Position numbers and translations under genes: made by a program | From: a virus | Lineage: Duplodnaviria; Caudoviricetes | IMG/VR virus record: IMGVR_UViG_3300032373_000018 | Span: 1 to 49,021 of that record | Direction: 5' to 3' (one strand) | DNA: 49,021 bases | The notes under the pieces: model-generated | Database searches by the model: none | What the model saw: the letters and a program-made list of their open reading frames with translations, nothing else | What the model was told of the DNA's origin: nothing | Shown: one piece after another, positions 1 to 49,021 of the stretch | Layout of the letters: each line of letters starts with the position of its first letter | Numbering within the stretch: the stretch's first letter is position 1

Positions 1-174
1 CGCCGGTCGTGCTCCTAAGCTCCACAGGCCGCGCCTGGACGTCTGACGGCCTCAGAACGTCATTTGCCAAGGCGAAGAAGCGCGCTGGCATTGATGGTAA
101 GCGCTGGCACGACTTCCGAGGAACGGCTGTCACGCGCCTAGCGAAGACAAATTTACGTCTGGACGACATTGCGC
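1..174. repeat. Terminal direct repeat (circular assembly overlap), copy 1
   Basis: 1-174 matches 48848-49021 except T128 vs C48975 (synonymous Ala codon in the integrase). Confidence 0.97.
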
Positions 175-326
175 GCATCATAGGCTGGTCACGCACTCGC
201 GTAGAGGAAATTATGACCCGTTATGTGAGCGCTGATGAGGTCGCAAAAGACATGCTTTTGAGAATATCAGGAGAACAGGTTTTGCAAACTGAATTGCAAA
301 CCGAGCAAAACGAGGGGGACGAGTAA
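1..326 (+). CDS. int: Tyrosine integrase, C-terminal part (continues across the origin from 48067)
   Basis: HDFRGT (HxxR), GWS (H/W position) and RYV (catalytic Tyr); in frame with the ORF starting at 48067, about 368 aa in total. Confidence 0.95.
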   Translation, partial: PVVLLSSTGRAWTSDGLRTSFAKAKKRAGIDGKRWHDFRGTAVTRLAKTNLRLDDIARIIGWSRTRVEEIMTRYVSADEVAKDMLLRISGEQVLQTELQTEQNEGDE

Positions 327-479
327 ATGGCTGTATGTGTAGTGTTTATACTGGCACGGGCACTAGGACTTGAACCCAGGACCCTCGGTTTTGGAGACTG
401 CGGCTTCTCCAATGAAAACAGTGAAAACCCCTGCAAACCAACCGAAAACGTTCAAAGAACACGGGCCACGTTTGCAAAC
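282..479. promoter_or_regulatory. Putative integrase arm-type binding sites, (T/C)TGCAAAC
   Basis: Direct repeats at 282-289, 294-301, 431-438 and 472-479 flanking the tRNA-homologous core. Confidence 0.7.
352..398 (-). other. attP: attP core: 3' half of tRNA-Trp(CCA)
   Basis: Minus strand reads GTCTCCAAAACCGAGGGTCCTGGGTTCAAGTCCTAGTGCCCGTGCCA: CCA anticodon loop, T-arm and CCA end, no 5' half; directly downstream of int. Confidence 0.9.
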
Positions 480-505
480 CGTGATTTCTATATAGGAGAA
501 GAGAG

Positions 506-781
506 ATGAAAAGTGACGTTTTAGAAGACCGCCTGCCGGATGAATATGTTCACTGGATGAATGTCGTCGGCGAGGCTCGCGACACAAACGTCTGCACAGT
601 GCTAGTTCGGTTTCCGTCTGGCCAAGGTGAGGCCGTTCAATTCTTCGCTGTCGAGCACATGTTCAACGAAGATGGCGAAACCCTTGATCCGACAGAGGCC
701 ACCGAGGTCATTCTTACCAGCCGAGAGCAACTAGTTTTAGGCGACTGCGACCGCATTCATATGATCGTTGACCCAGCCTAA
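506..781 (+). CDS. Hypothetical protein (accessory gene next to attP)
   Basis: 91-aa ORF with AGGAG RBS. Confidence 0.7.
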   Translation: MKSDVLEDRLPDEYVHWMNVVGEARDTNVCTVLVRFPSGQGEAVQFFAVEHMFNEDGETLDPTEATEVILTSREQLVLGDCDRIHMIVDPA

Positions 782-818
782 CCCCCTCAGCGTATGTGCT
801 GGGTATAGGAGAGAGAAG

Positions 819-1046
819 ATGGCACTAAAGATGATTCCAACATACGCAAACTTTAGCATTCAAGAGAGTGACGGCGCAGACGCTACTTTTTCGCTTAGCG
901 ACGGGCCAAGCGCGATTGTTATCGAAGGCGTCTGCACTTTCGATCTGACAGACGGCTCAATAACGTTCAATGAAAAGTTCGATGGCAATCCAGATGCTGC
1001 CGCCAAGGCGTTTATAGAGCGTGTCAAAGAGCTAGGCCTTCGGTAA
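819..1046 (+). CDS. Hypothetical protein
   Basis: ATG at 819 preceded by AGGAGAGAG; followed by a hairpin. Confidence 0.7.
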   Translation: MALKMIPTYANFSIQESDGADATFSLSDGPSAIVIEGVCTFDLTDGSITFNEKFDGNPDAAAKAFIERVKELGLR

Positions 1047-1048
1047 AC

Positions 1049-1091
1049 AAAAAACCCCGCTGACCGGCCCAAATAAGGCTGTTCAGCGGGG
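1049..1091 (-). terminator. Rho-independent terminator
   Basis: CCCCGCTGA (1055-1063) / TCAGCGGGG (1083-1091) stem with a T-run on the minus strand. Confidence 0.75.
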
Positions 1092-1163
1092 CTCTCTACA
1101 CGACAGCTAGGAGCCCAGGTTTCCGGGGGGGCTGATGGGTCCGGGCTTTGGCTGTCAGTGCTC
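1049..1163 (-). ncRNA. Candidate small RNA with C7 loop
   Basis: Nested stems GACAGC/GCTGTC and AGCCC/GGGCT enclosing C7, followed by the terminator; no ORF in the track. Confidence 0.4.
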
Positions 1164-1184
1164 TATATAGTGTGAGAATGTGTC

Positions 1185-1359
1185 AGAAAAAGGCCGTTCA
1201 ATGGGGCGTAGCGGCTGGGCTCAATCCCCGAATTAAGTAGATCAGACTACACCGCAATGCTTAAGCAGGCCCACGGAACCATCCGCTCAAAGGTGGGTTT
1301 CGATCCCACTTTTCCTTACCAAACCTCGGCCAACGAGCGGGAATCGAACCCGCGTTCAC
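1185..1359 (-). ncRNA. Candidate structured RNA with tandem tRNA T-arm-like hairpins (or a leaderless 32-aa ORF at 1261-1359)
   Basis: GCGGG-TTCGATT-CCCGC (1337-1353) and GTGGG-ATCGAAA-CCCAC (1293-1309) immediately downstream of a near-consensus promoter. Confidence 0.5.
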
Positions 1360-1364
1360 CTCAG

Positions 1365-1393
1365 ATTCTACCCATCCTTACTGGATATTGCAA
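1365..1393 (-). promoter_or_regulatory. Sigma70-type promoter
   Basis: TTGCAA (1388-1393), 17-bp spacer, TAGAAT (1365-1370) on the minus strand. Confidence 0.75.
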
Positions 1394-1415
1394 GGGAAAT
1401 GGAGTATAAGAAGTT

Positions 1416-1616
1416 ATGACATATTCATTCGAAAAACGCGCATCTCAGATCATTCAAAAGCACGCCGAATTATCACCAGTTCAGGCGCTACGGTTGCTGC
1501 ATGAACTCCTTGAGAGCATGGACCCAATCGAGCTGGCTCAGTTCAAAAACGACAAACACCGGCAAGAAATGTATAGGCTCGGAAACCCCTATGTCGGTTC
1601 ACCCCTGCTCCGCTAA
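1416..1616 (+). CDS. Hypothetical protein, probably leaderless
   Basis: 66-aa ORF with TATAAG -10-like box 5 nt upstream of ATG; divergent from the candidate RNA. Confidence 0.6.
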   Translation: MTYSFEKRASQIIQKHAELSPVQALRLLHELLESMDPIELAQFKNDKHRQEMYRLGNPYVGSPLLR

Positions 1617-2039
1617 TTCAAGAGTCTCCGGTTCATTATATACTGGGAAACGGAAACGCTCAGGCTCGGCGGTTTTTTCCTCGATGAACTGGATCAAGGC
1701 TCTGTCAGGACGCAGCACGCGCGGTTTCTGGCAATGGTAAAGGGATGACACCTCATAGGCAGAAAGCTCCATCGAGACGAGATACTCACCAGCGGGACAT
1801 GCGGAGCGAATATAGCAACCAGACGTGAAGATCTGACGCTTCAGGGGCGCATAGGCGTTATTGATCGGTAGCTCATCACAGAATGCATATAGCGCGCCGT
1901 TTCGATAGCGATCCTCTGCCCAGATAAGCGTTGCCGTGATCGTTGGAAGGCCGACCAAGGCCAGCACGCCAACCACCAGCCAGAGCCGCCACTTTATCTC
2001 TATGGGCTTGGGGCGCTTAGGGGCGATGCGTCTAGGCAT
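1599..2039 (-). CDS. Membrane-anchored hypothetical protein
   Basis: 146 aa, N-terminal TM helix, several Cys; start overlaps the stop of the upstream ORF. Confidence 0.7.
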   Translation of the reverse strand: MPRRIAPKRPKPIEIKWRLWLVVGVLALVGLPTITATLIWAEDRYRNGALYAFCDELPINNAYAPLKRQIFTSGCYIRSACPAGEYLVSMELSAYEVSSLYHCQKPRVLRPDRALIQFIEEKTAEPERFRFPVYNEPETLELAEQG

Positions 2040-2208
2040 TGAAAGCCCACAGGATGAACAGGCCGACGCCCGCCATAGCTATGCTAAGACGGATCACACC
2101 GAGCCTGGATTGTTTGAGCTGCGGGGCGGTCAACGAAGCGCGCGAATGAAGTTTGCTAGCGTTCTCTATCAGGGCCTCTTTGCGTTGTTCTGTCAGGGCG
2201 TGCCTCAT
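2032..2208 (-). CDS. Small membrane protein (58 aa, not in ORF track)
   Basis: MRHALTEQRK...AMAGVGLFILWAFNA; AGGGG RBS; coupled to 1599-2039. Confidence 0.6.
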   Translation of the reverse strand: MRHALTEQRKEALIENASKLHSRASLTAPQLKQSRLGVIRLSIAMAGVGLFILWAFNA

Positions 2209-2241
2209 TGTTTTACCCCTTTGAATCTGGTATGGTTTTTT

Positions 2242-2778
2242 ATGACTGAAATCACCCCCGAAATCGTTCGAGAGTTACTCGATTATGACCCGGAAACCGG
2301 CACATTCGTCTGGCGAGAACGGGACAGAAAGTGGTCAAAATCGGATAAGGACTGGAAGCGCTGGAATACCCGGTTCGCCGGAAAGCCGGCGCTGGCAACG
2401 ATTCGCGGTGACGGGTACTACTGCGGGGCAATTCTTGGCGTCATGCAGAAAGCTCATCGAGTGGCATGGACGCATTTTTACGGAGAGTGGCCAAAGCAGG
2501 ACATTGATCACATCGACGGAAACCGACTGAGCAATCCGATCATCAATCTCAGAGACGTTTCCAGACAAAAAAACATGAGGAACATGTGGCTTCGGGGGAA
2601 CAACACGAGCGGCGTCTGTGGTGTCTATTGGGAGAGACGCCGACAAAAGTGGAAGGCTGCAATCAAGGTCGATTATAGGGACATTTGGTTAGGGTCTTTT
2701 GAAGACAAAGAGGAAGCAATCGCAGCTCGAAAGGCTGCTGAGCGTGAGTATGGGTTCTCAGAACGGCACGGCTCCTAA
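2242..2778 (+). CDS. HNH homing endonuclease with AP2 DNA-binding domain
   Basis: YDPETG, AHRVAW, IDHIDGNRLSN...NLR, NTSGVCGV, WKAAI, LGSF..KEEAIAARKAAE. Confidence 0.93.
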   Translation: MTEITPEIVRELLDYDPETGTFVWRERDRKWSKSDKDWKRWNTRFAGKPALATIRGDGYYCGAILGVMQKAHRVAWTHFYGEWPKQDIDHIDGNRLSNPIINLRDVSRQKNMRNMWLRGNNTSGVCGVYWERRRQKWKAAIKVDYRDIWLGSFEDKEEAIAARKAAEREYGFSERHGS

Positions 2779-3053
2779 CCGTCACAAACGCTCGTGTCGA
2801 AGCCCAAAGGCCTCTCTGTGACGTGACGACACCAATAGACGTTATTGTGAGCCTTGATGGCCAGATCAGTGGCTTTCGTCAGCACATCATCCCGAGAAAG
2901 CAGAATAGGCTCGTAGATGTCCGCCTCCGCCTCTGTCGTGACCAGTTCCTCAGTCGCGATAGTGGTAATCGCCGGGGTGCTCGTCGCGCAGCTCGGGAGA
3001 AGAAACACGCTCAGTGTTAGCGCGGACGGTATCAGCAGCTTCAACAGCTTCAT
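2775..3053 (-). CDS. o-spanin-like lipoprotein (Rz1-like)
   Basis: Signal peptide with lipobox-like LPSC; overlaps the upstream TM gene; lies in the lysis cassette. Confidence 0.7.
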   Translation of the reverse strand: MKLLKLLIPSALTLSVFLLPSCATSTPAITTIATEELVTTEAEADIYEPILLSRDDVLTKATDLAIKAHNNVYWCRHVTERPLGFDTSVCDG

Positions 3054-3249
3054 TTGAGTTTTTCCTTATTGCTTGGTCTTTCTGGAGCGCTTTGCGATCC
3101 TGGCGAAGCTTCTCGTTCTGAAGGAGCCGTCTGTCATGCTGAGCAAGCCAGTAAAGGAAGCTCAGAACGAATAGACCCGCACCCAGCGCAATCTGCGCGG
3201 CGCGGCTGTTGGCTATTGTGGAACCAATGCCAGTGAGTGTGGCGATCAT
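2950..3249 (-). CDS. i-spanin-like protein (Rz-like)
   Basis: N-terminal TM followed by a coiled coil; downstream of the endolysin. Confidence 0.7.
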   Translation of the reverse strand: MIATLTGIGSTIANSRAAQIALGAGLFVLSFLYWLAQHDRRLLQNEKLRQDRKALQKDQAIRKNSNEAVEAADTVRANTERVSSPELRDEHPGDYHYRD

Positions 3250-3365
3250 AGAAGATACCTCACGAACTCAGCCAGCGCGTATCCGCCAGCAGCCAATAAA
3301 AGCATGAGCGCATATCCAGACCAAAAGTAAGGATCTCGAGCCATTCGAAAAATGCACTTGATCAT
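3246..3365 (-). CDS. Small single-TM protein, holin or antiholin candidate (39 aa)
   Basis: MIKCIFRMARDPYFWSGYALMLLLAAGGYALAEFVRYLL; ATGA overlaps at both ends; two possible Met starts. Confidence 0.55.
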   Translation of the reverse strand: MIKCIFRMARDPYFWSGYALMLLLAAGGYALAEFVRYLL

Positions 3366-4483
3366 ACCTTCAACTGCGTGCCTAAACGCCCCTCCTTGGC
3401 GATCATCTCGCCTCTGAACATCTTCCAGAAACCGTATCCAATTAGTGGAATCCCAATAAATAGACCAATGATAATCAGATGATCGTAGGTGAATCCGCCA
3501 ACAACCGGGCCTGCCGTTTCAGACACCGCGCTGACGTCGCGAGATAGAGCTTTCACGGTCGCCGCTGTGGTCGCTGCGCCAGATAGGACTGCACCAAAGT
3601 TGACGTTCTCCTTGCCAGCCGTTTTCTTCGCAAGGCCACGATGGGTCGTGCTGTCTTCCATTGGTTTCGGGGGCTTCTTAACGTCGATATTGGGTGCCTC
3701 AATCGCGTTGCGAGCGGTAACAACAGTCCGATGCCCCATGAAGTCTGCATAGGTGCCGTCATATCCTGCTGACTTGGCTGACAGGTATTGCCTATCATCC
3801 ATGGTCATTGATGTTTCTGGCGTTGGATCGCTCATATCTTTGGTCACAGGTGCCCCCTGTTCTGGAATGATGGTTTCTTCGAATAGGTCTTCGTAGACGA
3901 TTGGAGGCGGCTTAGGCATAGCGCCGTCCCAGCCGAGAACACGTAGAAAATCATCGGGCTTGTCTTCCCAATCGACATTTTCGCCCGCGCGCCATTCCTG
4001 ACCAAAAGCTAAAGCCAGCTCCTTGAATCGACGCCGCCAGAGCCCCAGCATGGCAACGCCCTTGCTAGAGAATGTGCCGTCAATCCATTCATTGATAATC
4101 TGAATGGGTGGTTCGCCAGAGTTAATCCGCCCCCATAGACGCCAACCATAAACCTCTGTTGCGCCGAAATTGTACACCAAAGAGCCCAGCGCATTTGCCA
4201 AACTCGAGGCAATAGGAACGTGAATCAAATCCTCAAGAACCGGCTCAACCTCTTCGGCAATGTATTGCCGCAAGCGATCATAAGCCTCCTGATCGGTCAT
4301 TGTGTCGCCAATCTGCACAGGCGAGCCGTCCGCTCGTTTTGTGAAGCCAGGACCGTAAGTCAGTGTTCCCTTGATTTCATCGCCGTGCCGCAGATCCCTC
4401 CACGGTTCAAAATCGTCATAGGCCTTACGGTTTCCGCCCTCATTTATGAATAGAAATTCTTCAAGCCGCTGGTCTGTCAGCAT
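3362..4483 (-). CDS. Endolysin (GH24 phage lysozyme) with C-terminal membrane segments
   Basis: NEG...AYDD...TLTYGPG catalytic E/D/T pattern, SLVYNFG and GLWRRR motifs; hydrophobic C-terminus. Confidence 0.85.
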   Translation of the reverse strand: MLTDQRLEEFLFINEGGNRKAYDDFEPWRDLRHGDEIKGTLTYGPGFTKRADGSPVQIGDTMTDQEAYDRLRQYIAEEVEPVLEDLIHVPIASSLANALGSLVYNFGATEVYGWRLWGRINSGEPPIQIINEWIDGTFSSKGVAMLGLWRRRFKELALAFGQEWRAGENVDWEDKPDDFLRVLGWDGAMPKPPPIVYEDLFEETIIPEQGAPVTKDMSDPTPETSMTMDDRQYLSAKSAGYDGTYADFMGHRTVVTARNAIEAPNIDVKKPPKPMEDSTTHRGLAKKTAGKENVNFGAVLSGAATTAATVKALSRDVSAVSETAGPVVGGFTYDHLIIIGLFIGIPLIGYGFWKMFRGEMIAKEGRLGTQLKV

Positions 4484-5954
4484 CGTCTGCCCCTAATTCT
4501 GGTAAGGTTAACTCGGTAGAGTGGTCTTTGCCGTTCTCTGCTTGCTTGGGTTTCGGCTCTTCATCGGCCTTCTTTTTCGGTGCGTATTCACCCTCCATGA
4601 GGATGTAATCGATGTGCTCTTGCATAAGGTATGTCGGGCGCTCTTCGCTCAGGAAACCGCGCTCAATCGCTCTGTCAGCGCGCTTAACGTCGCCCTTTCC
4701 ATCCTTGTAGAAGCCTTTGGGTAGCTCTAGGCGCGCATCCATGAAGCGATTCAAGCGCAGCCTGACAGCGTTAGGCTCCATGCTGGAAAAGAATGTCCGC
4801 ATTGTTCCCTTAACTGTGCGTTTCGGCATTCCGTTATTCAGAGCCTTCATGATCATCAGAGACCAATAGGGGCCGTCATCAATCTGCAATTGTTCGCGTT
4901 CGGACTCCTCAGCTTCCTTGCGTGTTTCCCATCCCTTTTTAGCCCGCTCTGAAGCCTCCCGGCGCTCCGCATCTTTCGCTGCGGCAATAGCGTCCTGCAT
5001 GTGCATTTTCATCAGCTCTTTTGGGATAAAAATCACGATGCCTTCAGCGTTCAAAACCCAGAACACGATAAACGCGACTGCGCAGAGGTAGATCGCCCAA
5101 TCACTGGGATTTCTGTTTTGCGTGACAGCCTGGGCAATGCCGATAAATAGCGGTGCCCACTCGTCGGCTTCGGAGGCCTCTGCACGGTCGCGGGCTTGCT
5201 GTTCGGCTTCCTCGTCGCTCTCAGGAAACAAAATGCCCTGAATCTGACTATCAATCGCTGCGATGCGCACTGCTGCACTCTCTTGAAAGTTTTTACGCTG
5301 CGCCTTCTGCTCATCGGCAAGCTCTTCATTAACTTTGCCATCAGTGTCCAAGCGTCGAATCTCTTCCGTCAGAGGGTCAACTTTAAGCTTCAGATCAGCA
5401 CGAATTTCGCTTTTTTGCTTTTCAAGGGTGGCAACCTGTAGCTCTGTGCTCGCCGTTAGGTTGTCTTGAAATTGCTGCTCAATCTGTGCCGTGTCGCGCT
5501 TGTGAGACAGAGCCTCAAGGCCAATCCCGATGGCGTGCAGACAGACCAACACGGAAATGCTCAACCCGATACGACGCCAGACCTTGCCGCGCCGCTCCCA
5601 TTCCTGGGGCTTACGGCGCTTTAGAAGGCGTGTGCGCTCTGCTTCTGGCCAGTCATTGCGCTCAGCCTTGGCGAGCATTCTCGAGCGTTCTGAGGCCATC
5701 AGGAACACCGCAGCAAAGAACCGGAACGCAAAGCCCATCGCCATAAACGCAGCGGGAGCTATCGATGACCCTACAGCAAGGTTATAACTGAATTTACCAT
5801 CGAGATAGAGCAGCACCGCAAAGGCACCCAAAACGATTGTCCAGCCAAGCAAATACAGCCAGCTCGTAACGAAAAGAATAGCAAACTTGTCTCGCAGCCA
5901 GCGACCGAACATAGCAGCGCGGTCCCAGCTAGTAGGCTTGGTTTGAGTTGTCAT
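4461..5954 (-). CDS. Multi-TM coiled-coil membrane protein
   Basis: 497 aa; about 3 N-terminal TMs, a coiled coil, a further TM and a soluble C-terminus. Confidence 0.8.
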   Translation of the reverse strand: MTTQTKPTSWDRAAMFGRWLRDKFAILFVTSWLYLLGWTIVLGAFAVLLYLDGKFSYNLAVGSSIAPAAFMAMGFAFRFFAAVFLMASERSRMLAKAERNDWPEAERTRLLKRRKPQEWERRGKVWRRIGLSISVLVCLHAIGIGLEALSHKRDTAQIEQQFQDNLTASTELQVATLEKQKSEIRADLKLKVDPLTEEIRRLDTDGKVNEELADEQKAQRKNFQESAAVRIAAIDSQIQGILFPESDEEAEQQARDRAEASEADEWAPLFIGIAQAVTQNRNPSDWAIYLCAVAFIVFWVLNAEGIVIFIPKELMKMHMQDAIAAAKDAERREASERAKKGWETRKEAEESEREQLQIDDGPYWSLMIMKALNNGMPKRTVKGTMRTFFSSMEPNAVRLRLNRFMDARLELPKGFYKDGKGDVKRADRAIERGFLSEERPTYLMQEHIDYILMEGEYAPKKKADEEPKPKQAENGKDHSTELTLPELGADDADRPAA

Positions 5955-5972
5955 AAAGCCCCCTAGGCTTGA

Positions 5973-6497
5973 TTATTGAAATCCGCTGACGGCATCACCG
6001 ACTCTGTCGAGATGGCGAATTTCTGTTGGGCTTGTTTCAGCCCTTAGTGAAAAGTAGAACGTCACCAGAGCCGTCAGAAGAACGATGCAAGAGCCAACAA
6101 GCGCGATGCGATTCTTGTATCGTTGCACTTTCTTGTCCCGCTCAATCTGAGCCTTTTCTGCTATGGCCCGCTTGTTATCTTCGATTTTATCGACTTCATC
6201 ACTCACAGCGCGCGGAAGCTTCTGCATCAGTACGTCTTGCAGGGCATCCATAACCTCAGTGCGAAACTTCTGGTGGTCTCGTTCCATATCTGCCAAAATG
6301 GCGGATCGATACGAGCCAAGCCGCTCATCTATGAGCTTCAATAGATTGTCATTGCGCTCTTTGTCGTTTGCAGACGCCTTGGTCAGCATTTTGTCTGCTG
6401 CGTCCTGCACAAAGTCTTTCGTGGGCCGCTGTGACGTTTCAAACTCAAGCTTAGTTAGGCGATCTCGAAAACCGCTCCAATCCCCCGAATCTGGCAT
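5973..6497 (-). CDS. Coiled-coil protein with C-terminal TM
   Basis: 174 aa; TM IALVGSCIVLLTALVTFYF. Confidence 0.75.
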   Translation of the reverse strand: MPDSGDWSGFRDRLTKLEFETSQRPTKDFVQDAADKMLTKASANDKERNDNLLKLIDERLGSYRSAILADMERDHQKFRTEVMDALQDVLMQKLPRAVSDEVDKIEDNKRAIAEKAQIERDKKVQRYKNRIALVGSCIVLLTALVTFYFSLRAETSPTEIRHLDRVGDAVSGFQ

Positions 6498-7015
6498 TAG
6501 ACCACCTCTGCCAGCCTTGCGCGGTTCCAGTTAATCCCGCTCTCGATACGCTCAGCCTTGCGCAAAAGCTCCATTGCTTTCGACTTGTCATCGCCGCCCT
6601 CCAACCACCATTGGCGCTCGTTCATCAGGGCCGTGTACTTTTTGGTTAGCGCTTCCTGATTTTGCCGTGCCGTAAGTTCTGGATCGAAAAGATCAGCAAT
6701 CGCCTCAGGCGGCTCATCAGCAACGGGCTCGGGCTTCGCCTCCGCTTGTGCTCTTTCGAGGTTGCTAAGCGTGCGCTCAAGTACAGCCTCGCTCTCGACA
6801 GGCTCAGCCTCTATCCCAAGCTTGTTTTCAAGCGCTTGCACCCGGACAGCGAGCGACATAAGAGCCGCGGCAGGGTCGCCGTTAAAGAATAGGCGCCGCG
6901 CCATTTCCTGGCGTTCTGCCTCAACTTCCGCCCTTTGCCGCTCATCCTCGGACAGTTGAGGGGCAACGACACTTTTGACCGCAACGCGAGCGCCGCCGAT
7001 TAAATTATCTTCCAT
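6497..7015 (-). CDS. Hypothetical coiled-coil protein
   Basis: 172 aa; translationally coupled within the late operon. Confidence 0.75.
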   Translation of the reverse strand: MEDNLIGGARVAVKSVVAPQLSEDERQRAEVEAERQEMARRLFFNGDPAAALMSLAVRVQALENKLGIEAEPVESEAVLERTLSNLERAQAEAKPEPVADEPPEAIADLFDPELTARQNQEALTKKYTALMNERQWWLEGGDDKSKAMELLRKAERIESGINWNRARLAEVV

Positions 7016-7665
7016 TGCTGCTCTCTTTTCATAATAGCGTAGTCATATAATTGGCGGTCAAACCTCACAAAGTGCTCGATCTCGCCGGGTATGCTGTCAA
7101 AGATTGGTTCAGTTCGCCGCCTATTATCCGCTCTGATTTCGGGGCGCGGTGCACCCAGAACCTCAAACAGCCGCGCTGTGTCTTCTGCGAAACTCTCATT
7201 GAACAGCAATACATCGATATTGCTCAGATTGGCCTTCGCCTCTTCCAGATGACCCTCTGTAACCACGGCGCTCACAGGTGATGAACAAAGATAACGAACA
7301 AGCATATTGTCACACTGCGCAATAATGCTCGGATGCGACAGAGTATGGCTATCGGGCTCAAACCCGTCTCTGATCATACTGGCAAACAGATGGCCTAGCT
7401 TGTGATAGCGCTGCTCATCTCGTCGGCCATAATGGTGCTGCATCTCTGAGCGCAGGCGCCTCTCTGGCTCACGCAGGATGGCGAATATTTTGTGACCCGG
7501 ATAATCGCGCCGGACCTGTCTGAAATACTGGTGGCCTGATTTTATACGCGCATCAGTGGCATCCTCTACCCGCTGATGGCTCTGAAAGTCTTCCCCGAAA
7601 GCCTCGAGCAGCATCGCGTTAAGACTGGAGCCCGCTGTTTTGGGAATGTGTAGATGGAACCACAT
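7000..7665 (-). CDS. Sulfotransferase family protein (Sulfotransfer_2-like)
   Basis: FHLHIPKTAGSS (5'-phosphosulfate-binding loop), FAILREPERRLRSE (3'-phosphate-binding R..S) and D..LYD C-terminal motif. Confidence 0.85.
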   Translation of the reverse strand: MWFHLHIPKTAGSSLNAMLLEAFGEDFQSHQRVEDATDARIKSGHQYFRQVRRDYPGHKIFAILREPERRLRSEMQHHYGRRDEQRYHKLGHLFASMIRDGFEPDSHTLSHPSIIAQCDNMLVRYLCSSPVSAVVTEGHLEEAKANLSNIDVLLFNESFAEDTARLFEVLGAPRPEIRADNRRRTEPIFDSIPGEIEHFVRFDRQLYDYAIMKREQQWKII

Positions 7666-7675
7666 GTTGCGGCTA

Positions 7676-10087
7676 TCAGCCTCGGTGCTGAACTTCGACC
7701 AGATAACTCTCAAGCGTCAGCGTGTCAGAACCGTTCGCCAGTTGCGCCATGAAAACCAAATCGCGATCAGCCGCAGTGTTGATTGCACTTAGCGGCAGCG
7801 CGGCACTGGATGTGGAGAAGGCTGAACTTGCGGTGGTTTCAATTGACCCGACCTGAGAAGACTCGTTGTTTCGGTTCGTGATTGTGCGCCCTAGATGTGC
7901 CGTCAGTGTATTGGCCAGATTAACGTTGATATACGCCGACCCAGAGGCGCCATTCAGCTTGACTAGAGCATATTTGATATTGGCGTTGTTTGCGCCACAC
8001 GTCCATGAGCACGAGACCCGTATTGTGCCATTGGCGCCCATCAGTCCGCCCGGAATGGTCACCGTTGCCAGCGTCGTTTCGGCTGTGTCGCCTGTATGCG
8101 AAGCCGCTACCCCGGATGAGGCCAGAACTTGCCAATCGCCACTCGGGCCAAAAGTGAACGGGACAGACCCTCTGAAGCCCTTTTTCTCCGATGATCCTAC
8201 TTCTGTGTAAGTGATCAGCGTGTCACTATTGAGGTTTGTCGTCGGGAATGGCGTCGCAACCGTGTCCACGTGAATGTCGTTAAAGTAATGCACGCCGCCC
8301 GCAGCCACGATCGTCCATCCGCGCTCGATGCCTTCCCAAATCTCGCCAGAGAAACGGCAATTTCCGTGGGTATAGGTCACGCCATCGAGCGTCACATTAT
8401 CGAACTGGTAGATCCTCTGAATGTCTTTCGCCCAATCCTTCAGGCGATAAAGGTTGTTATAAAAGTAGGTGTCAGTCGTGCCCTGCAGAACAACAGCATA
8501 AGCATTCGCGCCGGCTGAAGTCGTCTCATTAACCAGGTCCGTGAGGCCCCAATCTTCAAACAAACAATCGTGCACCAGACCCTTACAAGGCCCACGGAAG
8601 CGAACGGCATTGGCCGTAATCTTCTTGAACGTAACACCCTCAATATGCATCCATTGAGCAGGACCAACGTATGTCCCACCAACCTCTGCTGGGACAATCC
8701 CTGCCGCGCAAAGCTCAATCTTTCCGCCCTTCACATGAATACGGGACATTTCACGCTTGGGGCTGATGGCCTGATTGCAGAGTAGGAAATAATTGTTTTC
8801 GAGGGTCAGCATTCCCCCGTCACCGCCTGCCCCTACGGTGTTATTTCCGCCTGGATAAATCCCGGCGTCAGGCCAGCCTTGATAGCTGTTGTTCGAAATA
8901 GTTCCGTCACCGCAGTTAACGGTGGTGTTTCCAGAATCTGCATTGGTATTGGTCGGGTCAGTTCCTCCATAAAACACACAATGCTCGATCGAGTATCGCT
9001 TGAACCCCGTTAACGCGACAGCGGTACATGCCTGCGTGGCGCCAGCGGAATTGCCTTGCGAGCAATCAACATAAATGCCCTCAATATGAATCCCAACATC
9101 AACAGGATCATCCGGCGATAAGCTGCTGGCGTATAGGTTCAGTACCGGGACAGTTTGACCAACCCCTGCTTTCAGCGTTGGCAGTCCGCGCCCCAAGATA
9201 CGAATTTCATTGGTAAATGTCGTTTTTGCGCAGGCCCCACTATACAGGAACGTATTGTCCGTCCCGACGCCGTGAACAATCAAGTCGCCGCCGCCCAGAT
9301 CATCGATCAGCTCGAGCGCCAGCAGAAACTTCGCGTTCTGGCCAGTCGTCACGCCTGTTGGGTCAACGTCCCACCACATGATCGAATATTCGAGGTTTTC
9401 AACGATCCGAACCAAAGCGCCGGAGGCTCCGGTTGGGGCACTATCCGGGGCGACATATACCGCCTTATCTGTATCGACAGAGACCAGCGCTGAAGCGTTT
9501 GCGGTTGTCCACCGAAACCTGCCCTCATAGCCATCGCCCGCAGCCGCTCGTCCCAGACAGGTGATAATGCTCTCAGTGGTGAAGCCAGACGTGTCCAGCG
9601 CACTAAGCTCAGCCAATCGATCCACGGTGACATTGTTGGAGCTTTCGTATGTGTTCCCGAGCGCAGTTACCCATCCGCCACCCAGAACTTGCGCGAGAGC
9701 ATCAGACCATCCGCTGGCTATGACGTGGTCATAAGCCCGCACGAAGGCAACCGATGTGGAGCCCGGGCTATACAGACCAGAAAAGGACGTGTGGAACAGA
9801 GTTTCGGCACTCAGCGTTCCCTCGGTGACAGCAATCACACTGCCTGAGACAAGATCACTCACGCCATTAAAATCAGATGCCCGCACCCATGCCCCAGAAC
9901 TCGCGATCCAAATCCCGTTCTCGGTCGTATCTGTCTGGCTTTTGACCAACACCCGATCGCCCGCGACGACAGTCACACCATCGATCGAGGACAACCCTGC
10001 CAAGGTCAGATTAGTGGCTGTCGCCACCCGGCAGGGTGTCAGAGTGTTGGCCTGGACGGCCTCGGCAAGTGCTCTCACAGCGCTCAT
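7676..10087 (-). CDS. Tailspike / receptor-binding protein with right-handed beta-helix
   Basis: 803 aa; N-terminal RVAT..N..L.GL..IDGV...GDRVLVK.Q...ENGIW anchor; WWDVDPTG pectate-lyase-like start; beta-helix repeats. Confidence 0.85.
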   Translation of the reverse strand: MSAVRALAEAVQANTLTPCRVATATNLTLAGLSSIDGVTVVAGDRVLVKSQTDTTENGIWIASSGAWVRASDFNGVSDLVSGSVIAVTEGTLSAETLFHTSFSGLYSPGSTSVAFVRAYDHVIASGWSDALAQVLGGGWVTALGNTYESSNNVTVDRLAELSALDTSGFTTESIITCLGRAAAGDGYEGRFRWTTANASALVSVDTDKAVYVAPDSAPTGASGALVRIVENLEYSIMWWDVDPTGVTTGQNAKFLLALELIDDLGGGDLIVHGVGTDNTFLYSGACAKTTFTNEIRILGRGLPTLKAGVGQTVPVLNLYASSLSPDDPVDVGIHIEGIYVDCSQGNSAGATQACTAVALTGFKRYSIEHCVFYGGTDPTNTNADSGNTTVNCGDGTISNNSYQGWPDAGIYPGGNNTVGAGGDGGMLTLENNYFLLCNQAISPKREMSRIHVKGGKIELCAAGIVPAEVGGTYVGPAQWMHIEGVTFKKITANAVRFRGPCKGLVHDCLFEDWGLTDLVNETTSAGANAYAVVLQGTTDTYFYNNLYRLKDWAKDIQRIYQFDNVTLDGVTYTHGNCRFSGEIWEGIERGWTIVAAGGVHYFNDIHVDTVATPFPTTNLNSDTLITYTEVGSSEKKGFRGSVPFTFGPSGDWQVLASSGVAASHTGDTAETTLATVTIPGGLMGANGTIRVSCSWTCGANNANIKYALVKLNGASGSAYINVNLANTLTAHLGRTITNRNNESSQVGSIETTASSAFSTSSAALPLSAINTAADRDLVFMAQLANGSDTLTLESYLVEVQHRG

Positions 10088-10096
10088 ATTAAGCCC

Positions 10097-10630
10097 CTAT
10101 GCTGGTGTAACTGAGTCCGAGCCGTCAGCGACATACCAAGCAGACGTTGCCGTCTCCCCGGATGCCACCATCAGTCGGTTATTGGTTGAATCGAAGACGC
10201 TCAGTCCGGCGTATTTGTTCACCGTGTTGAGCGCGCTGGTTGCGTCACTAATATCTGCCACTGATGAGGGCGCTCTCGCTGGCGCCGCTTGTCGCACCCA
10301 AGCAAGCTCTGTCGTCCCTGCCGAGAACGTGCCGGCGAAACTGACCTGCCATATCTCTTGAGCCTCAGACGTTGAAACAATCGCGCCGGTCGTGATGTCA
10401 GAACCAGCATTCAAATCAGACGCGCGGGACCAGGAGCCGCCCGCCACCGTGTAAATGCCGTTCTCAGAGGCGGTTGTCTGCGATGTCACAAGGCATCGCT
10501 CGCCCGCCGCAAGCTCGACACCGGCAATCGTTTGAAGCCCCGCGAGGACAATATTGCTCGTCGCCGCGGCCCTGCATGGCGCAAGTGTATGGTTCTGGAT
10601 CACTTCCGCGATCCGGAGATTTAAGGACAT
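10097..10630 (-). CDS. Short tail protein paralogous to the tailspike N-terminal domain
   Basis: TLAPCRAAATSNIVLAGLQTIAGV...GERCLVTSQT..SENGIY aligns with the tailspike N-terminus. Confidence 0.85.
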   Translation of the reverse strand: MSLNLRIAEVIQNHTLAPCRAAATSNIVLAGLQTIAGVELAAGERCLVTSQTTASENGIYTVAGGSWSRASDLNAGSDITTGAIVSTSEAQEIWQVSFAGTFSAGTTELAWVRQAAPARAPSSVADISDATSALNTVNKYAGLSVFDSTNNRLMVASGETATSAWYVADGSDSVTPA

Positions 10631-10777
10631 ATCCACCTCGATGAAAAAAATGGCTGTTTTTGGCGCTAATACGTGAGTGACACTTTGAAAAATGCGCGAT
10701 TCTGCTATATTCAGTGGGTCAGCAGGCGATCCGTCGCCATGGCATTTCCCTTAAAATTTAGCTTTCGGAGACCACCT

Positions 10778-11014
10778 ATGGGTTCGACTCTATTTATGCT
10801 TGGCCTTATGGCTTCGCCTATTCTCGCCTTCATCGTGATCGTCATCTTCAAACAAGAGACCGTTTACGAATATGATGTCGAGGAGACTGAAACGAATGAG
10901 CCGGGACAGGCCCCGCTTCCAACGGGAACCAATGTTATCGAAATGAGAGACGCAGAAGCTCTCGCTTACATTTCAAAGCATCCAGCAATGAACACTCATC
11001 GCTCAAGAGCTTAA
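10778..11014 (+). CDS. Single-TM moron protein (superinfection-exclusion candidate)
   Basis: GGAG RBS, N-terminal TM, own promoter-like TTGAAA...TGCTATATT upstream and terminator downstream; antisense to the late operon. Confidence 0.7.
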   Translation: MGSTLFMLGLMASPILAFIVIVIFKQETVYEYDVEETETNEPGQAPLPTGTNVIEMRDAEALAYISKHPAMNTHRSRA

Positions 11015-11019
11015 AACTG

Positions 11020-11044
11020 GCCCCGCCTCGTGCGGGGCTTTTTT
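11020..11044 (+). terminator. Rho-independent terminator (possibly bidirectional)
   Basis: GCCCCGC-CTCGT-GCGGGGC-TTTTTT. Confidence 0.85.
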
Positions 11045-11048
11045 GTAT

Positions 11049-14000
11049 CTAATTATCGTCATCCGGGCCGGTGACAATCGCCTCAAAAAGTGTCGGATCA
11101 TCATCTTCCGCGAACGTCTTCTCAGCCTTCATGGCCTGTACTGTGCCAGGCACCCCGAACAAGAACCCGCCCGCCTTAGCGGTCTCTAGCATTGCGCGGC
11201 GCACAGTTTCACCCTCGGCCTCGCCATCCTCATAGAGCTGCGTTCCAGCCTTTGCCCAATTCTCAGTCGCGCGCGTTACGCTCGTTCCAACCTGAAATGC
11301 AGCAGGGCCACTATCGTATTTGCTGACCGCGCTCGATATGCCTGGAATAAGACCAAACGTGTTGCGCATCATCATTTGCCAAACCGCAACGACATACGGA
11401 TCTTCTTCGTCACCAAATCCGCCTCGGATCAGAGCTTCCAGCATTGATGCAACCAGGTTCAGGAACACCATGTGCTTGAGCAGAGGCATCAGCTTTTTGA
11501 GCCCCTGCTCGCTGACCACATCATTTCGGACTGTGCCGTAGTAGCCGGAGACATAACCCCACATGAAGGAAAGCAATCTAAGGCCTTCATTGCCGCCCTG
11601 CATGACGGACTGGTCAATCTCGAGACCTGAACCCTGCGTGGTCGACACTGCGCGATCGGCCATTGTGATCGCATCGGCTTCGCTGACACCTTCAGATTTA
11701 GCCTGGTTGTATACGCCGACCCACAGCGGACCAGAGACAGAGTGCTTTTCGGCAATCGCCATCATCCAGTAACCAGCGCCCTGGAACTTGGCGTATTGTG
11801 TTTGACCGGCAGATTTGCGGATCAGCTCATGGGCCTCGCGGGTCAATGTATCTTGACGCTCGCGCATGAACGCCGACTTCTCAGCAATCAGTTTCGCGTT
11901 CTTGATCGGGTTGCTGTAATACTCAGCGACGCCTGAAAACACTGTCTTGAACCCATATTGCGGAATGACCGTTTGGAAATAAGAAATCGGGGCAAGACCC
12001 GCGGTCACCACATTGCCGCCCAGGATGGCGACGGACGCATTGATGCGTAAAGTCTGCAGAAGGCGCTCGAACGCCGTGTCAGGCCGCTCTGTGCCGGTTA
12101 CGGTGCGCTTTAGAATGGTTTCCAGCGTCTTCAGGTACTCCTCGCCCTGCGTTTCCTTGATCACCTTGCGAATACGATTCTTGTTCAGCAACCGGGACAC
12201 ATGGGACGCAGGCTCGCGCATATAGATGTCATTGGTCACGTCATCGATGTGGCTCAGGATAACGCTCAGGCTTAGATCAAGAGGGCGCTCAACGTTTTGT
12301 TGACGCTCTTTCAGGAAGCCCTGGCGTGTGGAGGCACGGGTTGCCATACCGTTTACGCCGTTCTTCCACTCCTCAATCTCATCCTTCTTCTGAAGATCAT
12401 TATTTGACAGAAACCCGCGGTCATACTTGAGCGGATAATACCCGCCCCGATATGCGCCAAAATTGGTTTGAACCGATGAGGCCTCAACCTTCTTAGGCGT
12501 GACGCCAGTTGCATTGCGCTCAACAGCGCTCGCTTCTGGCCATAGTGTGTTGATCAAATCCCAGATTTCTTGCGTCGCATCCCAATGACGCTGATCGAGA
12601 TGCTCGGCAAGCATTGCCTCAATCGAAGCCATATCGCCCAGAAGAGACGGATCAGAGGCCAGTCTATCGCGGTTCTGTTCCGTGCCCATATTGAGGGCAA
12701 CAGCCATGATCTGCTCAAACTTGACAGCCCCGCCCTCGATCGCTGGCGCGGATACGCGCTTATTCAGCTCGCTCTGGGTGACGCCGTGTTTCTTGAAGAT
12801 CGCGGCTAACTTGTCCGCCATTTCCTGCCGGCGCGCATTTCGGTTTGTGAGCGCCTGCCTCAAGCGAGTATCGAACGCCTCGACAATCTTACCGATCTTG
12901 CCGCCCTGAAGCGATTCAACCAGGAACGGCCAGCGAATGATTGTTGCATCCATCTGCCTGACATTGGCCGCACGCCGTTCACCAAAGCTCGGATTGCGGG
13001 TTTCTCGGATACGCTTGCCCTTGAAGTTTTCGTCAATCTCGTCGGCGAGCGCTTGAGCCTCTTCGTTGAATTGTTCTTGCGCCTCTGCGCTCTGCATTCG
13101 GCCAAGCTTGTTCAGGTTTTTTACGCCATCGCGAAACTCTCTGAATTGCTCCATTGTCATGCGTCGACGCAATGGCAGGTCCGCCCCATTCACGACATCG
13201 CTTGGCAGAATGACCGCATGACCATCAATGGCTTGCTCATCAGCAAACTTATTCAAGCCGTCGCGAAGCTCTGTTTGGTCCTGCGCACCGGGAAGCGCCA
13301 TCAGCTCGCGGATCTTCGCGATGTATTTTGGCGCAATCTTCTTAGGGTCCAGCTTCCGATGCGCTGCAAACTTAGCAAGATAACGGTTAGCCTTCTCTAT
13401 CTCATCGCGCGCCTTAAAGGCCCTGCGAGCCAATTCATGCTGAAGCATCGCCTGATGAGTATAGCGCAAGGCATCATCCCATTTGCCTTTGGCGGCGGCG
13501 CGAAGTGATTTCTTGTGTAGATCGCGCGCCTTAATGGCGTATCGACCAGGCTTGATGACCTTGTCGATTGGCATGGTATTGATGAGGCGGTCAGCCTCGT
13601 GACGAATGGCAATCAATGGGATTGCCTCACCGGATGCCTTTTCAGCCAGGGCGTTGCGCTCAGCCTCCATCATCCGAATGTTCGGCTCGTTAAAGACGGC
13701 TTCCATGGCCTCGGATTCAATCGTGCCGTCCTTGAGCATGTCGCCATATCGATCGCCCATGATCTTTTCGACAGTCTCTTTGACAACTCTCTCGAACGGG
13801 GCAGCTTTCTCGACCGCCTTGAACATCTCGTCAGCGGACGTGAAGCCCATCTCAGGCGCCACAATCTCAGGATGCTCGCCACTCTCTGACGTGGTCAGCT
13901 TCGTCTCGACGCTAACTTCAGCAGCGTCCAGTGATCGTCCACCTTCGCCAAATGCAGCAAGGGCTTTGTATTCCGGCCATGTCATGAGCTGAGCGCGAGC

Positions 14001-17000
14001 CATATCCTCGACACGGCCCCGTTCTTCTTTGTAAGCCTTACGCTCACGAGCTTTCACTTCTGCCATATGCTTCTTGAAAAGCTTGTCTCGGGCGACATTT
14101 CCAGCCTTGCGGGCGTGTTTCTGATACTTCTCGACCTGCTCAGGCTTCATCAGGCCAGTCATCACGTTCGACAGCGTGCCGACATATTGACCTTGCGCCA
14201 TCTCGATCTCAGCATCGCTCGCCAGCATCCGGTCAAAGATGTCGCGGGCTTCAGGCTCAAGATTACGGAGTTGACCACGAAGGCGGCGATACACATCGAC
14301 AAACCATTGACGGAATGAATGGAACACGCTGCGCAGCTCTGCGCTCGGCGCAACACCTTCCATCAAATAGGCCTCAAAGCTCTCGGCAAACTTCTCATGC
14401 TGGTCGCGGGTAATCTTCGCGCCCGGTTCAATCTTCAGCCATTTACGGATCGCGCCCATGCGCTCGGCAATGACTTCGTTTTCACTTTCAAGCGCAGCAT
14501 ACAGCTCAAGGAAAATATGCGCACTCTCGTGCATGAAGCTCGTGCGGTCATTTTTCTTGAGCAGGTTAACGATGACATTCTGATCAGTGAGGACGCCGCC
14601 ACCAGGGATGAGGACAGAGGCGCGCTTTTCCTGAAACAGCACATTGCCCTTGGCCAGCTTCGCCTTGGCTTCTGGGGTGATGCGGATGGCGAGGACGGGC
14701 TCTACCCCGCCCGCTCGCCCAGTTTCTATCTCGCCCATCGCATTTGGTTCGTTCCAAGTGTGGCGAGTGTTGACATCAACCCGCTCAACCTTGGCCCCCA
14801 ACTCCTTCGCCACCTTTCGAATATGCGCGGGCAGACGATCATCATAGAATTTCCGCGTCCCTTCGTTTTGGAGGGCATCGTTCAGCGTTTTGTGATTGGT
14901 AAACGCGACGACTTCCTGTCCATCCTCAATCGCCTGCTGGATTACCCGCCGAACAAATGGCTTTTCCCAGTCTTTGACGGGTGCACGGGGCGGGCGTTGT
15001 GCGTTGTTTCCCGTCTCTCTAAGCTCGTTTGCGGCGCGGTGTGCTTCGCTTACTTCCCGCGCCAACTCGCGACCAGTCGGATCCTCAAAACTATTCGACC
15101 AAACGGGCTTACCCTTGTCAGGATGCTTGTCCGGCAAGCCATCTTTCCAAATTACAAACCTATCGAGGAGCATTGTGGATCGTTCTTCAGCGGCGCGGAC
15201 GTCCTGATGAGTTACTGTCTTGGCGCCATCAACCGAATAACCATACTTCGCCCCCTCCTGATGCAGATCAGACTGCAGCTCATCAACGAACCGAACCGCC
15301 TCACCATCCGCGGTCACGCGGTCAGTCGTGCGGATATGACCGACGACGCCTTCAGTGTTCCAATTGTGCGACTTATAACCAGCCGCCGCTTCGGGCATGA
15401 CGATCAGTTCTTGCTGATAATTACTATGGTTGCCGGGAGAGACGTATGTTCGATAATCCGTCTCTGGCGGGAGCCCTCGTTCATCCAAATCATCAGCCGT
15501 ATCCTGCCCAATCCTGCCTTTGCGGGTGTTGGATTGAACTTTCGGCCTCTGCGCCCGAACCGCCTTGATTACATCGGCTTTCGAGATGTCGCCCGTCTTT
15601 GGCAAAGTCGCCAGCGCAGGCTCGATCATAAAATCAAACGCTTCTTTGGTCGCTCCGGCTTCGGTAAAGTATTTGCGCCACTGAGCAGCCGTCAGGTTAC
15701 GCGCGTCGCGGAAACGCGGGGGCGGATCAAACAGAGCTTTTTCAGCGCTCGTGATAAAGCCCAAATCATCTGTGCGGATGGCGACAAGTCCATTGCTATC
15801 GGGGATTTCGACACCCGCCTCAGACGGCAGGCTTTCTTGCTGGGCGCTCTGAAACAGCTCCCGCTGCGCAGGCTCTATTTCTGTGAATGTAGCTCCACGA
15901 ACGCCATCGCCAGATCGTCGTCCGTCAGATTGTCCCACTCGTCCTGGCTCAATCCGTCCCACCTCGTCTGCGGTGTCGAGGAAGTTGTCCCGGTAGGTTG
16001 GTCCTTCGACGCCTGCTGGAGGGGCGTTTTCGTTTGTTCGGAGTTCACCATCTTGGAATCTTGCCCTTGTTCGTTCAACCGCATCTTCTCTTATAACATA
16101 AAATGATCGACCATGCAGCGAACTTCTTACTGTTTTTTCGCCCTCAACTTCCATCGTGTTGATGCGGTTTGTTCCAATCTCAAAAGCGCGATAGCCCGGC
16201 AGGCGCATACGCTTCAGCAGGGACATGTACATCTTGTTGCGCGTGTCGGTTGAATCCGACCCCGTGAAGTGAATGCTCTCAGGGTTCTCCCGACTGATAA
16301 ACTCCTCAAGCATCGCAATGCTGCGGGAGAATGCCAGCACACTCTGTTGCACTTCTTCTGGTGTCGTCGGACGCTTGACCATCTTGCCCGTCTCAGGGTC
16401 TTGGATCTTATTGTCTTTGCGCTCAAGACGGCCCTCAAAGCGCATTGTGACGCCGCCGCCATCGTCGATACGCATCGAAATGTCATCTGTCTCACGGTTG
16501 GGATGTGACTTGGCCGTGAGAACGATCGTACCGTCCGCATCAATTCGCTGCGTGACTTCCTCGTTAAACCACTCAGTTCGCTCTGCTGGGTCCATTTTGA
16601 GAGCCTGACGCATGGAAGCAGGAGCGGATTGAGCAAGCAGGTTCGAGCTGTCAGAGTGATCCGGGTCAAAGGCTGCGTTTACTGAGCGGATGTTGGAAGG
16701 GTCGAAGATGATGGTATAATCACCGCCCCGAAAAACCCGATCCGCCGAAAAACCCGCAGACGGATGATCCTGAATCCCCCGAATAATGATGCCATCGTGA
16801 CCAGCATCTGTAGCGTCAGCAATCTCTTGTTGCATCCGAGAGCGACTGTATTCTGGCATATCTTCAATTATTTTAGGATTTTCAAGGCGCGCATGAACCG
16901 GATAAACTTGCCCATCTTCTATATAGGCATCCATGTTGTATTCACGAACCGCCTCATTTGAGGCACTCAAGCGAGCCTCCTTAGTGCTTTGTCGAACAGC

Positions 17001-19136
17001 AAAGCTGTTCAATCGCTCTAGCGCCTTGTCCATATTCTGACGCGAGCCACGGTCCACGGCCCTACGGCCCCCACCGGAAGCGTATACATCACGGTTTGAA
17101 TAGCCTGACGCCACATTTGGATTGTTCGTCAAAAAGATTGCTGGCTGGCCGTCAGAGAGAGAGAGTTCCGCGCTAAATGCGTCAATGTCTTTGCTGGTCC
17201 CATGATACAGCACCACATCCGTATCAAACCCCATCTCAGCAGCCCGTGCCATGCGCCCCTCTTGGGACATGTCGAGGCCCTTCTCGACCGCAGCAACCCA
17301 TTCACGGGCCTCGCCTGCATTGTCACCATCGAAGCCAGTCTCTGCGGCTTGGTTCATCACGACAGTATCGTCAGCTTGTTGCGCTGCCGGCTCATTGACC
17401 TTCAGACCAAGCCGCTCAAACACAGCGCCCTCGTCAACACCAGCCTCCGCGAGCTGACGGAACATAGCGCCCCATACAACGCCCGCGCCTTCAGCTTCTG
17501 CCTGTCCACGTCCCGCACCCAATAATTGCTCTGTCACAGCGCTTTGTACGCGCTCGAAGCCTTCCAGCGCCTCGTCCTGCTCTGCAAACCGCTCAAACGC
17601 TTCAGTGAAGTCGACAGACCCCATAGCGTCGGATTCTTCCACGGAGCGCTCAAGCTCTCGTAAGGTTGGCGTCTCTTCATCGGCCTTTGCGATCTTCACC
17701 CAATCCTCGAAGCCGTCAGCCACGGATAGGATTTGCGCAGCTTCGACCTCAATGTCATGACCGTCCATCGCGCGGGAAATATCGTCTTCGGTTAAGCCGA
17801 CCTCCTCCATGCGCTGCATGAATACCTGCGGATCAGATTGATAAAGCTCAACCAGGTCTTCGCCGTGGAGTAAGACCGTTTCACCCTCACCCGCCTCGCT
17901 CAAGAATGTCTCAATGCTTTCACGAGAACGCTGGAAAACCGGCGTCTGTTCGATAACTTCGCGGATGTCGACCAGCTCTTGTGCCGCGCTCTCTGCTCGC
18001 GCGCCTCGCGCCTTGCCGGGTAAGGCCACCTCAACCAGAGCCTGGAAGATCGCAGCGGCTGAACCAGCAACCGTCGCCTGCTCACCAAGACCCTCAAGAA
18101 GCTTCGCCTCTTCGTCATAGCCCATCGTGATCAAGTTTTGGCCAAGGCCCTCGATCGTTTCCTGAACGACTTCTTCGCCAGCTTGCCCCATAATCCGGGC
18201 CAAGACCTTCGATGTTACACGCTGACGCGCCTCTTTGGGCATCATTCGCATGATCGAACCAAGACGCATTTGCTCGCTTAGTCCCGTAACTCCCGCGCCA
18301 GCCACAAGTTCTGGCAGCATCTCATCAGGGTTAAGGCCAGCATTGGTAATGCTCTGCGCCTGCTGATCCGCCCCCATACCCATAAACATGCCGGTTGTGA
18401 TTTGAGGATTTTTAGTCACCGCAGCAGTTGCAACGGTCGCAAGTATTTGACCAAGACCTTCCGCAACACGGTCCTCAAATCCCATATCCTCGGGACGCAT
18501 TAACTCAGCAAGATCGAGAGCGCCTTTGCCAGCAGTCCGTAAATAGTTTTGTGGGGCAAATTGCTTGGCCTCCGGCGCGATCTCAGCTTCTACCGCGTCC
18601 GCCGCCCTAAGCGCATCGCCAAGGCCCGGAACTTTGTAACCTAGATTGACGTAAGCGCCATATAGGTCACCAGCGCCCTTTGTAACGCTACCCAGCGTTT
18701 GCGGGAACGCGGCAGCGATTCCACGCCCCAAGTCACCTGCCTGCGTGAATGGTGCCTCCAGCCAACCTTTCGAGCCCTGGGAGCTGATACGCTTCGAATA
18801 GAGCTGCTCAATAAGCCCCATATCTTCTAGGCTGTCCCGACCGATTGCAAAATTCTCAGGCTTACGCGCCCATTTACCGAGCTTTGGTGCATCCTGGGTG
18901 AGCTTGTTCAGCGAAAATATTTCATCCTCTCGTTTGTAACGCTCTCGATCCACAGCGATTGCAATTGGATCTGTGCCCAACTCAGCCGCCTTGCGCTGAT
19001 CATAAGCCGCATCGTCCGGCGCATCCTCAGTGAGGAGCACATTTCGGCGCAAATCTAGGTCATCCTGAGAGGCGCTGAACGTCCCCTCTCGGATAGACGC
19101 TAACGTGTCATCAGAAAGAAATGCATCATTCTTCAT
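11049..19136 (-). CDS. Giant internal virion / DNA-ejection protein of large polyvalent protein type (ART-like, ExQSD and HExxH domains)
   Basis: 2695 aa at the T7 gp16-like position; LYHGT..IFLT..VYPV..DGIII..FDPSNIRS (ART-PolyVal-like), RFVDELQSD and FMHESAH...EKFA. Confidence 0.9.
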   Translation of the reverse strand: MKNDAFLSDDTLASIREGTFSASQDDLDLRRNVLLTEDAPDDAAYDQRKAAELGTDPIAIAVDRERYKREDEIFSLNKLTQDAPKLGKWARKPENFAIGRDSLEDMGLIEQLYSKRISSQGSKGWLEAPFTQAGDLGRGIAAAFPQTLGSVTKGAGDLYGAYVNLGYKVPGLGDALRAADAVEAEIAPEAKQFAPQNYLRTAGKGALDLAELMRPEDMGFEDRVAEGLGQILATVATAAVTKNPQITTGMFMGMGADQQAQSITNAGLNPDEMLPELVAGAGVTGLSEQMRLGSIMRMMPKEARQRVTSKVLARIMGQAGEEVVQETIEGLGQNLITMGYDEEAKLLEGLGEQATVAGSAAAIFQALVEVALPGKARGARAESAAQELVDIREVIEQTPVFQRSRESIETFLSEAGEGETVLLHGEDLVELYQSDPQVFMQRMEEVGLTEDDISRAMDGHDIEVEAAQILSVADGFEDWVKIAKADEETPTLRELERSVEESDAMGSVDFTEAFERFAEQDEALEGFERVQSAVTEQLLGAGRGQAEAEGAGVVWGAMFRQLAEAGVDEGAVFERLGLKVNEPAAQQADDTVVMNQAAETGFDGDNAGEAREWVAAVEKGLDMSQEGRMARAAEMGFDTDVVLYHGTSKDIDAFSAELSLSDGQPAIFLTNNPNVASGYSNRDVYASGGGRRAVDRGSRQNMDKALERLNSFAVRQSTKEARLSASNEAVREYNMDAYIEDGQVYPVHARLENPKIIEDMPEYSRSRMQQEIADATDAGHDGIIIRGIQDHPSAGFSADRVFRGGDYTIIFDPSNIRSVNAAFDPDHSDSSNLLAQSAPASMRQALKMDPAERTEWFNEEVTQRIDADGTIVLTAKSHPNRETDDISMRIDDGGGVTMRFEGRLERKDNKIQDPETGKMVKRPTTPEEVQQSVLAFSRSIAMLEEFISRENPESIHFTGSDSTDTRNKMYMSLLKRMRLPGYRAFEIGTNRINTMEVEGEKTVRSSLHGRSFYVIREDAVERTRARFQDGELRTNENAPPAGVEGPTYRDNFLDTADEVGRIEPGRVGQSDGRRSGDGVRGATFTEIEPAQRELFQSAQQESLPSEAGVEIPDSNGLVAIRTDDLGFITSAEKALFDPPPRFRDARNLTAAQWRKYFTEAGATKEAFDFMIEPALATLPKTGDISKADVIKAVRAQRPKVQSNTRKGRIGQDTADDLDERGLPPETDYRTYVSPGNHSNYQQELIVMPEAAAGYKSHNWNTEGVVGHIRTTDRVTADGEAVRFVDELQSDLHQEGAKYGYSVDGAKTVTHQDVRAAEERSTMLLDRFVIWKDGLPDKHPDKGKPVWSNSFEDPTGRELAREVSEAHRAANELRETGNNAQRPPRAPVKDWEKPFVRRVIQQAIEDGQEVVAFTNHKTLNDALQNEGTRKFYDDRLPAHIRKVAKELGAKVERVDVNTRHTWNEPNAMGEIETGRAGGVEPVLAIRITPEAKAKLAKGNVLFQEKRASVLIPGGGVLTDQNVIVNLLKKNDRTSFMHESAHIFLELYAALESENEVIAERMGAIRKWLKIEPGAKITRDQHEKFAESFEAYLMEGVAPSAELRSVFHSFRQWFVDVYRRLRGQLRNLEPEARDIFDRMLASDAEIEMAQGQYVGTLSNVMTGLMKPEQVEKYQKHARKAGNVARDKLFKKHMAEVKARERKAYKEERGRVEDMARAQLMTWPEYKALAAFGEGGRSLDAAEVSVETKLTTSESGEHPEIVAPEMGFTSADEMFKAVEKAAPFERVVKETVEKIMGDRYGDMLKDGTIESEAMEAVFNEPNIRMMEAERNALAEKASGEAIPLIAIRHEADRLINTMPIDKVIKPGRYAIKARDLHKKSLRAAAKGKWDDALRYTHQAMLQHELARRAFKARDEIEKANRYLAKFAAHRKLDPKKIAPKYIAKIRELMALPGAQDQTELRDGLNKFADEQAIDGHAVILPSDVVNGADLPLRRRMTMEQFREFRDGVKNLNKLGRMQSAEAQEQFNEEAQALADEIDENFKGKRIRETRNPSFGERRAANVRQMDATIIRWPFLVESLQGGKIGKIVEAFDTRLRQALTNRNARRQEMADKLAAIFKKHGVTQSELNKRVSAPAIEGGAVKFEQIMAVALNMGTEQNRDRLASDPSLLGDMASIEAMLAEHLDQRHWDATQEIWDLINTLWPEASAVERNATGVTPKKVEASSVQTNFGAYRGGYYPLKYDRGFLSNNDLQKKDEIEEWKNGVNGMATRASTRQGFLKERQQNVERPLDLSLSVILSHIDDVTNDIYMREPASHVSRLLNKNRIRKVIKETQGEEYLKTLETILKRTVTGTERPDTAFERLLQTLRINASVAILGGNVVTAGLAPISYFQTVIPQYGFKTVFSGVAEYYSNPIKNAKLIAEKSAFMRERQDTLTREAHELIRKSAGQTQYAKFQGAGYWMMAIAEKHSVSGPLWVGVYNQAKSEGVSEADAITMADRAVSTTQGSGLEIDQSVMQGGNEGLRLLSFMWGYVSGYYGTVRNDVVSEQGLKKLMPLLKHMVFLNLVASMLEALIRGGFGDEEDPYVVAVWQMMMRNTFGLIPGISSAVSKYDSGPAAFQVGTSVTRATENWAKAGTQLYEDGEAEGETVRRAMLETAKAGGFLFGVPGTVQAMKAEKTFAEDDDPTLFEAIVTGPDDDN

Positions 19137-20749
19137 TCTGACTCCATCATACGCATCAGATTGGATTCAATTTCGGCATCGGTCGGTTCGCGGCCTATCT
19201 GCTCCCGCAGCGCGTCACGCACCTGAGCCGCCTTAGCCCCGGCGCCTCGCATCCCACGGAAAATGTCGCCGCTAACGACCTCGAACTTTTTGCTGTCGAA
19301 CTCATTGAACGACATCTTAATGATCTGGCGCCGATCCGATTCAGTGATCGGCTGGCCACCATTTTCTGCCGTCCACTCACGCGTTCGTCGCAAGACAATG
19401 CCCTCCAACAAGAGCCGTTTTTTGTGGTCACCCTTGCGGCCAATCTCGGTGCGAACATCATCCGCATCGGAGGGAAACAGTTCCATAGCGGTCAGCCCCA
19501 TATCAGACTTCACCGCGTTGAAGTTAGTGCGAATTTCTGGTGCCGTTTCTTCTTCGCGAGATCGTGACAACAGGTTCTGAGCCAATCGCTGTTGATCTGT
19601 CGGTGTCAGCGCGGCGTACATGCCACCCAATTGCTCGGGCCAAGCTTCTGGTCCCTGCATATAAAGAGCCGGATCAATTTCATGAACCGCCTCAATCATG
19701 TCAAAAGCCGCTTCTGACGCTGCATCAATCCGAGATTGGTCCGCATTAATCCGGGACCGCTCCCAATTATCAATTGCTATCTTCGCGCGCCCACCAAGCG
19801 CATCCAAATCTGCTGGATCAATATCATCCTTAACGCCGCCATCGGCCAGAACCGCCCAAGCCCGATCCGCTGCGTCACTCTCCAAATCAACTCGCGCCGC
19901 ACTTTCGCGAGAGTTGATGGTCGTCAACCGGCCCTCGATCGCAAGACGGTCATCGGTATCCTTGACCTTGGCCGCAAGCTTCAGGGCCGCGTTGAAGTCT
20001 CCATCGGTATCGCTCCAGAATTGCTCTGACATATCTATGGCTCGTGCTGATCGACCATCGCGCTCAGCTTTCTCACGGAGCTTCTCACGCACCACGGTAG
20101 GGATATTCTCTGCCCATGGCTGCTCGAGCGCCTCAATGCGCTTATCTGGCTCCATGAGCGAAATCTTGTTCGCAGCGAATGTATCTTTCCAAACGCGTTC
20201 GGTGCGACCAGCCTCTTCAGGGGAATAGTATCCGGCCTCAACAGCGCCCTCGAGAAGCGCCCCAACTTCCGCAAACATTTCGCGTGGGTCTTCAGTTCCA
20301 AGGCCCGCCTCGTTCAAGGCATTCAGGCTATCGCTGACGCGGGCACGCTCGGTGTCGCGCTCAATGCCGATCGCCCGTGTAGATTGACGCGCCTTGCCTT
20401 CTGCAATCCGTACCTGTTGCTCTTCTTCGAACATGGCACGAGCGCGGGGATTACTGATCTGTTTTGAAACCTCTGACAGATCGGTTCGAAGCGATTGCTC
20501 ATAACGTTCGGGAAGGTCAGTGTATTCGCGATCTTCTTCAAATGCGCTGTCTCGTTCGATGCGAGCCTTGATGAACGCACTTCTAGCCTGCGCTGTCTGA
20601 TAGGATGCCCGCTCATCGACTTCGCGCGCAGCCGCGCCGCCGAGGCCCTGCAGAGCCTCACCCAAACCCTCATAAGGATCGGACCGCACCAATTGCGTCT
20701 GAACGGCAGGAACCGAGCGGGCAACGCCCTTTACGTCAGGGATCTTCAC
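19133..20749 (-). CDS. Internal virion protein
   Basis: 538-aa helical protein; podoviral synteny. Confidence 0.75.
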   Translation of the reverse strand: MKIPDVKGVARSVPAVQTQLVRSDPYEGLGEALQGLGGAAAREVDERASYQTAQARSAFIKARIERDSAFEEDREYTDLPERYEQSLRTDLSEVSKQISNPRARAMFEEEQQVRIAEGKARQSTRAIGIERDTERARVSDSLNALNEAGLGTEDPREMFAEVGALLEGAVEAGYYSPEEAGRTERVWKDTFAANKISLMEPDKRIEALEQPWAENIPTVVREKLREKAERDGRSARAIDMSEQFWSDTDGDFNAALKLAAKVKDTDDRLAIEGRLTTINSRESAARVDLESDAADRAWAVLADGGVKDDIDPADLDALGGRAKIAIDNWERSRINADQSRIDAASEAAFDMIEAVHEIDPALYMQGPEAWPEQLGGMYAALTPTDQQRLAQNLLSRSREEETAPEIRTNFNAVKSDMGLTAMELFPSDADDVRTEIGRKGDHKKRLLLEGIVLRRTREWTAENGGQPITESDRRQIIKMSFNEFDSKKFEVVSGDIFRGMRGAGAKAAQVRDALREQIGREPTDAEIESNLMRMMESE

Positions 20750-21216
20750 TCAAGCCATCCCATTTTCTGAGCGCCGTCGAGGATTGATGGAATAGATTTG
20801 ATGCCACCCGTGATGAGGCGGTTCTTGCCGGTTTTCTTGGCAACTCGCGCAGCATAGCGCTCACTCTCGGCCAATGTCCCTGCTGCGTACATCTCGGCCA
20901 AAACGTTATAATCTGTGTCACTCTCGATGCGCGCCATGCGCTCGATCATACCCGCATCCATGGCGCCGCCGTTAAAAGCGTTGGCCGCGACCGCATCTGA
21001 GGCCAGCTTGTCACCCTGCCGGCGTGTCTCTTGTGCGCGCCGTGTGCCAGTTGCGAGCACCTGATTGGCTCGGATTTCGCGCTGAGCAGCCTCGGATTGG
21101 CCCGCCTCATAACCACCGAGGCCAGAGAGAACAGACCCACCAGCGGTGAGGAAACTGCTCGCGACATCGAGATAGTCGAAGTCGATCGGCTTTTTTATTG
21201 ATGCGTCGAATGCCAA
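20746..21216 (-). CDS. Small internal virion protein (T7 gp14-like position)
   Basis: Ala/Gly-rich with hydrophobic N-terminus; synteny. Confidence 0.7.
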   Translation of the reverse strand: MAFDASIKKPIDFDYLDVASSFLTAGGSVLSGLGGYEAGQSEAAQREIRANQVLATGTRRAQETRRQGDKLASDAVAANAFNGGAMDAGMIERMARIESDTDYNVLAEMYAAGTLAESERYAARVAKKTGKNRLITGGIKSIPSILDGAQKMGWLE

Positions 21217-21548
21217 CGGTAAAGCCTCCTTCCCTCAAAGTATCCCACACACTCAAACCCTATCCATTCAAGGAACCGGGGCGCTGTGGGGTAATTGTGG
21301 TCCGCAATCGCGAACACAGTTTCATGTTGATTCAATACGCGGCGAAAAGCCCGCGCGCTCTTTGCCAGTAGAACCGGCCAATTTAATGCCTCGGGCGTCA
21401 GACTCATAAACGCTTCGGGAAAGCTTCCATAAAGCACGCCGCCATATCCTAGCAGCTCATCATTCTTGACCATCACCCACGCTCTACCAGAGGCAGGCAG
21501 CTTCAACCCGTCGCTAGGCCGCGCGGGCCTCACGCTCGGGCTCGTCAT
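21195..21548 (-). CDS. GNAT-like virion assembly protein (T7 gp13-like)
   Basis: RFLEWIGF motif; located between tubular B and the internal proteins. Confidence 0.7.
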   Translation of the reverse strand: MTSPSVRPARPSDGLKLPASGRAWVMVKNDELLGYGGVLYGSFPEAFMSLTPEALNWPVLLAKSARAFRRVLNQHETVFAIADHNYPTAPRFLEWIGFECVGYFEGRRLYRWHSTHQ

Positions 21549-24141
21549 AGTTGTAGCTAAGCGCGAGGAGTGTTGCTGGCCCGGTTGCCTCAACGTAGAT
21601 TCGGCTATCGACATCGAAATCTCCCTCAAATGGGACACCCACCGTGTCGTAATCATCAATCAGTAAGGTTGTATCGACGGCAGCGCCCTTATGGATCAGC
21701 GGCAGTGCATCAAGGCGTGTCGCGCTCGTTCCGAACCTTAGGCCACCATGCCAAACATTCTTCATGAGCAAGGCCAGGTCCACAACCCGCTTGCGGTCAC
21801 TGAGCACGGAGCGCTCACCATATCGACCAAGCTTACCCGATTTGTATCTGCCGGTAATTGTCAGACCTGCCGTCACGTCAGAATAGCTTGCGCCAAGATC
21901 AATTGAACCACCAGACGGTGTAAATGTGCCAATCTTGGCAGAGCCGGACCAGGCCTCAATCTCGACACCGTCGAAGCGATCAAGCCCCGTGCAAGTCTGT
22001 ATCGGTCCTGCATAATACGTAAACAGATCCGCAGGCCGTGTGTTGAACTCGCTGACCTTCACCAGTTTGCAAAGATATTCCGTGCCATCATAGGCGATCT
22101 TGGCATAAACCTGCGTCTCATCGGAGCCATGGAGCGTAAAGACGCGCTTGATTTCGCCATCTGCGAGCGTGATCCGCGACCAACCCAGAATATCCTCAGC
22201 CTTATCGAACAGCAGAATGCGAGCCTCACCGTCGCTCAATCGCACGAAATGGCGTGTCTCGGGCTGGATAGCCAGTGCCAGCTCAGAGATACCCGCGCTG
22301 CAGATATTCTCATGCAATAGCGTCTGATCTGTCACCTGAAAGCCATCATCGCCCGCTGAATAGTTCAACTCATAGAGCTTTTTGCCACTGGCCTGAACGT
22401 AATAGAGCGCATTTCCAAGTCGTTTCGGATCTACCAGCGCAGCACCCTGGTTCGGGCCGTCCCGCAAATGCACATTGTCTTGCGTCATCGCCTCGCCAAA
22501 AGATGACGATCGAACCGGAACAACATCGCTTGCAAGACCCAGAGCTAATCGAGACGCCGGAGCAATCCAGCTCACCTCATCGACAGGGCCTTGGCCGAGA
22601 GATTTGAAGATTGACGCACTCGCGCCCTCCAGATCTCGGTCATATGAGCGGGGCGCATCGCTGACTGAGCCCCAGAGCCCTTCTTTGCCCGCCTGCCACA
22701 AGCGGCCTTCATAGAGGGCATTCGCGTTAGGGTAGCCTGACTCACCGCCCCATTGGCTGCGGCGCCAGTCTCTTGTTGCATCCGTTGAGCCCATGTCCTG
22801 CAGAACCTGAACATTGGCGGTCGTGGAATTGGTAACGGTCTTGATCCGGCAAATGCCCTCAATTCCACCGCCAGAATAAGAGATGTTCAGGCCCACGGAC
22901 CCCGACGTAAACCCTCCAGATGGCACATGAAGCCGATAGAAATAGACTGTTCCATCAAGATCATCATCCCAGCTTTCGGTAATCGTTGAAGTGAACGGGC
23001 CGCGCGCTGTTTCCCATCCGCTAACACCATCCGTCGACCTCTGGAGTAATACGCTCGCAGTAAACGAGCCCGAGATCGTAAACGTGAATGCTCGAGACGG
23101 GCCATTCGTACCAGTTACTCTGACAGATCCCGTACCGTTATCCTCTGCTGTGACCGTGGCACTAACCTCTTGTCCTGTGCTCAAGAGCTTTCGAAGCGTG
23201 CCAACATCTGTTGACTTGAAATGCCGTTTCGATGCGGTGAGCGTTGTATCGCCCTTCAAGGCACCCGCAGTAAGGGTTAAACCCTCATCCAGATTGACTG
23301 TATCAAACGGGCCGTCATCGGCTCGGAAGTCGACCACGCCCCAGGACTTAGGCCCACGGCGCTCGATCATGAATTGCTCACCAGACCAGTTGCAGTAAAC
23401 CCTACCCGCTTGCTGGGACATAAACACCGTATCCACATCAGCCAGAGGAACCGGCGTAGGGATGGTCACCGTGCCGGCGCTTTCCAGTTCAACACTCTCA
23501 AGCGTCGCGCTATAAACTTTGTCGTTCACGAATGTGATGGTTGCTGCGGCATCGGGCGTAAACACGAGAGAATACTCACCAGGCTCAAGCAAACTATCCG
23601 TGATGTCGTCGCTGCTGGCCCCGCCCGTGCCGATCAGCAGGCGCAACGGTGCATCTTTGATCTTAATTCGAAGACCATGCTCAGCGCCTGTCTGCGTGCT
23701 GCCTAGCGTTTGATGCAAAATCGCATCAGTTGTATCCGCGGCAACGAATTTGGCCCCGTCTGAGGTTTGAGTGACCGACGAACCAGAGCCTGACGCATCG
23801 GTCCATCCGCTTAAATCCGTAGGGAAGGTTCCATTCGTGATGGTTGATGTAACCGCAGCACGGGTCATCAGCGCATCATCCTTCCAAATCCGCAAAAGAC
23901 TATCGCCCATCTCAAGTGCCGCCAGCTCATCCAGCGAATAAAAGAAGTCAAAGAAGCGTGAGCCGGTAATCGCTGCGGCAATCACCTCAAATCCACCGCG
24001 CCGGATCATTGGGCCAAGACGCATCGGAACAAAGTTCTCAACCAATTCGGCAGAGTTCTTGATACGGTCAACCTTGTCACGCCCAAATGCGAGAGAACTG
24101 ACCTCACCTCGATTGAACGTGTTCAGAACACCGTCGGTCAT
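21514..24141 (-). CDS. Tail tubular protein B (nozzle)
   Basis: 875 aa; FNRGEVS, GPMIRRGG and GYP..ALYEGRLW motifs. Confidence 0.85.
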   Translation of the reverse strand: MTDGVLNTFNRGEVSSLAFGRDKVDRIKNSAELVENFVPMRLGPMIRRGGFEVIAAAITGSRFFDFFYSLDELAALEMGDSLLRIWKDDALMTRAAVTSTITNGTFPTDLSGWTDASGSGSSVTQTSDGAKFVAADTTDAILHQTLGSTQTGAEHGLRIKIKDAPLRLLIGTGGASSDDITDSLLEPGEYSLVFTPDAAATITFVNDKVYSATLESVELESAGTVTIPTPVPLADVDTVFMSQQAGRVYCNWSGEQFMIERRGPKSWGVVDFRADDGPFDTVNLDEGLTLTAGALKGDTTLTASKRHFKSTDVGTLRKLLSTGQEVSATVTAEDNGTGSVRVTGTNGPSRAFTFTISGSFTASVLLQRSTDGVSGWETARGPFTSTITESWDDDLDGTVYFYRLHVPSGGFTSGSVGLNISYSGGGIEGICRIKTVTNSTTANVQVLQDMGSTDATRDWRRSQWGGESGYPNANALYEGRLWQAGKEGLWGSVSDAPRSYDRDLEGASASIFKSLGQGPVDEVSWIAPASRLALGLASDVVPVRSSSFGEAMTQDNVHLRDGPNQGAALVDPKRLGNALYYVQASGKKLYELNYSAGDDGFQVTDQTLLHENICSAGISELALAIQPETRHFVRLSDGEARILLFDKAEDILGWSRITLADGEIKRVFTLHGSDETQVYAKIAYDGTEYLCKLVKVSEFNTRPADLFTYYAGPIQTCTGLDRFDGVEIEAWSGSAKIGTFTPSGGSIDLGASYSDVTAGLTITGRYKSGKLGRYGERSVLSDRKRVVDLALLMKNVWHGGLRFGTSATRLDALPLIHKGAAVDTTLLIDDYDTVGVPFEGDFDVDSRIYVEATGPATLLALSYNYDEPEREARAA

Positions 24142-25325
24142 CCATGGTCTCGGCTATTGCGGGTTCCGCTCTGGCGCGCGCGCACCCAGCTTCCAGTGTT
24201 AATTCTCTGGGGTGGCGACTGCATGAAGTCATTGCTGGTCGCATCATGTTGGCGACGATCGACCTTTTCGGGCAAACCGGCCCGGATTTCAGGGCGAACA
24301 GCCGGAATAGAAGGCTCTGCCTGTTGCGCCATCATTGCCGCTACAAAGCGCTTAAACGAAGCAGGCCAAGCGGCAGGCTGCCCCTCATATGTGTCTGGGA
24401 TGTATTTGATATAGATCACATCATCATTGCAGTAGAGATTGCGCCCCTCATCCGCGTAATTCTTCAACGGTGTGCGGCAGAACTCATCTCTGAACACACC
24501 GTCGAGGCGGACCAGATCAATCGGCTTCTCGTGCACGCAATCATATCCGAAATCGCTCTCAAAGCGCGTATTCTCTTCGCTTTGCACGGTAATGCGTGCC
24601 CAATTCCAGGCATACTCCTCAAGGAGTGAGCGAACCAATTGGCCATCCAGCGCCGCATCAAGTTCCGTGCGATCGGCGCGCTCATCGGAAATTGTCGTCA
24701 TCCGGCGTAGACCAAGAAGCTGGAGCGCGTCATTGTAGATTGGGAGCCATTCTTTCGTGAGCGTCGTGAGCGTCTTCTGCGGACGCAGCATCGCCTCTTC
24801 TTGCGCGGACAGGTCCATCGAGACCTGAACAGCCGTCTCAAGGTTTAGCGTTAGATCCTCAGCCCGGTCTGGCTTTATCCGTGTAGCAAGCTGCTGGGCA
24901 ATATAGGCGCTAACAACCCGTGCAAAATCTGGCGTCCAGTTCGTGAACGTCGATGTCAGGTCACGAACATAGCGCAACCAAACAATGCCGATTTCAGCAT
25001 AGAGCTTGTCATCTTCAATCAGCCGACGCTTGACGGGCTGGTCAAGATCCTCATCGGCGAAGACCTCCACCATGCCAGCATAATCAGCCGGCAGTGTGTG
25101 CTCATTCGTCAGGCCGTGTGTGGTTATCGTTGCCGGACTATCCAGCTTGACCGTCTTGCGCGCAAACAGCGGCTTGGCGAGACGGAAACAATGCTTTGCC
25201 GCATCCAGATCCCAGATCTCATCGAGCTTGTACCGGACTTCTCGCGCCTCAGTATCAGACGCAAGACGCTCCGCACCGACCAGGCGCAGAGCATCATTGT
25301 AAAGGGCGAGCTTAGTGACAGTCAT
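24138..25325 (-). CDS. Tail tubular protein A (adaptor), internally duplicated
   Basis: Two YNDAL.L.G ... W.(F/W)AR ... F...(V/A).A..A.Q units. Confidence 0.85.
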   Translation of the reverse strand: MTVTKLALYNDALRLVGAERLASDTEAREVRYKLDEIWDLDAAKHCFRLAKPLFARKTVKLDSPATITTHGLTNEHTLPADYAGMVEVFADEDLDQPVKRRLIEDDKLYAEIGIVWLRYVRDLTSTFTNWTPDFARVVSAYIAQQLATRIKPDRAEDLTLNLETAVQVSMDLSAQEEAMLRPQKTLTTLTKEWLPIYNDALQLLGLRRMTTISDERADRTELDAALDGQLVRSLLEEYAWNWARITVQSEENTRFESDFGYDCVHEKPIDLVRLDGVFRDEFCRTPLKNYADEGRNLYCNDDVIYIKYIPDTYEGQPAAWPASFKRFVAAMMAQQAEPSIPAVRPEIRAGLPEKVDRRQHDATSNDFMQSPPQRINTGSWVRARQSGTRNSRDHG

Positions 25326-25326
25326 A

Positions 25327-25803
25327 TCAGGCTGGCGTCAGGAGCTTTTTCAGCTCTTCCTGTGCCAATTCCTTCGACTCGATACCCTGCTCAACCTTCT
25401 GCTTGTCGGCAGTCTTGGCCTGCGTATCGATAATGCACCAGCGCGCACTCGGGCCGCGGAAGTCGACTATGTAGCGCTCTCCGTTAGCTTTAGGCGCAGC
25501 CTTTTTGGGCGCCTCCTTCTTCGTCGTCCTCAGCGTGGCCAGGTTCTCGCGAGCCACATGCACGATCGAGCCCTTAACGAAGGTCACGATCAATCGCTGT
25601 ATCCAGGCGCCATCGGCTTCGACAACGCGAATTTCATCAAACACTTTCAGGCGTGATGGCTCAGCCACCAGTGACCAGAGGTGCGGGTCAAGGCATTCAT
25701 CAGGCTCGGTCCCGCGCGGAGCTGTAACAGTATGGCCAGAATAGCCAAATTCTGCACGCTCTATCTGGCTGCGGGTAAACGGGTTGCGAGGTGTGTCGCT
25801 CAT
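25327..25803 (-). CDS. Hypothetical virion-region protein
   Basis: 158 aa with AGGAG RBS. Confidence 0.75.
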   Translation of the reverse strand: MSDTPRNPFTRSQIERAEFGYSGHTVTAPRGTEPDECLDPHLWSLVAEPSRLKVFDEIRVVEADGAWIQRLIVTFVKGSIVHVARENLATLRTTKKEAPKKAAPKANGERYIVDFRGPSARWCIIDTQAKTADKQKVEQGIESKELAQEELKKLLTPA

Positions 25804-25825
25804 GAAAGCTCCTTGTAAATGGGGA

Positions 25826-25855
25826 GACCGAGCCGACCCTAAAGCCAGCTCGGTC
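25826..25855 (-). terminator. Hairpin / terminator after the capsid and decoration genes
   Basis: GACCGAGC/GCTCGGTC inverted repeat; weak U-tract. Confidence 0.55.
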
Positions 25856-25862
25856 AGTTGGG

Positions 25863-26138
25863 TTAGTCTGTGTCAGTCGCAGTGATTGCGACACCATCAG
25901 ACAGATCGATCACTTCTGACGTGTCAGAGGTAACCATACAGATCTGAGTTGCGATCGGTGAGGCGTCCGTATCCTGCACAAGAACGATGTCGCCTTGGCG
26001 CATTCCACGAGCATAACCATCCGTGATGTAGCCTGACGCATCAACTGCCGATGAGGCATCCGTTGATTTGTAGATCCACATGCGGAAGTTTTGCAGCCCG
26101 ATCAAAAGCTCAGGAGGGTTTGAAGTTGCATAAGCCAT
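25863..26138 (-). CDS. Putative capsid decoration protein
   Basis: 91 aa immediately after the major capsid gene; strong RBS. Confidence 0.6.
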   Translation of the reverse strand: MAYATSNPPELLIGLQNFRMWIYKSTDASSAVDASGYITDGYARGMRQGDIVLVQDTDASPIATQICMVTSDTSEVIDLSDGVAITATDTD

Positions 26139-26152
26139 TTCTCATAATCTCC

Positions 26153-26983
26153 TTAAGCTGACAGAGCGCTGTCATCAGCGCGCATTTTGATTACACCGGC
26201 ATTCTGGAGAAGCTTCGCACCCATATGCACCGTAGCACGGCACCATGAGTAAGCATCTTCGCCATTATAACCGACCTCAGTATCGATGCCTTCTTTATGC
26301 ATCGCCGAGCCAATTGAGGTTCGGTTGTACATGAAGCAGGTAGCATCAGCAGTGCCGACACCCGTAAGCTCTTCATCGATAATCCAGTTGACGCCGTACC
26401 AGGAGAACGCCTTGTCTTTCGACACGCCTTCAAACTTCTTGTCCTGAATAAAATCAGCAGAAGTGAACTGGTTCAGCCCCATCAGATAACCATGATAAGC
26501 CGGGGTGATAGCCGCGAAGATCTCACCGTCACCAGCGCTGTTATTGCGCAGGATTGTGCGGGCCTTCGTGACCAGGGTTAGGGTTGGCACAGCGGCGCCA
26601 CCCCAAGTGGTTGTGGCTGCAGAGAGTGCAGTGCGGATCAACTCATCGCGCTTGCGATTGATAACCATGCGGGTTGTGTTCTGCATGATGCGGCGTTGAT
26701 CGCCTTGAGAAGACTCAATGTTGAAGTTGGTCTTCTCAACCTTGTCGTGCCATTCTTCCAACACGCAGGTAACCTGCGTGTTGTTGTCGTGACGGGCCGG
26801 GATGCGGCCATTGTTGCCGCGCGTGGTAGCGCTAGCGCCACCGGAGTCAGCAATGAGGAACTCAGCCTCATTACCGCGCACGGTATGTTCCGTAGTCGTT
26901 GACATTGTGAGACAAGAATCAGCTTTCTCGTACCCAGCAATGAACTCCTGACGGAACTGCTTCTGAAAAGCAGTGTCTGCCAT
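26153..26983 (-). CDS. Major capsid protein
   Basis: 276 aa after the scaffold; AFQKQF, INRKRDELI, FTSADF and WYGVNW motifs of podoviral capsid proteins. Confidence 0.88.
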   Translation of the reverse strand: MADTAFQKQFRQEFIAGYEKADSCLTMSTTTEHTVRGNEAEFLIADSGGASATTRGNNGRIPARHDNNTQVTCVLEEWHDKVEKTNFNIESSQGDQRRIMQNTTRMVINRKRDELIRTALSAATTTWGGAAVPTLTLVTKARTILRNNSAGDGEIFAAITPAYHGYLMGLNQFTSADFIQDKKFEGVSKDKAFSWYGVNWIIDEELTGVGTADATCFMYNRTSIGSAMHKEGIDTEVGYNGEDAYSWCRATVHMGAKLLQNAGVIKMRADDSALSA

Positions 26984-27019
26984 AGGATAATTCCTTGAAT
27001 GAATTGGGTTTGATGTTGC

Positions 27020-27096
27020 CGAGACGTCAGAGTTAGCCGATCACATGCGCTTGGGTTAGCCGTTTCCGGGGCCAGCACTCATGCTCTCAGGGTCTT
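27020..27096 (-). promoter_or_regulatory. Structured RNA leader upstream of the capsid gene
   Basis: Nested GACCC...GGCTAAC and GGCCCC-GGAAAC-GGCTAAC motifs. Confidence 0.5.
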
Positions 27097-27168
27097 TGCA
27101 TCGGATTTAGTCAGATGGATTTGCCTCGTTCCCACGAGGAAGGAGATTGGAGCCCGTCAGCCCCAGCC

Positions 27169-28140
27169 TCAATTCTGTTGCGCCTTCAGGCGGTCTTTGG
27201 CGTCGGTCAGTTCGCGCCAGCGCCTCTGCGCCTCTTGGTCTTTATACCATTTGTCCGGCTCTTCACTCATCATCTTGTTGAGTGATGCCAGCTCATCATC
27301 CATCGTCTTGAGTGGATTACCGTCATTGGGAGGAACCACAGTCACCGTTGGATCGGCTTTGCGCATCAGATCAACGATCGAGTTGATGATAGCGGGATTG
27401 TTCGCAAGACCTTTGCCACCAGGTCCGCGCATATTAGAAAACTCTTGCCGAGCATCTTCGGGCAGCCCGGCGACAAATGCTGAAAAAATATTTGTGTTTG
27501 CTTGAAAGTCGCTCTGCCATTCCTCGCGCAAGAGTTTATCGGTGGTTTGCTTGTCCAGCTCATCTTGTGTGTGGCGCTCCGCAGCCTGTTTGGCGCGCGC
27601 TTCGAAGAAGGCCTTAGAGAGCCCGGACATTGCATCATTCGGTAGATTGGCCGCGTGAGCGGCAGGAAGCATCGTATCAATAATCGCCTGATCAGAGTCT
27701 GAGAGCGTGACGCCCTCGCCCAAATCAAGCTCGTAGCCAGTCGCTTCATCCGGAATACCATGAGCCGTGCGATACTCTGCAAGCTGCTCATCCGTGGCAT
27801 TCTCAGGCAGCCCGCTCTGGATCTCGCCCTTGCGGATCTTTCTGTCGGCCTCGTAGGTGGCCTTCAACCAGTCCTGCGGTGTCTTGAAGCGCTCAAGACG
27901 CTTAAGCTCGCGTGTGGCAGCCTCAGGGTCATTGAGGCGCATATTATCGACAGCATCTTGGCGCCAATTCTCAGGAGCCTCGCCGAAGAATGATTTCGGG
28001 GGCTCTACTGGTGGGTCAGCTGGCGGGTCTGCCGGAGGATCGCTCGCGGGCGGATCAGCCGGAGCAGGGTCGTTATTTACAATCGGATCAGCAGCAGGGG
28101 CAGCTACTGGATCGGCGGCTGGTGCGGGATCAAGACTCAT
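27169..28140 (-). CDS. Capsid scaffolding protein
   Basis: Pro/Ala/Asp-rich N-terminus, PENW, P....GY.L and LREEW motifs. Confidence 0.8.
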   Translation of the reverse strand: MSLDPAPAADPVAAPAADPIVNNDPAPADPPASDPPADPPADPPVEPPKSFFGEAPENWRQDAVDNMRLNDPEAATRELKRLERFKTPQDWLKATYEADRKIRKGEIQSGLPENATDEQLAEYRTAHGIPDEATGYELDLGEGVTLSDSDQAIIDTMLPAAHAANLPNDAMSGLSKAFFEARAKQAAERHTQDELDKQTTDKLLREEWQSDFQANTNIFSAFVAGLPEDARQEFSNMRGPGGKGLANNPAIINSIVDLMRKADPTVTVVPPNDGNPLKTMDDELASLNKMMSEEPDKWYKDQEAQRRWRELTDAKDRLKAQQN

Positions 28141-28414
28141 TCTTCACCTCTTCAGAATGCAGCGCATTGACAGGCTGCTTTAAGTGCAAATCAATTCGGT
28201 TGCCGACAAAGCCACGTCCCATCAGAAAGGCTGAGCCATCAGGACTGCCCTCAAGGAACGGGATGTCATACACCCGGCTAAACTTCTTCATGATCAGAGC
28301 GAGCGCCAGTTTCTGCTGAAACGGTGTGGCATCGCCATTTGCTAACGCCTTCAGCGCCAGGGTTTCTTCGATTGTAACAGGCGCCACATGCAGCGCTTGC
28401 GGAATGGTTTTCAT
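28130..28414 (-). CDS. Conserved small head-region protein (Bbp19-like)
   Basis: AFLMGRGFVG motif; between portal and scaffold. Confidence 0.65.
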   Translation of the reverse strand: MKTIPQALHVAPVTIEETLALKALANGDATPFQQKLALALIMKKFSRVYDIPFLEGSPDGSAFLMGRGFVGNRIDLHLKQPVNALHSEEVKNES

Positions 28415-29985
28415 TAGGCCGCTTGCGTGCCCTGCATCTCAAGCTGAGCCTGGGCTTTGACGGCACCAGCCTTCACCTGATCAAGCTGAACAACCTCTTC
28501 CATATCCCGGAGCCATTTGACCGAGCTGCCAGTTGCCTCGACAGCATCACGGAACGCCGTGCGCACATCGTAATCATTGGCAACCATTGGGTCCATCTGG
28601 ACCGCAGTTGCGAGCATATCCGCATTCAACTGGAATTGCTGGACCTTCTTTTCCTCGTCAGCAGATGAGAGCGGTGACTTGAATTTCCACTCAATATCGC
28701 GCTCTCGCAAAGAGTTTGGTACATCATGGGGGCTGCCCAGCAGGTTCATATTGAATGCCAGGCCAAACGCTGCCTCACAGAGCTGACCGTTATAGTCCTT
28801 CTCGATCGGCGCAAACAGAGGAAGATTCTCGCGGCGATACTGCTTCATACGCTCCGACACCTCGAAGGCCGTCATCTCATGTGTAGTTTCAGGCAGTGAT
28901 AGGCGGTTCAGGTAGAAACAAGACGACAGTACGTCGACCACTTTCTCGCGGAAATCCATGCCGATCGGGTATCCGCCGCGATCCTGAAGCAATGGCTCCA
29001 GGGCGCGACCTGTTTTCTGGTCATAATCCTTATCAATCCAGGTGATCCCATCAGGGCCAAGATCAATATCTGAGCGAACAACCTGGGCTGTTGCGGTCAA
29101 TGGTGGGCGAGCATAGCGCTCAGCGGCCTCCATCAGCGTGAATGTCATGGCCTGTAGGGCGCGTGCGTTCGGTAGCGCAGCAACTGTGGCCGGAGAATAC
29201 GCATATGGCGCGCCCGCAATCGTCTGGAAGCGAGGGACAATGTAATACTTATAGTTGATCCCGCGCTCTTGAATGATGTGCTCGCGCTCCATGTCGACAA
29301 ACAGTGACACCCATCCAAATTGCTCGAACTGGCCTTTGCCATACATCTCAGAGGGCATGACGATGTGCCGGATCTTGGCAGTGGACATAGGCTCAGTGCG
29401 ACACTTATCGACTTGAGACTGATGCAGTGCGTGCTCACCGAACGTGCGCTTCAACTCATACAGACTTGGCGCCCATTTGCGGTGAACTGGGCCAACCTGG
29501 CCTGTCTCATCGTCTTCCCACGCACAGTCGCGCAAATGCCAGTTGCGAACGAGAATACCATTATGGTTCCGGTTCGGCTCAACAGACAGAACTGCCTGCC
29601 CGAACGTCACGTAATCGTGGTCACCCTGCTTAGTGGCACGGGTGAAGCCGCTGGAGACATGGCCAAACATGCGCTGCAATGCCTTCGACCTGGACTGAAG
29701 CCATTCCTTGCCAGCATAATCAGGGTCATCACCAGCAACATCGATCTCAAACCATTCTGGCCCATCACGAAGCATAGAGCTGATCCCGTTGCCCAGGTCG
29801 CGCCGGGACAGGATCGGGTATGAATCCAACAGGCCATCAGCCAGCTCATTCCCGATATTGCGTGTGATCGTGAAATCAGCACGCTCCGGGTAGAAGTGCT
29901 CAGCAAGCGTCTGGCACAACGTTTTGAACGAGGATTGGCGAGAGAACATCTTGTTCGATGTCGCCAACAGGTCATCGAGGCGCAT
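28414..29985 (-). CDS. Portal (head-tail connector) protein
   Basis: 523 aa; PRF.....Y..SP, PP and MTAFEV.ER motifs. Confidence 0.92.
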   Translation of the reverse strand: MRLDDLLATSNKMFSRQSSFKTLCQTLAEHFYPERADFTITRNIGNELADGLLDSYPILSRRDLGNGISSMLRDGPEWFEIDVAGDDPDYAGKEWLQSRSKALQRMFGHVSSGFTRATKQGDHDYVTFGQAVLSVEPNRNHNGILVRNWHLRDCAWEDDETGQVGPVHRKWAPSLYELKRTFGEHALHQSQVDKCRTEPMSTAKIRHIVMPSEMYGKGQFEQFGWVSLFVDMEREHIIQERGINYKYYIVPRFQTIAGAPYAYSPATVAALPNARALQAMTFTLMEAAERYARPPLTATAQVVRSDIDLGPDGITWIDKDYDQKTGRALEPLLQDRGGYPIGMDFREKVVDVLSSCFYLNRLSLPETTHEMTAFEVSERMKQYRRENLPLFAPIEKDYNGQLCEAAFGLAFNMNLLGSPHDVPNSLRERDIEWKFKSPLSSADEEKKVQQFQLNADMLATAVQMDPMVANDYDVRTAFRDAVEATGSSVKWLRDMEEVVQLDQVKAGAVKAQAQLEMQGTQAA

Positions 29986-30275
29986 CAGGCTACTGAAACC
30001 CCGTGATCCGTAAACCCAACGACACCCCGCCACCCATCAGTGTATTCTGCCGTTACGACAAACGTCTTCTCCCACCCAATTCGATCATCCGGGCGATCAC
30101 TATATAGACCAACCTCAACGGTTTTATGGTGGATATTCGGTTCTGTAGATCGCAAATGCGAGACGAGCGCAGCAATTGTGTTATCTAGCTCCGCGATACC
30201 CTCCATTGCGCTCTCCAGACTGCCCCGATGCGGCCGGTAAAGCATGGTCTCCTCCATAGTCCTTTCTTCACTCAT
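29985..30275 (-). CDS. Hypothetical protein
   Basis: 96 aa; YRPHRGSL.SAM and D.RIGW motifs; coupled to both neighbours. Confidence 0.75.
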   Translation of the reverse strand: MSEERTMEETMLYRPHRGSLESAMEGIAELDNTIAALVSHLRSTEPNIHHKTVEVGLYSDRPDDRIGWEKTFVVTAEYTDGWRGVVGFTDHGVSVA

Positions 30276-30538
30276 CCCAGCTTATCCTTATTGAACAGAC
30301 TCGATACACGGCCTTGGTTCTCATACCGGCGAGCTAGATCGCGCTCAGTGTCGAGCTTTCTTTTCTTGCTATCAGGGTCAGGGTTGGACAGCATCTTGGG
30401 CTTGTCGGGCTTGTTGAGTAAGGCCGTAGCGCCACCAGCGGCAGCCGCGCCAGCAGCGGTGGCGGTCGCTGTATTGATGGCAGTGGCGTTCGTTGCAAGA
30501 AAGCTCGCCAGCACCGAGGACGTAATTGGTTCAGCCAT
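30272..30538 (-). CDS. Small virion assembly protein (pre-portal)
   Basis: Ala-rich N-terminus, K..P..P and GR.SS...LG pattern. Confidence 0.7.
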   Translation of the reverse strand: MAEPITSSVLASFLATNATAINTATATAAGAAAAGGATALLNKPDKPKMLSNPDPDSKKRKLDTERDLARRYENQGRVSSLFNKDKLG

Positions 30539-30850
30539 TCAGCACCCCTTTGCGTGGTACGTGTTCAAAATATCTTTGCGCCGGTTTCGCAAACCTTCGT
30601 TCGCGTCATCAAGCGCCATTGCGTTTCGGATACCAAAGTCCAGCAGGACGCCGGTAAGCGTATCAATATCAGGATTGGATTCTGACGTGATCTGGCGCTG
30701 ATATTCGCCCAGGCCGCGCAACTCTTCTGCGAGATCAGCACAAGTCATGTTCTGCTTCTCGTATTCGCTGAGCATTGGGATAGTCGGGTACGATTTGGTC
30801 GCACAGCCAGCCAATACCAACACGCCCGCACCCATAATTGCTAATCTCAT
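30539..30850 (-). CDS. Lipoprotein
   Basis: Signal peptide with LAGC lipobox; TC..L..E and C-terminal KGC. Confidence 0.8.
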   Translation of the reverse strand: MRLAIMGAGVLVLAGCATKSYPTIPMLSEYEKQNMTCADLAEELRGLGEYQRQITSESNPDIDTLTGVLLDFGIRNAMALDDANEGLRNRRKDILNTYHAKGC

Positions 30851-32229
30851 CAGAAGCTCCTCGCCTTATCGCCGGCCAGTCTACCAGCAGAGCGAGGCCT
30901 ACTAATCGTGTTGGGCGGTGTCCAGTTCCGCTTTTGCTCGGTCTCGGTCATTGCCGGGAACAGCTCAGTTAGCGCCCACACTGCAGCATCAGCGCGATCA
31001 GGAGACTTACTGCCCTGGTATCCGCTCACTGAGAATGCACACATTTGCTCCTCAAGATCCGGATAAAACCCCGCATGATAGACCTTTTGCTTCTCATACA
31101 GATTGCTAATCGGTTCGGCCCGGACAGCCTTGCCCACACTAGCGGTCACCAGTTTAACGTGAACATTCTCGGCTTCGGCCTGAATAACCGCCTCAACCAT
31201 GGCTCCGCCATAATTCTTTTCCGCGACAATCGCTGCACAGGCATAGCGTTGATACGCGCTAACCGCGATTTGCGCCCACTCCTTAGGACCATATCGACCA
31301 GACAAATCGTCCAGAATATAGCCTTTTCCGTCAACAGATACGCCGGCGACAATAATCCCAACCTCATCTGAGCGAGTATCTTCCTCACCAGAACAACCCG
31401 AAGGATCGACCGCGACGACCGTTCGAACCATTGTGGGCATCTCGCCGTGGTGTCTGTTCTGATCCAGAAGCTCCATTGTCCATAGGGCACCGTCAACCGC
31501 GTCGGCAAAGACACCCTCAAGAAAGCGCAATCGATCGCGGAGCGGCATATTCTCCAGCTGCGCAATGTATCCCGCGGCAATGTTCGCCTGGTTGTCCTTC
31601 GGGTTGAGCCGATGCCAGGCATAGTCTGCCTCATTGACTGGCTCGCGATTGTCAGGGCTCAGACCCTGAATGAATAGTTTGTACGACCAATGCGCCTTAC
31701 TCGGCGGGTTGAAATCATAATAGGCTCGCAGTGGCATCTCTTTCTGCAGCTCATCATCGAAACACTGCATCGCCAAACGCGTGAGAGCCAGTTTGACCGA
31801 GCCCCAGGGAACCTGTGAACACTCGTTGAAGTAGATGGTGACGAACTCCATACCGAGGATCTTCTCGGTGCGTTCTTTGTCATCCAAACCGCCATACCAG
31901 ATCTCAGATCCATTCGGCAGCGTTAGAACCAGGTCCGTCTTGTTTAACATCGAGTCATGCGACGGCAGATCTGGGAAACAGAGTTTCAGAACCTTTGGCA
32001 TCGTGTCCGCGACGATCGACGCCTTCAACGCATTCAGACGAAACCGGAATATAACGTGACGTGAGCCCTTAGCCTTCAGCGCACGAACCAGAACTGCGAA
32101 GCAGAGTAGGAAGGTCTTGCCCGATCGCGAGCCACCCAATAACGCGACATGAGACGCACCGCATCGCAGCTTGTCCATCGCCATGTTCTGTGCAGGGGTC
32201 CATTCGACCTGCGGGTCAGCCAGGCTCAA
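30850..32229 (-). CDS. terL: Terminase large subunit
   Basis: Walker A GGSRSGKT, Walker B IYFNE, nuclease VAVDP, AEKN.GG and SPDRADA. Confidence 0.95.
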   Translation of the reverse strand: MSLADPQVEWTPAQNMAMDKLRCGASHVALLGGSRSGKTFLLCFAVLVRALKAKGSRHVIFRFRLNALKASIVADTMPKVLKLCFPDLPSHDSMLNKTDLVLTLPNGSEIWYGGLDDKERTEKILGMEFVTIYFNECSQVPWGSVKLALTRLAMQCFDDELQKEMPLRAYYDFNPPSKAHWSYKLFIQGLSPDNREPVNEADYAWHRLNPKDNQANIAAGYIAQLENMPLRDRLRFLEGVFADAVDGALWTMELLDQNRHHGEMPTMVRTVVAVDPSGCSGEEDTRSDEVGIIVAGVSVDGKGYILDDLSGRYGPKEWAQIAVSAYQRYACAAIVAEKNYGGAMVEAVIQAEAENVHVKLVTASVGKAVRAEPISNLYEKQKVYHAGFYPDLEEQMCAFSVSGYQGSKSPDRADAAVWALTELFPAMTETEQKRNWTPPNTISRPRSAGRLAGDKARSF

Positions 32230-32762
32230 AAGTCTTTCGCCTTGTCATGCATGTGGATGTGGATGTCCGGTGTGGCGGCGTCTGGGAGGAAAATGCCAAA
32301 ATGCTTGCCCAATTTCTCTAGAGCGCTGTTCTTGTCCCACGTCTTGATCTTGTGAACGTGCTCTACGGTTCTGTTTCCGTCTTCATCAACCGCACCAGGC
32401 TTACTTACAACCTCTAGCGAGCCAATAGCCGCAGCCGTATCATCATCCCAATCATTCGGGTTTTTAAGTTGACCGTCATCAGTCAGGCAATTGCGCAAGT
32501 CGGAAAAGGCAAGCCTTCCCAGTTCCTTCACAATGCGATCGACCGTGATCTCATGCCGCTCAACATGCTGTTCCTGTAGCTCCATCACCCTTAGCGAGAC
32601 CTTAGCGCCTGAAAGAACCTTGCTTGCGTTCACCCAAACCGCCTCCGGCTTGCTGTTCTCAGCATCATACGCATGGCGATACGCTTCACTGGCATTGCCG
32701 CACTCAACATACTTCAGTGCGAACGCTTCTTGTTTTGGTGTGAGCTTAGAGGCCTTGGCCAA
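32226..32762 (-). CDS. terS: Terminase small subunit
   Basis: LTPKQEAF..Y...GNASEAY; DK.SALEKLGKH.G. Confidence 0.93.
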   Translation of the reverse strand: MAKASKLTPKQEAFALKYVECGNASEAYRHAYDAENSKPEAVWVNASKVLSGAKVSLRVMELQEQHVERHEITVDRIVKELGRLAFSDLRNCLTDDGQLKNPNDWDDDTAAAIGSLEVVSKPGAVDEDGNRTVEHVHKIKTWDKNSALEKLGKHFGIFLPDAATPDIHIHMHDKAKDF

Positions 32763-32764
32763 AT

Positions 32765-33040
32765 CTAAACCTTTCCATCACTGTTGATGTTCTGATCGAT
32801 CGTGCCGCTACCGGAAGTAAGTTCCCATCGGTATTTTGCGTCAGTGTTTATCTTACCCATTACGAGAGTGACTGATGATGTGACCTGAATTGCATTACCG
32901 CTGCTATCGAGTAGGTTTTCCCAGCCGATACCGAGATCCACTTGCAGTGTGAACGTGGGTGTGCCTGAGATAAACTTACCAACGTATGAGCCACCGGCAC
33001 GGGCGCCGACAAGATCAGATGTTGCTGTGATTTGCGTCAT
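32765..33040 (-). CDS. Small beta-rich putative virion protein
   Basis: 91 aa; G.F..T..LQ....W and YR..L.SG pattern. Confidence 0.65.
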   Translation of the reverse strand: MTQITATSDLVGARAGGSYVGKFISGTPTFTLQVDLGIGWENLLDSSGNAIQVTSSVTLVMGKINTDAKYRWELTSGSGTIDQNINSDGKV

Positions 33041-33144
33041 TAGCCGCCTCCAAATCCATATTTAATAATACAACCAAAAGCCCAGAGCGTCAGGAATACG
33101 CCGACGCCGTAGAGGGCTATCTCAGTCTTTCTGTCTTCGCTCAT
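33040..33144 (-). CDS. Small TM peptide (34 aa)
   Basis: MSEDRKTEIALYGVGVFLTLWAFGCIIKYGFGGG; stop overlaps the next start. Confidence 0.5.
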   Translation of the reverse strand: MSEDRKTEIALYGVGVFLTLWAFGCIIKYGFGGG

Positions 33145-33183
33145 CGCCCTATCCTGCCCGGTACTCATCTCGTAGGGTTTCCA

Positions 33184-33900
33184 TTAGGCCTCAAGCGCGG
33201 CAATCATGCTGGTGAGGGTCGTGTTAATATCATCCAGATTGTCTGACGCATCAGACGGTGAAACCGCGAGCAAGGTTGCTACCCGCCCCTCCATCCAAAG
33301 ATTGTCTGCGTTCAGCCTGAGCTTTGACCATGTAGAGAGATCGAGATTCGCGATCCTCACTCGGTGATAAGCCGCATCGTTCAAGGCATTGTAAAAAGCT
33401 TGCTGATTAGCGACTGTTGAATCGTCCACATAAACCGTTGGGGTGCCTGCGTTTGATCCGATAGCGCTGGTGGCGCCAGAGTTCCAGCGGATGTGTCTAG
33501 ATCCGCCGTCATCGTTCAAAAGATCAACAGCCGCGACTCCGCCCGCAAGCTTCTGAATAATCATGAAAACATCGACAAGCGTTGTGGTCGGCAATGCGCG
33601 CTCGATGGTGTGGTCTGCCGTACCGTCGAAGTAAGCAGCGTATGCCGCTCCCTGTGTGACCTGATTTGGCCCTGTCTGAGGGTCTGCACCAGCCCAGGGA
33701 GCCCATGAGCCGCCGTCTGAGCCACCATCTGTGACTGACGTGATCGGTGAACCCGTAACAGTCGAATTGTCATACGGGTTGAACCAGACAATTGCGACAT
33801 CCGCCAGAGAGAAGCCCCCACCACCCGTACCCGCCTCGCCCGTCAATGGGCTGGTCAGGCTGGAAGTTAGGGAGCTGGTGAGAGGGCCAGTGAGTGACAC
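33184..33900 (-). CDS. Putative lectin-like (LamG-type) virion protein
   Basis: 238 aa; LTxx N-terminal repeat, WFNP.D.ST, YFDGT and YVD motifs. Confidence 0.6.
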   Translation of the reverse strand: MSLTGPLTSSLTSSLTSPLTGEAGTGGGGFSLADVAIVWFNPYDNSTVTGSPITSVTDGGSDGGSWAPWAGADPQTGPNQVTQGAAYAAYFDGTADHTIERALPTTTLVDVFMIIQKLAGGVAAVDLLNDDGGSRHIRWNSGATSAIGSNAGTPTVYVDDSTVANQQAFYNALNDAAYHRVRIANLDLSTWSKLRLNADNLWMEGRVATLLAVSPSDASDNLDDINTTLTSMIAALEA

Positions 33901-33903
33901 GGG

Positions 33904-34128
33904 TTACTTGATCAGCTTGTTGTTGGCGTAAGCGACAATGCCGACAGCAGCCGCGCCCAAAATGATGATCAGGTTTGCCAGAGGCATCAACCAAGCAATA
34001 TAGCCGGGCGTTTCATCGATCAGGAATCGATTTGCCAAAGTGATCATCACACAAACCGACAGGACATAACCCGCCGCGTTGATCAAGCCGCCAAAGCTCT
34101 GTTTCTGCTCGTTCGTAAGAAAGGCCAT
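33904..34128 (-). CDS. Two-TM membrane protein (holin-like size and topology)
   Basis: Two hydrophobic helices, basic C-terminus, AGGAG RBS. Confidence 0.65.
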   Translation of the reverse strand: MAFLTNEQKQSFGGLINAAGYVLSVCVMITLANRFLIDETPGYIAWLMPLANLIIILGAAAVGIVAYANNKLIK

Positions 34129-34244
34129 TGGCACTACTCCTAGTTTTTGAAATAAGGGCCCGGCAGGGCCGTAACAGGCGGGATTTCAAATCACCTGCTG
34201 GAGGCATGATGGGGAGTGGCCCTGCCGGAAGGGGTTAGTCTGTT

Positions 34245-34568
34245 TTAGTAGCCAGAGAATCCATCAAGGCCGACAGCCGCCGTGCCGAGGATCGTCTTCG
34301 AATTTGCTTGTGGGTCAGCAGCTTGGTCCTTAGCGCTTTGCTCTTGGTCCGCTGTGATCGCTTCGGTTTTCGTCTGGGCATAGTCTTCCCCTGTCGGCAT
34401 ACTTGCAGGAGTGCCTTCGATGTCGGGAAGGTTGCGAGAACACTCGACGCCATAAATGAACGCTGCTGCCTCATCCTTTGAATCGAACGTGTGCGCAGTT
34501 CCGCGATAATCGACCACGAACTTTTCTTCATGGTAAATTTGCAAGTCTGAGACTTCAACGTCACTCAT
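34245..34568 (-). CDS. Hypothetical acidic protein
   Basis: MSDVEVSDL...; AAGGAG RBS; first gene after the late promoter. Confidence 0.7.
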   Translation of the reverse strand: MSDVEVSDLQIYHEEKFVVDYRGTAHTFDSKDEAAAFIYGVECSRNLPDIEGTPASMPTGEDYAQTKTEAITADQEQSAKDQAADPQANSKTILGTAAVGLDGFSGY

Positions 34569-34732
34569 CCCGCATTCTCCTTGCTGGGTGTTTGTAAAAA
34601 GCCGACAGACAGAGTTTATCTTTGTGTAAGCAATGATTGAACAAGGATTGCCTGCCGGGAAATGAAATTCTAATTTTGGGAAGTGCCCCGGATCGGGCTC
34701 GACTGCGCTGACGCAGGAACTCGATTGTGGCG

Positions 34733-34760
34733 AATCTACCAGCATTCGCGTTCCCGTCAA
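34733..34760 (-). promoter_or_regulatory. Putative late promoter (pR'-like)
   Basis: TTGACG, 16-bp spacer, (TG-G)TAGATT overlapping the stop of the late regulator; followed by GCCC/GGGC hairpin. Confidence 0.6.
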
Positions 34761-35371
34761 GTGATCCTGCCAAAGAATGGCTCTGCGGCTTCCAAATAAT
34801 TGCGCAAAACCCCGCGCAGCCTGCTCTCTATGTCCTTCGTGCGTCCTCGGAGCTGACCTGATGCCTGCCTCATGCTGACATGGCCACACACAAGCCCCGT
34901 GACAGGCTTTACGAACTCAACCCCCGGCAATGTCCGCTCAGCCGCCTCAAGCGCTCTCTCGGCCTGCTGTAGGGCGTGTATCTTGGTTTCCATGCCAGAT
35001 GCTTGCCCGCCTTGAACGAATACCAGATTACCGCTCGCAGCTAAATGCACCTCACGAGCCACCATGTAATCACGCAGGCAAAGTGCTGTGCGTCCGTGGC
35101 GCTCTTCCAACTGGCGAGCCTTCAACATGTTTCCGATAGCGTCGCGGCTCCCTAACTCTCGGATAACACCGAAGGCGATTGGCTTGACCTCAGAGCGGCG
35201 CTGCTTCTTCTTCAGATCCATAGCCGCATCGCGTCTGCGCTTGGCTTCATCAGCATCGCCATCAATCAGAGCAAGGCGTTCGGCTTCTTCCTGGACCCAA
35301 AGAGAATTGTCAGCATCGTTGCGACGGGTGACATAGGCTCTTTGTGGATTGAGCACGGTTTGGTGTTTCAT
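34757..35371 (-). CDS. Putative late-gene regulator (Q-like position)
   Basis: 204 aa with C-terminal HTH-like segment; last early gene before the late promoter. Confidence 0.55.
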   Translation of the reverse strand: MKHQTVLNPQRAYVTRRNDADNSLWVQEEAERLALIDGDADEAKRRRDAAMDLKKKQRRSEVKPIAFGVIRELGSRDAIGNMLKARQLEERHGRTALCLRDYMVAREVHLAASGNLVFVQGGQASGMETKIHALQQAERALEAAERTLPGVEFVKPVTGLVCGHVSMRQASGQLRGRTKDIESRLRGVLRNYLEAAEPFFGRIT

Positions 35372-35664
35372 TCGCCTGCCTCCTTGAGAATGGCGGGAGA
35401 TTTGGACGGAAAGTGCGCCTCGGCTCGCGGTGAGTCTTGGATCATCAATTCAACTGCAGCCATGGCGGTTTGCCGTGCTTTATGTTGGCTTCTGTGATAT
35501 GCTGTTGCTGAAATGCCTGTTGGATTGTGGGTGACTTGCACCCAGCTATTGTTCGGGCCGCAATGCCACATTCCGCTGTCAGGCTTATCCACCGCGCTTG
35601 TGATGGTAAAAACCGGATCATCAGGCGGGGTGCGCTCTATATCTGTGCCTTGTGGGTTATTCAT
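35368..35664 (-). CDS. Peptide-chain release factor domain 3 / ArfB-like protein lacking GGQ
   Basis: NSWVQVTHNPTGISA...RSQHKARQTAM matches the RF-1 pattern S.VR.TH.PTG....RSQ..N...A. Confidence 0.75.
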   Translation of the reverse strand: MNNPQGTDIERTPPDDPVFTITSAVDKPDSGMWHCGPNNSWVQVTHNPTGISATAYHRSQHKARQTAMAAVELMIQDSPRAEAHFPSKSPAILKEAGE

Positions 35665-35965
35665 TGGGGGAGTCCTTCATGAAGGCAGAAACAGCAGAAT
35701 CGAGAAGCCAGCCAATCGACGCAATAAAGGCCACGACTAATGCGAACGCTAAAACAGCCGGCCAAAGGAACGAGGCAAAGATTGGTGCAAGAGCAAGCGC
35801 CCAAAGCGAGCTGTAATAATCAAACTCAGAGGAATACATCTCCCTCTCTCGCCGCCACTCAAGTTCTCTTTTTGCGTCAGCCGCCTGTTCGGCCATTGCA
35901 TAGGTCCAACTCAGGAAGCTAACGGGATACCCGACCCAATACAAAATCCAGTACCAATCCATCAC
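35657..35965 (-). CDS. Membrane protein
   Basis: 102 aa with 2-3 hydrophobic segments. Confidence 0.65.
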   Translation of the reverse strand: MMDWYWILYWVGYPVSFLSWTYAMAEQAADAKRELEWRREREMYSSEFDYYSSLWALALAPIFASFLWPAVLAFALVVAFIASIGWLLDSAVSAFMKDSPNE

Positions 35966-36104
35966 ACCACCCCCATGACGTTAGCCGCTGTGAAAAAGAG
36001 CGCAGCGCCAGCAAGGAAAGTTGCGGCAAGATAGACCAGCGTTACGCCGTATGAGCCTAGGGTTATCCCTATTGCTGACATGCGGGTCTTTTGTATGTGG
36101 AGGG

Positions 36105-36755
36105 TCATGCTGCTTGCCTCCATTCAAAGTTTGCTTGAAAGGCTGCTCGAATAAATCCGCGAGGCGTCTCCGAACGAACATCGCCACGGCCTTTCCCAGG
36201 GCTCGCTTTGTGAATGCGATCATCCGGATCAGGCAGGCCTTCAGCGCGATTGGGTTGTGGCATCACAAACCCACCAAAACACCAGACGCTGGTTTTCTTG
36301 GTGTAGTTATCTTCGAGACAGAAACCGGTGTAATCGCCCGGGTGGAAGTAATGATCAGGCTTGCGCCAGTGAGACGACATTGCGGTGATCGGGTTCTCGA
36401 TGAAGCCAGGACAATCAGTCAACTCCGCCAACTCTTGTGATGTCGCGAAAAAACCGACTGACTGCTGAAGCGCTCGCAGTCCCTTGGTCGCAAAGTCTCG
36501 CGCACCACACACTGCAACATCGGTGCATGGCGGAAAGCATCCGAGGAAATCAATATCGGCCGGCGTGTATCCGCGCTCAGCTAATTTGATCAGCACGGGA
36601 CCGAGCGTAGACAGGTCACAGTAAACACCATGAGCCAGTTCTGGCTTGCGGATGCCATGCTGAATATCGAAGCAAAGGACATCCCAACCAGCCTCAAGGA
36701 ACGGCTCGGCTGCCTTGCCGGTGTAGTCGAACAGAAAGACTGCAAGCTTGCTCAT
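36105..36755 (-). CDS. Compact DNA cytosine-C5 methyltransferase-like protein
   Basis: FLFDYTG (motif I variant), FPPCTD (motif IV), IENP (motif VI) and RS.TP.GF. Confidence 0.8.
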   Translation of the reverse strand: MSKLAVFLFDYTGKAAEPFLEAGWDVLCFDIQHGIRKPELAHGVYCDLSTLGPVLIKLAERGYTPADIDFLGCFPPCTDVAVCGARDFATKGLRALQQSVGFFATSQELAELTDCPGFIENPITAMSSHWRKPDHYFHPGDYTGFCLEDNYTKKTSVWCFGGFVMPQPNRAEGLPDPDDRIHKASPGKGRGDVRSETPRGFIRAAFQANFEWRQAA

Positions 36756-37141
36756 GCGACTTTCCACCCGAGCCCGGAAACGAAATTGAAGTCCGCCTCT
36801 GGCGTGTCAGACTCAGCCATTTTCACGAATTGTTCTGATGTCCACAGAGGCTCAATCTTGTATCGCTTGCCCTTGCTGACCCGGTAGCCTTTGCCATCGT
36901 AGCCATGTGCCCGGCGCAATCCGTTCAAAACCGTGGTGTGGTCTCCGAGGTGCAGCATCTTGGCGATCTGGGGCTGGGAATACTTTCCAGTTGCGTCCAG
37001 ATAGGCCATCACGAAAAAGCGGGGCGCGGTATGCGAGCGAGCTTTAGTCTTGGCTCGAAGCGCCTCAATCGTGATCAAGCGCCCAAACTCAATGCTCGCC
37101 CATTTTGCGGCCTGTTCAAGTGTGTTTTGGTAAAAGCTCAT
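36752..37141 (-). CDS. DnaA C-terminal (domain IV)-like DNA-binding protein
   Basis: PR..VMAYL...YS.PQIA..L...DHTTVL.G.R. Confidence 0.85.
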   Translation of the reverse strand: MSFYQNTLEQAAKWASIEFGRLITIEALRAKTKARSHTAPRFFVMAYLDATGKYSQPQIAKMLHLGDHTTVLNGLRRAHGYDGKGYRVSKGKRYKIEPLWTSEQFVKMAESDTPEADFNFVSGLGWKVA

Positions 37142-37995
37142 GCCCCCGGTTCCTTTTCGTTTTGAAGCAACGCCTTTTTTTGAGCCTCGCGCTTGGCGTT
37201 CAGTTCATCGCGATTTACTTTTGGCTCTTCGAAAAATGATTTGCCGTGGTCCTCTCCGCCCCCAATGGGCGTGACCTGAGATGCGGTTTCCGCCAGTTCC
37301 TGGCGATACTTTTCCTGGTCATCTTGGCGCTTGTTCAACGCGGCGCGGCATTTCTTGAGAAGATCACCCGGCATTGGGCAATTCTGCATTTCTGGACCGG
37401 GGACATAGCTGATCTTCCAATCAGTCGTTTTGAGATAGTCCTCGACATGCTCTTCCCACCATTCACGGGGAAAGCGCGGATCTTCTAATTCCTTCAGGAT
37501 GATACCCCTATCGCCGCACATCTGGTCAGCCAGATCGCAAAGCTCTTTCAGGGAAGGGAAAAACGTCATCCGGCGCGGGATGCCTTCCCGTGGATCGAGC
37601 AACTCCCGCACAACGTCGCCAGGATAATCCTGCAAAACATGCGTGTAGGCAGCAAGCGCAATCGTGTTCTCATCACCATCACGAGCAGATCGGGCCATAA
37701 CTGTGCTTGCTACGGTCAGCCACATTTCGATGTCGTCTGGGCTGGCTGGTGCCTGCATAGCCGCAATGATCGACTCCGCACGCTGCATGTCTGCCGCGCC
37801 GTGGATTTCAACGAAGGCTGCACGCTCTGGGACAAACTCACCATCAACCCACTTCGAAGAGACCGTTTTGACGCTCACGGATACGCCGCAATCCTGTAGC
37901 TGCGAGAGACTCCTTTCGAGGTTCTCGGCTGGCTTGCGGTTGGTAATTGCCGGAGGCTGAACCTTGCTGCGAACGATACTGAGGGCGTGACCCAT
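37138..37995 (-). CDS. Replication-associated protein (helicase loader/inhibitor-like); start uncertain
   Basis: AY...L.DYP...FFPS..EL motif; follows the initiator. Confidence 0.6.
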   Translation of the reverse strand: MGHALSIVRSKVQPPAITNRKPAENLERSLSQLQDCGVSVSVKTVSSKWVDGEFVPERAAFVEIHGAADMQRAESIIAAMQAPASPDDIEMWLTVASTVMARSARDGDENTIALAAYTHVLQDYPGDVVRELLDPREGIPRRMTFFPSLKELCDLADQMCGDRGIILKELEDPRFPREWWEEHVEDYLKTTDWKISYVPGPEMQNCPMPGDLLKKCRAALNKRQDDQEKYRQELAETASQVTPIGGGEDHGKSFFEEPKVNRDELNAKREAQKKALLQNEKEPGA

Positions 37996-38614
37996 GCTGA
38001 ATCTCCGTGACCTTTGGTCGGCTGAATTGTTGGAATTTGCGGCGGCAGTGGCCACGCCATGTGGCTGGCCAGTCTTTTTTCGGGCTGGCGTCGTCTGACG
38101 ACCAGTAATCAACGAAATCTTCTATGCAGTCCTCAAGGCGGCTTTCGTGGATGCCTTGGCCGAGAGCGTATTCTTTGAGTTTCTGGTCTGGTCTCCAGGT
38201 TGCATCAATTTTTGAAGCGCGCGCAACCTTCTTCTCAGTAGCGTTCTGTTGGGGCGTTCTTAGGTGTGATCCCGTATGATCACAGGGGGTGTGATCTTTA
38301 GAGGTCACAGGGGGTGTGACGCCACGATCACTGGGGTCCAGCTTAACGGTGTATTGATTTGCCCTTTGCCCACCATCATCTCTCTTCTGATGATGAATCT
38401 GAATATATCCCTTTTCAGACAGGACCTTAACGGCGCGGTTTACTGTCTCGCGTGCAATGCCCAAGCGATCCGCAATCGTCTTTTGCTTGGGAAATGCCTT
38501 ATCGTCTTTTGACAGATACGTGCCGATGACAAGCAACACACGAAGTTGCGTTGCAGTTAGGTCCAGATCCGTAACAGCATCGGAAGGAACAACCGAAAAT
38601 CTAGCCTCACTCAC
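37844..38614 (-). CDS. Replication initiator (N-terminal winged HTH)
   Basis: AFPKQKTIADRLGIARETVNRAVK.L...GYI...N.Y; C-terminal F.DYW...KKDW.ATWR. Confidence 0.85.
   Translation of the reverse strand: MSEARFSVVPSDAVTDLDLTATQLRVLLVIGTYLSKDDKAFPKQKTIADRLGIARETVNRAVKVLSEKGYIQIHHQKRDDGGQRANQYTVKLDPSDRGVTPPVTSKDHTPCDHTGSHLRTPQQNATEKKVARASKIDATWRPDQKLKEYALGQGIHESRLEDCIEDFVDYWSSDDASPKKDWPATWRGHCRRKFQQFSRPKVTEIQHGSRPQYRSQQGSASGNYQPQASREPRKESLAATGLRRIRERQNGLFEVG
38263..38337. repeat. Replication origin iterons inside the initiator gene
   Basis: TCACAGGGGGTGTGA at 38280 and 38305, with partial copies at 38263 and 38328. Confidence 0.75.
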
Positions 38615-38781
38615 GCCGCACCGTCCTTGCGAACAATTCTCGCTAAGTCGTTGACGGTACGGATAAGGGCTTGCCCGGCCTTTTCAGGATTGCGAGGGAT
38701 TCGCAGATTGTCTGAGTGCTTTACCATCTCTGCAATGGACATGGCTTTCAGGTCTAGTTCGTCTTCTTGTCTGGTGGTCAT
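38611..38781 (-). CDS. Hypothetical protein (56 aa)
   Basis: MTTRQEDELDL...KDGAA; overlaps neighbours by ATGA/GTGA. Confidence 0.55.
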   Translation of the reverse strand: MTTRQEDELDLKAMSIAEMVKHSDNLRIPRNPEKAGQALIRTVNDLARIVRKDGAA

Positions 38782-38912
38782 TTCTTCCCCCGCTTTTTGT
38801 CTTGCTGCTCATCGCGGGCTTTCTGGACAACGAAGTCGAAGGCTTCCGCTGGCTTCATGCCGTCAACTCGGATGAGTTTGCGTCTTAGTTTGTGGTGGTC
38901 GGATCGGAGCAT
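38778..38912 (-). CDS. Hypothetical basic protein (44 aa)
   Basis: MLRSDHHKLRRK...KRGKK; fills the gap with coupled overlaps. Confidence 0.5.
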   Translation of the reverse strand: MLRSDHHKLRRKLIRVDGMKPAEAFDFVVQKARDEQQDKKRGKK

Positions 38913-39826
38913 CAGGCGGCGTCCTCTTCGAACAAGTCTGTCGGAGGATCGTCACGCTCGTATGGTTGAACGGCATCACCCTTTTGGGCGGCGGTCCGGA
39001 GAACGTGGCGCAGGTCTCGAATTTCTTGCTGCATGCCGCGAAACACGCCATCTTTCGACAGCGAACCAATCAGTTCACGACGCCGGAAACGTAGGTCTCG
39101 CCACTCCGCATCCTCGGGTAACCCGAGCGCACGAGCGGCCTCGACGCGCGTGACCTCAAGTTCTCGTTTGGCCGTCTCTTTATATTTTTCCGCCATTTCT
39201 CGCGCCTCGGAACGGGCGTTTCGAAGTGTTTCAGTGGCCTCCCTACGGCTTTCATCGGCATGCTGTTGAGCAAGATCGAGCCGAGTTTTCGCGCCGAGCT
39301 GATCGCGGACAACACTCGCAACCTCTTCCCCCAAATCACGGCTCACCGACCTTACCACTGACCACTGATCGATTCTTCGAGGCATTGGAGGGTTTTTGGC
39401 TATTGTTCGGTCAATACCGTCGATCACCAGTTTCATCATCGACTGGAAATCGGGACGCCCTGTTCCAGGCTTTTCCCGTTTCATAGTCTTCCAACCGTTC
39501 TCGCCCCGAACGATCAGGCCGCACTCGAATGGCACTTCCGCTTTGGTGATCAGACCCTTGGGGACAGCGAAGATCACGCCGCCCGAGAAATCCAAATACT
39601 TTTGCCACTTGGCTGCATTCACATCCGACAGGAAGTCACTACGGCTCACCTTGATCTCGTAGCTAACGGGCCGTGGCCGACTGTAGGACTTTTCCAGAGT
39701 GTAGACATCTGGACGCGGTGAACCGCTTGGGCCCATCTGCATGTCCGTCCAAACCATTCGATTGTCTGACACGAGATGCTGAGCCAAATCCGATGCAAGC
39801 TCATCATGTTTCCACTTGTGGGTCAT
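38912..39826 (-). CDS. MmcB-like PD-(D/E)xK nuclease with coiled-coil tail
   Basis: RPDV...YEIKVSRSDFLSD...KWQKYL. Confidence 0.8.
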   Translation of the reverse strand: MTHKWKHDELASDLAQHLVSDNRMVWTDMQMGPSGSPRPDVYTLEKSYSRPRPVSYEIKVSRSDFLSDVNAAKWQKYLDFSGGVIFAVPKGLITKAEVPFECGLIVRGENGWKTMKREKPGTGRPDFQSMMKLVIDGIDRTIAKNPPMPRRIDQWSVVRSVSRDLGEEVASVVRDQLGAKTRLDLAQQHADESRREATETLRNARSEAREMAEKYKETAKRELEVTRVEAARALGLPEDAEWRDLRFRRRELIGSLSKDGVFRGMQQEIRDLRHVLRTAAQKGDAVQPYERDDPPTDLFEEDAA

Positions 39827-40305
39827 GCCGCCACCTCGCGAACCGCAGTCACGCTGACGTGGTAAATTTGCTGACGACAGCCAGTGTCCTCTAAGCGCTC
39901 GCCTTGGACGTAGAGCTTGCCTTCATCGACAAGGTCTTTCAGGCGTCCGCAGGCGGCTTTCTCGGTAATGCCTGCAATCTTCAGAACCTGATTGCGTGTT
40001 GCGCCCTGTGTGCCCATCCAGGCGACGGCGCCAAGCACTTGCAGCTTTTGCGGTCCGGTCTTGTCGGCAACAGCAGATGCCCCTGCTCTACTGGTAGAGC
40101 TTCCGGGCTGGAATGGTGCAGGACCAGATGGCGCGACAGGCTCAGTCTTCAGAAGCGGCGCACCCTCGCGCTCACAGTCTGAGCAAAGCCAGTGCAGCTC
40201 GCCATGAACTTCACGCTGGCGGCATTCAGATGGCGGGACGTAGCGGCGATTAGGATTGGTCGCAATTCCGCAATGCTCGCAGGATTTAGGCTGTGCCCCC
40301 GACAT
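39823..40305 (-). CDS. Zn-finger plus winged-HTH protein
   Basis: CxxC...CxxC; GAT..........RL..L...G. Confidence 0.7.
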   Translation of the reverse strand: MSGAQPKSCEHCGIATNPNRRYVPPSECRQREVHGELHWLCSDCEREGAPLLKTEPVAPSGPAPFQPGSSTSRAGASAVADKTGPQKLQVLGAVAWMGTQGATRNQVLKIAGITEKAACGRLKDLVDEGKLYVQGERLEDTGCRQQIYHVSVTAVREVAA

Positions 40306-40343
40306 CTCTATCCGCCTCCAGCCAAAGCAAATGATATACCGTT

Positions 40344-40676
40344 TTGAGCGCGAGAAAATTTGCCAGCACCGTTGTCAACATTGAGATTTTGAGTATGGTT
40401 AACGTTAGGATAGGCGGGGACGAAAAGATGCTTCCAAGACTGGTTACAGAAATATCTGAGTTTGGCTGGAACAAAGAATCGCAGCACTTCGAACGTAAGA
40501 TTTACGGGATTGCCCCGGAGACCGGAGAGCGCACTTTGATGGGTGTATATGCCACCCCGCCCCGAGTTTTTCTGAAAGACGCCATCAGCGTGCAGAGAGC
40601 TGTTGCAGCTTTCTATGCTGATACAGAACACCCGCAGGCGAAGATCATTCAGATGAAGCTTGGGAAGCATGGTTAA
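40344..40676 (+). CDS. Hypothetical protein antisense to the cro operon (start possibly 40428)
   Basis: Protein-like composition; stop overlaps the cro stop. Confidence 0.55.
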   Translation: MSARKFASTVVNIEILSMVNVRIGGDEKMLPRLVTEISEFGWNKESQHFERKIYGIAPETGERTLMGVYATPPRVFLKDAISVQRAVAAFYADTEHPQAKIIQMKLGKHG

Positions 40677-40891
40677 GCGGCCTCGCCGCGCGCCTGCTCA
40701 GCGATCAGAAGCTCAGGGATGCTAACCGAATTTCCCGTAGCTGCGGAAACCTGACGGAGCGTCTCAAGCGAGTAATCGCCCTTCCCTGCCAGTATGCGCC
40801 AGACAGTTTGACGGGACGTGTTTGCCTGAAGCGCGAATGCTGCCTGTGACAAACCCTTTTTTTCAAGGTAGACGCGTAGTGGATGTTTCAT
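40673..40891 (-). CDS. cro: Cro-like HTH repressor
   Basis: LRVYL...LSQAAFA...TSRQTVWRIL.G; divergent from cI; apparently leaderless. Confidence 0.85.
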   Translation of the reverse strand: MKHPLRVYLEKKGLSQAAFALQANTSRQTVWRILAGKGDYSLETLRQVSAATGNSVSIPELLIAEQARGEAA

Positions 40892-40898
40892 GCATCGA

Positions 40899-40926
40899 GT
40901 TATAACGCCCGACGTTACAGTGTCAA
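40899..40926 (-). promoter_or_regulatory. pR-like promoter
   Basis: TTGACA, 16-bp spacer, TATAAC; ATG 7 nt downstream. Confidence 0.75.
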
Positions 40927-40978
40927 CCAATTTTTGTAACGCCCCGTGTTTATATTGATTGTTGCGGGGTGTGTTACA
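40901..40978. promoter_or_regulatory. Three operators (OR-like), TRTAAC-N7-GTTACA
   Basis: 40901-40919 full; 40935-40953 and 40960-40978 partial. Confidence 0.75.
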
Positions 40979-40985
40979 AAGGGAA

Positions 40986-41318
40986 ATGACAGAGAATCAG
41001 CATCCCGGCCACTACATCAAAGAGTGGCGAACCCAGCGCGGCTTGTCTCTTCGAAAGCTCGCAGAGCGTATGGAGAGTGAGCCCGGCGAAGATTTGATCT
41101 CTGCCATGTCTCTATCCCGTATAGAAAGAGGGTTGCAGCCCTACAGCCAGCCAATCCTGGAGGCGCTCGCGCTTGCGCTCGGCACAACCATCTGGTCACT
41201 CATCAGTGTGAACCCTCTTATAGATAGCGATGTTGTGGATATGGTGTCCTACATGCGGGATATGAGCCCCGAGGATCGGCAAAAAGCCATGCAGCTTATG
41301 AAGGTCGCAAACTCGTAA
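40986..41318 (+). CDS. cI: CI-like XRE repressor without S24 peptidase domain
   Basis: IKEWR..RGLS...LA...LSRIERG..PY....LEALA.ALG; 110 aa. Confidence 0.88.
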   Translation: MTENQHPGHYIKEWRTQRGLSLRKLAERMESEPGEDLISAMSLSRIERGLQPYSQPILEALALALGTTIWSLISVNPLIDSDVVDMVSYMRDMSPEDRQKAMQLMKVANS

Positions 41319-41368
41319 CACCGAAAGTTACAAAAAGTTCTTGACGCTATAACATGGTGTGTTACAAC
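41314..41368 (+). promoter_or_regulatory. pL-like promoter with two operators
   Basis: CGTAAC-N7-GTTACA (41314-41332), TATAAC-N7-GTTACA (41348-41366); TTGACG, 16-bp spacer, TACAAC. Confidence 0.8.
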
Positions 41369-41391
41369 TCTCTCCATAGACGGAGGGCCAC

Positions 41392-41598
41392 ATGCCAACT
41401 CAATCCAATATCGACGCACACGAGCTGACCGCAGCTTACAAGGCTGTTTGCCTTAACCAAGCTGGGTTCGGTGCGCTTCAAGTTCTCGCCCATTACGATG
41501 TTGACGCTCTCGCAGACGATGCAGAAGAGCAAATCATCGAGATCATAGAGAGCCAAGCTGACGACTGGCGCATTGATCTAGCGCGGGATGCTGCGTGA
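41392..41598 (+). CDS. Hypothetical early protein
   Basis: GGAGG RBS; first gene after pL. Confidence 0.75.
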   Translation: MPTQSNIDAHELTAAYKAVCLNQAGFGALQVLAHYDVDALADDAEEQIIEIIESQADDWRIDLARDAA

Positions 41599-41810
41599 TG
41601 GATATTCATACCGCTCACAACCCCAAGCCAGTCCGGCACAGAGGCTTCGACTGGGAGGCGGTCGATTACGACACGCTCGATTGCGACAGCCCAGTGGGCT
41701 ACGGCTCAACAGAGGAGGCAGCTATTGCTGACTTGCTTCAGCAGCTCGAAGAGATTGACGATATTGTCTGCGAAGGTGTCGCGAAAACCCAAACAATTGG
41801 GGGCTGGTGA
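41595..41810 (+). CDS. Hypothetical early protein
   Basis: FDW.A...P.GYG.TEEAAIADL motif; coupled. Confidence 0.75.
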   Translation: MMDIHTAHNPKPVRHRGFDWEAVDYDTLDCDSPVGYGSTEEAAIADLLQQLEEIDDIVCEGVAKTQTIGGW

Positions 41811-42073
41811 TGAGCTTCAGATTTGGCATCGAATACGGCTGGGGCGCAGACTCCATCCAAGAGCAAATGGACCGCTTTGGCATCCAAGCATTGCCTGAAA
41901 AAGAACTGAGCAAATGGCAGAAGATCGCCGACGCGCTTTTGATGGTTTCTCTTCACAGCATCTTGCCGCCAAGCACGATTGCGAAGGGCCGGGAAAAGCT
42001 GCGCCGCGACATCGAAAAGTATCTTTTGAAGGGAGGCTTTATGGCTCACGCAAAAGAGGAGGCCGCGGCATGA
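41807..42073 (+). CDS. Hypothetical early protein
   Basis: Coupled 88-aa ORF. Confidence 0.65.
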   Translation: MMSFRFGIEYGWGADSIQEQMDRFGIQALPEKELSKWQKIADALLMVSLHSILPPSTIAKGREKLRRDIEKYLLKGGFMAHAKEEAAA

Positions 42074-42345
42074 CCCAGTCTCCAATCACCCTGCACGATG
42101 AAACTACCCCTGCGTGGCTGCGCTCACCAATCATCCCTCTAGATGACCCAACACCAGCAGAACAAGAGCGGATCATAGACGAGTCTATCCGCAAGCTTGA
42201 AGCGAAGAAACGTTTTCTCGCTGCTGAAGTCGATGAACGAATGAAGCGGCTGGAGAAAGTCGAACACTCAATAGACGAGCTGACCAGTCTCAAGCTGGAG
42301 GCTCAAGAAGCTGATCAAGACAACCGATACGGAGCGCCGAGATGA
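42070..42345 (+). CDS. Coiled-coil hypothetical protein
   Basis: MTQSPITL start with GAGGAGG RBS. Confidence 0.65.
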   Translation: MTQSPITLHDETTPAWLRSPIIPLDDPTPAEQERIIDESIRKLEAKKRFLAAEVDERMKRLEKVEHSIDELTSLKLEAQEADQDNRYGAPR

Positions 42346-42506
42346 ATCTCGTTCAACACATCATGCGCCGCGGCCTTCTGAAAGAAGAAGCTATCGCACA
42401 CAGCCGAGCAGCCCAGATTGCTGCCCGTGCTCCCCTCAACAAAATGCCACGCCTTAAGCCCCTTCTGAAGAAGCGGGAAGAGTGGATTCGGAGGCAGTCA
42501 AATTGA
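42342..42506 (+). CDS. Small basic protein (54 aa)
   Basis: MNLVQHIMRRG...; ATGA overlap. Confidence 0.55.
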   Translation: MNLVQHIMRRGLLKEEAIAHSRAAQIAARAPLNKMPRLKPLLKKREEWIRRQSN

Positions 42507-42679
42507 CTCTCTCAGAAGCTGAAAAGACCGCTCACGTTCTACGCGCAAAACTAACGCGCTTACTGATCGAACGTAAAGAGCTGAACAAGACAATAGACGG
42601 CGTTGAAATCGAGACTTTTCGAGCTGAAGGCCGGGTCAATGAAATGAAGAAAGGAGCCAATCATGAGAACCGCACTTGA
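42482..42679 (+). CDS. Coiled-coil hypothetical protein (start possibly TTG 42503)
   Basis: ORF within the coupled operon. Confidence 0.55.
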   Translation: MDSEAVKLTLSEAEKTAHVLRAKLTRLLIERKELNKTIDGVEIETFRAEGRVNEMKKGANHENRT

Positions 42680-42875
42680 TGTCATGTTTCAAGTTGATTT
42701 GGCGGTTCGGGAATTGGACTTTGCTGCAACTTATGCGCGCTATGCGCCAACCGTAGATCCTGAATGCTGGGTCCGTAATCAGCAGGCCATTGCGAGCAAA
42801 ATCGAAAGCGCGAGAGCCTTTCTGGATTCTATCGAATGCAAGATCAAAATCAAGGAGGTTTCTCATGCCGCATAG
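42663..42875 (+). CDS. Hypothetical protein
   Basis: AAGGAG RBS. Confidence 0.65.
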   Translation: MRTALDVMFQVDLAVRELDFAATYARYAPTVDPECWVRNQQAIASKIESARAFLDSIECKIKIKEVSHAA

Positions 42876-43539
42876 CTTTGGAGAGGACCAGCTAGACCAC
42901 CTCGAAAACACGCTTGACCCGTCAGTTGTTGCTAATCGCAAACAGGGCGGAACACAGGTCGCATACATCCAGGCATGGCACGCCATCGCAGAAGCTAACC
43001 GGATTTTCGGGTTTGGTGAATGGGATCGCGAAACCGTTGAAATGCGCATGGTTCAAGAATGCGAGACCATCATCGGCAAGGGCAAGCCTTACGAGAAACC
43101 CGGCTTCAAGGTGAGCTATGTGGCGCGCGTCAGGATTACAGTTCGCGCTGGCGATCAGATCGTCACACGCGAGGGTACAGGCGCAGGGCACGGCATTGAT
43201 GCTGATATGGGGCAAGCCCACGAAAGCGCCACCAAGGAGGCCGAGAGCGACGCTATGAAGCGAGCGCTGATGATGTTCGGTAATCCGTTCGGTCTGGCTC
43301 TGTATGATAGTTCTCGCGCCAACGTGAAGACGCCTCGCGAAAGCAAGGCAAACAGCCGCGGTCTATTCGAGGCACTGCAATCAGGCATTCGTTCACAAGC
43401 AAACGAAGACGCAATTCGCAATTGGTGGAAATCCAACCTGCAAGACATTCGCAGCTTGCCGCAAGATTGGGAAGAGCAGCTTTCTGAAATGGGCGCCGAC
43501 ATGATCGCGAAGTGGAATGACCACGGGATTGCAGCCTGA
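42865..43539 (+). CDS. Rad52/Rad22-family (Sak-like) single-strand annealing protein
   Basis: YI.....I.EANRIFGF.EW; KEAESDAMKRAL..FGNPFGLALYD. Confidence 0.92.
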   Translation: MPHSFGEDQLDHLENTLDPSVVANRKQGGTQVAYIQAWHAIAEANRIFGFGEWDRETVEMRMVQECETIIGKGKPYEKPGFKVSYVARVRITVRAGDQIVTREGTGAGHGIDADMGQAHESATKEAESDAMKRALMMFGNPFGLALYDSSRANVKTPRESKANSRGLFEALQSGIRSQANEDAIRNWWKSNLQDIRSLPQDWEEQLSEMGADMIAKWNDHGIAA

Positions 43540-43877
43540 TGCCCATCACTGAGAAACAATTCGATTGGGCGATGCAGATCCTGGCTGACCCTGAAAGCAA
43601 AGCGGCTAAAGCCCGTGCAGCTCACGAGCATATGTCTGACCTCGATAAAGTGGTTCTGGCAAAACTCATGAATGACGCACCAGACGAGTGCAAATCTCAG
43701 GCGGCTAAAGAGAGCTACGCCAGAGCGCACCCGTCCTTTGAGGCCCACCTTGAGCAGAAAAAGGTGCTGTCTGAAATGGATTATCGCGCTCGTGACAGTC
43801 GGTCAGCGGCGAGTGCGATTATCGACGCTTGGCGAACTGAGCAGTCAAACGCCCGCATGTTTACGAAGGCCGCATAA
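43539..43877 (+). CDS. Conserved helical protein of the recombination module
   Basis: AA.E..ARA.P and ID.WRT..SN.R motifs. Confidence 0.7.
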   Translation: MPITEKQFDWAMQILADPESKAAKARAAHEHMSDLDKVVLAKLMNDAPDECKSQAAKESYARAHPSFEAHLEQKKVLSEMDYRARDSRSAASAIIDAWRTEQSNARMFTKAA

Positions 43878-44248
43878 TGACTCGACGCCCTGAACATCTC
43901 GGCAAGCGCGTAGACTTTTCAGCGCACACTAAAAAGCTCGCAAGAGAGCGGGCTAATTACGTGTGTCAATATCCAGGTTGTGACGCCTCTGCGCATGAGG
44001 TTGATCACATTGTCCCGCAGGGTTTGGGCGGCAAGTCCTCCCTCTGCAATGCTCAATTACTCTGCGGGACACATCATAAGCAGAAAACAGCGATCGATGT
44101 AAAGGTCATGGCCAAGGCTGACCGCGCTGGAGGCCGCTCTGGGCAATACAAACGCCGGAAGAAAAACGGCCCTCAGATCCAGTCCAGAGGCTTTCAAAAA
44201 ATCCCCGGCCACAAACACCGCTGGCCCAAGCGACGGATGGGACAATGA
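43877..44248 (+). CDS. HNH endonuclease
   Basis: CQYPGC...EVDHIVP..GG....N.Q.LC..HH..KT. Confidence 0.9.
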   Translation: MTRRPEHLGKRVDFSAHTKKLARERANYVCQYPGCDASAHEVDHIVPQGLGGKSSLCNAQLLCGTHHKQKTAIDVKVMAKADRAGGRSGQYKRRKKNGPQIQSRGFQKIPGHKHRWPKRRMGQ

Positions 44249-44457
44249 CACACTGTATTGATTGCGGCTGCAAGATCTACTCGGGCCTTTGCTCGAACTG
44301 CCATGAAGAAGCGTACATTATGGACGTGCAGGCCGCTGGCATGGATCTCGATTTCGAGTTCAGCCGCGAATTTCAGGACAAGGCCGGAGAGCAGCGCAAA
44401 GTTGCCCGAACGCAAGAAGAAACCCGAACGGATCAAAGCCTAAGGCTGGAAGGATAG
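44245..44457 (+). CDS. Small Zn-finger protein
   Basis: CIDCG...CSNC. Confidence 0.65.
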   Translation: MTHCIDCGCKIYSGLCSNCHEEAYIMDVQAAGMDLDFEFSREFQDKAGEQRKVARTQEETRTDQSLRLEG

Positions 44458-44461
44458 AGAG

Positions 44462-44947
44462 ATGACAGATTTCAAAATCACACCAGAAGACGTGGGGCGG
44501 GTTGCTGTTGATGAACGAAACAGAAGCTGGTTCTTCATTTACGCAAACAGCTCTTACTCAGTTTTCGGCATGAACGCCAATGATGCAGTGGCCGTATTTC
44601 ACCTTAACGGCAAGCCTCAGGATGATGCTCACTGGTTTGCGCTCACCCACTGGAGGCCCCGCACCCTGGAGGCGCCTAAGCGCTGGTGGAATGTGTATCG
44701 AGGCCGTGACGGTGAATACAACGTTTTCGATCACGATACGTTTGAGGAGGCGACTGACATCCCGCCACACAGCGAGCCGGTCGCGCGCATCTATGATCAT
44801 TTCTGGCACGGCTGCGAAGAGGGGCGGTTTGACGAGCCTGAAGACTATGGCTGCAATTGCCCTGTGACCGCAATTCCGGGCGGTGGCGGCGCATATGATC
44901 CGCATGAGAACGAGGAAGATTGCGACAATTGGGGAGCCCCATCATGA
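44462..44947 (+). CDS. Hypothetical protein
   Basis: 161-aa ORF with RBS. Confidence 0.65.
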   Translation: MTDFKITPEDVGRVAVDERNRSWFFIYANSSYSVFGMNANDAVAVFHLNGKPQDDAHWFALTHWRPRTLEAPKRWWNVYRGRDGEYNVFDHDTFEEATDIPPHSEPVARIYDHFWHGCEEGRFDEPEDYGCNCPVTAIPGGGGAYDPHENEEDCDNWGAPS

Positions 44948-45396
44948 CCCAAGCACGGACTGTATCTGAAATACTGGAAGCGCGCGTAACGGCAAAGGCC
45001 GAGGCCTGCGAGCACCATTTGAGCAATGAGTTTACGTGGCTGAAGCACCGCCACGATTACAACGGTCAGCCGCACATGTCGGATGGGTATGTTGCCAGTG
45101 AAGTTCGGATGCTGATGCGCAGCCAGCTTAATCATGAGGCCGTCTGCACCACGGCAGGAAGCCGGATCGCCAAACTCGCCATCGAGAACGCAGCACTCAG
45201 GGAAGAAATAGAGCGCAAGGATGTCGAGTTAACGCGTCTGCGGATGGAGCGCGACCATCTACAGGAAGCAATCGTCAAGTACGGGCGCAAGCAGGCCATG
45301 GGCTTCGCTGAACCGGCTCACCTGCAGCTCGCAATCGATAATGCTTTTCAGGCTCACGCCAAGCGCACTCTCAAAGGAGACGAAGACAATGGGTGA
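44944..45396 (+). CDS. Hypothetical coiled-coil protein
   Basis: ATGA overlap with the upstream gene. Confidence 0.65.
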   Translation: MTQARTVSEILEARVTAKAEACEHHLSNEFTWLKHRHDYNGQPHMSDGYVASEVRMLMRSQLNHEAVCTTAGSRIAKLAIENAALREEIERKDVELTRLRMERDHLQEAIVKYGRKQAMGFAEPAHLQLAIDNAFQAHAKRTLKGDEDNG

Positions 45397-45628
45397 GCCG
45401 CACGAATTTGAACCGATCCATTGGCACTACGAAGCCGACCGTAAGTTTCTGGAAAACACCGAGTTTATGGAATGGTTCGCGGAGCTAAAGAAAGAGCCCC
45501 GCTTGGAGGCGGGTTACGGCGGGCCGCTGGAGGAATCCACCGGGATAGGGTGCTGGTTCAGCTACTTCAAGGATCAGTACACGCCACGCGATGCGGCGCT
45601 TTCAGACATGAGCTATTGGGAGGATTGA
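45389..45628 (+). CDS. Hypothetical protein
   Basis: AAGGAG RBS; TP.DA..SD..YW motif. Confidence 0.65.
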   Translation: MGEPHEFEPIHWHYEADRKFLENTEFMEWFAELKKEPRLEAGYGGPLEESTGIGCWFSYFKDQYTPRDAALSDMSYWED

Positions 45629-45631
45629 GCA

Positions 45632-45958
45632 ATGACCACCAACCCAGATAAAGAGCTACGCGCTGCGGCAGAGGCGCTGAGCGGTCACGATTGGTATGTC
45701 CTAGGTCCACCATGGGCGGGCTTCACGGAGACGTTTACAATTCTCCGTGACAGTCCTGACCCGCATGTTGGCGAGGCCATTCTTGAGACCATGCCGATTG
45801 AGGAAATGAGCGAAGACGACGATCATTATCGTCAAGAGCATTTGGCGAAATGGCTTGAGTTAGCCAACCCCCAAACCGTACTCGGTCTATTGGACCGTAT
45901 TGCGGGGCTGGAAGAGACGCGCGAGCTGTACGCCGATCTTTTGAAGGACTTTGATTAA
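45632..45958 (+). CDS. Ead/Ea22-like protein
   Basis: LRAAAE...W and LANP.TVL.LLDRI. Confidence 0.7.
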   Translation: MTTNPDKELRAAAEALSGHDWYVLGPPWAGFTETFTILRDSPDPHVGEAILETMPIEEMSEDDDHYRQEHLAKWLELANPQTVLGLLDRIAGLEETRELYADLLKDFD

Positions 45959-46824
45959 TGACCGCCAATAACCATACCGCGTTGATAGAGGCTTTGGAGC
46001 CGTTGCTTGGTTTCGAAAGTAAGTGCGATACTGAACTTGATGACAGACGGGGCGCGGGCAGAACCGTGTTTGTCGAAGACATCATGGATGAGCGATTGCG
46101 CGAAGAAATCGGATCAGCCGAGCCGGGCTTGTTCGACGTTGTGCGCCACTTCGCTGAACCAATCCGCCAAGCCCTCGCAGACGCCTCGACAGGGGGAGCG
46201 CTAGCGCAGGAGAGCGACAAGGTTGAATACCTGATCTGGTCAGGGGAGCACAACGCTTATTGGCGTCCTGACGGTGCCGGTTACTCAACTCGCATTCGGG
46301 ATGCAGGCCGATACACCTTGGAAGACGCCAAAAAGCGGACCAACCATTGCGGGCCTGAAAAGAAAATTGAGATTGAGCCTATCGCCGCCCAGCCCATCGG
46401 GGGCGAAGATGTGCGGACGGCAGACAGATTAGAGCGCGTGGCAGCTCAGCTCTCAGCGGAGCGCATCCAAGGGTGGGCCAATCCGCTTGTTGTTGACATC
46501 ATGGATGCCGTCCGACGCTTGAGAAACGAAACGCCCGAACCTGACACTGGTGAGGCTGTACTATCCGCCACCCCGCAGAGTGGATGGCGTCCGATAGAGG
46601 AGCTGACCTACGATGTGGCTGATGGACGGTTGATCCTGATCAAAGCGCCGTCCCTTTATCATGCCGACTGGAATCCTGAAGCGACCGCACAGGCCACGCT
46701 GATGAGCGACGAACCCGGCGATCCGCTGTGCACGGTCAGGTGGTGCGGTACTCATGACCATTGGGTCAGTGTCGAGGTAACAGATGCAACCGAATTTATG
46801 CTTTTTCCGGAGCCGCCCAAATGA
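45958..46824 (+). CDS. Mosaic hypothetical protein with DUF551-like C-terminus
   Basis: YLIWS.EH.AYWRP...GY; GWRPIE...TEFMLFPEPP. Confidence 0.65.
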   Translation: MTANNHTALIEALEPLLGFESKCDTELDDRRGAGRTVFVEDIMDERLREEIGSAEPGLFDVVRHFAEPIRQALADASTGGALAQESDKVEYLIWSGEHNAYWRPDGAGYSTRIRDAGRYTLEDAKKRTNHCGPEKKIEIEPIAAQPIGGEDVRTADRLERVAAQLSAERIQGWANPLVVDIMDAVRRLRNETPEPDTGEAVLSATPQSGWRPIEELTYDVADGRLILIKAPSLYHADWNPEATAQATLMSDEPGDPLCTVRWCGTHDHWVSVEVTDATEFMLFPEPPK

Positions 46825-47057
46825 CCGATACAGTCCAAATTATTCTACCGAATGCGCGCTTTGCCCGAAAGCGAGGGTGGCGGCTTCATGTTCAATGGAG
46901 CGAACATGGGCGGCCATGCTTTCTGCGTCGGCGCTCATTCGACGCGGCTAAACAGGATTTTGACAGCCTGACGATGCAAGGGCGGTCACCATTTGTTGTG
47001 GACGTGTTTTCAGGCGAGCCCGTCAGCATGGCCCCAACCCCCAAAACAGCGAGGTGA
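46821..47057 (+). CDS. Hypothetical protein
   Basis: ATGA overlap. Confidence 0.55.
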   Translation: MTDTVQIILPNARFARKRGWRLHVQWSEHGRPCFLRRRSFDAAKQDFDSLTMQGRSPFVVDVFSGEPVSMAPTPKTAR

Positions 47058-47060
47058 GTG

Positions 47061-47318
47061 ATGGGTGAGACAGAAGCTCAACGCCTGTTCTTGTGGACTC
47101 TTCTCGATGACATCGACACGGCGTCTGACATCTTCAAGGATGACTATGAAGGACTCGCGAAATACGTCTACCGCAAAGCTCAAGAGCGGCACAAAATCGC
47201 ACACTCAGACGGTCATCAGCTCGTTTTCAATGACGTCACTCCACTGAACCAGCCGGGCGATGGCGACGTGATGCGGTTCAACGCGAGCCCCGCCCCCAAC
47301 GATACGGGAGAGAGATAG
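47061..47318 (+). CDS. Hypothetical protein
   Basis: LW.LLDDIDTASD.FK motif; RBS. Confidence 0.65.
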   Translation: MGETEAQRLFLWTLLDDIDTASDIFKDDYEGLAKYVYRKAQERHKIAHSDGHQLVFNDVTPLNQPGDGDVMRFNASPAPNDTGER

Positions 47319-47534
47319 ATGTCGAAGTTTCCAAAAATCAAATCAGATTTCGCGATCCTGGACGTTAAGCGCGGGAAGGTTGCGCTTGGGCGATACCTCA
47401 AGAAACACGGCCCTCAAACCGTTACGGTTGTCATGACGCTCAATTACCAGGCGGGCAACGATGATGGTGAGAGTATCGAATACGCCGCTGACGTTTTGTC
47501 CGTCTCCCACCCAACTAGCGCGGGGGGCGATTAG
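47319..47534 (+). CDS. Hypothetical protein
   Basis: SDFAILDVKRG and DDG.SIE motifs. Confidence 0.65.
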   Translation: MSKFPKIKSDFAILDVKRGKVALGRYLKKHGPQTVTVVMTLNYQAGNDDGESIEYAADVLSVSHPTSAGGD

Positions 47535-47536
47535 AT

Positions 47537-47920
47537 ATGGCTGGGCAAATTCTACACGCAAGCAAAGACGAGGGCGAGGTATACGTCATCCGTTGCGAGG
47601 ATTACGTTAAGATCGGCTGGTCAAAAACCGTCAAAAGGCGGTTCAATCAAATCAGTTCATGCAATCCGTTTCCATGCGAGCTGCTCGGCAGCACTCCCGG
47701 AACTGTCGGCGATGAAGGGGTGCTTCATCTGCTGCTAGATACACCGCGCGTAAAGGGGGAATGGTTCGGACGAACATTGCTGGTCAAAGAGGTTGTCCGC
47801 CACTTACTGAAGGCCGAGCACGCTTCAGAGACCTGTGAATGGCTTTCAGAAAAGATGGATAAGCAGCGCGCAGCCGTTCGGGCTAAGCATGCGCAGCTAC
47901 GAGGTGAGAGCGATGGCTGA
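47537..47920 (+). CDS. GIY-YIG / T5orf172-like nuclease domain protein
   Basis: VYVI....VKIGWS...R...NP...E..LH...GEWF. Confidence 0.85.
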   Translation: MAGQILHASKDEGEVYVIRCEDYVKIGWSKTVKRRFNQISSCNPFPCELLGSTPGTVGDEGVLHLLLDTPRVKGEWFGRTLLVKEVVRHLLKAEHASETCEWLSEKMDKQRAAVRAKHAQLRGESDG

Positions 47921-48104
47921 TCTTGCCAGTCTGGTCAAAATCGCGATCCAAAGCGGTCTGCGTGTTACTGAAATCATTCAGGAACCGGATGGGACCGCTC
48001 GCCTATTGACAGAACCGCAAGAAATAAACGTTTCTATCGATCCTTTAGAGGAAGCGAGGAAGCGACGTGAAGCTAAAGGTAAAAGGTATGCGAACGGCCA
48101 CTAA
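47913..48104 (+). CDS. Putative excisionase / recombination directionality factor
   Basis: 63 aa overlapping the integrase start; GL.V..I...PDG pattern. Confidence 0.5.
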   Translation: MADLASLVKIAIQSGLRVTEIIQEPDGTARLLTEPQEINVSIDPLEEARKRREAKGKRYANGH

Positions 48105-49021
48105 GAAACTGGCTGACGGGCAGATCGCCTATTACGCCTATGCCTACCAGGGTGGACCCTTGGTTGCGAAAGGCGTTGGCACAACCAAGCGAAAAGCCAG
48201 AAATGCCCTAGAACGCGCGCTGATAGAGCCTGAAGCCCTTGCGAAGATTACCGCAGCTCAGGAAGCTAAATCGCTCCATGCGGCGCCCTCTGTCGCCTAT
48301 GCGGCGGGAATTGTTCTCGCTTATCTCAAGTCCCGCGAATGGCAGGGATTGGCGGAGCGCACGAAGAAAGATTGGCGTCACCATCTGTCAGATTTCCGCG
48401 ATGAGTTTGGCGATTGGCGCACAAGCATCTTTGAAGATCCACGAATTGCACAAGATATGGCCGACTGGCGCGATGCTCATCCGAGCGTGCGACAGGGCCA
48501 AATGAGAATGGAAGTGGTGAGCCGGCTCTTTTCATGGGCGCGTGGACGCGGCTTCACACGAGCAAACCCAACAGAACCGCTTGAGCGAATTTACAAGGTC
48601 GATCGATCGGATGTGATTTGGACAGATGACGAATTGCGAGCTGTTCTCGATAAGTCGAATCCTGCCCTACAGCTTGCGATCCGGTTGGCCGTCGAAACCG
48701 GCCTGCGTCAGGGCGATCTAATCCGCCTGCCTTGGTCCGCCGTTTCTGACGTGTCGATTCAGTACGTGACAGCAAAGCGCAAGAAGCCGGTCATTATCCC
48801 AATAACACCCACTCTGCGTGAACTGCTCTCAGAGATACCCAAAGCCTCGCCGGTCGTGCTCCTAAGCTCCACAGGCCGCGCCTGGACGTCTGACGGCCTC
48901 AGAACGTCATTTGCCAAGGCGAAGAAGCGCGCTGGCATTGATGGTAAGCGCTGGCACGACTTCCGAGGAACGGCCGTCACGCGCCTAGCGAAGACAAATT
49001 TACGTCTGGACGACATTGCGC
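48067..49021 (+). CDS. int: Tyrosine integrase, N-terminal part (runs off the end, completes at 326)
   Basis: GTG start with GAGGA RBS; KKLADG...YY arm-binding domain; TGLRQGDL catalytic Arg. Confidence 0.93.
   Translation, partial: MKLKVKGMRTATKKLADGQIAYYAYAYQGGPLVAKGVGTTKRKARNALERALIEPEALAKITAAQEAKSLHAAPSVAYAAGIVLAYLKSREWQGLAERTKKDWRHHLSDFRDEFGDWRTSIFEDPRIAQDMADWRDAHPSVRQGQMRMEVVSRLFSWARGRGFTRANPTEPLERIYKVDRSDVIWTDDELRAVLDKSNPALQLAIRLAVETGLRQGDLIRLPWSAVSDVSIQYVTAKRKKPVIIPITPTLRELLSEIPKASPVVLLSSTGRAWTSDGLRTSFAKAKKRAGIDGKRWHDFRGTAVTRLAKTNLRLDDIA
48848..49021. repeat. Terminal direct repeat, copy 2
   Basis: Matches 1-174 with one mismatch. Confidence 0.97.

What the first reader, a model, noticed from the sequence alone, without database searches (positions are those of the whole stretch)
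35368..35664. Stand-alone release-factor catalytic-like domain with GGQ replaced
Seen: the RF/ArfB signature (S.V..TH.PTG....RSQH.....A) is clear, but the loop reads SGMWHCG instead of GGQHVN, and there is no basic C-terminal tail. Established: GGQ is required for peptidyl-tRNA hydrolysis and is methylated by PrmC; ArfB needs its basic tail. Inference: a catalytically dead RF mimic that jams ribosomes, or decoys PrmC or translation-targeting defence proteins; it is coupled to the late regulator.
Basis: partly seen in the sequence, partly recalled or inferred. Interest (0 to 1): 0.7.

Follow-up and report, generated by a model that had tools for sequence, protein, structure and literature searches.

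The report
Phage release-factor mimic with rewritten loop
A temperate phage encodes a 98-residue copy of just the catalytic domain of bacterial translation release factors, with the essential GGQ motif swapped for a different, strongly conserved loop shared by a phage family with no profile of its own in Pfam or PHROGs; it is likely a non-catalytic decoy that would bind a host protein such as the release-factor methylase PrmC rather than the ribosome.

Summary
Observation confirmed. The ORF (35368-35664, minus) is homologous to RF1/RF2 domain 3: the family profile hits 400 of 401 alphaproteobacterial genomes (19 of 19 hits checked are GGQ release factors); hhalign 97%. It lacks GGQ and a basic tail.

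It is no one-off decay. It belongs to a phage subfamily (142 hits) with loop D[KR]PxxG[M/Q]WHCGPNxxW, a C-terminal CxFPE cap and purifying selection (pN 0.15, pS 0.74). The loop is one residue longer than in RFs. I favour SGM = GGQ plus an inserted Trp; hhalign instead puts Trp on Gln.

Coupling to the late regulator is not supported: 5 of 5 close regulator relatives lack the gene. Ribosome jamming is disfavoured, since the tail-less YaeJ GGQ domain does not bind ribosomes (PMC3950681).

Best reading (0.4): a soluble non-catalytic decoy for a host reader of the GGQ loop, first candidate PrmC; no binding evidence was obtained. The scan met GGQ-intact phage mini-RFs on other DNA, but not this variant. 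New variant of an annotated, untested family.

The parts
35368..35664 (-). 98-aa stand-alone release-factor domain-3 protein of the GMWHCGPN (W-loop) subfamily
35542..35589 (-). Rewritten loop, residues D26-W41 (DKPDSGMWHCGPNNSW), in place of the GGQ loop; one residue longer than in RF1/RF2
   Evidence: sequence; conservation; register
35434..35547 (-). RF-like core, residues about 40-77: strands 2 and 3 (WVQVTHNPTGISAT) and the long helix (RSQHKARQTAMAAVELM)
   Evidence: model secondary structure; hhalign
35404..35418 (-). C-terminal cap, residues 83-87 (AHFPS here; CxFPE in the family; xx[FY]P[ED] in 152 of 178 cores), absent from the GGQ-type minis and host RFs viewed
35673..35677 (-). Shine-Dalgarno-like AAGGA, 8 nt upstream of the start codon; the start overlaps the upstream gene by 8 nt
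   Evidence: sequence
34757..35371 (-). Downstream 204-aa DUF6456-like gene (likely late transcription activator), overlapping by 4 nt (ATGA); a neighbour, not a conserved partner
   Evidence: DUF6456 on 18-19% of members of the top clusters
35657..35965 (-). Upstream 102-aa membrane-like ORF; in related phage L231 it precedes a different gene in the same slot

Best explanation
A phage accessory gene derived from release-factor domain 3 has replaced GGQ with a selected xG(M/Q)WHCGPN loop, and its product likely works off the ribosome as a non-catalytic decoy that would bind a host protein that reads the GGQ loop, most plausibly the methyltransferase PrmC. Shown: homology to RF domain 3, loss of GGQ, decoding domain and basic tail, family-wide conservation, purifying selection, phage-type contexts, and no fixed neighbour. 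From established knowledge: both glycines are needed for peptide release, a tail-less GGQ domain does not bind ribosomes, and PrmC/HEMK1 methylates the Gln of GGQ loops, including those of ArfB-type proteins that lack the decoding domain. Inferred: Met in the Gln position would act as a non-methylatable pseudo-substrate (by analogy to histone K-to-M inhibitors, recalled), lowering RF methylation and so the speed and accuracy of host termination during infection. Split of the 0.4: PrmC about 0.25; another reader of the RF loop, such as a defence sensor or effector, about 0.15.
For: Homology. The model is a three-stranded sheet plus helix, pLDDT 85.6; its best Foldseek hit is RF1 (2b3t_B, E 0.015), and VIA gives Z 7.1, rmsd 2.4, 56 aligned to RF1 1zbt. 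Selection: pN 0.15, pS 0.74 over 46 unique 30-codon cores, and 0.16/0.72 for codons 42-55. Position 32 is M in 160 and Q in 14 of 178 cores; M 27 and Q 6 of 36 W-loop rows in the HMMER set. Other phage mini-RFs show the same Q/M exchange at the GGQ position: GGQHVG (P0056), GGMQVG (P0059), GGMTVG (phiPsa347_006), TGMHV (P0045). The YaeJ delta101-140 domain was 100% in the soluble fraction (PMC3950681). Any glycine mutation abolishes release (PMC5799190 passage). HEMK1 methylates ICT1 and C12orf65 (PMC8904536 passages). Unmethylated RFs are slower and 2-4-fold less accurate (PMC8131318 abstract).
Against: No partner gene, fusion or experiment points to PrmC. The loop is one residue longer than in RFs and carries a bulky invariant Trp beside or on the Gln position; hhalign places Trp on Gln, which would remove the Met-mimic argument and could exclude the loop from the PrmC pocket. 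The first Gly is Ser in most members (S 101, G 20 of 178). PrmC also contacts RF domains 2/4 (recalled), which are missing here. The phage's own genes depend on host termination, so the benefit is unclear. The added aromatic residues and the CxFPE cap suggest the subfamily may have changed partner. Structural scores are middling and tie with unrelated dsRBD-like folds.
Confidence: 0.4

Rival explanations
1. Non-catalytic ribosome binder: it docks on the 50S A-site cleft, alone or with a partner, and blocks or hibernates ribosomes.
For: It descends from a domain that binds the peptidyl transferase centre. H61, K/H62 and R/K64 of the RSQHK helix are kept. A GGM mini-RF of Pseudomonas phage phiPsa347 is fused to an L7/L12 C-terminal-like domain (E 1.6e-5, 25.6 bits against a 25.9 cut-off). 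Inactive RF domains serve on ribosomes elsewhere (MRPS35, Dom34; PMC6514570 passages).
Against: The YaeJ GGQ domain alone does not bind ribosomes. The protein and family are slightly acidic with no basic tail. No conserved docking partner was seen among neighbours of 30 loci or in clustering of 67 loci. RSQ is eroded in most members (R58 26%, S59 47%, Q60 48%).
Confidence: 0.2
2. Anti-defence sponge: an oligomer of this dsRBD/RF-like fold binds a nucleotide immune signal, working like Acb4 but independently derived.
For: Acb4 is a 96-aa phage sponge whose fold resembles release factors and hibernation factors (PMC11722364 sections 7-8). This family has similar size, phage accessory placement and conserved W33, H34, N38, W41, R/K27, R54 and F85 that could line a pocket. 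The loop is modelled with high confidence (block pLDDT 95 and 90).
Against: 0 of 110 members match Acb4's Pfam family PF13876 at E<=0.1. Acb4's pocket is built from the beta3-alpha4 loop and helices and is strongly basic, whereas conservation here is in the beta1-beta2 loop and the core charge is about -1. This copy has Thr at R54.
Confidence: 0.15
3. New function unrelated to translation or immunity signals: the scaffold presents a novel loop that binds some other host or phage protein, or a metal through H34/C35/C70/C83.
For: The loop, W41 and the CxFPE cap are subfamily inventions. C35, C70 and C83 occur together in 83 of 110 rows.
Against: This copy and 6 other rows keep only C35 of the three. 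W-loop and GGQ-type loops are interleaved on a tree built without the loop (P0004 with P0056, 99/92; at least 3 changes forced), which suggests the two loop types are interchangeable on one scaffold.
Confidence: 0.15
4. Still an active, codon-independent peptidyl-tRNA hydrolase that uses the backbone NH at the Met/Gln position.
For: Gln is kept at position 32 in 14 of 178 cores and one glycine is retained; GGQ-intact relatives share the scaffold (P0056, P0058).
Against: Both glycines are required; the loop has an extra residue and a Trp; there is no ribosome-docking element.
Confidence: 0.07
5. Decaying relic without function.
For: The gene sits in a variable slot and is absent from 5 of 5 related late-regulator loci; one copy is interrupted by an IS (L072).
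Against: pN/pS about 0.2 with saturated synonymous sites; 142 hits at 90% clustering; intact ribosome-binding site.
Confidence: 0.03

Closest known systems
Phage stand-alone 'RF-1 domain peptide chain release factor' proteins (PHROG 20323; e.g. phiPsa347_006, Rhizobium phage LG08 CDS0066, Mycobacterium phage Myrna gp2)
   Same: Minimal RF domain 3 without decoding domain, TH.PTG and RSQHK motifs, phage accessory placement; several also lack exact GGQ (GGM, GMQ, SGLVN).
   Different: Fixed D[KR]PxxG[M/Q]WHCGPNxxW loop, one residue longer, plus a CxFPE cap; only 23 of 110 members match PHROG 20323 at E<=0.01.
Domain 3 of bacterial RF1/RF2 (Pfam PF00472)
   Same: Homologous fold and sequence.
   Different: No GGQ, no domains 1, 2 or 4; below the Pfam cut-off.
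ArfB/YaeJ, ICT1, C12orf65
   Same: RF catalytic domain without the codon-recognition domain.
   Different: No GGQ, no inserted helix alpha-i, no basic C-terminal tail, which YaeJ needs for ribosome binding.
Acb4 (PF13876), phage nucleotide sponge
   Same: Small phage protein with a dsRBD-like three-stranded sheet and helix, described as resembling release factors.
   Different: No sequence match; different location of conserved residues; oligomer state unknown.
Hypothetical protein vBDshSR26L_15 (XBW75330.1) of Dinoroseobacter phage vB_DshS_R26L
   Same: A cultured-phage member of this subfamily (loop DKPKRGAWTNGPNPCW; E 9e-8 to the query, 4e-17 to P0063).
   Different: Annotated only as hypothetical; Ala at position 32, TN for HC.

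Membership tests
Class-I release factor RF1/RF2 | RF-1 (domain 3) homology | tested here: met
   Pfam E 6.3e-5 though under the cut-off
Class-I release factor RF1/RF2 | GGQ motif | tested here: not met
   SGMWHCG in the sequence; GGQ absent in either register
Class-I release factor RF1/RF2 | Stop-codon recognition domain (PCRF, domains 2/4) | tested here: not met
   98 aa bounded by overlapping neighbours; no PCRF hit; family median 88 aa. Longer fused forms were not searched with 'lengths: longer'.
ArfB/YaeJ/ICT1 | Basic C-terminal tail | tested here: not met
   pI 5.9; family last-25 net charge median -1
ArfB/YaeJ/ICT1 | Inserted helix alpha-i between strands 2 and 3 | tested here: not met
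   model has a 5-residue turn between E40-46 and E52-57
Phage stand-alone RF-1 domain proteins (PHROG 20323) | Profile match | tested here: met
   E 1.1e-4 for the query; 23 of 110 members; weak, so a divergent subfamily
Phage stand-alone RF-1 domain proteins (PHROG 20323) | Viral or prophage context | tested here: met
   window is a virus record; 15 of 15 viral pattern hits are members; phage-type neighbours; only the seed prophage genome scored at family level among 401 genomes
Acb4 (PF13876) | Sequence match to PF13876 | tested here: not met
   0 of 110 at E<=0.1
Acb4 (PF13876) | Structural match to the Acb4 protomer | tested here: inconclusive
   both are dsRBD-like; fold lists are filled by RFs and dsRBDs at middling scores
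Acb4 (PF13876) | Tetramer that binds cyclic dinucleotides | not tested
   oligomer not modelled; binding needs an experiment
PrmC substrates or pseudo-substrates | Binding to PrmC | not testable with these tools
   needs a binding or methylation assay

The most novel reading that the evidence does not exclude
A phage family turned the release-factor GGQ domain into a Gln-to-Met pseudo-substrate inhibitor of PrmC, a viral counterpart of histone K-to-M inhibitors, and so tunes host stop-codon decoding; phages swap GGQ, GGM and GMWHCG loops on one scaffold as specificity cassettes.
Probability: 0.2. Interest if true: 0.85.

Novelty: new variant of a known kind. Interest (0 to 1): 0.55.

Why it matters
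Phage 'mini release factors' are annotated in many genomes, but none of my ten paper searches listed a functional study of them. This subfamily is a natural experiment: it drops the catalytic motif yet holds a new loop under strong selection, so whatever these proteins do here is probably not peptide release. It makes the open question testable with small soluble proteins and a cultured phage-host pair (vB_DshS_R26L and Dinoroseobacter shibae). A PrmC inhibitor would be a new way for phages to alter translation termination; a sponge would be a second immune-evasion protein built on this fold.

Tried and rejected
Complex prediction of alphaproteobacterial PrmC (30-row alignment) + SAH + residues 14-92 (110-row alignment): verdict 'no answer', score 0.00 in both runs, controls not folded. 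This is no evidence either way.

Coupling to the late regulator: rejected. The family HMM found no hit in 29 loci fetched with the regulator (5) or the small terminase (24); many of the terminase loci are short or distant.

Conserved partner gene: none seen. The top two clusters are antisense shadows of the gene itself. A lysozyme recurs on the opposite strand in 12 of 67 loci, duplicates included. L006 has a PHROG 757 methyltransferase next door, the family also found two genes upstream here; tblastn did not link them.

Pattern scans were unspecific outside viruses: only 4 of 48 genome-contig hits are members (L026, L036, L039, L042); many of the rest share a K-W-H-C-G-P-N word in long unrelated ORFs.

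Foldseek gave no match at E<=0.001 in PDB or BFVD.

Metal site: not supported for this copy. The covariation analysis returned no output and was not repeated.

Expression: no RNA holder listed. No tRNA genes in the window.

Literature: ten searches listed no study of this subfamily; GGQ+GGM+release factor gave 0 papers. PMC6514570 main text has 0 occurrences of 'phage' and its supplement, cut when stored, none of WHCG or GMWH. The library lacks most subscription papers.

Full report
Observation. The ORF at 35368-35664 (minus strand, 98 aa) is as described. It has AAGGA 8 nt before its ATG and overlaps its neighbours by 8 and 4 nt. The window is a 49,021-base virus record. It reads as a temperate, podovirus-like phage: integrase fragment, repressor and Cro-like genes, replication initiator, terminase, head-tail adaptor, internal virion proteins, endolysin. 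The gene lies between the replication genes and the terminase. An alphaproteobacterial host is inferred from the neighbours and from relatives.

Homology. Single-sequence evidence is weak but consistent: Pfam RF-1 E 6.3e-5, under the cut-off; PHROG 20323 E 1.1e-4; PDB RF1/RF2 at E 0.015 and weaker. Family evidence is firm. The 48-row profile matched 400 of 401 alphaproteobacterial genomes, mostly twice, in frames of about 350 aa (the tally includes two unpublished genomes, on which no claim rests alone). 19 of 19 loci checked were GGQ-bearing RF1/RF2. hhalign gave 97%, E 1.3e-10 over 61 columns. The model (pLDDT 85.6, pTM 0.69) has three strands and a long helix. Its best Foldseek hit is RF1 (E 0.015, TMq 0.50). 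VIA gives Z 7.1 to RF1 1zbt, tied with unrelated dsRBD-like folds. The fold searches agree with the sequence evidence but would not stand alone.

Family. A profile search of 1.84 billion representatives gave 55 hits: 36 with the W-loop, 3 with GGQ, 13 other or partial, 3 long and unrelated. A second search gave 142 hits at 90% clustering, 120 listed. In 178 unique cores: D26 173, P28 174, M32 160, Q32 14, H34 171, C35 163, P37 170, N38 175; xx[FY]P[ED] near the C-terminus in 152. These counts are biased upward: the selection pattern fixed G31, W/F33, G36 and W41, and many sequences were found through loop words. Purifying selection holds outside the search motif too: pN 0.16, pS 0.72 for codons 42-55 of 46 cores. 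All 15 viral pattern hits and 4 of 48 genome hits are members; the four are alphaproteobacterial records. One cultured phage, Dinoroseobacter vB_DshS_R26L, carries a member annotated as hypothetical.

Register. Anchored on strand 1 (DYRVE against DLRID) and on the TH of strand 2, the loop is one residue longer than in host RFs. Where the extra residue lies is not settled. hhalign opens the gap upstream, giving GMW = GGQ. I prefer SGM = GGQ with Trp inserted after it, for three reasons: no gap is then needed from strand 1 to residue 32; Gln is the second commonest residue at 32 and was not seen at 33; and other phage minis show the same exchange (GGQHVG, GGQQVG, GGMQVG, GGMTVG, TGMHV, SGQKVG). 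GGQ is lost either way. A tree built without the loop (58 rows, 41 columns, rough support) mixes loop types: W-loop P0004 pairs with GGQ-bearing P0056 (99/92), and starred branches force at least 3 changes. This hints at repeated loop exchange but rests on few columns.

Context. I scanned 125 neighbour ORFs from 30 loci (120 of the 165, plus 5 from L003). They are varied phage genes: HNH nucleases, ligase, integrase, exonucleases, methyltransferases, head genes. Clustering of 67 loci found no fixed partner. The downstream gene resembles DUF6456 proteins (a lead, on 18-19% of cluster members), the label carried by homologues of the GTA activator GafA (PMC9638019, one passage), so 'late regulator' is plausible. 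The link is not conserved: 5 of 5 loci with 62-78% identical relatives lack the RF-like gene, and L231 keeps both flanking genes with another ORF between them.

Mechanism. Catalysis is very unlikely: mutation of either glycine abolishes release (PMC5799190, passages). Direct jamming is disfavoured: YaeJ lacking its tail was 100% soluble and inactive (PMC3950681; abstract, sections 19-20 and part of Results read), and this family is slightly acidic. The strongest conservation is in the former catalytic loop, so that loop most likely binds something. PrmC is the soluble reader of this loop that I know of. Its mitochondrial homologue methylates ArfB-type proteins without a decoding domain (PMC8904536, passages), and unmethylated RFs are slower and less accurate (PMC8131318, abstract). 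A Met in the Gln position would suit a pseudo-substrate; the K-to-M analogy is recalled. This step is inference only, and the inserted Trp and new cap argue that the partner may have changed. I give the decoy reading 0.4 (PrmC about 0.25). Rivals: non-catalytic ribosome binding 0.2, helped by a GGM mini-RF fused to an L7/L12-like domain in phiPsa347; an Acb4-like sponge 0.15, since Acb4 has a release-factor-like fold (PMC11722364, sections 7-8) though 0 of 110 members match PF13876; an unrelated new function 0.15; residual hydrolase 0.07; relic 0.03.

Comparison and novelty. It is not an RF1/RF2 or an ArfB: GGQ, decoding domain and tail were tested and not met. It is a divergent subfamily of the annotated phage stand-alone RF-1 domain proteins; 23 of 110 members match PHROG 20323 and 23 match PF00472 weakly. 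Burroughs and Aravind's survey (PMC6514570; abstract, section 8, passages and a cut supplement searched) does not mention phage versions in what I saw. Ten paper searches listed no functional study (see Tried and rejected). The scan noted GGQ-intact phage minis on other DNA and nothing like this sequence. Supplements of the bioRxiv Acb4 paper were not seen and could list further structural homologues. Verdict: real, selected, new variant of a known but untested kind; interest 0.55.

Noticed in passing
L072:2888-5213 (-): A family member is interrupted by an insertion of about 1.9 kb with terminal inverted repeats, an 8-bp target duplication and a transposase-like ORF (IS1595-type by recalled motifs).
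   Followed up: partly
L174:595-990 (phiPsa347_006, MT670420.1): Phage mini-RF with GGM in place of GGQ, fused to a C-terminal L7/L12-like domain (E 1.6e-5, just under the cut-off).
   Followed up: partly
window 34757-35371 (-): DUF6456-like protein with no Pfam or PHROG hit of note, between replication and packaging genes; likely GafA-type late activator with a variable gene slot upstream.
   Followed up: partly
window 11049-19136 (-): 2695-aa protein matching only an unknown-function family (phrog_9880, residues 1499-2666); placed like an ejection protein.
   Followed up: no
window 38912-39826 (-): MmcB-like domain followed by a long helical region.
   Followed up: no
window 36752-37141 (-): Stand-alone DnaA C-terminal-like helix-turn-helix protein, also found in 4 of 5 related late-regulator loci.
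   Followed up: no
L015:5842-6240 (-): A family member sits in the head-gene region, between an HNH nuclease and the head maturation protease, unlike most copies.
   Followed up: no
P0012, P0015, P0019, P0066, P0150 and others: Some members carry 40-80-residue C-terminal add-ons of varied type (one DUF551-like), as is common for small phage accessory genes.
   Followed up: partly
L005:537-926 (Myrna gp2): Mycobacteriophage RF-like protein whose GGQ loop is shortened and lacks GGQ altogether.
   Followed up: no
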